DNA of 62,091 nt, filler included, from Globobulimina sp. (lineage: Eukaryota): the NCBI GenBank assembly GCA_003354225.1. It is 28 parts of 28 records of this genome, joined end to end, with 100 filler letters (N's around TTAATTAATTAA, not from the genome) between each part and the next. Parts side by side here need not be neighbours in the genome. Positions count along the whole stretch, not along the records: positions 31,111 to 33,231 come from PIVH01008832.1; 27 more parts are not named here. One strand, given 5' to 3'. This document shows positions 1 to 62,091 of the stretch, in pieces. Numbering within the stretch: the first letter of the stretch is position 1; the number at the start of each line of letters is the position of its first letter. Below the pieces are notes generated by a model. The model made no database searches. It saw only the letters and a program-made list of their open reading frames with translations, and had not been told where the DNA came from. A program made the translations under genes and the position numbers.

Positions 1-133
1 TTCTGAATGTTATGTACAAGAGAAACATTTCTGATAATCATTAGCTCTCATTTTCTGATTGAATTTGCATATTGACACTTAATTAGATGATAATATAATA
101 TTACAATGGATTGCCACCGTTGGATTTGGTATA

Positions 134-1084
134 ATGGCAATCATTTGGGTCATAATATTTGTTGGAGAGCCAACATGGAATACGGATCATGTACCATTGG
201 CCACCACCAATCTATCCCAATTAGTGGGTGTGATATTATTTAATTACGGATACATTGTAACGCTGCCTTCCTGGGCAAATGAGAAGAAATCCAATGTTTC
301 CACTACAAAAACATTAATTGTTTCACTTGGTTTCATGTTGGTTGTTTTTTATATTGTTGGTATATTTGGTGCCATGGCGTATGAACCGTATTATAATACA
401 GATGAAGATATATTCGGCGGCAAACTATCACTTACTGCTAAAATCACCGTGTATTTAGAACCAATTATTCAAAACGTTACGTCCATTCCTATATTTTCCA
501 TTGTGATTAGATATAATTTATTAGATGCACAATTCAGTAGATTCACTGCTAATTTCTGGTCCATTCTTTTTCCGTGGGCACTGTCCATACCATTGTATAA
601 TGGAAATGGATTTAATGATTTATGTAATTGGGCTGGAGTTATATTAGCAGCCTACGTTAATTTTATTATTCCGCCTTATTTATTTATTTGGGCCTATATG
701 GAAAATAAAACTGGAATGTATTTGAAACCAGCAACACATTCATCCGTTGATGTGCAAAAAAGTGGGAGTAAAAGGAAAAAGAAAATATATGTTGTTGATG
801 ATGATAAAAAGGTGACGGAGTGTGCACAGACACAGCATAATAATGAAAATGTTATGTATGGAAATAGGGCGGTTTTATTTAAAGGACAACAAGTGAAAGA
901 TAATAAAAATCAAGTGTACGCAGCATGGGCAACTTATATTATTATGTGGATTATATCATTGGTTGGCATATTTTTTACAGTATATGATCAATTTTGCGAC
1001 CCAAATACAGATATCACATTATGTCAAAGCACAAAGACTTCGGCTCCTACACCAGAACCTACACACTCACCAATTCATCATTAA
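134..1084 (+). CDS. Amino acid/auxin permease (Aa_trans) family transporter, 5'-partial
   Basis: Multiple TM helices; GVILFNYGYIVTLPSWANEK and SIPIFSIVIRYNL motifs typical of protist AAAP transporters. Confidence 0.75.
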   Translation: MAIIWVIIFVGEPTWNTDHVPLATTNLSQLVGVILFNYGYIVTLPSWANEKKSNVSTTKTLIVSLGFMLVVFYIVGIFGAMAYEPYYNTDEDIFGGKLSLTAKITVYLEPIIQNVTSIPIFSIVIRYNLLDAQFSRFTANFWSILFPWALSIPLYNGNGFNDLCNWAGVILAAYVNFIIPPYLFIWAYMENKTGMYLKPATHSSVDVQKSGSKRKKKIYVVDDDKKVTECAQTQHNNENVMYGNRAVLFKGQQVKDNKNQVYAAWATYIIMWIISLVGIFFTVYDQFCDPNTDITLCQSTKTSAPTPEPTHSPIHH

Positions 1085-1271
1085 ATTGATTTTTGTTGTA
1101 TATATTATTTTGTTCATTGATAGTTTCTGAATGATTCTGAATCTGTCTGAAAACGTTTTGCAAATGATTTCTGCGGATATGTCCGATTCATCAAGCAAAA
1201 GCATAGTACATCATACAAAATACTACATAAAAAATCGAAAACATACAATAAACAACACTCCACACAAACAA

Positions 1272-2123
1272 TTAACACCTTAGCTGTTGTCTCGCTATTT
1301 TACTTCGTAAATTTGGATGTAATGCAGAAACTTTAGTTGCATAGAGTACAGATATGAGCATTTGTATTAACCCAACAACTCCACATACCAATATATAAAC
1401 ATATTCAGTATATCCTTCAGTAATATATGAGAAACTCCCCATCATGCAATAGAACCATATGCCACATTTTGGCAATGCTGCACAAAGTAAGCAACACAGA
1501 GGAAAATAAGCTGCACATACAAGAACCTCAATAACAGCCAACATCGAAATTATGATTGGTATCACAGCGATACGTATTGTAATTAAGATTGGCATTCCCA
1601 GACTCATTAAAAATATTAGCACCGCTGAAGCAAGTGCATATTTCCCAAATCTTGAACATTCTGTGTATGTGGGTATATATAACTGAAATGTGCCACCATT
1701 CAATACACCCAATGATGTTAACCATAACATATTGTCGTCCAATACTTCATCTTTATAAACAAGTTGTTGTTCATTAATACTTATAAAAGTTTCTTGGGAT
1801 ATTTTAGTTTTCAATGCCAATACATTTGAAACATACATAAAATTTATTTCAATTGGAAATTTTTCATTTGTAACCATATTATGAACATTAACAAATATTT
1901 TATTATCATTCGATGCATATGGAACAGCTGTAAAATCTGTGTTTGGTCCAGTAAAATCTGTTTCTGGTACGACTGACAACTGAAATGTAGCACCCTTCAA
2001 CACCCTCAATGATGATATTAGCATATTATTGTCCAATAATTCATCTCTATAAAAAATTTGTTGTCTATTAAGATCAATTTTAGTTTTTGCTAATATTTTA
2101 ATTTTTAATATAAATACATTTGA
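1272..2123 (-). CDS. Tandem ubiquitin-like domains followed by about 4 TM helices, 5'-partial
   Basis: Frame open to the contig end; two copies of V..LK.KI.......QQ..Y.DE.LD.N......L.V..G.TFQL; hydrophobic C-terminus. Confidence 0.7.
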   Translation of the reverse strand, partial: SNVFILKIKILAKTKIDLNRQQIFYRDELLDNNMLISSLRVLKGATFQLSVVPETDFTGPNTDFTAVPYASNDNKIFVNVHNMVTNEKFPIEINFMYVSNVLALKTKISQETFISINEQQLVYKDEVLDDNMLWLTSLGVLNGGTFQLYIPTYTECSRFGKYALASAVLIFLMSLGMPILITIRIAVIPIIISMLAVIEVLVCAAYFPLCCLLCAALPKCGIWFYCMMGSFSYITEGYTEYVYILVCGVVGLIQMLISVLYATKVSALHPNLRSKIARQQLRC

Positions 2124-2223
2124 NNNNNNNNNNNNNNNNNNNNNNNNNNNNNNNNNNNNNNNNNNNNTTAATTAATTAANNNNNNNNNNNNNNNNNNNNN
2201 NNNNNNNNNNNNNNNNNNNNNNN
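2124..2223. other. Artificial contig spacer (44 N + TTAATTAATTAA + 44 N); first of 27 identical spacers recurring every ~2.22 kb
   Basis: Identical 100-nt linker with stops in all six frames; contigs between spacers shrink from 2123 to 2119 bp. Confidence 0.99.
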
Positions 2224-2801
2224 ATTATTATTATTAAAATGCGTAACAAATTTCTTATGATTATCTACTACAATTTTACATCGATTGTTTCGTATATTTT
2301 CTTTTCTTTTTTTTAATGTATTTCCGTTATTTTTATTATTATTATCATGATATCTGAGACCCGAATCAATTAAATGATAAAATATATTATGCATAATATC
2401 TAAATATTGGATAATAACAATTTGTTGTTCATCTTTAATGTCATGATATAATGCTATTCTTTTCCTATTATATTGACTTAATTCGTTTCTATTTCTATAA
2501 TTCCGAGAAAAAAACAAACATTTTTGTGGATTACATTTATTGGAATGGTTTAAATATTCTTTATCTTTATCAATATTCGTAATAATATAATCATAATCAG
2601 TTAAAAATGCGTTTATATTCGATGACTTATAATAATTACAAATCGCTGATTATCATTGGCCCATTTACTATATATTTTTAATAATCTTATTATACGTTTA
2701 TTATATGTTTGTTGTTTAATTTCTTTATTCACTTTCTTTTCAGTTTTGTGCTTATTACTTCTTTTTCTTCCTCTTCCACTTTGTGTCCTCTTTCGTGGCA
2801 T
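2224..2801 (-). pseudogene. Uncharacterised protein, apparent frameshift near 2645, 3'-partial
   Basis: ORF 2801-2613 and the frame reading SAICNYKSSNINAFLTDYDY...CNPQKCLFFSRNYR...YLDIMH overlap in different frames with no room for a normal-sized intron. Confidence 0.4.
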
Positions 2802-2870
2802 TGGACAGTTTACACTTTATTATATTATAAACTGCTTTGAGTTTTTGTCAACTTTGTGTAGGTCACGGCC

Positions 2871-4251
2871 ATGGGCAACGTTAGCAAGTCGGCAACAGCT
2901 AAGCCTTCCTCCATTGCGTCATGTACCCAATTAGTAACTGCTTATATTAAGCAGATCAATAAAACTCTTTTTGACGATCAATACATTATACCACAATCTA
3001 TTACAAATCTATGCATCACTTACTATCACCCACTCACAATTATGATTTGGTTGAATCATATTCCTGACCAATCAATCTCATTCGATCAAAAAAATACAAT
3101 ACTTGCCACAGATATAAACGACACAAACAAACATTGGAGCTGCACTTTACATGATTTGCAAGCAAATAATAACCCAAATCATCAAAGTGCATGGTGCTGG
3201 AATATGTATTGCAATGCAGTTTGTTTTGCCAAAAACGTTACTCATTGTTTACCGAAACAAATAACAGATTCCATTCTCAAATATTATATCCAGCACCAAA
3301 CCGCTAACAAATATTTGCATTATCCTTCAGTTGACAACTCACTGCGATGTAATCCGTATCATATCGTCTTCAAATCCGGCGGATTGGTCCATAATACACA
3401 AGCTACGGACAATTGCAATGCAATAATATTGAATGAGATTGAATTTCAAAGACCAGCCGGAAGCAGTTACGTATTAATTGTTTGTCAAAAAACGTTTTTA
3501 ATATATTGCACATTGTATACCCATAGAATTAGTTTGTTTTAACTGGGATTTGCCCAATTTACCGTTGCAAGTCTATGGAAATTGCTTTGTGTATTCGAAT
3601 GTTTATGGCTTACTCTCAATTGGTGGCATTGTGGATGGATTATATTTGTCTGCTTTTTATAATTTATCATTTGACACTGTTTCTGTAATTGACAATCAAT
3701 GGAAATGGAATGCATTGCCATCCATGCATTTTAATCGTTATTTGCCGTCATCGACAATGATAAATTACAATCAATTGATAGTTGTTGGTGGTTATAACGG
3801 AGCGCATAATTTTTTAACTTGTGTTGAAATGTTTGATTTTGATGCGAGAAAATGGAAATTATTAAGCAATATAAGATATGCACGGAATCAATGTGGGATA
3901 TTGTATGATGATAAAATAAATAAATTGTATATTGGTGGTGGACGCGCTGATTTATTTTGTGTGAGAAAAGAAATTGAATATTTAGATTTAGCTGCAAATA
4001 AATGGCTGCATGATATTCCAAATACAAATTATTCGCATAACACATATCCCCAAATATGGAAAGATTGCAATAATCCAAATATTTTATGCATTGCATCTGT
4101 TTATAACAATTGTATGGAATATATCGATTTGAGATTATATAATAAATCATGGAATATACTGTATGGCAATAAACAGCCAATCTCATTAAGTGCTAAATTT
4201 GGAATGAATAACAATGTAAATTTCAGCCAATATTGCAAACTGTGTATTTGA
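2871..4251 (+). CDS. Kelch-repeat protein with N-terminal helical motif; intron 3466..3526
   Basis: Kelch GG...W repeats (LIVVGGYNG...VEMFDFDARKW, LYIGGG); the GT-AG intron joins ORFs 2871 and 3550 in frame. Confidence 0.85.
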
Positions 4252-4805
4252 TGTGTTGTGTGATTTCAATTGCAATTAAACATTCACTGTATGTCAACCA
4301 CGTACTTTTGTTACAGTAAAAATATAATGGATAACTGCTTTGGATTNNNNNNNNNNNNNNNNNNNNNNNNNNNNNNNNNNNNNNNNNNNNTTAATTAATT
4401 AANNNNNNNNNNNNNNNNNNNNNNNNNNNNNNNNNNNNNNNNNNNNACACGTTTGTCCCACAACTAATATTCATTGATATTGCAACAGTTCAAATGCAAT
4501 AATGAGATTTTATGAAACCAAAAACAACAAGAAAATAAATTAAATAATAATTTATTAAGACTCAGATTAGAATCGTGCTGATTGAATTTTGTCCTACACA
4601 TCAAAAACAAGGAAAACTAGATTTTTGTGTAACTGATTTGCAAAATTTCATGTTTTGAATTTGAATGTTTCATTCACATATTCAGAACATTCACAATTAT
4701 GCTAATTTTTGAAATTCTATCACTGTGTATTTGAATATATAACAACGTAATTACAAAAAGAAAAAGCACATCACACTCCAGATTGGATAAACTTTTTGAA
4801 TGCAT

Positions 4806-5061
4806 TCATTCCGGATTGTGTCGCTTCCATTTTACCATATAATCTTCTCTATACTCACCAGTTTGTGGTTCAATAGTTTTATTATTAACCATTATAAATG
4901 CATGACCTTCATATTTTTGTGTTGTTTTATTTTTTCAATGGCTCTTAACATCGACAATACCAAAGTAGAATATTCCAAACATACTCCTTGTCCCATTTCA
5001 ATACATTCTTTTGGAAAATATGCACCTCTTTTGGAAAATATGCTGCCTGCTGGTTACCCAT
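4806..5061 (-). pseudogene. Transglutaminase-like cysteine protease remnant
   Basis: Manual translation gives YFPKECIEMGQGVCLEYSTLVLSMLRAI and, in a shifted frame, EGHAFIMVNNKTIEPQTG; a 20-bp-period duplication at 5007-5043 and a second frameshift disrupt it. Confidence 0.6.
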
Positions 5062-5155
5062 AGGATAAATTAAATATATTTACAGCTAGCGTTGAAGAAT
5101 ATTAATGGTGAGTTGAGATTATTAGCAAAAAACTTTACTCATCAAAACGTTTACA

Positions 5156-6449
5156 ATGGCAACCGAGTCTATCGAGACACCACCAAAAGAAGCAAAAAGT
5201 GTCGATGAATTGCTTGAATTAATAATTAATGAAAAAAAGCGCATTCGTCATCCATTATACCAGCCACAGTTATTGGGCGAAATGAAAACGAATGTAATGA
5301 AAATAAGTGGCACATTAAAGTATTCCATAGATAAAGCAGCCATGTTAGCACATGAAAATATTGATGGAATGAATGAATTATGCCCAGAGATCTCAAAATA
5401 CATTTCCATACTAACTATATCTGTAAAAATAATAAATTACAGCTTATGCGAATGCGCAGCAAACCAACTGATCATTGCATCATTAAAACTCTTCGATTCT
5501 ATTTGCAAATTGCTTTCATTCATACAACATTCAAACGACAATGGTGATGAGAAAAAGACAGATAATGATTCAAAGCCAATATTAATTGCAACAACATCCA
5601 CATTAACCACATTGGTTGGCGTAGTCTGGGCAAATTTGAAAACATTAAAGAAAGTGCCATTGGATAATATCACCTCGATCGGGCGTCAAATACTGATGAC
5701 ATTGACAGTTATTCGCGATGCAAAAAGGGAGATAAAGGAATCAATAAAAGAGATGGAAATGAATGAATGTATCATAACATTAAATCCGTGGAAGTACGAT
5801 TATTCCAAATTGGATTTGGAAGCACAACGAACAGAAAGCAAACAAGATGCATCTGATAATAAACAGGATAACAACGCGAATGATGCAGACAGTGATAGCG
5901 ATGTAATATTTGTCGGAATGGAAGAGAATGAATTGACGGAATTGGAGTCATTGCGCGTGTATCAGATTTATGAATGTATACTGTTTGTGGATGAAGTCAT
6001 AAATCATATCTATTTATTTATAATTAAACATTTTCAACAGAATATCAATGAGTTGGACAAACAGAAGAAATGGTTGACGAAATTGACGGAATGCATTGCT
6101 TTGTTGCCGCTCTATGTGGATGAGATAAGTTGTTGTATTTATGAGCCACAATTGTTGATTTCTGACGAGATTTGCAAGAATGTGTCCAATTTATTACATT
6201 TTTTATGGAAAATTGCGATTGAAATCGCTGAAGAATCGATACAATATAAAAAGAGAAAAATGGTTATTAAAAATAAAAAAAAGAAATCAAAATCAGCGGT
6301 GACTGGATATGAATGGAAGTGCAAATTTGTTGATTTGAATGTGAAAATTGGTGAAATGTTTGGTTTGTTGTCAATGGAAGCTATTGACGAATTTATTGAA
6401 AATGACTCCAATTACAATAAACAGAAAAATAAAAAGAAAAAAAAAAAAG

Positions 6450-6519
<70 letters not shown>

Positions 6520-6569
6520 AAAAAAAGGAAAAAAAAATAAAAAAGATAAAAAAGGAAAAAAAAAAAAAA
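5156..6569 (+). CDS. GCIP/cyclin D1-binding protein-like, 3' end unreliable
   Basis: GVVWANLKTLKKVPLDN...VIRDAKRE and VDEISCCIYEPQ resemble conserved GCIP blocks; the end runs into an A-rich tip. Confidence 0.65.
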
Positions 6570-7176
6570 NNNNNNNNNNNNNNNNNNNNNNNNNNNNNNN
6601 NNNNNNNNNNNNNTTAATTAATTAANNNNNNNNNNNNNNNNNNNNNNNNNNNNNNNNNNNNNNNNNNNNTCAAAAAAACAAAAAAATGATACAAAACTGA
6701 GCATGAGGCGGACCAGTTATGATTTCTAACTACATGCTCTAACACATACTAGTTGGAAATTATCAAACTGATCATCCGACTGAGGGCACCACAGTGTGGT
6801 GAATTTCATAAATTTCACCCAACTGTCAGTATAAAAAAAAAAAGATAGATAGAAATACAAAAACTTTTTTCAAACTCTTGAACGAGAGAGAGTTTCAAAA
6901 AACAAAATACAAAATCAAACACTAAAAAACTATCAACAAAGAATAATAATATCCACGTTTTGTTCGAAATTGAGGAAATAAGTTAGAATATTATTTATAT
7001 ATTGTTGAAAAACATAATAAGAATATATTATCTACACCGTTTAAAAAAAAACACAAAAAGAGGAAGGAAAAACAAAATTGTTGAAAACAACGAGATATTA
7101 AAACAACAAAAACGAACTTTAAAAACAAAAAATAAAGAAAATTATTAAAGAATATATATAAATAAAATAGAATAAT

Positions 7177-8792
7177 CTAAAATCGCCGACACCAATCAAA
7201 CAACGTACCATCTTTGTCCTGAATCAACGCCTCCTCCACACTCTCTTTCTGATAATGCTGGAAGTTGGACGCATCTTTTTTGTTTTTCACATTGGGCACA
7301 TACGGCGGCACAATTTCTTGCTTCTCCATTTTCTGCCAATCAAACTTATTAAACCACGCATGTTTCTTCACCCGTTGACAGCCAAACGGATACAAGCCAG
7401 AGCCCAATCTTTTAAACGGATGCTTCCGTAACAAGGACGAAATAATGTCAATGCCCGAACGCGATATTTTATTCGGTGTTGGGAAGCAAGGGGCCGCCGA
7501 TAATATCTTCTCATACATTTTCACATTGGCGTCATCTAAAAACGGCGGACGGCCCACAATCATCTCATAGATGAATATGCCCAATGTCCACCAATCCGTA
7601 GTGAAGGACTGATGCGCACATTGTATGACTTCCGGTGCGAGATATTCTGGCGTACCACATAAGGTACACGAATTATTGCGCACTTTACTAAAGCCATAGT
7701 CCACTAACTTGATGTAACCATTTTGTTTCACCAAAACATGTTCGGGCTTCAAGTCGCGGAAAATCACATTTAGAGAATGGATGTGCTCGAAGGCTAAGAT
7801 GACGTTTCCTGCGTAAAAACGCGCAGTTTTCTCTGGGAACTTCTTGTTGAATTTGAGCAAATAAAACAACTCGCCGCCTAATACAGCTTCTTGCAGTAAA
7901 TACACATTCAAGTCATCTGCAAAAGTCGCGTATAATTTGATACAAAAAGCACTGTCCAATTTGCATAAAATAGCTCGTTCGTTCTCAATTTGGGTCTGTT
8001 GGTTTGTATCAATGATGCGGTTTTTGCGCATTTTTTTCAAGGCGTAGGTGTTGTGCGTATGCTTATCTTCGACGAGGGAGATTTCGCCAAAAGTGCCCTT
8101 TCCAATCACTGCAATATGACACAAATCGCCATCGTTTATGCGGCAAATATTGTTAAATTTGTCGTGTTTTATGGCAGTATACATATTACAGTCGGTATTG
8201 CCATTCACTTTCATCATATGTATGGCGTTTAATATCTTTTTAAATTCCATCGCGTTCAATACATAGCAAATGACGTCCGTACTGGCAGTGATATAATAAT
8301 CAGAGGCCTTATTATTTATAATCCCATCTTCGCCGAAATAGGAACAGTGTGTATACTGTGCGAGTATTTTCTGCTTTTTCTTACGTTTCGTTTTTTTGAC
8401 ACAGGTTCCTTTGTACACAATGAAGAAATGTGTGGACTCGTCATTGGGTGTAATGATAGCGGCGCCCTGTCGGTATAAAATCGGTTTGATCGCTTCAGAT
8501 ATGTCCTCAATGTCTTGTATGTGCAACTTGCTGAACAACTGGATTTTGCGTAGAAATTTAACTTTTTTCTCGGATTTGGCGGCCTTTTTCGCAGTCAATC
8601 TCGCTCGGATTTTGGTGAATTCCTTGGCGTCTAACGCCCAGACAATAGAGTCTTGCTTTGCTTTTAGCGTCGCACTGCGCGGTCGAGAGTATAGCAACGA
8701 ACCTTCACCAAACGCGGATTTTTCCCCTGCAACCCCGACGATCTTTGCCCAGGCCAGAGCGCCTCGGCGTGTCCTGAAGCGCGCGGCGACCC
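7177..8792 (-). CDS. Cyclic-nucleotide-dependent (PKG-like) AGC kinase with at least 2 cNMP-binding domains, 5'-partial
   Basis: FGEGSLLYSRPRSAT phosphate-binding cassette, GKGTFG, YALKK, RDLKPE, CGTPEYLAPE, AGC tail PPYVP...DASNF. Confidence 0.92.
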
Positions 8793-8892
8793 NNNNNNNN
8801 NNNNNNNNNNNNNNNNNNNNNNNNNNNNNNNNNNNNTTAATTAATTAANNNNNNNNNNNNNNNNNNNNNNNNNNNNNNNNNNNNNNNNNNNN

Positions 8893-9625
8893 GTATATAT
8901 GCACCATCGGCTTCTTCAATTGGCTTTCTGGAGTTGTCTTCATTTTCATTTTCCAACTCGTTAACAATGTCTGCTACAGTTAATGGTTGTGTTTGTTGTG
9001 GAATAGTATCATAAATTTGAAGGAATGGATTATTTTGTTCAGTTTTATCATTGTCATCATCATTATTATTATCCAATTTATCCAAAACTAAATCACGATA
9101 AGGATTGCTTTTTAATATTTCAATTTTACGGATAATCACTGGAACATCAAAACCATACAACACTTGTTGTAACGAGTCTAAATTAAGTTTTTTTTCTCCT
9201 TCATAGCTAAATTTCATTGTAATTTGTTTTTTATCATGTTTGATAAAATAAGCAGGATAATATTCTGTGGTGCCTTCAAATAAAACATAATATGTCTCAC
9301 CAACATCCCATTTTACATTCGGTCTATATCCAACTAAGCAATCTTTACAAATAACCGGTGCAATTAAAATTAAATCTGACCATTTTTTGATTTGCTTTGC
9401 AGGATTGTTTTTTGTATAATGGTCAATATCGACCACCTCGACACTGTATATTGAATATAATGTTCAACATATATTTAACAAAGTAAATGATTGTCATAAC
9501 TTTTCTTTCGAAATTTTGTTGATAACTGCCAGGAGTATGGTACTTTGCTTCCACCGGTCATTACATCCTTTATACCCAATTAATCTCCCTTCATCAATCA
9601 CTGTTGGATCCAAAGAAACAGACAT
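8893..9625 (-). CDS. Uncharacterised protein with Tudor/SH3-like beta segments; intron 9444..9500; 3'-partial
   Basis: The GT-AG intron joins MSVSLDPT... to NVEVVDID in frame; VGETYYVLFEGTTEYYPAYFIK...ITMKF resembles a Tudor barrel. Confidence 0.55.
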
Positions 9626-10326
9626 ATTTATTCTGATCCATAAAAAAAAAAAATATTGATCATAAAAATAATACAACCATCAAACCGTTTCATTGTGTTT
9701 TAATGGTTGTATTTTTTATGTTTGTTAAAAAAGTTATGTATGGATACAACTGTTTCCGTATAATTTATTGGTTTACAAATATTATTTTATGCGATATTGT
9801 TTGAAATACATACAGATCATCACCGAGAAACAATATAATTTTGATGACAAATATCAATATATCAATATAATTTTGATGACAAAGCTGTAATCAACTTTCA
9901 TGTGTTCAATCTATGCATATTGTTTTGCAGCTTCATGTTCGTTGAAATATCGATTGCTGTCTAGAGAGTGCGCACTTTGTCATTAATAATATCGTTCTCT
10001 GTGTTCATCTGTATGCATTTTCCTCTTTACATAATGTACAGTAAAATATTTAGCGACAGTTGCAATGTGGTGTTATTTTGTTAACACATATACTGTTTGT
10101 TATTTTCGTATTGTTATTGTCATTTTATTTTTAATGTTTGTGCTATTATTTGCGATGTAGCTGACTCCCTTCACTTGTTAACCAATAAATTATCATCAAT
10201 TTTTTCATTCTGTTGATTTTTGATTTGGGAAACACTTGTTTTAATTTTATTTTGCTGACTGACATCATTTAAACAAACCACAAAAACTTTTCGAGCAAAC
10301 CATGTCATGGATGAAAAGTTACAGTT

Positions 10327-10550
10327 AATATGATTATTGTAATGGGATTTGATGGTTATTATACCATCACAAAGCAACAGGAACACGCAAATATGATTAT
10401 TACGATGGGATTTGATGGTTATTATACCATCACAAAGCAACAGGAACACGCAAATATGATTATTGTGATGGGATTTGATGGTTATTATACCATCACAAAT
10501 AACATAAAGACGCAAAATATGATTATTACGATGGGATTTGATGATTATTA
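10327..10550. repeat. 63-bp tandem repeat, about 3.5 copies
   Basis: Units start at 10327, 10390, 10453 and 10516 (aatatgattatt...gggatttgatggttattataccatcacaaa...). Confidence 0.97.
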
Positions 10551-11114
10551 AATCCAATTTATTTATTCAAACGGATTGTAAATTAATGTACAAATTAATT
10601 CAAATCAAGTCATTTAACTCATAAATAATGGTTCAATCAATTTATTTCTTTCAATATTCAAGCAATTAAACTAAAAATGCTAAGAATTTCATTATCAACA
10701 ATTATGAGATTACAAATTTCAATGCGAATTTGCGTACTTTGCATTGGATATATTTAAGCAATTTCGTGTGTTTTGTTTTGTTATTTTGTTTTGTTATTTT
10801 GTTTTTATTTTGTTTTATGTTTTGTTTTGTGTTTTGTGTTTTGCTTTGTTTTGTGTCTATTTATTGTGTTTGTTTCAAGCATAAAATTGCAAAAGTTCAA
10901 ATCTGATCACAACAATCAAACTTTAGTCAAAAGTTGTGTCTGCAGTGAAGTCTGATGTTTTTTTGTTTTTTTTTTTGCATTTATGTTGAATCATATTTGT
11001 CATCTGGTACCCTTNNNNNNNNNNNNNNNNNNNNNNNNNNNNNNNNNNNNNNNNNNNNTTAATTAATTAANNNNNNNNNNNNNNNNNNNNNNNNNNNNNN
11101 NNNNNNNNNNNNNN

Positions 11115-12812
11115 GATGTGGTAGCACCGTTAATCAATACGGCGATTCGAAAGAAAGATCGAAAGCGCAAAGAGAGCGCGGAACTGACGGATGATGATTG
11201 GAAATGCATTCATAACATAATAATGCGAGACTTGATCTGCGAGATCAGCCAGAAAGAGAAAGAGTTGATGTGGCGGGCCCGCGACCAGTTGGTGTCAATG
11301 CCGATGGCTTTGCCCATTTTTTTAAAATGCGTAGATTGGCGAGACTTATGTTGCCGCGCTGAAACGTACCAATATTTACGCGAATGGCAGCCACCGACGT
11401 ACTTAGAGGACGCGTTGGAATTATTGGGCTGGGAATTTAGTGATATCCGGGTGCGCGAATACGGCGTCATGTGCATTGCCAACATGCACGACAGCGATTT
11501 GCAGCGCTATTTGTTGCAATTAGTGCAATGTTTGAAATTCGAGTTGCATCACAACAACGCGCTGATTCGGTTGCTAATGAGACGCGCTTTGATGAACCCG
11601 TACCAAATCGGACACTTTTTATTTTGGCATTTAAAGTCGGAATATCACAATTTGGAGACGCAGGAACGCTTTGGTTTGTATATGGAAGAATACCTATTGC
11701 ACTCAACCACGCATTCACGCGAATTATTGCAGCAAGTCAACTTAATGCAGGCTTTGAAGTACATGAACGCCAAGATCCAGTCTTCCAAAAACCAATCGGA
11801 AAAGGAGAAATTGGCAGAGTTGCATGGCATGATTGAGGCGCTAAACCGCGTGATGCCGACTATCATCTCCTTGCCGCTGAATCCGCACTGGCGTTGCACC
11901 CATTTAATTGTAGACAAATGCCGCTATTTCAGCAGTGCCAAGGTGCCGCTGTTGTTGGTGTTCAAGAATGTGGACTCGTTGGCGGCGGACATTCATGTTT
12001 TGTTTAAGAGCGGCGACGATCTGAGGCAGGACATCCTGACTTTGCAGGTCTTTCGCGTGATGGACAAAGTGTGGCTGGATCGCGGCTTGAATTTGCGTCT
12101 GATAACGTACGATGTGGTGGCGACTGGCAATGACTGCGGGATGCTGGAAATTGTGTTAAATGCGGCGACCACGAACCACATCCACGTGAATGAAGGTGGT
12201 GGGCCGCAGAAAGGCTGTCGCGACGAGACGACGCATTTGAAGTACATTGAGCGCCACAATTTGAATAAATCCTTATTGGATGCAGCCAGATATAATTATG
12301 CGCGCTCCGCGGCGGGTTATTGTGTGGCAACGTATGTGTTAGGGATCGGGGACCGCCATCCGGATAATATTATGTTGCGGCAAAATGGCGTGATTTTCCA
12401 TATTGATTTTGGACACATTTTGGGCAATTTTAAAGTGAAGAAAGTTGTGGCGAATTACAAGTGGCGGCGAGAGCGCACACCGTTTGTTTTTTTGCCCGCT
12501 ATGAAATATATTATGGATTTGGGCGGAAAGGACCGCGATTTGTATAAAGATTTCGAGCAATGGTTTGTCGACGCGTACATGGCATTGCGTATAAGACACC
12601 GATTATTATTCAATTTGTTCACTTTGATGATACCCTCTGTGATGCCAGAGTTGATTTGTAAGTCTGATCTCGTTTATTTACGCGATCAATTGCATTTAAA
12701 TGATATTCCGCAGGATAAAATCCATAAACATTGTAAGAAGATTATTAAGCAGTGTTTAAATGATAAATCTAGAATTTTAGATAATATATTTCATGCCGTT
12801 AAGCATACATAA
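11115..12812 (+). CDS. Class I-like phosphatidylinositol 3-kinase catalytic subunit (helical + kinase domains), 5'-partial
   Basis: LLQLVQCLKFE, FKSGDDLRQD, YVLGIGDRHPDN, HIDFGH and RERTPF motifs. Confidence 0.96.
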   Translation, partial: DVVAPLINTAIRKKDRKRKESAELTDDDWKCIHNIIMRDLICEISQKEKELMWRARDQLVSMPMALPIFLKCVDWRDLCCRAETYQYLREWQPPTYLEDALELLGWEFSDIRVREYGVMCIANMHDSDLQRYLLQLVQCLKFELHHNNALIRLLMRRALMNPYQIGHFLFWHLKSEYHNLETQERFGLYMEEYLLHSTTHSRELLQQVNLMQALKYMNAKIQSSKNQSEKEKLAELHGMIEALNRVMPTIISLPLNPHWRCTHLIVDKCRYFSSAKVPLLLVFKNVDSLAADIHVLFKSGDDLRQDILTLQVFRVMDKVWLDRGLNLRLITYDVVATGNDCGMLEIVLNAATTNHIHVNEGGGPQKGCRDETTHLKYIERHNLNKSLLDAARYNYARSAAGYCVATYVLGIGDRHPDNIMLRQNGVIFHIDFGHILGNFKVKKVVANYKWRRERTPFVFLPAMKYIMDLGGKDRDLYKDFEQWFVDAYMALRIRHRLLFNLFTLMIPSVMPELICKSDLVYLRDQLHLNDIPQDKIHKHCKKIIKQCLNDKSRILDNIFHAVKHT

Positions 12813-13336
12813 TTGTATTTTTTGTTGTCTTTTTTTTCTTTTTTTGATTGGTTGTTTTTCTTTTAAAGTTGAATATTGTTTTTATTTGTATAAATTTTAG
12901 AGTTGCAATCCAAAAAAAAACAACTAGCCTTTCTTTTTTAAATGACAATTAAGACGGTTTTTGAAGTGGTATCTAGTCATCACTTTAAGTAACATCATCC
13001 GAGTGACCAGACAAAATGTTGAGAGTTGTCTTCATGCTCTGTCTTTTGGTCAATGCGTGTGTGTCAATCAGCACATTAATTGCAGCAGCCGTTGCAGCAA
13101 AAACGTTTGATGAATTTAGCAAAATTAAATGGAATGATTTCGTAATGACACAGAATGATATTACACTGTTGCTGGAGCATTGTTCCATGGAAACTAAGCA
13201 ATTTCTACGCAGGGCGAGCAAGGTCGAAGTGGAAGCNNNNNNNNNNNNNNNNNNNNNNNNNNNNNNNNNNNNNNNNNNNNTTAATTAATTAANNNNNNNN
13301 NNNNNNNNNNNNNNNNNNNNNNNNNNNNNNNNNNNN

Positions 13337-15312
13337 ATGGGATGGCAACTCATTAATGGTTCAATGCGATCATTGTCAAGAATGGTTTCATCCAAAATGT
13401 GTCGGTGTATCCACCAAAGAAGCAAAAGATAGTCCATTTATATGTCCACAGTGTCAGGACAAGCCAATATTAAAATTAATTAATTACAAAATGGAATCAT
13501 ACAAAAAAGATATGCAATTCAGTTATTTTGAACATAAAGATCCAAAACGATTATTACAATTATATGCTATCATTGATCCCCACCACAAACACAATAAACA
13601 CTCCGCTCCTAATCACAATCCACAATCATCGCAATTGCAACCTATCATTGACAGCAATGTATTGCATCAAATTAAAAATAATGCTGCCAATCCGCACCAA
13701 TTTTACAATGAAATCATTTTATTTGCCACGCAAAAAAAAAATAAAGTTAAGTTACTTATTTTTTTAATCCTTGCACTATTTTTTTATCCTCGCACTCATT
13801 TTAATTGCCACACAAAAACAGATAGAAATAAAGCATATTGAAACCATAAATGAATGTAAAAAATATATTTATTCGTGTTTATTTGGCAAACATTTGGATT
13901 TAATTTCAAATAAAAACAGGAACAAAATCATCAAACACCGGTCTGGCGATCATAAACGTAATGACTTCCATACATTGCTCTGCGTTAATTGCAATGGCGA
14001 AATTCCAACAAATTGCTATAATCAACATATTGATAAATGTGCACAGTTTAACTATAATAATAATGATATGGAATCAGGCGAAGATTTTGATTTAGATTTA
14101 AGTTTTGAGGATATATTATTTTCAACAAATTATAAATCAATTTGTATCCCGCATAATCCGTATCAGATAGCAATGAGTGAGAGGAATGAGAATGAGATGA
14201 ATATGTTGGCTCCGATTGATATCAATGACAGAGACAAAGTGATCAAACAATTAATAGACAAAGAAAGCAAATACAAAACATATGGAAACAGTGATAATTC
14301 GAATGTATTGTTAACACAAACAAATCATAAAAATTTGCAAATATTTTATAAAATTTATAAGAAATTAATGAGTGAATTATCGCAACAATTATCAGATGAG
14401 GAAGAGGAGGAAGATGAGGAAGATGAAGACGATGATATTCCCATTGCGCAGAATCTAAAGCAAAATGATTATAAATCAAAATATAAAAAAATTGAAAATA
14501 AATTCAAAAAATATAAACATTTGCAGAAAATTAAAAATTTACAGGAAAAACAAAAAAAATATAAACTAAATCAAAATGTAAATGATAAATTGATAAATAA
14601 ATGTCAGTTAAAATACAAAAAGGATAAAAATGTACTTAATAAGTTATATAAAAACATATTTCCATTAACTGCCAATCCAAAAAATGCAAAACAATTATTA
14701 AATAAATTGCGTTTTTGTAATTTAAATAATTTAAAATTGAGACATTGTGCCTATTTATTCGATAAAAATAATGTGAAAATAAAAAATGAAAATGAAAATG
14801 AAGAGAAAACCATGAGAATGGATGTGGACAACGGCAATAATAATAAGAATATAAACAGCAATGATAATGACAATGACAATGATTGTAATAATATTAATGA
14901 GTATGAATATTCATATTTTTGTGATAATAAATTAAATAAAAATGGATTATGTTCGATTCATAAAAATTGGAGGATTGAAAGCTACAAAAAACTATCGGAG
15001 AATTTACAAAATGAAATCAAACAAATATTTTTATTAAAATGTCTTTTAAAAGAAATAAATAACAAAAAAATGGTTGAAATGCTAGAAAAAGAGCAAGAAA
15101 TGGATTTTAATAAAGTTTATAATAATGATATAAACTTATTTGATGATAAAGATATTAATATGAAGCCTTCAATATCGATAAGTATTGATTCAAAGAAAAC
15201 TGACATTGATTTCCTAATGAAAACAAAGTTGAATAATAATAATAATGCGGATATTACTCAAAGTACATTGCAAAAGATTGAAAATAATGTCGTTTCGTAT
15301 CCACTGCAATAA
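13337..15312 (+). CDS. CXXC1: PHD-finger protein, CFP1/Spp1-like (COMPASS subunit); intron 13746..13821; 5'-partial
   Basis: PHD MVQCDHCQEWFHPKCVG...CPQC; later CVNC..I......HIDKC and FC......CSIHKNW match the CFP1/Spp1 C-terminal pattern; phase-0 intron. Confidence 0.65.
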
Positions 15313-15617
15313 ACACTTTATTCATAAGTGTGAGTTTTATTTATTGATAAATCAAGGATTATTTCGTTAATGTTTAATTTATTCATTCAATGTATCGCTG
15401 CTCTAAAATTCCACATTTTAACCATGTTTTTTTTTAGCTGAGTAAAAAATCCTACATCNNNNNNNNNNNNNNNNNNNNNNNNNNNNNNNNNNNNNNNNNN
15501 NNTTAATTAATTAANNNNNNNNNNNNNNNNNNNNNNNNNNNNNNNNNNNNNNNNNNNNAATAAAAGTTTTTGAAAAAAAAAAAACCAGAAAATGTCAATT
15601 AAAAGAAAGGCAAACAC

Positions 15618-16867
15618 TCAAACAAAAAGTTGTGTGGTTGTTCCAGCTGATCGTGATTCCGATAATTTTGTTGTTTGATGATTAATATCAAAATTATGTA
15701 TTAAATTTCTAATATTTTCAACATTGTGTGTTGTATTTGAATGCGTTGCTTTATTTTTCTTAACAATGGGCGATAAATATGAAGATGGTGGTCTTTGCGT
15801 GAAAATGGAGCTATATTTAACCGGCGTCGATTGATCTGGCACTGCAAAAGGATTATTTCCTACATATTTCTCAATTATTTGTTCAAATTCTTTTGGTTTT
15901 GTACCATATAATTCATCGCTAAGAATACCATTTTTAATAAAAATATAAATTGGAATCGGCGTTGGAAAATAATTATTAATAATAATTTCTCGGATTTCTT
16001 TGATTTCATTCATTCGGTTAATACTTAACCGAATAAATTTTATTTTTTTATTTTTGTTTTTATTGTGTAATATTTCATCGATAAATGGATACATAACATC
16101 TGATGCTCCAAAAACAGTGGAATATAATTCAATAATTAATAAATTATCATCCTGCGTAAAATCCAAACACTGTTTCCATTCAATAGCTCTTTCGATATCT
16201 AATCCATTGAATCTTTTTGGAATATAATAATCCCATTCAATTTCTACAATTTCCTCTTCATCTTTTTCTTCTTTTGCTGTTTCATCAAATTCAATTTCTT
16301 TCATTTTCTCTTCTTTTTCTTCGTCGCTCACTGAAATATAACTTAATTTCTTACCAAATATAGTCAAATCAACATCCATTTCTGTCTCAAAGTCATTTGA
16401 ATAATCATCCGCAAGATTGTCCATTTCGACATCGCCTGGAAACTGTGGCATATCGTCGGAGAAATTGTAATGTAGCTCTTCTTTTTGCATATTTTCTAAA
16501 AATTGAGCAGGCGATATTGGGGTTGTAGGCATTTTTAATTGTGGCCGTGGTCGCGGCGTCGGCTCTTTCTCTTTCTCGTCCATTTGAATATCATTTTCTT
16601 TTTTTGATATCGATGTAATATTATTATTATTCTTATTTTCTGATATATCCTTCAATTCTTTTTCAGCAATTGCTTGATGCATCGGAATGCCAATGGTTGT
16701 AACGGTTTGCTTTGGTTTTACAATGGAATAAATTCCTGTGAATAAGGAAGTGTTGCCTGCTTAAAATGGAATCGTTGATTCGTTCGATTGTATAGCGTCA
16801 TGCATAGAAACATACTTGAAACCACATCATCGGTGTCTTTACAATCATTGCCTTCTTGAACCCACAT
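15618..16867 (-). CDS. Acidic protein with a C-terminal thioredoxin-like domain lacking CxxC; intron 16760..16815
   Basis: LLIIELYSTVFGAS...P..IFIKNG...ELYG.....F.QIIEKY thioredoxin-fold pattern; upstream exon MWVQEG... splices in frame. Confidence 0.6.
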
Positions 16868-16992
16868 TTTGATTCAACAATGTGAGAGCACGACAGAGGA
16901 ACAGAGATATACAATATAACACAAAGCAGAACCGTTTTGTAAGTTGTTTAACAAAAACCTAAGGTTGTGACTATTTATATTCAAAAACATGC

Positions 16993-17680
16993 ATGACTAC
17001 TAATAAAATAGTCATGAACATGTTTGAATATATTGAACAACATACAACCAAGCCACAACAATTCGCGATTGGTACAACATCATTTGTAATGTTAACATAC
17101 TTGATTTTCTGGGTTAAAAACACAATTCCTATAAATACATCAAAAAAAGAACAGTTAAATATAATAATCATTGGTGCATCGAGAGGAATTGGCTTATCAT
17201 TGGCACGCAATTTTTTAATATTTGGTGATAATGTAATCATAGCATCTTCCTCGGAAACCTCAATTAAAAACGCACATAATACATTATCATCTGAATTTGA
17301 TTTAAAATTTCCGAATCAACAAATATTAGGTTCTCAAAAATGTGATATTACGCAAAAAGAAGATTTACAAAATTTATTTGAATATGCATCGGAAACGTTT
17401 AATAATCAAATTGATATTGTCATTAATAATGCGGGTATTGGCGGTAAAGAAAGAGATTATTTATGGAATATAGCATCGGATGAAATCAATAAGATTTTAT
17501 TAACAAATTTAGGTGGAATTATATTATCCAATCAAATGGCAATCAAACATTACATAAAAACATCGCAATTAACGCCCATACATATTTTTAACCAATCCGG
17601 TGCTGGAACTAATGGTATGAGCACACCGCGCTTTTTATGTTATGGTGCGAGCAAAGGCGGATTGTTAAATGTGATGAATT
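16993..17680 (+). CDS. Short-chain dehydrogenase/reductase, NOL/NYC1 (chlorophyll b reductase)-like, 3'-partial
   Basis: GASRGIG, NNAG, YGASK, and HIFNQSGAGTNGMSTPRFLCYGASK. Confidence 0.8.
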
Positions 17681-17780
17681 NNNNNNNNNNNNNNNNNNNN
17701 NNNNNNNNNNNNNNNNNNNNNNNNTTAATTAATTAANNNNNNNNNNNNNNNNNNNNNNNNNNNNNNNNNNNNNNNNNNNN

Positions 17781-18575
17781 ATTGATGAAAATGTAAAACA
17801 TAAAAAAAGCTTAAAATATTACTTTGTTTCCTCAGATTCAGTAAATAATCGCTACGAATTACCTTTATTTATTTGGTTTATTATTTATAATTTATATCAA
17901 TTATATTTCGAAATTAATAAACAAACCAAATCGGATAAAGATAACGGCAAAGATAACAATGTTATGCATAGTAATTATTTCGGATTGAAACATGTATTAC
18001 AAAAATGGATGGTGAATGAACATAATTTCCATTTTAAGAATTGTGATAATATTGCTTTATTAAAATTGTATCGTATGATTATTTGTGGCGGATTGCACGG
18101 GAATAAATTTAATATGATTTTCATAGTTTGTATTATGTTTAAAATAATATTCCATAACACAGAATTACACATTGTTAAAATGAACAAAAACAAAAATAAA
18201 AATAAAAAAAAACATAAAAATGAGGCCAATCAAATACGTGATATATTCTTACATAATTTGAATAATATCGTAATATTCACACAATATGTGGTTGAAATGG
18301 ATGTAAATCATTATGATAACAGTGAGCTTAAAGAGAATTTTAAATATTTTAAGCTGTTGTTACGGAATTTTAAAATTACGGATATGGTTAAAAATATATT
18401 GAGTTGGTTTGCAAAGTTAAATAATAAGAGAGTGTTCTATGTGTGCAAAGGGAATGCATTTTCAATTGATGTCACATCGCCATATTTTGCATTGTTCGGA
18501 CTCAAATCTAAATTTTATCCGTTGGACTCCGTATTGTATGATCAGATTGCTATATGGGTCCAAACTGACAACTGA
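17781..18575 (+). CDS. Hypothetical protein, 5'-partial
   Basis: Long AT-rich ORF, no recognised motif. Confidence 0.45.
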   Translation: MDENVKHKKSLKYYFVSSDSVNNRYELPLFIWFIIYNLYQLYFEINKQTKSDKDNGKDNNVMHSNYFGLKHVLQKWMVNEHNFHFKNCDNIALLKLYRMIICGGLHGNKFNMIFIVCIMFKIIFHNTELHIVKMNKNKNKNKKKHKNEANQIRDIFLHNLNNIVIFTQYVVEMDVNHYDNSELKENFKYFKLLLRNFKITDMVKNILSWFAKLNNKRVFYVCKGNAFSIDVTSPYFALFGLKSKFYPLDSVLYDQIAIWVQTDN

Positions 18576-18734
18576 CAAATTGCAATTTTCTAAACAAGTC
18601 ATGACTTGTGTGTATTTTTTGACATGTTTCCATGCCATAAAAATTCATTATGTAATCTTATTATTATAAAATAAAATAAATGTATTAATGCACTTTTACA
18701 GAGCTGAAAACTTAGAGCAATCAGAATTTAAATA

Positions 18735-19691
18735 ATGGGCAAACACATGCAACTGGTAATTGGGCCCGCAGGCAGCGGCAAATCGACTTATTGCAAGTCA
18801 ATCTACGACCATTGCTGTGCAGAACATCGCACAGTGCATGTTATAAATTTAGATCCGGCCGCAGAAACCTTTAAATATCCAGTCTCCGTCGATATTTGTG
18901 ATTTGATATCATTGGATGATGTATCGGAAGAATTAAAACTTGGACCAAACGGTGGCTTAATATTTTGTATGGAATATCTAATTGAAAATATCCAATGGTT
19001 AGAAAAGGAAATTGGTGCATATGAGGACGACTATCTTCTCATTGACTGTCCGGGACAGATAGAATTATATACGTTGAGTCATAATATCCTCGCACCATTC
19101 TATAAAACATACAAATATAAATTATAAAACAGACACATTCCTGTCATGAAACAATTGGTTTATTCCTTTGATAAATGGCATTATAGAATGTGTTGTGTGT
19201 ACTTATTGGACTCCGTTTTTATAACTGATTCCACCAAATTCGCGTCGGGAATTTTATGTTGTTTGAGCGCAATGCTTCAATTAGAACTGCCGCACATTAA
19301 TGTATTGACAAAAATTGATTTATTGGACAAACAGAAATCGACTGATTTGTCTGCTTTGTGTGACCCTGATTTGTCATTATTGCAACACAAAATGGAGCAG
19401 GAAGGAAAACACGATAATGATAAACATAAATTATTGACTTCCAATATTGCACAATTATTGAAATCATATGATATGGTCTCATTTTTGCCGTATTCGTGCC
19501 ATGACATTGATAGCATTGAGATGATATTGGCGCACATTGACCATGCTATACAATATGGAGAGGATAAGGAACCCATTGAACCGGAGAAATGGAATAAAAG
19601 TAATGACCAACAACAAGAACACTTTTATGAAAAACAAATGGAACTATTGGAGCAACGTAAAGAAACTGAAGAAAAGTTGAATGATAAATAG
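18735..19691 (+). CDS. GPN3: GPN-loop GTPase 3; intron 19073..19132
   Basis: [44 protein letters not shown]. Confidence 0.93.
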
Positions 19692-20002
19692 ACACAAAAT
19701 GACAGCAACAGCATTGAGAAATGCAGTTAATTGATTAAGTGCATCACATTAAAGTGCTTTACGTACAGTAAACACATGCAATATCATGGTTTATTTAAAC
19801 TGTTTTTAATCTGAGTGCTTCAACTTAAAATTTCCATCAACTCCTTGCTTTACGTAGACAGCATGGCATCAAAAAAGGTACCACTGCATTCGTCATCTAA
19901 TGNNNNNNNNNNNNNNNNNNNNNNNNNNNNNNNNNNNNNNNNNNNNTTAATTAATTAANNNNNNNNNNNNNNNNNNNNNNNNNNNNNNNNNNNNNNNNNN
20001 NN

Positions 20003-20466
20003 CAATAACTATAAGTGTGACTGTAGTCGTCTGGATCGATGTGATCGCCGTTGGTTTTGCGAAATACGAAATGGTAGTCGCCTAAATGGCCATGTTTGGC
20101 GGCGGATTGTTGGAATTGATGCGGTTTGTCGTAGGGACCTAAAATGGTTTCGTATGAGGCCTGGCCGTCGCCATCGCACATTACCAATTCATAGTCGTCT
20201 TCGGTGTATAATAAGTTCCGTTTACGGGCGACGGCATTGCAGACATCAGATGCAGCGGAGGAGGAGGTGATGGTTATGGTGCAATATTGGGATTGCGTGG
20301 ACTTGGTTTTTTGTAGTAAGTATGACGATGTTGATGACGAGGATTTGCCCTTTGAACCCATACTGCCGGTATTGTTGTTGTCGTCGGATTTCTCGTCAAT
20401 GGAGTCGGGCACTTCTACAAATACTTTGAGAAAGGTTGGCCGCTCTTGTTGGTTATTTAAAGCCAT
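20003..20466 (-). CDS. Ras-association (RA)-like domain protein, 3'-partial
   Basis: TITIT...ASDVCNAVARK...DYELV...ETILGPYDKP...HFVFRK ubiquitin-fold RA pattern. Confidence 0.65.
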
Positions 20467-20605
20467 ATAGACTTATAGCACAAGTTATGTGTGACTAACA
20501 ATTATTGTTTGTGTTCTATCTCTCTCTCAGTGCCCATTTACAAAAGAGTGTCGCAAGTTTTTTATTTATTTAAACTGCAAGTTTCTGAAACCGCAAACAA
20601 CTGAA

Positions 20606-21198
20606 ATGACGTCTTTGAAAGCGATGAGTCGTCCGGCAATATTGCATTACAATACTTTAATTCGATGTTGTTCATCATCTCAGCAAAGATTGGCACCATA
20701 CAAAAGAACAGCACAAAGAAGTTGGAGGTTACCAGAAAGCGATGAAGATATTGAGAGATATTTAATGAAATGGGAAAATGTCGTCGGACATGAATTTTTT
20801 GAGTCAATGAGAGGTAACTGCATTAAATATGGTGTCGATCGCATGTCGGAAAAGCAAAAAGACGGAATTAAGAAGTGTGTCGGCCACGGAAGCACCAGAC
20901 TTAAAAGAGTTTAGTGTTTGTTTAATCAGTAATTATTCAATAAAATGTGTAATAAATACTTGTTTGCAAGGCATTGTATCCAAAATATTTGCATTTAGAC
21001 CCAACAATGAGAGACTTACTATTATTGTCTGATAAAGATTTTGAATTTGCTGAAAGCAAAGACAAAGAAATGGCTCACACTTTAAAGACATTAAGAAGTG
21101 GTTTATGTGAACGTGGAGCTTTAAGTTTTAAACAACTTAAATTTGCAGGAAGTTTGTTGGATCAATTTTTTGGAGACATTACTGAAAAGCAAACGTAA
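20606..21198 (+). CDS. Hypothetical protein, possible mitochondrial presequence; intron 20909..20970
   Basis: Phase-0 GT-AG intron joins two ORFs; N-terminus is R/S-rich and lacks acidic residues. Confidence 0.6.
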
Positions 21199-21452
21199 AA
21201 TTGAATAATTGGCAATGAGTTGCAAACACTAACCAGTAACATTGATTTTGTTTGATCTTTTCATATATTGATAGGTTTATTGCATTTGCAATATCTAATC
21301 ACAAAAAATACATTCCAAAGATATCGGATTTAACGTTGTACGAAAACATCAACTACATTAAACATCTAGTACTAAGCAGCTTTTTTTAATCGTTTCTCAA
21401 ACAGCGCAAGGATATCATAAAAAACTCCGTGCGCGCATTTTGTTAAAAACGT

Positions 21453-22124
21453 ATGATGGGAAACGACATCGCGTCCTACACACAAAAAAGGCAACAAGCT
21501 AGAGAATGTCTAAAAAATAATCAATTGAAGAAAGCAAAATTATTGATATTGGATACCATTGAAAAGGAAGAGGAGAAACACAAAGCATTCACCAAATTAG
21601 GCGACATTTCAACTCAATTAAATGAATACAAAGAAGCAGAAAAATATTATCAAACATCGATCAGAGAATGTCCGGAAGATCCAAACTCTTACTTAAAATA
21701 TGGCAATTTATTACATGAACAGCTTAATGATGCAGTTAAAGCACAAGAAATGTATGAAACATGCATTAAATTGAGTTGTATGGAAGTTAATGATGAATGT
21801 TGCAATTGGTTTAATTTTGGAAAATTAATGTTTAAATTAAACCATTTCGACCAAGCAATTGCATGCTATGCTAAATGCAAAACAGAAAGAGCGTGCATTC
21901 ATTATCATTCTGCTAAGTGTTTATTGAAAACAAATAATACAAAAAACGCAGCATTTGCATTAGAAAAAGCAACAGAAATAAAACCAACAGTTGCTAAGTA
22001 TCATTATGAATATGCCAAATGTCTCACGGCTTTAAAATCGTTTGAAAGAGCAAACCATTCGTTTGAAAAAGCTGTGCAATTATCACAATTCGAAGACATT
22101 AACATATTAAATGATTTTATACAC
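21453..22124 (+). CDS. Tetratricopeptide-repeat protein, 3'-partial
   Basis: Repeated LG......Y.EA..YY..SI...P helical-pair pattern. Confidence 0.88.
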
Positions 22125-22325
22125 NNNNNNNNNNNNNNNNNNNNNNNNNNNNNNNNNNNNNNNNNNNNTTAATTAATTAANNNNNNNNNNNNNNNNNNNN
22201 NNNNNNNNNNNNNNNNNNNNNNNNTTATCGATAATAATAACAATACATATACTAATACAGTAACAGCAGCTGCTGCGTCGATTGCAATACAAAAAGAAAA
22301 CAACAACATATACGAAAATGAGACA

Positions 22326-23564
22326 GTGGATGAAATCTTCGCTGTTGGTAGAAATTCGGGCGAGTTTGGATTCTATGGAGACACGAGAATATTAACAAAA
22401 TTACCGGATCACATCCAACAGCTTGACACAAAGCACATTTACAATGGCCATTCGTACTCAATATTTGCCAGTCAAAATCATGCAAAAATGTATTATTTAC
22501 CAAACAACAACACTGCTTTCGAAAAATTCAAACATGTAAACATAAGACAAATATTTTGTAATGTTAATGGTGAATGTACATTTTGGCAGACACAAAATGG
22601 CGCAGTGTATGCATTTGGGAACAACAGTATGGCAGCATTGGGATTGGGTCATTCACAGCTTTTAAGAGGCACAGATCCTGTACATATTCCGTTCTTTGAT
22701 GATGCGGTGTCCAACGTGATTGATATTCAGAGTGCTGCAGCAAATTACAGTTTTGCACTATGCTCCAAACACAATGCTAAATCGCATATTATCGTGGAAC
22801 TTTGGGCCAGATTACGAGAGCTGTACTGCCCGGCGGAAATTGTCAACATAATTTTAAATTTTTATAATTCACATTACGAGCTATATTCGGTCGGGTTTAG
22901 CTTAATGGGAAGCAGTGCCTATTGGACTCCAATAAAGGCTTTGAACTCGGTGAATATCTGCCAGATTGCCACTGGATTCGATCATTCTGTGTTCCTGCAA
23001 ACTAATGGCATTGTTTGGTGTGTTGGTGACAACAGATTCTCGCAGTTAGGTTTGGGACATCTTAATATGGTGACTTTGCCAACAAAGTTGTCATATTTTG
23101 TAGACAATGAGATTGAGATCAAAGATATTAAGTGTGGCCAGAATCATTGTCTGGCATTGGATGTGAAGGGAAATGTTTATAGTTGGGGCCATAACGGTGC
23201 TGGACAATGTGGCGACGGCTCCACATATCATATAAAGAAACCAAAGTTGATATCTGTGTTTGATGCGATGGCCATGGAAATAGTTGAAATTGGATGTGGT
23301 GGATATCATTCGTTTTGTAAATCAGTAGATGGAGGATATTATCTTTTTGGTGGAAATAAATACAATGAATGTGTTACTTATGATGAGACTCAATATATTG
23401 TACTGCTGCCACAATGTATCAACGAAATAGTGCAACATGAATGTGGTAAAATCATTAAATCAGTTTATTTGGGCCAAAGTAACACGAAATTAATCATCAG
23501 TGTTTCTAAGAACAGAAGCATTTATAACTCACTATTGAATAAATCCGCTCATGATCTAAAATAA
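22326..23564 (+). CDS. RCC1-repeat protein
   Basis: G.VY.FGNN...LGLGH, IATGFDHSVFL, IKCGQNHCLAL, VYSWGHNGAGQCG. Confidence 0.92.
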   Translation: MDEIFAVGRNSGEFGFYGDTRILTKLPDHIQQLDTKHIYNGHSYSIFASQNHAKMYYLPNNNTAFEKFKHVNIRQIFCNVNGECTFWQTQNGAVYAFGNNSMAALGLGHSQLLRGTDPVHIPFFDDAVSNVIDIQSAAANYSFALCSKHNAKSHIIVELWARLRELYCPAEIVNIILNFYNSHYELYSVGFSLMGSSAYWTPIKALNSVNICQIATGFDHSVFLQTNGIVWCVGDNRFSQLGLGHLNMVTLPTKLSYFVDNEIEIKDIKCGQNHCLALDVKGNVYSWGHNGAGQCGDGSTYHIKKPKLISVFDAMAMEIVEIGCGGYHSFCKSVDGGYYLFGGNKYNECVTYDETQYIVLLPQCINEIVQHECGKIIKSVYLGQSNTKLIISVSKNRSIYNSLLNKSAHDLK

Positions 23565-23580
23565 AAAGTAAGTAAAGACA

Positions 23581-23997
23581 ATGGTAACTCTGAACCTTAT
23601 ATTTTTTGTGAGTGTTCTGCACTGTAATTATGCATCATCTTCACCAACAACACAGAGTAGATTGATACCCTTACTCGATGAACCTTTTATTTTATTGGAA
23701 AATACAAGTACTGTAACTGTTAATTATAATAATAGCAACACAACCGATGGAACACGTACCCATACATGTTGTGTATGTCTGGAAGAAGAACCATTCCCTA
23801 CAATCAACGAATCAGAATTTAGACAAACATTTGAATTTTATTGCTTGCATGCATCAAATAGTGTGTGTCGCGCATGTTGGATGAGTTTGTTTAGAGGAAA
23901 TCCGAAACAACGACGATGTCCGTTATGCAGAGCGGAATCAAATAAAACAACAAAACAAGCCACACACTCACAACATGTTTATATTTATTGGAAATAG
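23581..23997 (+). CDS. RING-finger protein with hydrophobic N-terminus
   Basis: CCVCLEE...CLH....CRAC...CPLCR. Confidence 0.75.
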   Translation: MVTLNLIFFVSVLHCNYASSSPTTQSRLIPLLDEPFILLENTSTVTVNYNNSNTTDGTRTHTCCVCLEEEPFPTINESEFRQTFEFYCLHASNSVCRACWMSLFRGNPKQRRCPLCRAESNKTTKQATHSQHVYIYWK

Positions 23998-24446
23998 TAA
24001 TGACTTTATAAGTGATTGACAACCAAAATACAGTTGTTAGTATAAATTAATTTGGACAATCATGATCGTTCACGTTACCATAATTTTCTCTATCCACAGT
24101 CCACAGCAAGCGTTGTATGCATACATTCAGCAGTTTAAAAATTGTATCTAAACCAAGAAAAGAACTGCATAATAATCTCGATACAAAATAAATGTTGAGA
24201 CAAGGCAATTTTTGAGCTACATTTATTTTTTGTTTACATGCCAAACAGTGTAAATTTGTGTATACCAAATATGAACCACTCATGACTAAACGCTACAAAA
24301 AACTAAACGTGCCGTTAGGTATTTGGTTTTTATACTCTGCATATAANNNNNNNNNNNNNNNNNNNNNNNNNNNNNNNNNNNNNNNNNNNNTTAATTAATT
24401 AANNNNNNNNNNNNNNNNNNNNNNNNNNNNNNNNNNNNNNNNNNNN

Positions 24447-24480
24447 CTTAACTGCGATTTAACTGCGACTTAACTGCGAC
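24447..24480. repeat. 11-bp tandem repeat (YTTAACTGCGA)x3 at contig start
   Basis: Read directly; truncated by the contig edge. Confidence 0.85.
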
Positions 24481-24643
24481 TGTGCATTATTTTGATTATT
24501 CTATTATTCTATTCTATAATAACTGTCCATATTCATTCATAATTGCCATAATTGCTATTAATACATTAATTACCGCATAAAATCTATTAATACTCATCTT
24601 CATACACTTCTTTTCATCTTCATAGTCATCAAGGACAAGGTTA

Positions 24644-25397
24644 ATGTTTATTATTACATTCTTCATTGCATTCTTAATGGCACATTCGAAAGTGTTGCAA
24701 TCACAACATCTTCATGATACTTATCCAAGCTCAAAACCAACAACATCACCAACAAGAGATTGCGCCAAACCAAATGAAGCAGGAATAACTTGTGATTGGT
24801 ACTTAGAATGTCTGGAGCAATGGAAACAATGTGGCAATGATGGCTATGCAATTGATTATGGATATTATTATTGTTCGAGATCTGAACAGTTTATTGATCA
24901 GTTTACAGTCGAAGGGAATCAGTGGGTGTATCAGGTTATGGAATGCTTACAAAATGCATTGGTGCCTTTGTTGTCGAAGGAAGCGGACAAAAAGTATGTG
25001 CTCTTTGTATACGTATGGGTTATGTGATAAATGTTATGTTACATTGACACACAGCACTTGTGAATATATCAATTCTTTTGCATTTGAAACACATCCAAAT
25101 TGTTATGTGAATGGAGCAATATCGGTTTGCGAAGTATGGAGAGATTGGTGGACTATTCTTAAGACAGTTTTTAGTGGATTATTATCAACGGAAGGTGGCA
25201 AACAAATGTTTGAGACCGTGTTTATGTGTAAAAACTTTTATAAATGGAAAGGAAAAATGATTCTGGAATGGGTTTTTGATGAATTTGAGGATGCTTTGCA
25301 AGAAGATGGAGAGGGTGCTGTTGATTGGGTGTATACGTATGACGTTTTTAAGAAGAATTTGAAGGATTATTTATATAAAAAATTGTTTGTAAATTGA
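24644..25397 (+). CDS. Secreted stanniocalcin-like cysteine-rich protein; intron 24994..25054
   Basis: Signal peptide; CDWYLECLE...CGNDGYAIDYGYYYC...W...CLQ...TC.....AFETHPNCY...C; the intron joins the frames. Confidence 0.72.
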
Positions 25398-26668
25398 CTA
25401 CTGCTAACTAACTATTTTCTGAGAGCTAATACTTAAAACTTCGAAGAACACTTAGTGCATTGCATGCTATAGAGTTTTTGCTTTTAGTTCATTTCCTCAA
25501 TGAACGCTTTGATAATTAAAGAAAAAAAAACTTTTGTAATTTATCTGTAAATTACTAGCTAGTGAGCATGGCGATCAGGCGATCAACCATTACGTCATTA
25601 TTTTTTGTATTATTAAGCTCATTGATTGGCTCAATAAATAGTACCTCATAAAATGTCACCGCCACAATGTGATGATAACAATGGCACTGTAAACAATTTC
25701 CCCAAACTTTAATGATTCTAATAATGTACCATTTACACCTGATTTAAATCAATTATGTTCATCAAATAAATATGTTTGTTTTGGAGAAGTGAATTTTAAA
25801 CAGTATATTTGTTTTGGAGAAGTGTTTGTTTTGTAATTTTGAAACTGTGCGTATATATCAATATTATTGTATAACACAAGAAAAGTGATAAACACCGACA
25901 TAGGACTGCCATATACATCGACACCGTCACATTCGGAAGAAAAAAAGCAAAAAGTCAGCCGAGAATACTTGCAGTGACAGCGACACCGAGTTGCAGAAGA
26001 AAGGAAAGATCAAAGAGAAGACCAGGAACATCTCCATTCTGGTCCTGGGCGATCCCAATGGTTTATATAAGTATTGAAAGCGCACTAAATCGCACAAGAA
26101 ACGGCTGAGACACACAAAAAAGTCGCAACGCACTCACTCGCAGTCGCAGTGCAATGCCAACGACACCGCGCTCCTTTCAGCATTAAGAACCGCCACCGAC
26201 TGAACTCATTCCCTCCCAACAACCACATTTATCAAAAGCAGTCGCCGCGTTCGCACGCGCAGCATTTGCTTCCAACAGTTCGCTGAGTGTCTCCATAAAG
26301 ATCTGAGTCTCTCCAATTTGCACGACACGAAGCTACTTTGACATTCTAAATCATAGTTACTTATATAGTGAAGCAGTCAAATCTTAGTGAAAATAGAAAG
26401 TTTAAATGTTGATTCATTAAATGAACTAAAAGCAAAAACTCTTATGAGCGTGTATTAATTAAAAGTACTCATTCCACACCTCTCTATGCATGTATATGCA
26501 ATCAAAAAGTCATTTGAAAAATAGTCCTCCACCTTCAATTGGGCAACTAGCTGAATCGGCCGAGCATTNNNNNNNNNNNNNNNNNNNNNNNNNNNNNNNN
26601 NNNNNNNNNNNNTTAATTAATTAANNNNNNNNNNNNNNNNNNNNNNNNNNNNNNNNNNNNNNNNNNNN

Positions 26669-27820
26669 CCTAACAATTTGCCCACGTTATGAAAGTAGAA
26701 TATTTTATTATAATTTATCACCTTCGGTACGCACAGTACGCAGAATAAGCTGCGGATATGAATGAATTTTTGCAGCGTATATATGTCGGTGAAATAACAC
26801 GAGATTTCGTCGTCGTATTCCAGCGGGTGGGCGTAGACGATGTTGCTCTCATACTTTGATAAAGAAAGTGTGCTTTTTGTTTCTTGTTTGCTGTGTTGTG
26901 CGCCGATGGCAATGGTCCACGACAAAGGGATAATGGCCACGGTTTGCCACGATTCTTTGCAAAATGGACAGATGGCATAGGGCCGCTTTTTGGTGTTGAA
27001 GTCGCAAAATACGCGCATGCGAATGGTGCATTTGGCGCAGACGTTGTTGTGGGCGCAGGGTACCACGGTCCGATAAGGGAACTCATGGAAGGGAGTACAG
27101 CAAACTGTGCACAACTCGTCGTTGATGGGGTAGTGTGGCGGCTCATTTTCGCCGTCTTTCGCATCTGTGGGGGATTTGGACTCAGTGTGGCTGTCACAGC
27201 GAAGGCCGGCGGTGAGGCTCGACTGTAAGATGCGCCATGATAAGATTTCGGAGTCGGCGGCGTTTGGATGGAAATCTAAGCGTTCCTTTTCGTGGTCGTC
27301 TGGGTACTCAAAAGTGACCCAAATGGATTGGAATTTGGCGAAGTGGTTAATGGAGCGTAGGCACTCAGTTTCCGATGGTTTGGAGTCGTAATCGTCGTTG
27401 GCAATGGCTTCGATGTCGAGGATGAGCGCGTGATCGCTGCCGCCATTTTCTATCCAATGGATTTCGATAAGGTCTCCTTTACGCGGCGCGGGAATGAACT
27501 GTACAATTATTAGAAAATGAATATTTGTGTGCAAGGATAAAAGAGATGGAAATGAAGGCCAACATCAGGTGAATGGAAAACAGATTTAGTGATTGTCCAT
27601 TTTACGTCGTTGTTGGTGAAGAGATTGATTTTATTTTCAGCGCCTTTGGCATCGGTATAGCGAACACGGGCATTCCCGAAATAATTACAATGGATTATAC
27701 GGACGGGGTCGTTTTGGGAACCGCCGGCATAGCAAATCTCCACAGTGTCGCCCTTCAATGGCAGTCGCGAGGAATCAACGGCAATTTGTTTGGATGGTGG
27801 TGGAAACTGTGCGTTATACG

Positions 27821-27865
<45 letters not shown>

Positions 27866-28524
27866 GGTGGTATGCTTGTGTTTGTGGTTGCGGTTTCTGC
27901 TCAATATTTGTTGAGGTTGTTACGGCGGATAAACTACGCACTATGTCCTGTGTGGTTTGTGTTTGTTTTTTATTTGAAACTATGGATTGTTTTTTTATAT
28001 ATTTTTAACTCGTTGTTGTGGAATTTCTTTCTTTTTCATTTTGGGATTGGAAGGTATTTGATTTTCAGTTTGAATCTGATTTATACGCTGTGATTCATCA
28101 TATTGTTGTCTTTTACGTTGAAAATAATCCGGGTTTTGTTCAATGTGTTGGCTGTTTTTTGCTTTTGGCTGCCATTTATTTCCTTTATTATCGTAAAATT
28201 GGTTGGCATTATTCTCAATGGTTGGTTTTTCTTTTTCTTTTTCTTTGTCAATGTGTTTTTCAATTAATTGCCATTCTGAGTTGTTTGTATTATTATATTT
28301 ATGCATTAATTTATAACAGATTCAAAACATGAATGCATACCAAATGGTAGCTGGCCATGATCGAATTGAAACTCTTCAATATCATTGTTGTCCAGATATT
28401 GTATGGTAATCGATTCATTTGTGATTGATTCGACTTTGATTCTTTCCTTTGTATGACTCGACAACCATTTTATTTCAATAATATCAGAGGCTGACGGATA
28501 CTTTGCAGCAACGGACGCCGCCAT
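26669..28524 (-). CDS. ZNF598/Hel2-like RING E3 ligase with three N-terminal Tudor-like barrels; introns 28276..28340, 27948..28009, 27499..27563; 3'-partial
   Basis: All three GT-AG introns preserve frame; RING CTVCC...CAHNNVCAKCTIRMRVFC...CPFCK followed by FCVLC...F....L. Confidence 0.75.
27823..27864. repeat. (ATT)n microsatellite encoding poly-Asn on the minus strand
   Basis: Read directly; lies within exon 3 of the RING gene. Confidence 0.95.
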
Positions 28525-28561
28525 TTAACAGCTGACGTTTTTGGTGAGAAAGTTGTGAAAT

Positions 28562-28789
28562 GTGAATAAAATGGAACAATGCGTGACAAGTCTTGTTGAA
28601 GATATTGGCATAAACTTAGACACTGAACATATCTTCGAAAATAAGGAGCAATGCAAACAAGATGTTATAATAAAATGTAAATCAGCGCAACGAATCAAAC
28701 TTATCCTCGAGAAATTCAATCACATTTCACAAAATAATATGGTCAGTGAGCGCGAGGATAGACTGCAAGAATTAATACAGGATATATTT
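28562..28789 (+). CDS. Hypothetical protein, 3'-partial
   Basis: ORF open to the contig end, divergent from the RING gene; C......C.S..RI..IL pattern. Confidence 0.45.
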
Positions 28790-28889
28790 NNNNNNNNNNN
28801 NNNNNNNNNNNNNNNNNNNNNNNNNNNNNNNNNTTAATTAATTAANNNNNNNNNNNNNNNNNNNNNNNNNNNNNNNNNNNNNNNNNNNN

Positions 28890-30915
28890 TGCATTCATTT
28901 CGCCTCATCGTCGCTGAAATGGAACGATTATGACTGCAACAATGCTTTTCAATTTCTATGTAATTATCCAAAATATTTCTATGTAGTAAACGATAATATT
29001 AAACATAAAAGACATCCAATTTCATCATATTCCATTGGAACAATTAATATTTTGGATGAACTTATTATAACTTTTGATTTTATCATATATTCCTATAATA
29101 GCAATATAACCGCATCGTTGTTATCTATATACAATGTGATGACAAATAAATTGTTACCAGACATTGCTTTGGATACTTCCACACAAAGTTTGTCGGTAAA
29201 CTTTAATGGTAACATACGTTCCTCAGCTAACAATGCATTAACATTCGATATTTTGCATCATTTTGAATTGCATGCTACACAGAATAGTCTAATATCAATG
29301 ATTGATAATTCAACAATACACAATGACAACAATATTGCATCGCACGTTCTCTATCAAAATCAAAATATTTACGTAAATGGTCCATTGAATGGATATATAA
29401 CAAATTTGAACATTGCAACCAGTAATTCATATATTACTCCATTTAATTATCTCTGTGATTATAACAATCGATTCAGTGCATTTCGAGGTTCCTGGTCCTA
29501 TGACGAGTCAAATTGTCGCGTTGAACAAAGATTAGGTTATTCAGTAGAGGCCTACTCAATGATTACCTGGTTAGGAGATATAGATTCAACTTCTATGGAT
29601 TGGACTGATTATAAAATCGAAATTGTAGTTAATGTCCAATCCGGCACAGAAGCCGGACTTATATTTCGTGCACACGCTGAGTTCCAATATTATTCTTGCA
29701 CTGTAAATCCAACTGACGGAGGTATATATTCTTTGTTAATTGTCACATGAAATATGTTTTATTTTGTTATTCAAAAAATTAAAAGTTATTTGTGGCGTAA
29801 TCAAACCAGATTGGACAATGTTAAACACCCAATACACTCAAATTGATTATTATACAGACACTACACTACGAATTGAAGCAATATCCGATTCATTTGCTAT
29901 TTATGTAAATAATGAGTATTTTTTTACAATGAATCATGGTGCATTTAGTTCGGGAAGCATTGGTTTAATGACATGGCAAGGAACTGCAATATATAAATCT
30001 GTTAGAATTATATTTCCGAATAATAATAATGCGATAACTTTCAATCCGACAATATCTCCAACCAATAATCCAACCGATCAACCGACTGATAATCCAACAT
30101 TTAATCCAACTTTTATTCCGACAGTATTCCCAACAAATAATCCAACACAACAACCAAGCACTGCACTACCAACCACAGCAAATCCAACATCAAATCCTAC
30201 AAATAATCCAACAACATCTCCAACCTATTTACCAACAAATAATCCAACATATTTGCCAACAAATAATCCAATAACAATGTCGCCGACATGGCTACCAACG
30301 CAAACTACAGAAATAACAAATAAAATTAATAAAAAATATGCAACTGATAGAGACACAATGTATTTCGCAATATATGGTGTTATTTGTGGTTTGATATTGG
30401 TAGTTTGTGGAATAACTATTTTTATGATGTATAAAATAATAAAAAATAATTCAAAAAAAAGAAAAACAAATATTAAGAACGTTCTGTCTGTATCATCCAC
30501 ATCAATCCCAATGAATGCTGTGGCGTTTAATAAAATGAATACTGTGACAGATGAGAGTAGACTCAGTAGAGATCATTTTGGAAATATTTTAAGTGAGTTA
30601 GTTGTTGGTAATGCCATGGTAATGAAGGACAGAGTTAATATCATTATAAAAGAGAGTCCAATGCAATTACAACATGGGCAGTCACAGAATATTGAGCAAA
30701 TCGTAAAGCAGGTACAATATGATGATGTTGTTGAAATGATAGAAATGGATAATACGCGCAATTGTAATATGAAAGACAGTGCAGAAGGAACAAATCCAGA
30801 GATAACAGATCCTGAAGGGACAGATGAAGGGACAGATGAAGGAACAGACCCTGAGGGATATGGAACTGATCCATACGATGATATCTTTGATGATAAAGTG
30901 TCGACTTACAAATAA
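28890..30915 (+). CDS. Type I membrane protein: concanavalin/LamG-like beta-sandwich, PTxx mucin-like stalk, TM helix and acidic tail; intron 29722..29785; 5'-partial
   Basis: WTDYKIE...AGLIFRA...LRIEA....IYVN...SGSIGL; many (N/S)PT repeats; TM segment FAIYGVICGLILVVCGITIFMMY. Confidence 0.8.
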
Positions 30916-31110
30916 CTATATATTTATTGTTCTAATTGTACAACGTGATAAAAACGATAAAAAAAAGGTTTCTTGAACAAATAAAAGCTGTACATGGCTC
31001 TTTACCAAAANNNNNNNNNNNNNNNNNNNNNNNNNNNNNNNNNNNNNNNNNNNNTTAATTAATTAANNNNNNNNNNNNNNNNNNNNNNNNNNNNNNNNNN
31101 NNNNNNNNNN

Positions 31111-32345
31111 ATGGCAACATTTAAACGATCGGCTGTTTAATTTTACAAATTCCGTCATTAATTCCACCATTTCTTCATATCTCTCTGCTGATTCACAAAC
31201 TTTTGCCAGTCTCTCCAACTCATTTGGATCGCAAATAAAATCTAACACACCAATAATGCGGCAATATCTTGCTATCTCTTCATACAATTCATTGGGAAAC
31301 GTTTTTAGTATTCCTCCATTATGATTCATTTCAAATTCTTCAAACAACCAAACATTTATTACTTTGACGGTTAAACTCTCTTCAAATAATTTATTCATTT
31401 TGCCTTTTTTACCATTTATATTTGGTTGGGATAGGCTCGATTTTATTGCCTGTTTTCGCTGGAAATATACTGTTTGTTTTTCAACTTCATAGGATTTGAA
31501 TGTTTGCTGATGGTCACACTTTGATTCGTCAATGCTAATAAGTTGAGAGGAATACATAATATCTGAACGTATGCAGTATTTAAATATATTCCCTCCATTC
31601 TCGTTTCCATTGTTTAATACAACGGAGCCTTCGTGAAATAATTCTTTTTGTTCAAATAGTAAAACCATTCCAGTTTGAGGCTTAATTGAATGTGTTTTTT
31701 GTTGATTGGTTGGATGCAGAAATGTGATTTCACCGCCATTATAATTATCATTTAAATATATTAAAATCGTAATTAATGATCGCTGTCCATTATTTCTAAT
31801 GTTTGTAATTGTATATTAAAGAAAACACAAAAAAGATATATGAATTAACCTCATATACATTCCATCATAATGAGCACCGAAATACTGCGAAGGAGCATAT
31901 CGTAGAAACCGTAATCTTTCGTTGATGTCGACCATCTTTCGGTTGTCAAATTGCTTTGGAATGACAGATTTTATTCGATTAAAAATATAATCTGCAATTT
32001 TTGGATTATCAAAAGTTAATTTTTTATGGTTTCTGAATAATTTCATTGTTTCGGTGTGTCCAAATCCTAAATTTACCAAAGCATCTTTGTAACCGATATT
32101 TTCGCTCAGTTCTATCAATTCTTTGCATTCTGCTTCACTGTGTTTAATATCATTTGCGTTATAAATCATATAAAGTTAAACATTTCATGTACAAACCTGA
32201 ACGCGTTGGGTATTACTACAACATATTTATCCTTTAACGATGGTATTCCAATTTGAATACCGCGTGCAGTCAATTTGGGTCCACTAACTTCATTTTCTTG
32301 CATAAAAGAAGGGACTAAACAGCTTGTTCCTGATGCTTCCGCCAT
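31111..32345 (-). CDS. 2OG-Fe(II) oxygenase (prolyl 4-hydroxylase-like) fused to a 14-3-3-like domain; introns 32138..32196 and 31796..31849; 3'-partial
   Basis: FSEAECKELI, LRFLRY....FGAHYDG, TILIYLN...GGEITF, P.TGMVLLF...HEG, KY.IRSDIMY, then in frame LAKVCESAERYEEMV. Confidence 0.85.
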
Positions 32346-32418
32346 GTTACTTTCACAGTTTTGGTGATCGCGTTGATTATTTAAGCTCTTCAAACAAAAA
32401 CTCTACGTTGATGTCTTG

Positions 32419-33231
32419 ATGACAGAAACCGGCGCAAATTCAGGCAAAGTGACAGTGAAACAGTCGAAATGTTTGTTGACAGCAAAGAAGAAAGAAGAAA
32501 TATCTTCCTCATTATCCTCAAATGAAGCACCAATCAAACAATCAGAACCTACTCGTTGGGTTGTATTAGGATTATTGTGTGTCGTTATTTATTCATTTGT
32601 TTACTGGTATGATATAATATATATGTTCAGAAGAAATCCTTTATTTTGATGTTTTGACACATGCACAGTTACGATAATCCATTTGCGATTCAAAATCAAT
32701 TAATTGATGATTTTGGTTTAACACAGACCCAATACAACTTATTATATGGCATCTATGGTTATATCAATATGGTAGCACCATTTATTGCCGGCTTAATGGT
32801 GGACTGCATTGGCATTAATAGCTCGACACTAATATTTTACATATTTATTGTGTTTGGACAAACTGCATTTATAATATCTGCCTTTGACAAAATTTCCTCG
32901 TATCCATTGATGCTGATTGGCCGTTCCGTGTTTGGTGTCGGCGCTGAACAGTTTCATTTATCGCGAAAGTGGTTGTTATATGAATATTTTACTGGCACTG
33001 AATATTACTTTGCGTCTGGCTTATCACTGTCATTCAGTCGGTTGGGCTCCGCCTCGCAATCCTATGTTTCGACAATAATGTATGACAAATATGGCACTGT
33101 AGTCGCTGTGCTAACCATTGGATGGATATTGGTGGTGATGTCCTTGATTTTATTACTTTTGTTTTTGTGCTTGCAAAAGAAATGTCTGCCTAGCTCGCAA
33201 TTGGCAAAAAGTGAGGACATTGGCAGAGGTA
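32419..33231 (+). CDS. MFSD1: MFS transporter, MFSD1-like; intron 32607..32668; 3'-partial
   Basis: RW..L...Y(C)YDNP.A.Q, YNLLY.IY...N, G..VD..G, GR.VFG.G.E. Confidence 0.8.
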
Positions 33232-33331
33232 NNNNNNNNNNNNNNNNNNNNNNNNNNNNNNNNNNNNNNNNNNNNTTAATTAATTAANNNNNNNNNNNNN
33301 NNNNNNNNNNNNNNNNNNNNNNNNNNNNNNN

Positions 33332-33481
33332 AATGAGGTGGCGGAGATTTAAACTTTTTTTATTTGAGTCAATTTTTTGATTCGCCGAAATGCGATTTGG
33401 TCAGCTGCAACACTCAAAACTGTGGCAGAATTAATACATAATAAAATTGTTGAATTGCAACAAAAAGAAGAAGAGATTGAG
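33332..33481. repeat. Diverged direct repeat, copy 1 (copy 2 at about 34737..34930)
   Basis: Shared blocks aatgaggtggcgg, ttttttgattc(g/a)ccgaaatgcgat, tttggtcagctgc, gcagaattaata and caacaaaaagaagaagagattgag. Confidence 0.85.
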
Positions 33482-34247
33482 GTTACTGTTGTTTGTGTGT
33501 AATTTGAAAGTAATAATATAATCGAAACTTTGTTATAATCCGAAATTGCGACAACATATGCGAAGCAAAAGCGCTTTTAAAATTTATTTTTATCCTTGCA
33601 CTAAATAAACACAATCCAAATAACAAGAATATCTTTATTATAGGTTCGATTTTTTTGTATTATCCTCATTGACATTATTAAACAGATTATAAATTTATAT
33701 CGAATATACGTTTGTTTTCGTGATTTTTAAATACAGCTTAAAAATAAATGTTTTTGTCCGTGATATATTAAAATCCGAGAATGTAAAGGACGAATAATAT
33801 CCTTTGGTTGGTATTATTGTATATCACTCGTTATGTGAATCCATAGAACCAATCACTTTTACCCTCCAAATCAATCGGCCTTTCCAGTTAATCCCTTGTC
33901 AGTTTTTTGAAATACTGAACAACGAAAAACAAAAGGAAGTATAGGTGCTATGCCCAAAATTATTGATGAAACCCAATCTTATTTTGTGTCAAGAAACTGT
34001 ATATAATATATGATTACCATAATGTTTCAACTTTTTTGGAAGGAGCCACAATTCGCGTAGGTTTTTCCTTGATTTCTTCTGAAGGCATGCTCGTAAGCTA
34101 GGTTTTTAGAAACATCATGCAAATAATACACTGTTGCAACACTCCGAAACGTCAACGTAATTATTGACATCAATTAAATATTGTCAGGTTGAAAAAGAAT
34201 TTAATTCAATGGAAAATCAGAGAAAACAACACAATAACAAACAACTA

Positions 34248-34679
34248 TCATCGTAATGATTTTGTAAATTTACAGATGTTAATGTTCAAAAATATACGCA
34301 ACATTATTACACCACAACACAATCCCCAAAAAGGCCATGGTGCATTATCTCCATCTTTAGTGATATATATAATTATCACGCAAACAAACAAAATAATTAA
34401 TGATAACGTCGCGGCAATTGATGAAACCAAAAATGTTTTCGAAACAAATGTTTTTGTTTTTACATAACAGGTAATAACACCACAAATAACCGCGATACCA
34501 CTTATCACCGACTGCAATGCTGTTTGAATGAGAAAGTTTGTTTTTTGTGGAGTTAAGTTGCCTAAACCAATTATACAACTCAACCATGCAAATCCTGCGA
34601 CAAATAATAAATCGCAAACAATGGATAAATAAACTCCACATTTTCCATTCTCTTTGTTTGCTCTGTTACTTTTTAACAT
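34248..34679 (-). CDS. Multi-pass membrane protein, possibly truncated or pseudogenised
   Basis: Four hydrophobic helices; further hydrophobic segments with stops lie downstream (about 33880-34240). Confidence 0.5.
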   Translation of the reverse strand: MLKSNRANKENGKCGVYLSIVCDLLFVAGFAWLSCIIGLGNLTPQKTNFLIQTALQSVISGIAVICGVITCYVKTKTFVSKTFLVSSIAATLSLIILFVCVIIIYITKDGDNAPWPFWGLCCGVIMLRIFLNINICKFTKSLR

Positions 34680-35552
34680 ACTTTAATTTTTGAATTATTT
34701 GAATTCCGATTTGATATAAACGATGCTATTAAATTAAATGAGGTGGCGGTGATTTCACTTTTTATAATGAATTATTTTTTTGATTCACCGAAATGCGATA
34801 TACCGTACATAGATAGTTTTGGTCAGCTGCCAGCTGCAGAATTAATAACAGAAATTGGTTATTGGTCTGTTTGAATTACAGTACAAAAATAATTAATTGA
34901 ATTACAACAAAAAAGAAGAAGAGATTGAGTTGTTTGGTATACACAGTTGTGAAAAACAGCATATTTTGGGATTCTTATTAAGAGAAAAAAATCCAAATAT
35001 CCAATATTATACTATGGATTTGTCTAACACAAATATTAAAACAATTCTATCATAGTTTCCCTAGATTCGACAAGGTGGATCTTTATTTAAATTGCTATTT
35101 ACATTTGTATACGCCTGACTATAATATAAGGACACAAAAATAACAAACGTAAACTGTAAGTAAAGGGAAAATGTAAAAACACAAAAACTGTGTATACAAA
35201 GGGGGGGGGGGTGGTCTCTTCTCAAATTAAAAACCTTAACTAGTTGTTTATTATGTCATTTTGCATATCAATACTGTTGACATATTTCAGTATTTATTCG
35301 TTTAACTTAGTCAATTAAATATTGTCAGGTTCGTTTATACATATTTTCATAATCATTGTCGTTCATGTTTTAGGATCCATAGACTTTTGGGATTTTGGAA
35401 CTTTGCGATTCTTCTGTCTCGCTGCAGATAGAAACGTTTCTCAAGGTTTTGANNNNNNNNNNNNNNNNNNNNNNNNNNNNNNNNNNNNNNNNNNNNTTAA
35501 TTAATTAANNNNNNNNNNNNNNNNNNNNNNNNNNNNNNNNNNNNNNNNNNNN

Positions 35553-35687
35553 AGGGTCGTCTTCTGCGTCTTCATTAAATATTTGTTGGTAATCATTGGA
35601 ATGTTGCCTTTCAACTGGACCCGGTGCCTCCATATCATCCAAGTCCGTGTCATTTGCATGTTGTGGTGGTTCTTTTTGCTCTGCCAT
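35553..35687 (-). CDS. N-terminus of a hypothetical protein, 3'-partial
   Basis: MAEQKE... start, open to the contig edge, divergent from the NAD kinase. Confidence 0.45.
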
Positions 35688-35812
35688 CAATTACAATGAA
35701 CACGATATGGAGAAAAAAAATGATAAAGCACAACGTTTTTACAATCAAACTAAAACAAAAACCAAGAATACTAACAGTATAATTGCCACACGCATTAGTT
35801 TTATGACAGGCA

Positions 35813-37261
35813 ATGAATATTAATCCAAAAAAAACATCATTATCTTTCAACAGATTGCCATATCCACACTCACCGGAAGTACCAAGTCTTGCTCGAACAG
35901 ACTCAAACTACTATTCAACATTACGCAAAAGACGAGCCAAATCGCACAAACACGACACTTTATTAAAATGGAAAATCCCACCCAAAAATTGTTTAATTAT
36001 CAAAAAAATAAACGACGAAACCTGTACTTACGATGCACTCGACGTCGCATTATATTTATTATCCGTAAAAAAAACGAGAATATTTTTCCAGGAAAACAGT
36101 TATAACGAAATCAACCAAATATGCAAACAAAAAGCACCCAAAAAGGACAAAACACGTAAACATATCTTCGACAAATCAGTAAAAATCATGTCTCAAAAAT
36201 ATAAAGCAAGCGTAGGATATCAGGATGACGATACCATTGGAAACAATATCCATCTCTGTGTTGTAGTGGGTGGAGATGGCACTTTATTATATTTAGTATC
36301 GTTATTTCGCGACCATCGCCATGTACCGCCCATTGTGTGTTTCCAAAGGGGTTCGCTGGGCTTTTTAGCCCCATTTCAGATCCAGAATTACGAGGAAACC
36401 TTAACCAAAATATTGGACCAAACCGAGTCTCCCGCGGTTGCCATACGAATGCGATTAACTGCGCGCATTTGGAAGCATCCAGATAATGACTCTGAGTGTC
36501 ATCGAAAGAGCGCCGCTGTCAAAAAACCAGACCATCATTCACATCGATCGTGGAGTAAAGAGGTAATATATCACGACATTGAGCCGGCGCAGTTTTCGCC
36601 GTCCATTTCTGCAGAAATCAAAGAGGAAAACAAGGCCGAGCAAGAGGAAGAAAATCCATTTGAAATCGCCAAGAATACGGATATTTTATTCACGAAAACG
36701 CAAAATATATTCCCGCAACATTCGTGTAATGAGATCATATGCCATGCATTGAACGAGGTGTTGATACACAGAGACAACAGCGCTTCGATGATGACTGCCA
36801 ATTTGTACATTGATGGCGATAAATGTACCACGATCCAGGCGGACGGGATGATTATCAGCACACCGACGGGAAGCACCGCATATAATATCTCGGCGGGCGG
36901 TTCGTTGATTAGTCCCACTGTGCAATGCATTGCATTGACGCCGATCTGTCCGCATACATTGTCTTTTCGCCCCGTGATTGTGTCGGATGAGACTATCATT
37001 CATATTGAAATCCCAAAGTTTGCTCGGTTTAATGCCATTATCTCCTTTGATGGACGCAACCATATTGCTTTGGAGAAAGGCGATGTGGTCGAGATCATAA
37101 AGTGTCCGTATCCGGTGCCTACGTTTAAATCGAGTAGGTTTAATGTGGAGTGGTTTCAAGGCTTGGTCTCCAAATTTAATTGGAATCTCAGGGAAATGCA
37201 AAAACCCTTTGCCGAAAGTAATGATGATTCAAACGCTAAGCAAAAAGACGATGATAAATGA
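35813..37261 (+). CDS. NADK: NAD(+) kinase
   Basis: GGDGT, GSLGFL, ALNE, ADG.IISTPTGSTAY..SAGG, TPICPHTLSFRP. Confidence 0.96.
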   Translation: MNINPKKTSLSFNRLPYPHSPEVPSLARTDSNYYSTLRKRRAKSHKHDTLLKWKIPPKNCLIIKKINDETCTYDALDVALYLLSVKKTRIFFQENSYNEINQICKQKAPKKDKTRKHIFDKSVKIMSQKYKASVGYQDDDTIGNNIHLCVVVGGDGTLLYLVSLFRDHRHVPPIVCFQRGSLGFLAPFQIQNYEETLTKILDQTESPAVAIRMRLTARIWKHPDNDSECHRKSAAVKKPDHHSHRSWSKEVIYHDIEPAQFSPSISAEIKEENKAEQEEENPFEIAKNTDILFTKTQNIFPQHSCNEIICHALNEVLIHRDNSASMMTANLYIDGDKCTTIQADGMIISTPTGSTAYNISAGGSLISPTVQCIALTPICPHTLSFRPVIVSDETIIHIEIPKFARFNAIISFDGRNHIALEKGDVVEIIKCPYPVPTFKSSRFNVEWFQGLVSKFNWNLREMQKPFAESNDDSNAKQKDDDK

Positions 37262-37364
37262 CTGTGTTTTTGTTTTAATTGTAAAGTCTACTGTAAAATA
37301 AAAATGTTATGTTTAGAAACGTTCTGACGCTGAAACATTAAACGCTGTTCCGTCAGAGTCCAAA

Positions 37365-37616
37365 ATGAGTGGGGTAGTGAACGTTGTTGATACTGAAGAA
37401 CACCCCGCTGAAGGACAGTTACGTGGTCATCCAAAAGCCATTACAGATACAAAATTGAAAACATTTATCAATGAAGCATTATTAAATGAAGGAATAACAA
37501 CTGATTTTTTAATGTCACAATCACAATCTCAAATAAACGAAATAGCTCAGGAAGCTTTTCTTCAAATATTGTACCAGCTGATAAATATATTTCCTAGTCC
37601 CCAAAGATGTGCCTAA
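37365..37616 (+). CDS. Short ORF or first exon, SAM-like helical segment
   Basis: L.NEGITTDFL......I.EIA.E pattern. Confidence 0.35.
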   Translation: MSGVVNVVDTEEHPAEGQLRGHPKAITDTKLKTFINEALLNEGITTDFLMSQSQSQINEIAQEAFLQILYQLINIFPSPQRCA

Positions 37617-38036
37617 CACAAATCTGTGCTTCACTCCTTCCAAATATGGGTGGAAGTTTCTGCCATGCTCCACNNNNNNNNNNNNNNNNNNNNNNNNNNN
37701 NNNNNNNNNNNNNNNNNTTAATTAATTAANNNNNNNNNNNNNNNNNNNNNNNNNNNNNNNNNNNNNNNNNNNNGGAAATAAGATATTGCAGATAATTGCG
37801 GGTGTCGCAGCCTCATTATTCTCAATTAATTCCACAGACAGTATAATAATAAAGCGAAGATAAAATAAATCCAGCCACTGCAACAAAAAATGCATTGCGT
37901 TTATTAACATATTTTAGACACATTACGCGTAGACAGCCGTCGGGCAAAACTGGATTGAAAATACTTAAAAAGTTTTTTCACTAACTCTCCCTTCATCAGA
38001 AAGCTATTGTTTCGTAGGCTGATTCTTTATTTTGAA

Positions 38037-38612
38037 ATGTCGACATTCTCTCTGTCATCATCATCCCTATCCAATTTATTTGTGCCTATAGACGGTGAAA
38101 GGAAACAAAACTTTAAAAATGAACAAGAACGTCAGGATTATCTGCATCGATTCGGAGGTGAATTATATCCAAAACACATTTCACGACGAATGTTTATGAC
38201 TTCCTGTATTATGGCCACCGCAGCATTGCAAGCATTGTATTGGGAGTGCTATGCTTTATCATTTTCAATATTTTTAGTGGTTTCAACGTCTGTTAATTTT
38301 TGGAGAAAACCAACAAAAGGAAGAAGACGTAATATTGACATTGTAATTAGTTGTTCGGTGTCGTTGTATCATATGATTTATGCGTTCCATACTATTGACT
38401 TTGGAGCAGCACTCAAATATTGCGTATTAGTTCAGGGTGGTTTGGTACTCTTTGCATTCTCAAAAATGTCGGCAAAGCGTAATCTATTGGATTTAGATTC
38501 GTTTTTTCATTCTTGCATGCATTTATATGGCATATCTGTGAATTGCTGCTTTTATCGCATAGTGTATCAGTATCAATATAATGTTATTAATAGCTCAATC
38601 TATATATCATAA
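38037..38612 (+). CDS. Small multi-pass membrane protein, CREST/haemolysin-III-like
   Basis: About 5 TM helices; TSVNFWR.P....R..D and C-terminal HSCMH. Confidence 0.5.
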   Translation: MSTFSLSSSSLSNLFVPIDGERKQNFKNEQERQDYLHRFGGELYPKHISRRMFMTSCIMATAALQALYWECYALSFSIFLVVSTSVNFWRKPTKGRRRNIDIVISCSVSLYHMIYAFHTIDFGAALKYCVLVQGGLVLFAFSKMSAKRNLLDLDSFFHSCMHLYGISVNCCFYRIVYQYQYNVINSSIYIS

Positions 38613-39071
38613 TGAAACAAGGAAATGTATCAATTTCTGAGTAGTTCAAGCATGGTTATTCATCTTTTTTAATAACTTGAAAATTGACTATTTTGATATT
38701 TATGCAAAATTTAATTGTTGTTTTTGTTGTCTGTATTTGTAATATTGCACGATACGTGTTGTTGCGTGCTATGTGTGCAATGATAGCAAGGATGCAGCTG
38801 TCCGTTATTTTTTTTTTCCGAGGAAGAAGTAATCTGACTCCATATTTAAATTAAAGTTCGAGTTCAAACACTATTCATTTGTGAACAACCGCAAAAAATT
38901 GTTGATACCAAAAACTGAAAAATGATAACTATTCATCAACAAATATGCGCAACAATATCATCAATAACAAATAATATTTGTTTCAATGAGTCGGCTTGGA
39001 ATTGTACCAATAAATCAAGACATGAAATATTACAAAAAAAATGAAGTATATTTTTTTTTGTTTGAAGATCC

Positions 39072-39894
39072 TCAATTCTGTACAAAAAATTGAATTTCAT
39101 CCGATGCCGCAACATTTGAGACAGAGGAAAGTAAATCCCATGACAATGCAATTGCCATTTGACAACTTGGTGATGTTAATCTAAGCGTTCTATATCCATT
39201 GGAAAACGATTTAATATTTAAATTATATGTAGTACCACTTGAAACCGTTGTAATTTTATTATTATCCACATAAATATCCATGGATGAACTGCTACATTTC
39301 CCTAAAACCACCCATTTAACCTGAACCACACCGCCATTATACGCTTTACTATATGTTGACCATGGCACGGGATTAAATATTCCCAGAAAATATGAATTTG
39401 TTTTAACATTCACATTATACAATATAGCTTTTAATATGTTAAGTGCTCGAAAGCCCCATCCACCGCAATACGCATCATGTGGTCTTTTATACGCGCCCTG
39501 AGCTCCACATTGCGTTAACGAGGTTGGTTCCAAATCATTTCCTAAGGTTGAATTATAAATATCTAAATATGCATAATTTGGGTCGTTATTCGTCGATCTC
39601 ATCGCAAACTCATTCCATTGATTTACAAATAATAATTGCGGTGAATATTCCGCAGCAGTTATACCTTCATCGAGTAAGGTGGCCCAATTATTTGTGGCCA
39701 TGGCCTGTGTAGGCGACAACCATCCACCTTGACTGCCAAAATAAGACGTTGTGATAGTTAATGCCTGAATTTGGAAATGGTATTCTTAAAATGGTCGAAC
39801 TTTTACCTGTGGTCGACACATATTGTAATGCTTGATCAGCTCCCCATTGATCACCATTTAAAAATGGCCAAACTGTATTGGTATGTCGTCCATC
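39072..39894 (-). CDS. Putative glycoside-hydrolase-like protein with C-terminal beta domain, 5'-partial
   Basis: LFVNQWNEF...D.YN...GNDLEP...G motif reminiscent of GH71/GH99-like TIM barrels; upstream exon structure unresolved. Confidence 0.4.
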
Positions 39895-40078
39895 NNNNNN
39901 NNNNNNNNNNNNNNNNNNNNNNNNNNNNNNNNNNNNNNTTAATTAATTAANNNNNNNNNNNNNNNNNNNNNNNNNNNNNNNNNNNNNNNNNNNNAAATTG
40001 TTGCAATCGATTTTTAAAAAAAATCATATTCAAAACTCTTTAGGACTGAAATAAATTGATTCTAAATCGACCGATTCA

Positions 40079-40181
40079 TATAGGCATTTTTGCTTTATCT
40101 TAAAAATCTATTTTCTAAGGGAAAAAAACTGATTTTTTCTGTTTAAAAACAGATTTTTACGATAAAGCAAAAATGCCTATA
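40079..40181. mobile_element. 103-bp foldback/MITE-like element with 36-bp inverted arms
   Basis: tataggcatttttgctttatcttaaaaatctatttt matches the reverse complement of the right arm with 2 mismatches; the same arm recurs at 46806..46839 on another contig. Confidence 0.75.
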
Positions 40182-40263
40182 CACATCATCAACAGAATCA
40201 AAGAATGCAAAACAATGTACTTGTAACAAATGTAAAAAGAAAATTACTGACATAATGAGTATT

Positions 40264-41484
40264 CTATAAACAAGAACCGTAGTCTTTTAACTTGCACTGT
40301 GACCTGGAACGAAGCATAAATCCTTGTTTGATGATATTTAATTTTGATTCCTGAAACCAATTTTGTTGTTCTGTACTGTAAAGAAAACAAATATTATTTG
40401 GATATGCAAATTCATTAAATCTAGCACCAAATTGTTGATCGCCAATAAACGTATCCATTCTTAATCCGTAGCATCCAAATTGTTTCGCCGCAAACTCTGC
40501 ATTGTACACTAACTGCCACCATGTCTTCTCATCTAAATATTTATCCAAAAAATATTGTGTAACATCAATAACTGAATCATTCTGCAGCAAAAATTTACGA
40601 TCTCTCGTTAGTATTTCAGTACTTTTATCAAATGTGATTGATGCATAATAAACACTCCCCCAAATTATAAAGATTCTCAATTCTACTGGTTTAGACCACG
40701 ACTCATCTGAAAAAGTTGGATATTGTTCCTCAAGTATAATTCCTGGTGTTTGGTTTGGAACAGTTATATGCAACAATAATTCCTTGTGTTGAGATTCAAA
40801 TGTTCTGAACCACTCTGTGATATCCTTCTGCAGCCAATAGTCCATATATCCCAAGTCATCATCGTATACATTTCTTTGTATTAGTTTTGATTGTGATAAA
40901 TGTGATGGTTTCATAATGAATTTGGCATTTGGATTTCTTCGCAAAATGTTGCGTGCTTTCAATAATGTTTCAACATGTGTACTACCATAACAGTTGAATC
41001 GATTCTTTGACGTTAATGTATACCAAAAGGAATTGTACTCATTGAGTGTGAGAGATAGAATTCTTGGCAAGACATGGAAAATGATTTGATGCTTGTCTGA
41101 ATCAATGGAATTGTTGTATTTGTTTATCCATTCTCGAGTGTAAATTTTATTTTCTACATTGAATAATCTTGATTGGGTGTCAATATTCCCAGTTTCCTCT
41201 TCTTTTGGAAGGGATGTTACTAATTCTGTTTCATAGTGTCGTAATTCACAACTTGTAATATTGTACATATCACTTGTGTTTATCAATTTTCTGATATCAA
41301 AGTCTGGATGCAGATGAAATGAGGAAATTATATTCGAAAATTTGTACAAAAATGAGTCGACAGAGTAGTTAGTTTGATAGGAATAATGATCAGTGAGATG
41401 GATCCATTTCGATGAACTTGTAACCAGAGCAATCAGTATTATCAGTGTGAATTGATTTTGGTATTTAAAGTTACAGCAGAGCAT
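40264..41484 (-). CDS. ATP-grasp protein (TupA-like) with N-terminal signal/anchor
   Basis: FIMKPSHLSQS, GIILEEQY, ELRIFIIWG, LRMDTF, FNEF; hydrophobic FTLIILIALV. Confidence 0.7.
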   Translation of the reverse strand: MLCCNFKYQNQFTLIILIALVTSSSKWIHLTDHYSYQTNYSVDSFLYKFSNIISSFHLHPDFDIRKLINTSDMYNITSCELRHYETELVTSLPKEEETGNIDTQSRLFNVENKIYTREWINKYNNSIDSDKHQIIFHVLPRILSLTLNEYNSFWYTLTSKNRFNCYGSTHVETLLKARNILRRNPNAKFIMKPSHLSQSKLIQRNVYDDDLGYMDYWLQKDITEWFRTFESQHKELLLHITVPNQTPGIILEEQYPTFSDESWSKPVELRIFIIWGSVYYASITFDKSTEILTRDRKFLLQNDSVIDVTQYFLDKYLDEKTWWQLVYNAEFAAKQFGCYGLRMDTFIGDQQFGARFNEFAYPNNICFLYSTEQQNWFQESKLNIIKQGFMLRSRSQCKLKDYGSCL

Positions 41485-41913
41485 TCTTTAATTTTTGAAA
41501 CTAACTATTTGATGCATCTTCTCATCTTCACAGTTTTTTGAATCGCCGACATTTTGGCGGTGTTTTTACATTTTTATGCAAACGTTTATCTGGCAGCTGT
41601 TATTTTTCACATAATGTCCTCCATTTCTATCCGACTTGCCAATACAACCTTGTTTCGTACCTGTATTATTAAAAAAATACAACAACGTTGAAAACTAAAG
41701 ACCTCCGCAAAAAACGCAAAGGCTAAAGACCAGTCAGTATAGGAATAGGAATAGGAGAGTATAGTATTAGTATAATGACAAATTAAATGTGTGAAATTGC
41801 AATTAAATAAATTGTAGAAATGAAAGAGAAAAAGCACACCAAACAAAACAAAAATATGTTAATTATTTTTTAATTGTTATTTTAATATGTTTTTGATTGG
41901 TGATGGATTTGGA

Positions 41914-42114
41914 TTAATATCTATTTGCAGACTGCATATATTCTTTCCAAGATTTAATATGTAAAAATTCGCCATCAAAAGCAAATTCATAAGATTTTAA
42001 ATATTTCTTTGCTAATGAAGTGACAAACAATTTTGCTAATTTAATGTTTGAGATTAGCGGCACATTCAAATCCACCGATTTGCGTCGCAATTGCTAGCCA
42101 TCGGTCTTATTTTC
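41914..42114 (-). CDS. Carbamoyl-phosphate synthetase C-terminus (MGS-like domain), 5'-partial, with in-frame TAG at 42094..42096
   Basis: Manual translation ENKTDG*QLRRKSVDLNVPLISNIKLAKLFVTSL...HIKSWKEYMQSANRY*; absent from the ORF track. Confidence 0.8.
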
Positions 42115-42215
42115 ANNNNNNNNNNNNNNNNNNNNNNNNNNNNNNNNNNNNNNNNNNNNTTAATTAATTAANNNNNNNNNNNNNNNNNNNNNNNNNNNNN
42201 NNNNNNNNNNNNNNN

Positions 42216-44335
42216 AATATTATAATCAGTCATGGTATGTTATAGACATTGCAGCAGATACATCAATGACATATGAATTAAATATTTCAATACATAAATT
42301 ATGTGTTATTGTGGATGACAAAATATCGGAAATATCAAATCAAGACATTTTAGTGTATACTGACGGTATTATCTCCATAGATTTGTCACAATTTAAGCAA
42401 TATTTAACAAATAAAATACACAAAATATTATATGATTTAAGCAAGAAATTAATTGTTTTGTTATTTGATGAATTTATTATTTGGATTTCCATTAAAAGTG
42501 ATCTAAATAAACCGTTGTATGTTTTATCATTAATACCAATGCCAAATGATAAAAATATCAAATTCAAAGATATGGTATTTCTGTTGAATAAAATGTTGGT
42601 TGCGGTGATTACAAATCATGGTTCGATTATATTTTATCAACGATTATCAGAAAAACCAATTCCATTAAATTACCATCAAAATAATACATGCGAAAATATA
42701 TTAACTATCGCTTGGAAAAAAATATCTGATCTACATTCCAAAAATTCATATAAATCACATAATTTACATTCAATCAATGATTCAAAATTATTTTTCAGTA
42801 ATGGTCATACTATGATTCATTACAAAATTCAAAATTTTAAGCTCAAATATTTTGCATTAAATTGGTTGCCATTTATTCAAAGTAATATGCAATTGAACGA
42901 TTTGAATGAATATGATGTTACTGATCAAGAATTAACATTAATTCGCAACATTTTATGTTTCAAAATGCGACAAGTATTGAAATCCGATGAAACCGACACT
43001 TGTTTGATGGACTCCTTGCTATGGTTTATAAATTGTGACAGTGTTTGGCAATATATATTTATTGATGTTATCAAAAATAATCAAAATGCACTGAAAAATG
43101 AAAACATATTGAAAATAATCAAAATATGCAACAATTATTTTGATTGGGTTTCAAAGTGTTTGGAAGTTGAAATAAATGCATTTTATCAAGAAATTGAAAC
43201 GCTGATTGATAAAAATGGTATTGGTGTTTTACAATTTAATTGGAAGGAGTTGTTTTGTGCGGATTATGTGGACAATAATAACTCGACAATATGCAATAAA
43301 TTATATTCTAATATTATTCTTTTAATGTTTGAAGATCCAAAAAAAATTGTAACCAATCAACAAATTGACAATTTAATCGATATTCTGTGGAAAATATCAA
43401 AATTAAATCAGATTTATAGGAAAAATAATCCACAAATATCGAAAATAAACATTTTACCATTGGACTGTATAAATAATAAAACCTCACAAATAGAAAAATT
43501 AAAAAAATGGATGGATTTACAATTAAATGACATTATGAATGAAATGAATGTCAACAAACAAGAAGCGACAAATAAACAAGAATTTGCAAATTTTTTTTGG
43601 AAAAAAATATCTGAAAATCAACAGAATTTAATCGTAAATAATAAAACAAAAACTGATGATATAATTCATAATTTGATTGATATTATTTCTTTAAATATTG
43701 GTAATCGGAAACAATTTAAACAAAATCTGAAAATTAGTAAAATACCATTACTGTCAATATATTGTAATGGTGAAAGAGAAGAATATTATAATTCAGAAAT
43801 AGAACTTGAAGAAATTGAACAAATTGAAGAGAAATCAAAATATGATTCGTCATCTCCGCAAATTGAAACAATTGAAGAGAAATCAAAATGTGATTCAGCA
43901 TCTCCACAAATCGGAATAGAATTGAAATTACAAACAGATGTTGCTCAGTTTACAAATGTGGCACAACAAAAATCAATCGAATCAACACCAAATACTCCAA
44001 TTACAACAAATAAATTACTATTAAATGAGCAAGTAAATAATGCGGAAATAGGAATTATAGGATATAATGAATCCAATTGCAAAGAGAGCAGAGATAACAT
44101 GGATATAAAAATGAATTTTGACGACATTGCTGCGTATGTTCCGGAAAAATATATTCTTGACCGCTTAGCAAATAAATTAACAAAACAAGAATTAATACAA
44201 ATATTTGCCAAAAAAATTGAAATTAAACAAAATAAAAATAATCAAAACACTGAGCACCAAACCACAAAATGGAAATTAATTAAATATGATAAACATAACA
44301 ATATCATTGCAAATAAACAAATTTCATCAAAAATG
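42216..44335 (+). CDS. Large hypothetical protein fragment
   Basis: About 700-codon uninterrupted ORF in very AT-rich DNA; internal 16-aa duplication (IEEKSK.DS.SPQI). Confidence 0.7.
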
Positions 44336-44447
44336 NNNNNNNNNNNNNNNNNNNNNNNNNNNNNNNNNNNNNNNNNNNNTTAATTAATTAANNNNNNNNN
44401 NNNNNNNNNNNNNNNNNNNNNNNNNNNNNNNNNNNAGATTTAATAAA

Positions 44448-44577
44448 TACTTTAGAATAGGACCTGTTTGAAATAAATACTTTAGAAAGTCGTTTTGTTA
44501 GGAGATGGGATGACCTCTCCATAGGTTTTAAAATTTTTCTAAAACGCAGTGTTTCAAACAGGTCCTATTCTAAAGTA
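44448..44577. mobile_element. 130-bp MITE-like element, perfect 26-bp terminal inverted repeat (outer TA possibly a TSD)
   Basis: tactttagaataggacctgtttgaaa (44448-44473) and tttcaaacaggtcctattctaaagta (44552-44577). Confidence 0.75.
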
Positions 44578-44613
44578 AAACAAACATAAAACATACAGAC
44601 ATAAAATACATAA

Positions 44614-44855
44614 ACGATATATTCCAAAAGATAAACCCCCCTCCCCTGGTCGATAAGTTGTATACATTTTATTCAATTATCTGAGAAACGCTTTTCAGAT
44701 CCAGAAACGGTTTGCTATAGGTTTGTCTTGTGTTTGTTCTGGGTTTGTTATAACTTTGTCTTGGGTTTGCAAATCCATAACAAAGTCAGAACAAATTTAT
44801 AATTGAATTTTCGGTATACAAAGGGGGAGGGGGGTTATCTTTTGGAATATATCGT
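44614..44855. mobile_element. 242-bp MITE-like element flanked by TAA/TAA (PIF/Harbinger-type TSD)
   Basis: TIR acgatatattccaaaagataa + C-tract against G-tract + ttatcttttggaatatatcgt; subterminal inverted tgtatac...attcaattat; TAA at 44611-44613 and 44856-44858. Confidence 0.75.
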
Positions 44856-45356
44856 TAAATTACTGTATTGTAAAATGATTTTTTAAAGCTAGACTTAATA
44901 ATATTTTTCTTCATAAAAATTGAGAATTTTGCATAAAAGTTATTCTTTTCAATCATAATATCTTGTTTCAATCTATCCACTTTATATTTTAATGCCGCAT
45001 TGCATGTATGTTTAACTTTGGTACTGATTCAAAAAATATGATAAAACTAAAAAAATATTGATATAAAAGTGCTCTTTCTGAAATAATGACAACATTTCGG
45101 AATTTAATAAACGTGATTGACATCATCCGTCTGTGCAAATTTCATAAATGTAATTTCAAGTATACAGTATGTGTAATTAGGTAATTAGATATAACATAAT
45201 TAACATATGATCCTATTACTTCCTGAGTCAGTTTGCATTACAATATTTACAGTGCAAACACACAAAAACAAATAAAAAAAAAAATAGGTATCACAGTCTA
45301 AGGAACATATTTACAGAAATAATTCATATAAAAAGGTAATTATGTGTATTTTGCCA

Positions 45357-46499
45357 TTATCTAAATGTACATTTTAATGCAGTTTTCCATTCACTTTTAA
45401 TAGTTCCAATACAAACCATTTGTATATTTTTGAGCCATCCTTCATCGAAATAGGTGCGGTACGAAGTCACATTGCCATAGAATCTGTACTGATAATCGCC
45501 GTCACTCTTAGCCATAGCACTTAATTTTTCTACTTTTTTGCGTTTCTTATCAAATGCTTTCTTTTTTTTAATTTCCTCGAATAAATATCGATCCACGCTG
45601 TCCGGTCGCATGACTTCCATCGTAGTTTGATTCGTAAACAACAAATAAAAATGAAAGCCGGTTAAGCCAATGATTGAAAATAAAAACATGAACATTGCGA
45701 TAAAAAATATGATGCGAAAAATCCATCCAGTCACAGAATGTTTGTATAAAACAAAATGATTTGTATGAATGTCGTGAATGGAGATGACAAATAAGGTATT
45801 TATTGCCATATAAAAGGACCATAAAACAACCACCGATTGGAATATAAGAAAGACAATAAAATATCGATAATTTCCAGCTGCGATACAGTTCCCCAACAAC
45901 GGACAATGATGGTCGAATTTGGTGATGCATTTGCCGCAGAAAAAACAATGCTTGCTACGAATGGGCCGTATAAAATGACATTGCTCGCAATAGTTGGAAG
46001 GCCACGAAGACTCAAACTCGCGGTCGATTATAATGTTGCGATTATAGCTTGGCAGAGACGAAACTACCTTGAAATGTTTATGTTTGTCATTGCTTAGGTT
46101 ATTGGCGTCGACTTGGATATATTTACAATTAGGCATGACATCATCATCGATATCTGAATCGACCATATCTAACATTAATTGTTGTTCGTCCTCTTCATTG
46201 TTACTGGTGTTGCTCAAAGAGACATAGCCGGGATCGCTTAATGAGGTTAGAAAGTAGCAGATGGAGGCAATTAATTGCAGTGTATGGAAGATAACATTGA
46301 TATAATACTTATTTTCACGGATATATTGATTTAATAGGGAGTCTTTAAACAAATACAATAATCCGACACCAGTAGAATTCCATAATACATACTCACAACG
46401 CGACCAATAAGCACGTAAACGTGAATATAATATACGTTGCTCGACTGCAGATGATGGTGGTGATTGTATTGCTGTTTGGCAATCTGTTAGGAGTTGCAT
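45357..46499 (-). CDS. DHHC palmitoyl-acyltransferase
   Basis: SDPG, C..C...RP.RSKHC..C..C..KFDHHCP..GNCI...N.RYF, NQTT.E. Confidence 0.96.
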   Translation of the reverse strand: MQLLTDCQTAIQSPPSSAVEQRILYSRLRAYWSRCEYVLWNSTGVGLLYLFKDSLLNQYIRENKYYINVIFHTLQLIASICYFLTSLSDPGYVSLSNTSNNEEDEQQLMLDMVDSDIDDDVMPNCKYIQVDANNLSNDKHKHFKVVSSLPSYNRNIIIDREFESSWPSNYCEQCHFIRPIRSKHCFFCGKCITKFDHHCPLLGNCIAAGNYRYFIVFLIFQSVVVLWSFYMAINTLFVISIHDIHTNHFVLYKHSVTGWIFRIIFFIAMFMFLFSIIGLTGFHFYLLFTNQTTMEVMRPDSVDRYLFEEIKKKKAFDKKRKKVEKLSAMAKSDGDYQYRFYGNVTSYRTYFDEGWLKNIQMVCIGTIKSEWKTALKCTFR

Positions 46500-46805
46500 C
46501 CAAGTTGAGCTAGTTTCAAAGTAGAGTTTAGAAAAATAGGGGCTTCAGAGTAGGGNNNNNNNNNNNNNNNNNNNNNNNNNNNNNNNNNNNNNNNNNNNNT
46601 TAATTAATTAANNNNNNNNNNNNNNNNNNNNNNNNNNNNNNNNNNNNNNNNNNNNGCATTTCAAACTAAAAAAGAATGTATTATTGCTTATTTTATATTT
46701 CCTGTGTGTTACTTTTGGATGTTTATTTGTTTTATTTTAAGGAAATTGAATGTTGGTCGTTGGGATGTTTGATGGGTTTGACATTTGTAAATAAATAAAT
46801 AATAT

Positions 46806-46839
46806 TAGGCATTTTTGCTTTATCATAAAAATCTATTTT
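46806..46839. repeat. Solo arm of the 40079..40181 element
   Basis: taggcatttttgctttatcataaaaatctatttt, 33/34 identical to 40081..40114. Confidence 0.85.
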
Positions 46840-47435
46840 GTAGCCTTGTTGAATTAATGCAGGAATTAGGGAGTTAGCACTTGAAAAGTCGACGTTTAAA
46901 AATATGAATTTTTGCTTTGCAACAAGCAAACAGCTGTCCTTTAACATTTGTTACATTATAACCTGAATAGCAATTAGTATGAAAGGGCACGGATCGACTC
47001 AATGCCAACCATTTTAGTTCCTTTCTTGTCAATAACTGAGCAATATTCCATGTAAAAAATTGATCATGACTCACACTCATTATTTTCTCTTTATTTTCAA
47101 ACATTTGCATAGCATTTCTACCAACATTATTCTTGCAAATCTCATCATCTTTCCTGGCATTCCTCAATGTATTGGCTTTAAACTCATTCAAATGTAATGC
47201 TAGAAACACGGCTCCATTCTTGGCTAAAATCGGTTGGCATGATTTTTTTTATGTTGTCACATTTTCTTCAGAGACAAATGATCATGGCAACTCACAACGG
47301 TTCATCAGATTATCGAAATTATGCTATGCTAAACCTATTTACCTTCCATGTACGTTTTTTTGAGCTAGAGGGCTTCATTTTTTTTTTAATTCAAATAAAA
47401 TTACTTAAAGCATCAGCATCTTGCAGTCCAATCTA

Positions 47436-48775
47436 ATGCCCCTCTCGTTCCACACACGACGAGGTAAACCTCGTCTTGAATCACAGCACGAACATGCAAT
47501 GGTATCAACTCGTTTGAATCGCAACCTTCCACAACACAAACGATCCCAACTTGGTCAAATTAAACCAAATTTCTCATCCAACAGCTCAAACAAAAACAAG
47601 CAAAACCCAAACAAGAATAAGAAGAGGAATGAAATTTCAGAAGAAGAATTGTCCAAAAAAATGTGGAAAAATGTAGAAGTGAGCACATCGAAACCATTAA
47701 GCGCACCAATAATGTCCTCTTCGTTTGCCACTCGCTATCCTGAACAACGCGAGGCTTACATTCGAAAGTTGTTTCCGAGAATGGAGAAATTTTTGAAAAA
47801 ATATGGTATAAACATTGAAGCGATTTACAATCAGTGTTCATTGGTTGTTTCCAACACGAATAGGACCTGGGATCCCTACGCAATTATAAAGTCCCGAGAT
47901 ATGATACGCTTAATCGCAAGATATGTGCCATTCGAACATGCATCAAAAGTGATGAGTGATGATGTATTTTCTGACATTATCGAGATTGGAAAAACAAATG
48001 TTGCCAGGAATCAAGTCAAATTTATTCGGCGCAGATCGCGATTAATTGGGCCAAACGGTGTGACCTTGAGAGCCATTGAATTGTTGACAAAATGTTACAT
48101 ATTAGTGTATGGACGGACTGTTTGCTGCGTTGGTGATTACAAAGGAATGCGTTTGGTGAGAAGAATAGTGATGGATTGCATGAATAATATACATCCAATC
48201 TATCAACTTAAACGTTTGATGGTTCAGCAGGAATTATTGGCCAATCCCCAGTTAGCTCAGGTTTCGTGGGATCGATTTTTACCAAGTTTCAAGAAAAAAC
48301 AACGGCGTAAAAATACAAATCGACGCAGTGCCGATGGAACCTTTTTGAGTGTGAATCAAATCAAGAGATTGGCGACTCGCAAACGAAGAAAACAGAGCAA
48401 TAAATATACGCCGTGGCCACCTGCTCCAACACCGAGCAAAATTGATATTGCTTTGGAAAATGGTGCCTATTGGAATAAACAGTGGAGAATGGATAATCTG
48501 CGAAGAATGAGTGCGCAGGAAAAATATATGAAAAATAAAATGAAACAACAAAGAGAAATCTTAACCAAAAAAGAAACAGCCAAGAAAAAACAGAAAACAT
48601 TAAGGAGAATAAGAAAGGAAATGAAATTTATTGCGCCGAAAGAAAGGGACAGCCAAAAAACAACGAACAAATTAAGGCTTGGCGATAATGCGGATAAAGG
48701 CAATTGTATCGATGCACTGCATTTTAAAGAAAATTTAAACAAATTTAGCAATGATAAGAAACGCAAACAGTTTCA
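47436..48775 (+). CDS. KRR1: KRR1 small-subunit processome component, 3'-partial
   Basis: SSFAT..P..REAY, TWDPYAIIK.RD.I.L.AR.VP, RLIGPNG.TL.AIELLT.C, DCM.NIHPIY, YTP.PP....SKID..LE.G. Confidence 0.93.
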
Positions 48776-48942
48776 NNNNNNNNNNNNNNNNNNNNNNNNN
48801 NNNNNNNNNNNNNNNNNNNTTAATTAATTAANNNNNNNNNNNNNNNNNNNNNNNNNNNNNNNNNNNNNNNNNNNNGAGGATATCAACGGAACCAAACTAT
48901 ATCATCAACAGCAATCTGAATGAACAGTATAGCATTGAATCG

Positions 48943-50367
48943 ATGGCAACAATGAATTCAAAGTTTATCTCTCAAACAAGCAAACAAATCAAGAACAAAA
49001 TTGATACAAAAACTCAGACAATATTATCAAAGCTAAATCATTGTAAGGATATCAAATGTGTAATAAACACCATTTATGAAAATGACACCACGCATATCAG
49101 TGTTTATGCAAAAGCATTGCAACTTTGTCATAAATTCTCAGTATCATCAACAATTAATCAACACCATAACCACAAATACATTAAAACCATATTTAACATG
49201 ATTGAAAATGAAAACATCTCATTCAATATTTATTTTTTTAACATTTTATTTGATATTCTGAGCAAGACAAAGATTAAAAGCAACGACTTATTGTATTATT
49301 TTCAAAGAATGCATGCATTGAAAGATAGTCTGGATCTCAAACCAAATGCAATCACATTAGCGACATTGCTAAAATGTTGCCGTAAATGTGAGGACATTAA
49401 ACTTGCGGAAAAACTGTTGTTTTTATTAAAAGATATCGAATTCGATAAATATGTTATAAATGAATTGATTGCCATTTATGGAAATAATAAGCAAATTGAC
49501 AAAGCAATATTATATTTTGAGATGGAAGCAACACCAAACATCATTGCGTATGGATCAATGTTGAATGCCTACGCTCAAATTGGTGATATTAAAAACATAA
49601 AATTGATGATAACCAAAATGAGTAAGGATAAGAATTTAAAACAACAATTGACAAAATCAAGTGTTATATACACTGCATTGATGAAAGCATATTCAAATTG
49701 TACGCCGGCGAAACCTGACAAAATGTTATCTGTATTTGACATAATGGTGAATACAGATTGTAAGGTATTGGACGTTCACATTAATTTTAAAGCTGCAGCC
49801 TATAATAAGTTGATTATGGACGGGGTGGATTGTCACAAGTATTTACATAAATTATTGAATGAGTTACCAAAAGAAAGAGAGATTTATGTATCGTCGGTGA
49901 ATAAATATAATCAGATTTTAGCATCGCTGCAATTGAAAGGACTGATTGTTGCATATAATGACGATTTTGATTCAATTGTTCCAATCTTTGAGGAGAAATT
50001 AAAAAAACACATTGGATATTGGAGCTATATAAAATCGGGGAAATATGTTTTGGAGTTTTATGGTTTTACAGAGATAATTACTCGATTTATACTAAAGTAT
50101 ATCTTCAAATACCAAAAACAACAATTGTTGGATGCTCTGGATGAAAATGGCAATTTGCAAATATTTTGTGATGATGCGTTGCCAAATAAATACAAATCAA
50201 ATGATTCTGACCTGAAATTGCAAGAAAGTTCTCAATTGAAATATGTTATCAAACAAGAAATAGTTTCTTGGAACAAAGCTATAAATGTTGACATTGATCT
50301 TCATAATCCACACAAATTGATTGTTACAATGCAGCCAAACGTTTTGAGAGAAGTTGAAGACTCTTGA
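48943..50367 (+). CDS. Pentatricopeptide-repeat protein with possible degenerate SMR domain
   Basis: PNAITLATLLKCC, PNIIAYGSMLNAYAQIG and VIYTALMKAY repeats; C-terminal VLEFYGF...LQIFC. Confidence 0.85.
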   Translation: MATMNSKFISQTSKQIKNKIDTKTQTILSKLNHCKDIKCVINTIYENDTTHISVYAKALQLCHKFSVSSTINQHHNHKYIKTIFNMIENENISFNIYFFNILFDILSKTKIKSNDLLYYFQRMHALKDSLDLKPNAITLATLLKCCRKCEDIKLAEKLLFLLKDIEFDKYVINELIAIYGNNKQIDKAILYFEMEATPNIIAYGSMLNAYAQIGDIKNIKLMITKMSKDKNLKQQLTKSSVIYTALMKAYSNCTPAKPDKMLSVFDIMVNTDCKVLDVHINFKAAAYNKLIMDGVDCHKYLHKLLNELPKEREIYVSSVNKYNQILASLQLKGLIVAYNDDFDSIVPIFEEKLKKHIGYWSYIKSGKYVLEFYGFTEIITRFILKYIFKYQKQQLLDALDENGNLQIFCDDALPNKYKSNDSDLKLQESSQLKYVIKQEIVSWNKAINVDIDLHNPHKLIVTMQPNVLREVEDS

Positions 50368-50431
50368 AATGACATTATTCAATTTTTAGTGATACTGAAT
50401 CTAAGAGAAAACAAAAGGAGAAAGTGTCGTG

Positions 50432-50995
50432 TCATGCATGCCATAGACTATAAAGCATAAAGTTGAGATTAATATTTGATTTCTTTCCTTCTTTTTCTTT
50501 TGCTTTTATTCCTTGATTACACATTAAACATATTTTATCATTATAATCATTGGAAAATGAACAAATGTTACAATGCCATTTCTGTGTTGCTGCTGATTTC
50601 ATTTCTTCTTTTCTTTCGACATCAAATACCGCATTTTTATTATTTGCTTTATTCTTTTTATTATTTGATAATAATATTTTTGTGTTGCTCCTTCCGAGCG
50701 TTATGCCAATCACTTCGAAGTTAATATATTTATTAATAATAATTGGTTTATCTGTGGATGCATCGTATGTGGATATTATACATTGATTAAAATAATTACG
50801 TCCAAAGAGATATATGTCATTATTTTCAGTGATTGCGGCGGAATGAAAATCACCGCATAATATCTGTCTTATTTTTCTATCTTTCAAACTATCCACTTTT
50901 TTAGGTCCTGTTATTGCCGAACTTGAATATCCATGGCCACATTCACCGTAACCATTGTACACAAATGTAAATATATTGCCATTGGAACCCAATAA
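50432..50995 (-). CDS. RCC1-repeat protein with RanBP2-type zinc finger, partial
   Basis: N.YG.CG.G, ILCGDFHS, YLFGRNYFNQC; WHCNICSFSN......CLMC. Confidence 0.8.
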   Translation of the reverse strand, partial: LLGSNGNIFTFVYNGYGECGHGYSSSAITGPKKVDSLKDRKIRQILCGDFHSAAITENNDIYLFGRNYFNQCIISTYDASTDKPIIINKYINFEVIGITLGRSNTKILLSNNKKNKANNKNAVFDVERKEEMKSAATQKWHCNICSFSNDYNDKICLMCNQGIKAKEKEGKKSNINLNFMLYSLWHA

Positions 50996-51095
50996 NNNNN
51001 NNNNNNNNNNNNNNNNNNNNNNNNNNNNNNNNNNNNNNNTTAATTAATTAANNNNNNNNNNNNNNNNNNNNNNNNNNNNNNNNNNNNNNNNNNNN

Positions 51096-52034
51096 TATTG
51101 GTCATGGTTTACCGGCGGAGATCCAACGCACGGATATGGTTTGTATACATTATAAAAAACAAAACATAAAAACTAACAAAACAATAAATATACACAGTAC
51201 ATTATGTAGATAAAGGTACGGCGCAGTCAAAGGGTTACATCAAAGCGCAAAGCGGGCAACAATACATCGGCTGTGACAATAAAAATGTTGCGAGTGGCAG
51301 TGGGAGAGATTCTGTTCGAGTCACTTCAAAACCATCGTACAATGGCGGCTTATTTATATTATATTTATCCCATATGCCGACAGGATGCGGTACGTGGCCG
51401 GCATGGTTTGTTACGCCTTCATCTACAAATAAACAGACATCTATTCACGTAGTTGCTGATTAGGTGGACTGTGGGACCAAACTCGCCGAGTGGCGGCGAA
51501 ATCGATATTATTGAAGAAGTAGACGTAGCCACGAGAGACGCCACGACGTTGCATACAAATCCCGGCTGTGATATGACCAATGCGCCTAAAAATTATTCAG
51601 GACAGACCGGTGCCACAAATTGCTATTCGGCGCAAAACATCGGCTGCGGCATAACGTGTACGAACGCAAATTCATTTGGCGCAGCTTTTAATAGTCGCAA
51701 TGGCGGCTTGTATGCCATGGAATGGACCGCCAGAAGTATCCAAATGTGGATGTGGAGTGAGGGCTCGATCCCAAACACGGCAAAATCAGATAATCCGGAT
51801 ACGAGTCAGTTTGGTAAACCTTACGCTCAATTTTATTTTGGAACTTGGTGTCCAACTTCGCATTTTAAGAATCACCAAGTTGTGTTTGATTTGACTTTTT
51901 GCGGGGATTGGGATGGCGCGGTATTTGGCAAAGATTGTCCTGGCAAAGGAAGTTGCAATGATTATGTCAAAAATAATCCATCTGCCTTCAGAGAAGCATA
52001 TTGGAATATTCATTTTATGAAAGTGTTTCAATAA
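51096..52034 (+). CDS. Glycoside hydrolase family 16 (Lam16A-like endo-1,3(4)-beta-glucanase); introns 51139..51197 and 51406..51463; 5'-partial
   Basis: DPTHGYV.YVD, GRDSVR..SK, HMPTGCGTWPAWW, catalytic EIDIIE, TFCGDW. Confidence 0.95.
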
Positions 52035-52200
52035 ATTTAATTTGTAACATTGTAAATTATTTTTAAATTTATACGCAGTCATTTAGACATAATACAAAAC
52101 GAAATAAGCAACTTATTCTGTTTCAGTTTGTAAATATACACCGAGCGTTATAGAGTGCGAGAATATAAAACTGAGGCTACTCAAACAGCAAATTATTTAA

Positions 52201-53090
52201 TGGCCCACATACACAGTGATATTCAAAGCTGGATGGAAGAGATAGAGATTAATGGCAGACACTTACAACAAACTCACATTGAATGGCTTTCGCACAATAA
52301 ATCAATTCAAATTAATTGAATCGGATGAAATTATGGAAACGGCAAAAGAAATGAATATCATATTAGCAGACCGATTCGCTTTAAAAAAAAGCAAGACAAA
52401 CACTGCAACAAATACCTCATCATACAATTGAATCAAAAGGTAGCTCCAAAAAGGATGAAACTCAAATAATGTCTGTAATAAACAAAAACATTGCTGAACT
52501 TGCTGAAAATTCCAAAAACAGTGCAAATATAATCAATACTACCTTTGATGGTTTGATTGAAAACGCAAATAAACGAAGAAATGAATTATTACAACAGTTA
52601 CAAAATATAACCAAAGCCAAAGGGAACAAATTATTGCATCAAAAACAAACGTTTAAGGCTCAACATTCCGAGTTCAAAATAGCAACAAGTCCGTCTGTAT
52701 CAATCATATTAAATGACATTGATAATATTATGACCAAATTATCAAATTTCGGTGCCATATTCGATGATGATATACCATTGCCACCAAGCGTTAGTATCAC
52801 AGACATTGTTTCCGACTCAGCAACAATAACAATCACAGAAGAAAAACAAGCATATAATCCAGTGATTGAATATAAATTGCAATATGTTTATGTTACTGGT
52901 GTTGATATCGATTCATTCGACGGTGTTGATGATATGAAACTAAATTGGAATTCTGTCTTATTGGCACATGATACACCGTGTCAACATCAGATGCAATCAT
53001 TGAAACCCGAACAATATTGGATTCGCATTGCTTCTCGCAATAATTTTGCATGAGTAAGTTTTCAAAAATATATGTTTTCAAAACAAAATG
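52201..53090 (+). pseudogene. SAM-like + coiled-coil + fibronectin type III protein with frameshifts
   Basis: WPTYSDIQSWMEEIEIN and YNKLTLNGFRTINQFKLI...ADRFALKK are in different frames; FN3 end RIASRNNF continues as MSKFSKIYVFKT only after a 1-nt shift. Confidence 0.65.
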
Positions 53091-53700
53091 GATGTTATTT
53101 GATATTTGCGATGAAAAATGTATGCATATGCACGTGAGCATATGATATTAAATAAAGGTGCTGTTGTCAAACGTGGTCAAGATACGCATAGTTATATATT
53201 GTTTGCGTGTTCCACNNNNNNNNNNNNNNNNNNNNNNNNNNNNNNNNNNNNNNNNNNNNTTAATTAATTAANNNNNNNNNNNNNNNNNNNNNNNNNNNNN
53301 NNNNNNNNNNNNNNNAACTGACTAGTCTAGCTGTGACCTCCTAGGAAACCTCAACCCTGATTTCCACAGTAATGATTTCCAACCGTCTTCTTCTTTTACA
53401 TCATTTTTATTTTCTTTCATATATGTTATCATTTATTTTGTATATTGTAATTGAGGATCTTCAAACTATGCATTAATATTTTAACTTTTACAAAAAAATA
53501 GAGTATTATTTGCATTGAATTTTTATTGACATAGACATAAATTGATTCTTTAACATAAATTGGTTGTAGGTTATCACAACATCACTTTAATATTGGTTAC
53601 ATATATGCAGATTAAGTCGCAATCTGGTGGTGGTGGACTGGACCCTGATGCATTTCGTATTTGCTCAGTATTTCACGTCCAGTTTTTTTGAGTAACCAGC

Positions 53701-55434
53701 ATGTTACACCAACCACAAAACCTGAGAAGGGTGCATAGACAGTCTCATACAGCACCAGCACCCTCATCCACAGCCCATACAACAAACAACCGCGATGACC
53801 ACGATCCAAACAGTAAAGCCAAGGACGGCCCCATAAAAGTGATCTTATCGTTATTTGGTCTCTTAGTCGTTGTATTTATTATGTTTTCAGTCTTCCAGCC
53901 TAACAAAAATAGCCCACCCGATCGGCCAAAACTGAAAGTATTTTATGATAAACAACAATTTAGACAACAACATGACAATAATGAACAATTACAATTAAAT
54001 GATATCGATAAAGAAAACAAAGACGCTGCCGAAGAATCAGAAAATGAATCAGATCATAATATGAATCCATTCAATCAAGAATACGCTGTAAAAATAAAGT
54101 TATTTCCTATATATAACACATTCAACACATCATAATATTAAAATATTACAGCGATGATTCAAAAAGCAGCGACTCAGAGTCTGCTGACATACAATTTATT
54201 GACAGTGGAGCAAAAGAAGCTGACTTTTTGTTTAAGCTTGAAGATCATGACGAATTTGAAGATTTGCTTGAATTCGAAGATTTATATGCAACCAAATCAA
54301 ACCCTCCACGCCCACCAAAATCCATCTATATCTCGGATGTATCACAGGATGATATTGACTCATTTTGGACCGATGATATGCACGAAAATGATCTATTTTC
54401 CTCTGCAAATATACCCTCATTGGACAGTACCGGACAGATTTATGTGATGAATTATATTTTCTTACCTTATGAACAGATGATAAGTATTTTTTTATTAACT
54501 TCTGAATATTTGGACCCCAATCATGGTTTACATGCATGGCCCAGTAAACAACGGAGAGCTGATTTGCCAGATTCATATAAAAATATCCGGCAAACTATCT
54601 ACAAAGAATACAAACAGGTCACTCCAACGTTTGCTTGCGTATTTACAGTGAATGATAATATATGGATCTCTGCAGTTGATTTTGTCCCAAATAATACTAC
54701 GCGAGATCGCTATGTCAATTACGGGACAGAAATATTACGTTGTCATGTACCAATGGGTGAAATTCATAGCTTTTCAGCTGCAGCAAATAATACATCACCA
54801 TTTTACAAGGAAGAATATGAATTTTCCTTTTTATTTACACAGCGTTGGGGAGAGTTAATAGACAGTGATAGTGACAGCGCTGCAGCGGATAATTTAGTAC
54901 ATGTTTCATTATCATTTGTAATGGGCGAGAGGTCCGGTGTGAAATTGTATGGCTATGACTCGTCATTTATGTACAAAAAAGCCAACCAAAAGCGATATTT
55001 AACGTTATGCATGCCACCGATCAGTGAGCCGTTAGCTTTTTTGTCTGAAAATATTGTGCATTACTTTAGCAACATCGGAATTGAACATATTTATATTGCG
55101 ACTTTTTTCCAATACAATTTAGTGGAGGAATACAGAGCTTTGTTGATGGATAAGTTACAGCCATATTATGACTTGGGTTTGGTGACGATTTGGCCGCATG
55201 AACAGCCTTGGATTGATTTCACGGATAAAGCAAAATCGCATTGGTTGAACCAATGTTTATATTATGTCAAATCGCGGGATGACTACACGTTGTCATGTGA
55301 TGTGGATGAGTTTTTAGTGGCGAATCAGATTGAAAGTGTATATCACAAATATTCGGAATCATTGGATGACAGTGGACAGCAGGTTGTCGCGATGTTAGCG
55401 GCTGTCCGTCCAGCCTTCGACCGCCTCGGCGGCT
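53701..55434 (+). CDS. Type II membrane GT-A glycosyltransferase, GT92/DUF23-like; intron 54099..54151; 3'-partial
   Basis: N-terminal TM, acidic stem, YLTLC...E.I.HY...GIEHIYI, N.CLY......Y....DVDEF. Confidence 0.8.
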
Positions 55435-55837
55435 NNNNNNNNNNNNNNNNNNNNNNNNNNNNNNNNNNNNNNNNNNNNTTAATTAATTAANNNNNNNNNN
55501 NNNNNNNNNNNNNNNNNNNNNNNNNNNNNNNNNNTAATTCCGGATCTCCTGGTTCTTCTTTGTTAGTTGACTTTGCTATTAGTGCCATGCTGTTTATAAT
55601 GTATTCAAAAAGTTTTTTCTTTCCGAATGCCTATATATATATCGAATATTTTGGATAATTATGCTGCATTGGATCAAAACAACATTATATATCAAACTGG
55701 ATTGGTAGTTGTGTATTATAGACAACGAACAAAAAATAACATTGAAGAAAATATAAGAAAACTGTATATTAAAATAACTAAACATACACATATATAGCAC
55801 TGAGGAAATCATAATTAATTCTATACATCGTTAAAAA

Positions 55838-57007
55838 TCACTGTTTCAATCTAACCATCTTAATATTTGGTAAACGAAATTGTTGTGTTTTGCCATCAAA
55901 TTTAACTTTTAATGTTTTAAGAAATTTAATAACTTCCAATACCTCGCCATCAACCCATTGCTTTTTACCCTGACTCCAAACCTTAACAATCATCTCCTTT
56001 TCATAGTTATTTATATCATCACTGCCTTGAGGAACAACACCATCTTCATATTCAATCACTGTTTTTTTGACTGCTTTGGGTGACACAGATTTACCAACAT
56101 AATGCTCCGAATCCTCATCATCAAAATATGCATATTTGGTCTTCACCCCATCATTGCCTCCCTTTCCCATTGGACCTCTTCTCTTTTTATTAACATCCTC
56201 CTTTCTCTCCGTTTTCTCCTTCTTATTACCCTTCCAACTCCATTCGCGTTGCCCCAACTCTTTCATTTCATCATTGTACTGTTTTTGAGATTGTTCAATT
56301 TGCGATTTTGTGAAGAGCCCTCCCTTATATTTCTTCTCTTTGACCACAACCATTTTGTTTGAAGTTACTGTCTGCGGTTTTGATTCGGGCAAAGCATCCG
56401 TTCCCATCACTTTCTTAGCCATGGTGGTAAAGGTGAACTGAACCGGAGCAGTCGAGGTTGGCGTCATACCTTTTTACAATAATTGCAATTGTTATAACAC
56501 ATTTGTACAATATATATACAGTATATGCATACCAATCATTTTTGTATTTTTGTTTAGAGCGGTTGTAACATCTTCATTTGTGGCTTTATTCCAACATTTC
56601 TTATTAACATAAGCAGCACCACGCGATGGACATTTGTTTATATTTATTTTCGATTCATCCAATCCATATAGATATTCCTCTGTATTTTGGAAAACAGTCC
56701 ATTTGGCTTCCTTTGACTGGGTGGCAGCGGTAAATATAATTCTTAAATGAAGTAAACCCTGCAATTTTTTGAGTATTTCTCGAATGGTTGTAGCTGTCGT
56801 CCATTCTTTACAATGTTTTACTAATTGTTTACCAATAAAGCCTTCAGCTGGTTCGCCTGTTGCATTTACGTACACTTTGATTTTGTTTAAACTGTTATTT
56901 TTAGGTAATGTTATAGTTAATGCCGCTGCAAAATCCATTAATTCTTGCTCATTTATACCGCCTTTGGGTTGGGGGATTGGTGTTTGTGGCTGATACTGTG
57001 ACGACAT
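55838..57007 (-). CDS. DEP-like domain plus C-terminal Tudor/SH3-like barrel; intron 56470..56532
   Basis: FIGKQLV.........E....LQGLL....I........F.....LY; VKVWSQGKKQWVDGEV......LKVKF. Confidence 0.65.
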
Positions 57008-57151
57008 GATTGGTAGTCTTTTTCTAAACTAACTCAAGCCTTAAGGATTTATTTCCGCAATTTTAAATCTTAACAATAAATAATCATAATAAGTAAATAT
57101 AAATAATTACAAATAATAAATTGTATGCTTTAAATTGTATAACAGTACTAA

Positions 57152-57653
57152 TTAAACAGGTTCATGGCGCTGAACATTTTCATATGACTCTGCATCCTTT
57201 GAAATGATTCGTGCCGTTTCATAAATACGCACAAAAAAACAAATTAAAAAACATGGCACTAGCAATCCAATAATATAATAATATTGTTTTGCTAAAATAA
57301 AATATACCAAATACCATATTGTACCAACAATACCAATGAAAATTGTAATTAATAGTAAACATGCTTGGCATTGCCATAAGCCAATAAAACCAAATATATT
57401 AAATATACAAATGATAAATTGCACAGTCAAAGTTGCTATGGCTACTCCACGAGTCACTCCATAATCTTGTAAAACTTCTCTTGCGTCACATTCTTCCATT
57501 ATACCATCGTTATTTTGATCACATGGCCATGGCACGGTATCATATGGTGAATATAACGCAAATACCATCAATGCAAACCATAATATTAAAAGAAGATTAA
57601 GTAATAACCACACTAATAACCAAAGATTTGCAAAACAAAATGCATTGCAACAA
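57152..57653 (-). CDS. Four-TM membrane protein, 5'-partial
   Basis: Four hydrophobic helices with a Cys-flanked loop. Confidence 0.65.
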
Positions 57654-58387
57654 NNNNNNNNNNNNNNNNNNNNNNNNNNNNNNNNNNNNNNNNNNNNTTA
57701 ATTAATTAANNNNNNNNNNNNNNNNNNNNNNNNNNNNNNNNNNNNNNNNNNNNTCCCTACAACTTGTATAGCGATTTCAAATAAGAGTTACTCGTATTGT
57801 TACTATTGAATTACAACATAACAAAATACTCATAAAAACCCCCAAAACCACGAAAAATAATACAAATAAAAAAAAAATAATAAAATGAAAAAATAGGACA
57901 AGAAAAACATAAAAAATAAAACCACACACGATTGATAAAAAATATTTGTGATATAAATATAATCAAAAAAAAAATATAATATATCGGAATGTCAATATAA
58001 ATGTCATTATAAAAAATTAATTGGGAATTTAATTAAATTAAATGGAGATTTAACAACAATATCACATCCATTTGATTGATCAATACATTTATAATTGTAA
58101 ATTGGTTGTGATTTTTTGGATAATTCCATAAAATTCATGTCCATTAACAAAATTGTATTATCACTCATATACGATATCATATCCTATATACGTACAAAAT
58201 AAATAAATAAGTATGAACATGGAAAACAGTTAAAAACAGACACTAAACATCATCAGAAAACATCATATTGTTTGATTGCATATTGGTTTGCAACAATTTA
58301 TCAGTTTCATTGCTTATTACAGAGTCAACCGAATTATTGCCATCAGACTGTTATTTATATAAATCAAAATACAAAAGCGTTTCTACT

Positions 58388-59029
58388 TTAATATATATAC
58401 ATATTTGGTACCTGGTAATCATCCATTTCATGATCAATTGCTGCCATACAATATTGCCATTCATCATTATGTATATTATTATTATTATTACTTTTGGTTA
58501 AAAGTGGTGTATTATTTATATTTATATTTGTATCCTCAGAGTTGCTCTCAGCGATTGGAGACAATAAATTTTGTATTGGCGCATTAGGAATAATAGGAAA
58601 CGATACATTGACGGCCTGAGCTGATAAATTGCTCGATGTAGATGCTGAGGTTGACATTGATGGCATTAAATATGGCATTTCATCATTTATCTCATCATCA
58701 TCACTAAGGTCAAATGATAATCGTTTTGATAGTCTTTTGGATAATCGTTTTTCAGTGTGATTTTTAATATTTTTGCAGTGTTTTAATAAATTTAAGTCCC
58801 TTTTTAATGAATGTATCTGTTGTTTTAATCGAAGGTTCTCCGATCTACAATCTACGATTTGTTTGGATTTTTTATCCAATAATTTATCTTTGAATAAAAG
58901 CTGTTTTTTTAATTGTTTGTTTTGTGTTTTACAGATTTTTAATTCATTATCCAAAGGTGACGTATTAGCTAAGTTATGAAATAATGGATTAAATTTTGTA
59001 TCAAAATCACTTTGGTTCATTGACTTCAT
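58388..59029 (-). CDS. Coiled-coil protein, first exon; further exons likely downstream
   Basis: Heptad-rich LKKQL...ENLRLKQQIHSLK; low-complexity tail. Confidence 0.55.
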   Translation of the reverse strand: MKSMNQSDFDTKFNPLFHNLANTSPLDNELKICKTQNKQLKKQLLFKDKLLDKKSKQIVDCRSENLRLKQQIHSLKRDLNLLKHCKNIKNHTEKRLSKRLSKRLSFDLSDDDEINDEMPYLMPSMSTSASTSSNLSAQAVNVSFPIIPNAPIQNLLSPIAESNSEDTNININNTPLLTKSNNNNNIHNDEWQYCMAAIDHEMDDYQVPNMYIY

Positions 59030-59442
59030 ATATAATTAATCAATTTTGTTGCATGAAACATTCAGTTCGTTGACATGCTTTTTTTTGTGCTTGTGATACT
59101 GAGGCACAACTGAGTTGAACCATGTGTTCGACAGAAAACCCCACCCTCACATGGGAGTAGAAATCCTGTCACCAAAAACACGTTACCTCTCGGAACTCAT
59201 CCTTGAGTTGGGTAAAATTCTTTATCTTTGGTGGAAATTCTTAAGTTGTGCATGCATCGGGAAAACGGGAAAAAAATTGGAATTAATTGGGCTGGGAATG
59301 TCAAAAAACATTCAAAAATTGGAATGTATGGAGCAGCTGATGTTTCATTGTATACGGCATTGTATATCGATCAATATCATAATTATCATAATTGATATTT
59401 CTGGATATAATTGTCGATATTTATATTAAAATTAACTACATA

Positions 59443-59872
59443 ATGAGCAGTATTTGGTATGCTTGGTTAAGGAAACGTAAGCAGAGAAAAGAAAGTAAAA
59501 TTGCAATTGAGGAAGCATCTCACATTCGACCTGAATCAATATCCGCTGAATATGACCATGGCGCTGATGAAGAAAAAGCCACACAGTTATTCAAAACATT
59601 CGCAATGCAAACAATACCAGGCACTGAATCTATAATATCAGGAAGACACTGGCTAGTTCGACACAAAGTGAATCAAGATCGATCAACCATGATTCCAGTA
59701 TTACCACATACTTCTGACGAAGCTGCTTTATTTGCTGTGTTTGATGGCCATGGCTCGGGAGGACATGTTGTCAGCGAACATTTATGCAAGAAAATGCCTC
59801 TTTTTTTTTCAAAGAATAAAAACTGGGCAGAGAATAAAAATCAATCTCTAAGTGATTGCTTTGTTTATCTTA
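59443..59872 (+). CDS. PP2C/PPM protein phosphatase, 3'-partial
   Basis: NQD and LFAVFDGHG..GH.VS motifs. Confidence 0.9.
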
Positions 59873-59972
59873 NNNNNNNNNNNNNNNNNNNNNNNNNNNN
59901 NNNNNNNNNNNNNNNNTTAATTAATTAANNNNNNNNNNNNNNNNNNNNNNNNNNNNNNNNNNNNNNNNNNNN

Positions 59973-61960
59973 AAAGCGAATAAACGCTCCTTGCCAATAT
60001 AAATAACATTTTATCTCATCACAAGACTCCACATGAAATGACAAAATAACCAGACCACTGCCACAGGCACTCGCTGAGGTCACCAATTCATTTTGTTTTT
60101 CATTAAATTTGCATTTCACACAATCTGTGTCTGCCAAATCATTTTTTGTTTCACATCGAGGGCAATACCAATGAGGTGGTGCAGTCTTTTCTGCCTCATT
60201 TTCTTTTTTATAATCATCATATCCTTTTCTTTCTTCCTCCATTTTTTTATTATATCCAATATTCGGAATAATACAGGTTTTGCTTGAGGCCATAAACCAT
60301 TCTGGAACATGTTTAATATTCTTGGCATGTGGTATACTGTTACAATTTTCTGGTGGCTCAAATATAATTATTTCATCTTCGTCTGTAATATACTTTGCAT
60401 TCTTTGAGTCTCTGTCCCGTCTGTCCACTGTTTACATCATATATTATTTAAATACAAAAACTGTCATTATTTATAGTTTGCATATCTGACGATCACAGTA
60501 TATTGTCAATTTGTTTACTATTCATCGTCAGATATTTGAGGAACATGAACATACCAACAACAACAACCCTTTTATTTCGTGGATATTGATAAAGTTCTAC
60601 ACCGTTATATTTCGAACTTAGTTTGCTTTGCTTAAACCGATTGAATTGATGTAATATCCGTGAAGCAGTGGCTACTTTGCTTACTTGGCTGGTATCTGCA
60701 GACAAAGTGGACAGCGACGGATTTCCAATAGCACCTATATCAATATCCGGATCCATATTGCTTAAATATGGTAAATTGTTATGTTTCAACTTCTCTTTAA
60801 TATCTCGAACATGATCACAAAATTCACAGTCATCATCCGGATCGCTTTGGTTCTTTACCTCATCATCGTCATCAGATTCATCATCCTTCTTTTTATCAAT
60901 CCCAATACCCTGCACATTATGCTCTGTTTTGTTAGAAACACGATTGAAAATGAAACAATTATCCACTTGAAAAGGACAATGTTGGTTATCCCGTTTGGAT
61001 AAAGTATACACAAAGTCCACCATCGCTAATATATATTCACAAATAGTATCGATACAATCGTCAATTGCTAATAAATTGGACATTGACAACACTGGACATA
61101 TACGCTTAAAATATGAAGAAACGGCCGTTTGAGCCTCGTTAAAAGCTTTCTTATTTTTGACCCCATTCATTTTAAGTAATTTATCAAAATGAGAACTGAT
61201 TCGCGCCCATTCAGGTACACCTAAACTCTCCTTTGCTTCGAGGAAATATCTCAAACTATCTCGCAAATAGCAATCAGCCAAAAAGGATAAGTATGGCACA
61301 TTTCGTTTATAGCCAATGGCCAATAATTTCATTAGAATTTGATCTTCGCCCATTGCTTTGTCACACAATTCGGGTAACTGTGATTTATAAATTTTTATAA
61401 TTTGATGCAACTCTTCTTCGGTTATACACCAATCATCTTTTGTTGCTATGTGTTTTTTTAGTTTGTTATAATTTCGCATAAATATGGAAACAATAAATAC
61501 GTAACGTTCAAATACTGGATAAAGCATCATATTATCTGTGAATTGGTTTTCATTGAGGGAGCATTTTTTTAGTATATTAAAAATTGCTTCAGCGCGATTA
61601 TTTGGTTTGCGTTTGAATGGGAATTCTTCATCAAAATCACTGATATCGATGTATTTGCGGTTAATTTATTTGTTAACTTAAGATAAGAATGGAAAATAAC
61701 TCACGCCATGCAAGAATCATTGGGATCAGATTTAGCTATTTCTTCTGTGATATTGTTAAATGGTGACAAGTAATTATGTAATTACTAATACAGTATATCG
61801 CGTCGCGTCACATACCAGCTACAGTATCATCAGCATATTCATTGTCATCACACCATGTTTGAAATTTACCAATTTTGTGTGTAAAATAATGTTCGGATCC
61901 AAGTTTATGGTAATAACGACCGAGACAAATATCAATTTGATTGATGAGTCCTACATGTAA
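59973..61960 (-). CDS. Large multi-exon hypothetical protein with a RanBP2-type zinc finger; intron 60428..60554; both ends uncertain
   Basis: WYCPRCETKN......CVKC; frame is open upstream of 61530; further coding-like segment ID.CLGRYY..LG...YF....GKF..WC near 61830-61950. Confidence 0.6.
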
Positions 61961-62091
61961 CATTATTTAAGAGTTAGAGTAAAAACTTAATTCAAGCTTG
62001 TTGAGTGAAAACGTCATTATACCGTTTTTGTTATACATATATATATGTACAACCACACACATTCAAACCCATTTTGCATGCACGATTATCA

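Follow-up and report, generated by a model that had tools for sequence, protein, structure and literature searches.

14-3-3 proteins are classic phospho-readers and usually stand alone, and P4H/PHD enzymes are classic oxygen-dependent protein modifiers. Cross-talk between phosphorylation and modification by oxygen is normally indirect. Foraminifera live across oxic-anoxic boundaries and are notable for thriving in low-oxygen sediments. In the full-text literature we found no paper describing a fusion of an oxygenase with a 14-3-3 domain; the terms '14-3-3', 'prolyl hydroxylase' and '2OG-Fe' have no occurrences in the searchable text of the foraminiferal transcriptome papers listed, nor did the foraminiferal papers that the literature search listed bring up a HIF-like system. 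A previous, sequence-only reading of the locus described here had called 14-3-3 proteins normally stand-alone; this usually holds, but enzyme-14-3-3 fusions have been published. One such case, described in PMC4245714, is that of PARP4-like VIT/vWA proteins to which a 14-3-3 domain has been added; they occur in dictyostelids, Acanthamoeba, lancelet, sea urchin and Capsaspora. Two vWA + 14-3-3 proteins (P0216 and P0234) also turned up in the search for long 14-3-3 proteins; of the best 120 listed, three carry PF13640 as well, all three belonging to the oxygenase-linker-14-3-3 family treated below. A quick tree puts P0216 and P0234, by their 14-3-3 domains, into the same starred ten-row set (98) as this family and a Reticulomyxa filosa 14-3-3. 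Other enzyme-14-3-3 fusions being known, the oxygenase-14-3-3 fusion thus adds to an established type of architecture.

The window, i.e. the whole stretch of DNA that was analysed (62,091 nucleotides), consists of 28 contigs of ~2.12 kb with N/TTAATTAATTAA spacers between them, and the fusion gene lies on the contig at 31111-33231. It runs on the minus strand in three exons totalling 1122 nt (374 codons), stop-free up to the contig end, and its ATG at 32345 is the first downstream of an in-frame stop. A tblastn search with the relatives P0006 and P0007 against all 28 contigs found the gene at 31111-32345 only. The features of the contig are as follows.

32197-32345, minus strand: exon 1, with the ATG at 32345; codes the N-terminal 49 residues plus 2 nt
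32138-32196, minus strand: intron 1, 59 nt, GT..AG, phase 2
31850-32137, minus strand: exon 2, N-terminal half of the oxygenase domain, with H139 (31872-31870) and D141 (31866-31864)
31796-31849, minus strand: intron 2, 54 nt, GT..AG, phase 2
31111-31795, minus strand: exon 3 overall, leaving the contig at its end, still open
31528-31795, minus strand: exon 3, first part, C-terminal half of the oxygenase, with the distal H200 (31635-31633) and R222 (31569-31567)
31228-31527, minus strand: exon 3, middle, family-specific linker of ~100 aa
31111-31227, minus strand: exon 3, end, 14-3-3 helices 1-2 and the beginning of a Cys/His-rich loop (NSRSFKCCH), inside which the contig ends
32395-33231, plus strand: MFS transporter gene, a divergent neighbour outside the fusion; it has its ATG at 32419 and one intron (32606-32667) and is truncated where the contig stops on that side

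The neighbouring transporter matches PF07690 (MFS_1) at E 1.4e-13, and two contigs of public runs, X2 record 11 and X7 record 23, lack its intron (32606-32667).

The gene model is borne out by assembled contigs of public runs. X2, X6 and X7 each have a contig from which intron 1 is missing exactly between its borders, and X2 and X6 each have one from which intron 2 is missing in the same way; these spliced contigs come from two studies. X1 contains the unspliced form, its record 4 retaining intron 1. The contigs are labelled '?' or 'RNA?' only, and their status as cDNA rests on the spliced form. With its 1406 nt, X2 record 9 takes in all of 32345-32197, 32137-31850 and 31795-31111 and then runs 284 nt beyond the contig end; contigs of X6 and X7 likewise extend beyond 31111 (X7 record 19 by 171 nt), and X7 record 22 covers exon 1 and extends to 32372 as 5' UTR. 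The oxygenase-linker-14-3-3 stretch is therefore spanned without interruption by spliced contigs, and the whole visible ORF is covered. The two frame-preserving GT-AG introns proposed from the sequence have the borders given above and are spliced out exactly, and exon 3 is indeed free of stops and introns through the linker into the 14-3-3 start, remaining open to 31111. No chimeric join is seen in 31200-31500, where one might have undone the claim, and X2 record 9 covers 31111-31795 unbroken with 5 differences. X1 record 2 and X2 record 10 represent a paralogue of the linker region that is roughly 90% identical. The observation of a hydroxylase/14-3-3 fusion gene is confirmed, and the fusion is almost certainly real and produced as one transcript.

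The protein has three parts, an N-terminal P4H-type oxygenase, a linker of ~100 aa and a C-terminal 14-3-3 domain, and is encoded by a single spliced gene of a foraminifera-like protist. Full-length relatives with both domains complete are P0006 (614 aa), P0007 (579 aa) and P0010 (603 aa), and all three have the same order of parts (PF13640, linker, complete PF00244). Identity to exon 3 is 57-64% for the 579-614-aa relatives and 43% for the 603-aa relative. A further relative, P0002, ends just inside the 14-3-3 domain, ~20 residues before the end of the window copy. The named sources are transcriptomes of the foraminifera Bolivina argentea and Nonionella stella, rhizarian transcriptomes being where the sequence-only reading had proposed to look for the fusion; the species of P0007 is uncertain because one 90% cluster mixes Bolivina and Nonionella entries. 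With the spliced contigs and these relatives together, a complete 2OG-Fe(II) oxygenase joined in frame to a 14-3-3 domain in a rhizarian is upheld, and the in-frame structure is strongly supported. So far, the architecture has been seen only in foraminifera-like protists. A search of the ESM Atlas gave no usable match, and a metagenome scan with exon 3 returned 30 loci, all matching oxygenase residues 1-102 only and none reaching the linker or the 14-3-3 domain.

In the oxygenase half, exon 3 alone matches Pfam PF13640 (2OG-FeII_Oxy_3) at E 3.6e-8, scoring 34.7 bits where 27 are required. The window copy has H139-x-D141, the distal H200 and R222, all of them conserved in P0002, P0006, P0007, P0010 and the stand-alone relatives, so the P4H-like oxygenase with HxD, distal H and 2OG-binding R of the sequence-only reading stands. 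Through the relative P0005, the HxD aligns with that of the Bacillus anthracis P4H, and R222 is, by its position, the putative 2OG ligand. The oxygenase is the best-conserved region of the protein, sharing 142 of 185 aligned residues with P0006. By sequence, the closest solved structure is the Bacillus anthracis P4H (3itq, 5hv0; E 1.7e-6), the PHD match standing at E 0.18. Residues 11-239 of the AlphaFold model of P0007 were compared with solved folds, giving Z values of 17.2 for 4iw3, 17.0 for 6f0w, 16.8 for 2jij, 16.6 for 6tp5, 16.4 for 4nhx and 16.2 for 5c5t. By type of enzyme, Z is 17.2 for the EF-Tu P4H, 17.0 for Trichoplax PHD, 16.8 for the algal P4H, 15.1 for Dictyostelium PhyA and 14.9 for PHD2, values tied within 2, for which reason the HIF-PHD/PhyA sensor branch and the collagen/EF-Tu branch are not assignable. 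The modelled double-stranded beta-helix of this relative is closest to protein prolyl hydroxylases, with lysyl hydroxylases at 15.2-15.3 and nucleic-acid AlkB-type enzymes at 13-14.5; a fold search of this kind cannot separate prolyl from lysyl or other protein hydroxylases.

In the 14-3-3 half, the tail of the window copy (LERLAKVCESAERYEEMVELM...) matches positions 1-26 of Pfam PF00244, at E 0.0031 and 17.6 bits for the 235-aa exon-3 translation and at E 0.00053 and 20.1 bits for its last 98 aa. Neither score reaches the 33.2-bit cut-off, since the contig holds no more than 26 of the 223 profile positions. Of the two profile matches expected from the sequence, that to the oxygenase clears its cut-off and that to 14-3-3 falls below it. 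The contig holds the first 39 residues of the domain, 26 of them identical to P0006, and it is from the relatives that the window copy would be expected to continue as 14-3-3 past 31111. In these, PF00244 scores 209.5 bits (P0006), 226.4 (P0007) and 214.2 (P0010), with E from 2e-63 to 4e-67. Alignment with human 14-3-3 gamma is residue for residue in P0007 (E 1.6e-58) and P0012 (E 1.5e-32). The residues that bind phosphate (Lys, Arg and Arg-Tyr), which we take to be K49, R56, R127 and Y128 of human 14-3-3 zeta, are kept in P0006, P0007, P0010, P0008 and P0012, and the Arg-Tyr pair is lost in P0039; the K-R-R-Y pocket is thus seen in five relatives, the window copy ending before it. A Cys/His-rich loop of the same kind, followed by helix C, is found in P0006, P0007, P0008 and P0009 (four of the five relatives spanning the loop), and P0010 has a different insert at this position.

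The P0007 model has a mean pLDDT of 84.2, and its 14-3-3 part superposes on 5wxn_A with Z 29.0 and an rmsd of 1.5 A over 228 aligned positions, at 49% identity to 14-3-3 zeta. Two copies of P0007 residues 270-579 scored 0.33 as a homodimer against 0.01 for the best of three controls, a prediction that may echo the 14-3-3 dimers already solved and counts as likeness only. The P0007 score passes the homodimer mark. Of 30 proteins whose structures are pairs of one chain, 21 pass it too, whereas none of 23 single-chain structures does; the figure for eukaryotes is 17 of 29, but only 1 of the 7 without an older solved relative. The P0007 runs agreed in at least 43% of contacts, with a partner pLDDT of at least 73, and the predicted interface sets residues 326-336 against 390-401 and 413-425, i.e. 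helix A against helices C and D. The nine-helix cup fold and the helix A against C/D dimer are accordingly both found in the predictions, which concern the relative P0007 and not the window copy.

The linker is common to all full-length relatives and has no Pfam match. It is marked by the motifs SYEVEKQ..YFQR, KMNKL..SLTVKVI..W and FPxELYEEIAxYCRIIGVLDF, its W, F, P and I positions do not vary across the alignment, and it shares 53 of 98 aligned residues with P0006 and 44 of 92 with P0007. Helices are predicted in it in two AlphaFold runs, but at a pLDDT of 37-61 and 44-60, too low for a fold to be assigned. As a candidate F-box (PF00646) it was rejected: none of 11 family members match at E up to 10, a scan in which HMMER filters may drop weak matches, and when the linker alignment was compared with three F-box segments in hhalign, the probability was 0.1%. 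An internal 14-3-3-binding motif is not supported, as the conserved K-S....P does not, by eye, fit the mode I/II motifs. The linker and 14-3-3 module also occurs without the oxygenase in P0012 and P0039 and behind an unrelated N-terminus in P0008, and therefore has a role of its own. The N-terminus of P0008 was considered as a decayed oxygenase and set aside (best BLASTP E against P0005, 1.9).

At a probability of roughly 0.45, the likeliest reading is a cytosolic, dimeric hydroxylase that is recruited to phosphorylated clients and acts by client-targeted hydroxylation. Both domains are probably biochemically competent. The cytosolic location we infer from an N-terminus in which exon 1 encodes no signal-peptide-like hydrophobic stretch, together with the presence of the 14-3-3 domain; the targeting of the hydroxylase by its adaptor is suggested by analogy with related P4H-like domains that carry an F-box in other protists (P0106). 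Ordinary 14-3-3 proteins dimerise via their first helix, and the 14-3-3 half would do the same, clamping phospho-Ser/Thr motifs of clients and keeping them beside the tethered hydroxylase. A client residue, probably a proline, would then be hydroxylated only if O2, Fe(II) and 2OG were present, and phosphorylation would therefore choose the proteins that are given an oxygen-dependent mark. The sequence-only reading had likewise pictured a hydroxylase targeted to phosphorylated clients, a plausible oxygen-sensing device, and what points to this is the conservation of catalytic and phosphate-binding residues. In the P0007 model (pTM 0.54, linker pLDDT 37-61) the relative placement of oxygenase and 14-3-3 is not predicted, and nothing in it shows the active site to be within reach of the 14-3-3 groove.

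A bolder version of client-targeted hydroxylation, which we consider improbable, would wire phospho-signalling directly to oxygen sensing. In canonical 14-3-3 motifs the phospho-serine has a Pro at +2; the dimeric 14-3-3 would hold such a motif and the hydroxylase would modify the proline beside the phospho-site, placing a second mark, dependent on O2, 2OG and Fe, on phosphorylated proteins only. This would be a lineage-specific oxygen-sensing system of foraminifera, unrelated to HIF-PHD and Skp1-PhyA, to which the Cys/His-rich loop of the 14-3-3 domain might add redox or metal control.

It is also possible, if rather unlikely, that the 14-3-3 half works for the enzyme instead of recruiting its substrates. 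It would then be a scaffold for dimerisation, or a regulatory clamp that grips a phosphorylated segment (its own, an activator's or an inhibitor's) and so switches the hydroxylase on or off, and the hydroxylase would have a separate substrate. In favour of this, the predicted dimer, which may echo solved dimers, uses the canonical helix A against C/D interface, and the conserved Ser-rich linker (the IKS..QP stretch) could carry phospho-sites, but its conserved K-S, with P six positions on, does not fit the mode I/II motifs by eye. Stand-alone oxygenases of the same clade lack the adaptor (P0011, P0019 and P0024), and substrate recognition may therefore reside in the oxygenase domain itself; yet the near-canonical pocket and groove, at the identity to zeta given above (49% over 228 positions), exceed what pure dimerisation would need.

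That either half is inactive, as a pseudo-enzyme or pseudo-reader in a structural or scaffolding paralogue of an expanded family, seems improbable. The family is indeed expanded and decaying at its edges: P0039, without the Arg-Tyr pair, sits on a very long branch (5.64), P0004 is without the distal-His segment, P0008 has its unrelated N-terminus, and the linker-region paralogue of X1 record 2 and X2 record 10 is a further copy. Against this, all catalytic residues are kept in the window copy, P0002, P0006, P0007 and P0010, and it is the oxygenase that is conserved best. Least probable by far, and already largely refuted, is an artefact, whether a chimeric contig or adjacent oxygenase and 14-3-3 genes joined by chance read-through: the contig is only 2.1 kb long in a highly fragmented assembly, contigs of X1 (the probable source run) end at 31343/31345, a paralogue diverges at 31403 and P0012 begins at a conserved Met (KMNKL), but X2 record 9, from a different study, spans exon 3 in one piece, exon 3 is open for 235 codons in DNA of 33% G+C, the linker upstream of the conserved Met (SYEVEKQ..YFQR) is protein-conserved in seven relatives, and sequences of four other sources (ENA, EukProt, Logan and JGI) have the same architecture.

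A covalent P4H-type/14-3-3 fusion with its key residues kept would imply substrates picked by phosphorylation and modified by oxygen, and the fusion has been kept in sequences that are as little as 43% identical, every one of them from a foraminifera-like source. It offers a concrete candidate for how foraminifera might sense oxygen, and one recombinant fusion protein would allow a direct test of cross-talk between phosphorylation and oxygen. If the 14-3-3 half were merely a dimeriser, it would be a modest curiosity of domain architecture.

Compared with known 14-3-3 proteins (human gamma, 4j6s; zeta, 5wxn), the C-terminal 250 aa of the relatives align end to end and keep the pocket Lys, Arg and Arg-Tyr and the DSTLIM.LLRDNLTLW end. 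Unlike in ordinary 14-3-3 proteins, the domain lies behind ~335 residues of enzyme and linker joined straight to the dimerisation helix, and the window copy and most relatives have an extra Cys/His-rich insertion between helices B and C (~18 residues in P0007). The P4Hs of Bacillus anthracis (3itq/5hv0), Pseudomonas putida (PPHD, 4iw3) and Chlamydomonas (P4H-1, 2jig/2jij) share with the oxygenase half the double-stranded beta-helix and the HxD...H plus basic 2OG ligand, and PBCV-1 vCPH (5c5t), animal PHD/EGLN and Dictyostelium PhyA (6t8m) have the same type of fold and ligands; the fold Z of these enzymes to the P0007 model is 15-17. Collagen P4H has an N-terminal peptide-binding domain, whereas none is seen in the fusion protein, nor is a signal-peptide-like stretch. 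In amoeboid protists, the P4H-like + F-box + actin-fold proteins P0106, P0126 and P0128 place a related N-terminal P4H-like domain (P0106 against exon 3 of the window, E 5.2e-6) before a protein-recruiting adaptor, but they recruit through an F-box, the module for docking to SCF ligases, whereas here the adaptor is a 14-3-3 and the linker is no F-box. The PARP4-like and vWA-14-3-3 proteins also hold a complete 14-3-3 inside a larger multidomain protein, but their partner is vWA or PARP rather than an oxygenase and they have no SYEVEKQ/FPxELYEEI linker. None of the compared P4H enzymes bears a phospho-reader, whereas the fusion protein does.

The fusion of a P4H-type 2OG-Fe(II) oxygenase with a 14-3-3 domain is carried by one spliced message, from the minus strand of the contig at 31111-33231. 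The features of this contig are as follows.

32345, minus strand: start codon ATG, the first downstream of an in-frame stop
32345-32197, minus strand: exon 1
Between exons 1 and 2, minus strand: intron 1, 59 nt, GT..AG
32137-31850, minus strand: exon 2
Between exons 2 and 3, minus strand: intron 2, 54 nt, GT..AG
31795-31111, minus strand: exon 3, continuing off the contig end
32395-33231, plus strand: MFS transporter gene, divergent neighbour (PF07690, E 1.4e-13)

Joined, the three exons give 1,122 nt, or 374 codons, free of stops. Evidence of splicing comes from assembled contigs (records) of four public runs (X1, X2, X6, X7) aligned to the genomic contig. X2 record 9 (1,406 nt) consists of 32345-32197, 32137-31850 and 31795-31111, with exactly both introns absent; intron 2 is removed in X6 record 17, and intron 1 in another X6 contig and in X7 record 22. 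The two GT..AG introns proposed in the sequence-only reading are matched exactly at their borders by these spliced contigs of X2, X6 and X7, which come from two studies, with runs labelled only '?' or 'RNA?', and are read as cDNA because of the spliced form itself. X1 record 4 is the unspliced form, and X1 is probably the source DNA run. A chimeric join, which that reading had named as fatal to it, was not seen, since X2 record 9 spans 31111-31795 unbroken, with 5 differences. Beyond the contig end this record extends 284 nt, and X7 record 19 extends 171 nt.

The ATG of the MFS gene (32419) lies 73 nt from that of the fusion gene, the 5' ends of the two genes are about 22 nt apart by assembled contigs (32395 and 32372), and the MFS intron (32606-32667, 62 nt) is confirmed by spliced contigs. 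The 62,091-base window (G+C 33%) holds 28 contigs of 2,119-2,123 bases each, ordered by length and mutually unrelated, with N/TTAATTAATTAA spacers between them, and genes on either side of a spacer have no genomic relation. No second copy of the fusion gene was found in the window by tblastn with two full-length relatives. A neighbouring contig has an open frame of 391 codons (29740-30915, plus strand) that is unrelated to the fusion gene; it includes a PT-repeat region (PF04886, E 3e-9) along with an acidic tail and a hydrophobic segment.

Exon 3 matches Pfam 2OG-FeII_Oxy_3 (PF13640; E 3.6e-8, 34.7 bits, cut-off 27), and the oxygenase residues H139-x-D141, H200 and R222 are in place, bearing out the complete P4H-like enzyme with HxD, distal His and 2OG-binding Arg that had been proposed. 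The exon's end matches the 14-3-3 profile over positions 1-26 (E 0.0031, or 0.00053 when only the last 98 aa are used), under the cut-off because the contig holds only 26 of 223 profile positions. No hydrophobic signal-like stretch was found at the N-terminus of the window's protein, and the fusion protein is probably cytosolic, unlike collagen-type P4Hs.

By sequence comparison, the oxygenase-linker-14-3-3 architecture is settled by relatives from database searches (P-numbered here). Three of 578 candidates were matches in a word-indexed search for longer proteins; P0006 (614 aa; 64% identity over 97% of exon 3) and P0007 (579 aa; 57% identity to exon 3) each carry PF13640 and a complete PF00244 (E 6e-62 and 4e-67). 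Exhaustive HMMER against 1.84 billion representatives gave 392 matches at E <= 0.001 and only 9 at E <= 1e-10; among them P0010 (603 aa, 43% identity) has both domains, and the fusion is conserved down to 43% identity. P0002 (340 aa) has its parts in the same order and stops soon after entering the 14-3-3 domain, some 20 residues short of the window's end. Full-length P0007 as query against proteins of 318-1,014 aa gave 618 matches, and in the best 120 of these PF00244 and PF13640 occur together in only three (P0007, P0006, P0010), all of this fusion family. The in-frame fusion read from the DNA is confirmed by these three, which carry both complete domains, and by the family alignment, in which the window's protein aligns over its whole length (identity to P0006: oxygenase 142/185, linker 53/98, 14-3-3 start 26/39). 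The expectation that an extension would continue as 14-3-3 holds for every relative reaching that far; the window's own copy ends at 31111.

The window's tail, NSRSFKCCH (31111-31137), is unlike 14-3-3 but typical of the fusion family. The same Cys/His-rich loop (S.SFKC.C/H ... C) stands there in P0006, P0007, P0008 and P0009, followed by an RNLLSVA(F/Y)KN helix, and P0010 has a different insert in its place. Aligned to human 14-3-3 gamma, the loop amounts to 18 extra residues between helices B and C, which canonical 14-3-3 proteins lack; it could be metal-binding or redox-sensitive.

The linker of about 100 residues is conserved as protein (blocks SYEVEKQ..YFQR, KMNKL..SLT.KVI..W and FP.ELYEEIA.YCRIIGVLDF, with invariant W, F, P and I columns) and has no Pfam match. 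An F-box was suspected, given the F-box fusions of related oxygenases, and was rejected (no match in 11 of 11 members; hhalign 0.1%). AlphaFold leaves the linker of P0007 poorly defined (residues 231-320, pLDDT 37-61), and a second run, on P0012, again gave helices at low confidence (pLDDT 44-60). Since linker and 14-3-3 occur alone in P0012 and P0039 and behind an unrelated 300-aa N-terminus in P0008 (656 aa; JGI contig, 2406 nt), the linker belongs with the 14-3-3 half. Against the oxygenase, the P0008 N-terminus scores no better than E 1.9, so that no similarity is detectable; either the module pairs with other heads or this gene model is wrong. The oxygenase-less P0012 and P0039 both begin at the conserved Met of KMNKL (31398-31400), which could be an internal start for a linker and 14-3-3 isoform, or the two could be separate paralogues. 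A second version of the linker and 14-3-3-start region (31111-31403), about 90% identical, occurs in X1 and X2 (X1 record 2, 21 differences in 229 nt; X2 record 10, 26 in 276), and its divergence in X1 at 31403 is suggestive of a paralogue whose upstream part differs. P0039, with its 14-3-3 Arg-Tyr pair lost and a very long branch, and P0004 (133 aa), without the segment holding the distal His, look like decayed family members.

The named sources are EukProt transcriptomes of two foraminifera, Bolivina argentea (P0007, P0002, P0039) and Nonionella stella (P0156, P0012, P0009); other members are ENA, Logan, JGI and NCBI records. One 90%-identity cluster (P0007 / P0156) mixes entries of both species, which makes exact species attribution unsure and indicates either cross-contamination or a third organism common to both. 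In a quick tree of 36 14-3-3 domains, the six family members fall on one side of a weakly supported branch (SH-aLRT 71), and they are joined by three multidomain 14-3-3 proteins and a Reticulomyxa filosa 14-3-3 (P0223) in a set of ten that has good support (98); the placement of P0039, P0012 and P0010 is unsure because of long branches. The foraminiferal sources and this shared set support the earlier guess of a rhizarian origin.

Both domains are confident in the AlphaFold model of P0007 (mean pLDDT 84.2, pTM 0.54). The 14-3-3 part of the model matches 5wxn_A over 228 aligned positions (Z 29.0, rmsd 1.5 A, 49% identity). The Lys, Arg and Arg-Tyr that we take, from human 14-3-3, to be the phosphate pocket are kept in P0006, P0007, P0010, P0008 and P0012; P0039 has lost them. 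For the oxygenase part of the model, the matches are protein prolyl hydroxylases with tied scores (Z 15.1-17.2), namely Pseudomonas putida EF-Tu P4H (17.2), Trichoplax PHD (17.0), Chlamydomonas P4H (16.8), human P4H-TM (16.6), OGFOD1 (16.4), PBCV-1 vCPH (16.2) and Dictyostelium PhyA (15.1), with lysyl hydroxylases at 15.2-15.3; the nearest solved enzyme by sequence is Bacillus anthracis P4H (E 1.7e-6). A homodimer prediction for P0007 residues 270-579 scored 0.33 (best control 0.01); since 14-3-3 dimers are already solved, this indicates likeness and could stem from memorised structures. Of 30 solved one-chain pairs, 21 reached the homodimer mark, as did none of 23 single chains; for eukaryotes the figure was 17 of 29, and only 1 of 7 without an older solved relative. 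At least 43% of contacts agree between runs, partner pLDDT is at least 73, and in the predicted interface helix A (residues 326-336) packs onto helices C and D (residues 390-401 and 413-425).

Client-targeted hydroxylation by a dimeric 14-3-3 tether is the leading proposed mode of action, at a probability of roughly 0.45. The 14-3-3 cups of a cytosolic dimer would grip phosphorylated clients beside tethered hydroxylase heads, and hydroxylation would be gated by a kinase signal plus O2, Fe and 2OG; no prediction gives the geometry between the domains. The main rival, in which dimerisation or regulation of the enzyme is the sole role of the 14-3-3 half, is rather doubtful. A pseudo-enzyme or scaffold is decidedly unlikely; the iron triad and Arg are conserved in the window's protein, P0002, P0006, P0007 and P0010. 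An artefact, with full-length relatives on the other side, is hardly credible.

P4H-type oxygenases and 14-3-3 proteins are both textbook families, and what is new is their combination, not either domain. Full-text literature searches turned up no published description of an oxygenase-14-3-3 fusion. Among known 14-3-3 fusions, one paper (PMC4245714) describes PARP4-like VIT/vWA proteins to which a 14-3-3 is appended, and proteins combining vWA with 14-3-3 are also among the matches to P0007. In P0222 of Umbelopsis vinacea, which may be a merged gene model, an oxygenase of another type (DIOX_N and 2OG-FeII_Oxy) comes after the 14-3-3. Proteins combining P4H-like domains with an F-box and an actin fold recur among the matches (e.g. 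P0106), in which the P4H-like domain is joined to an F-box, not to 14-3-3.
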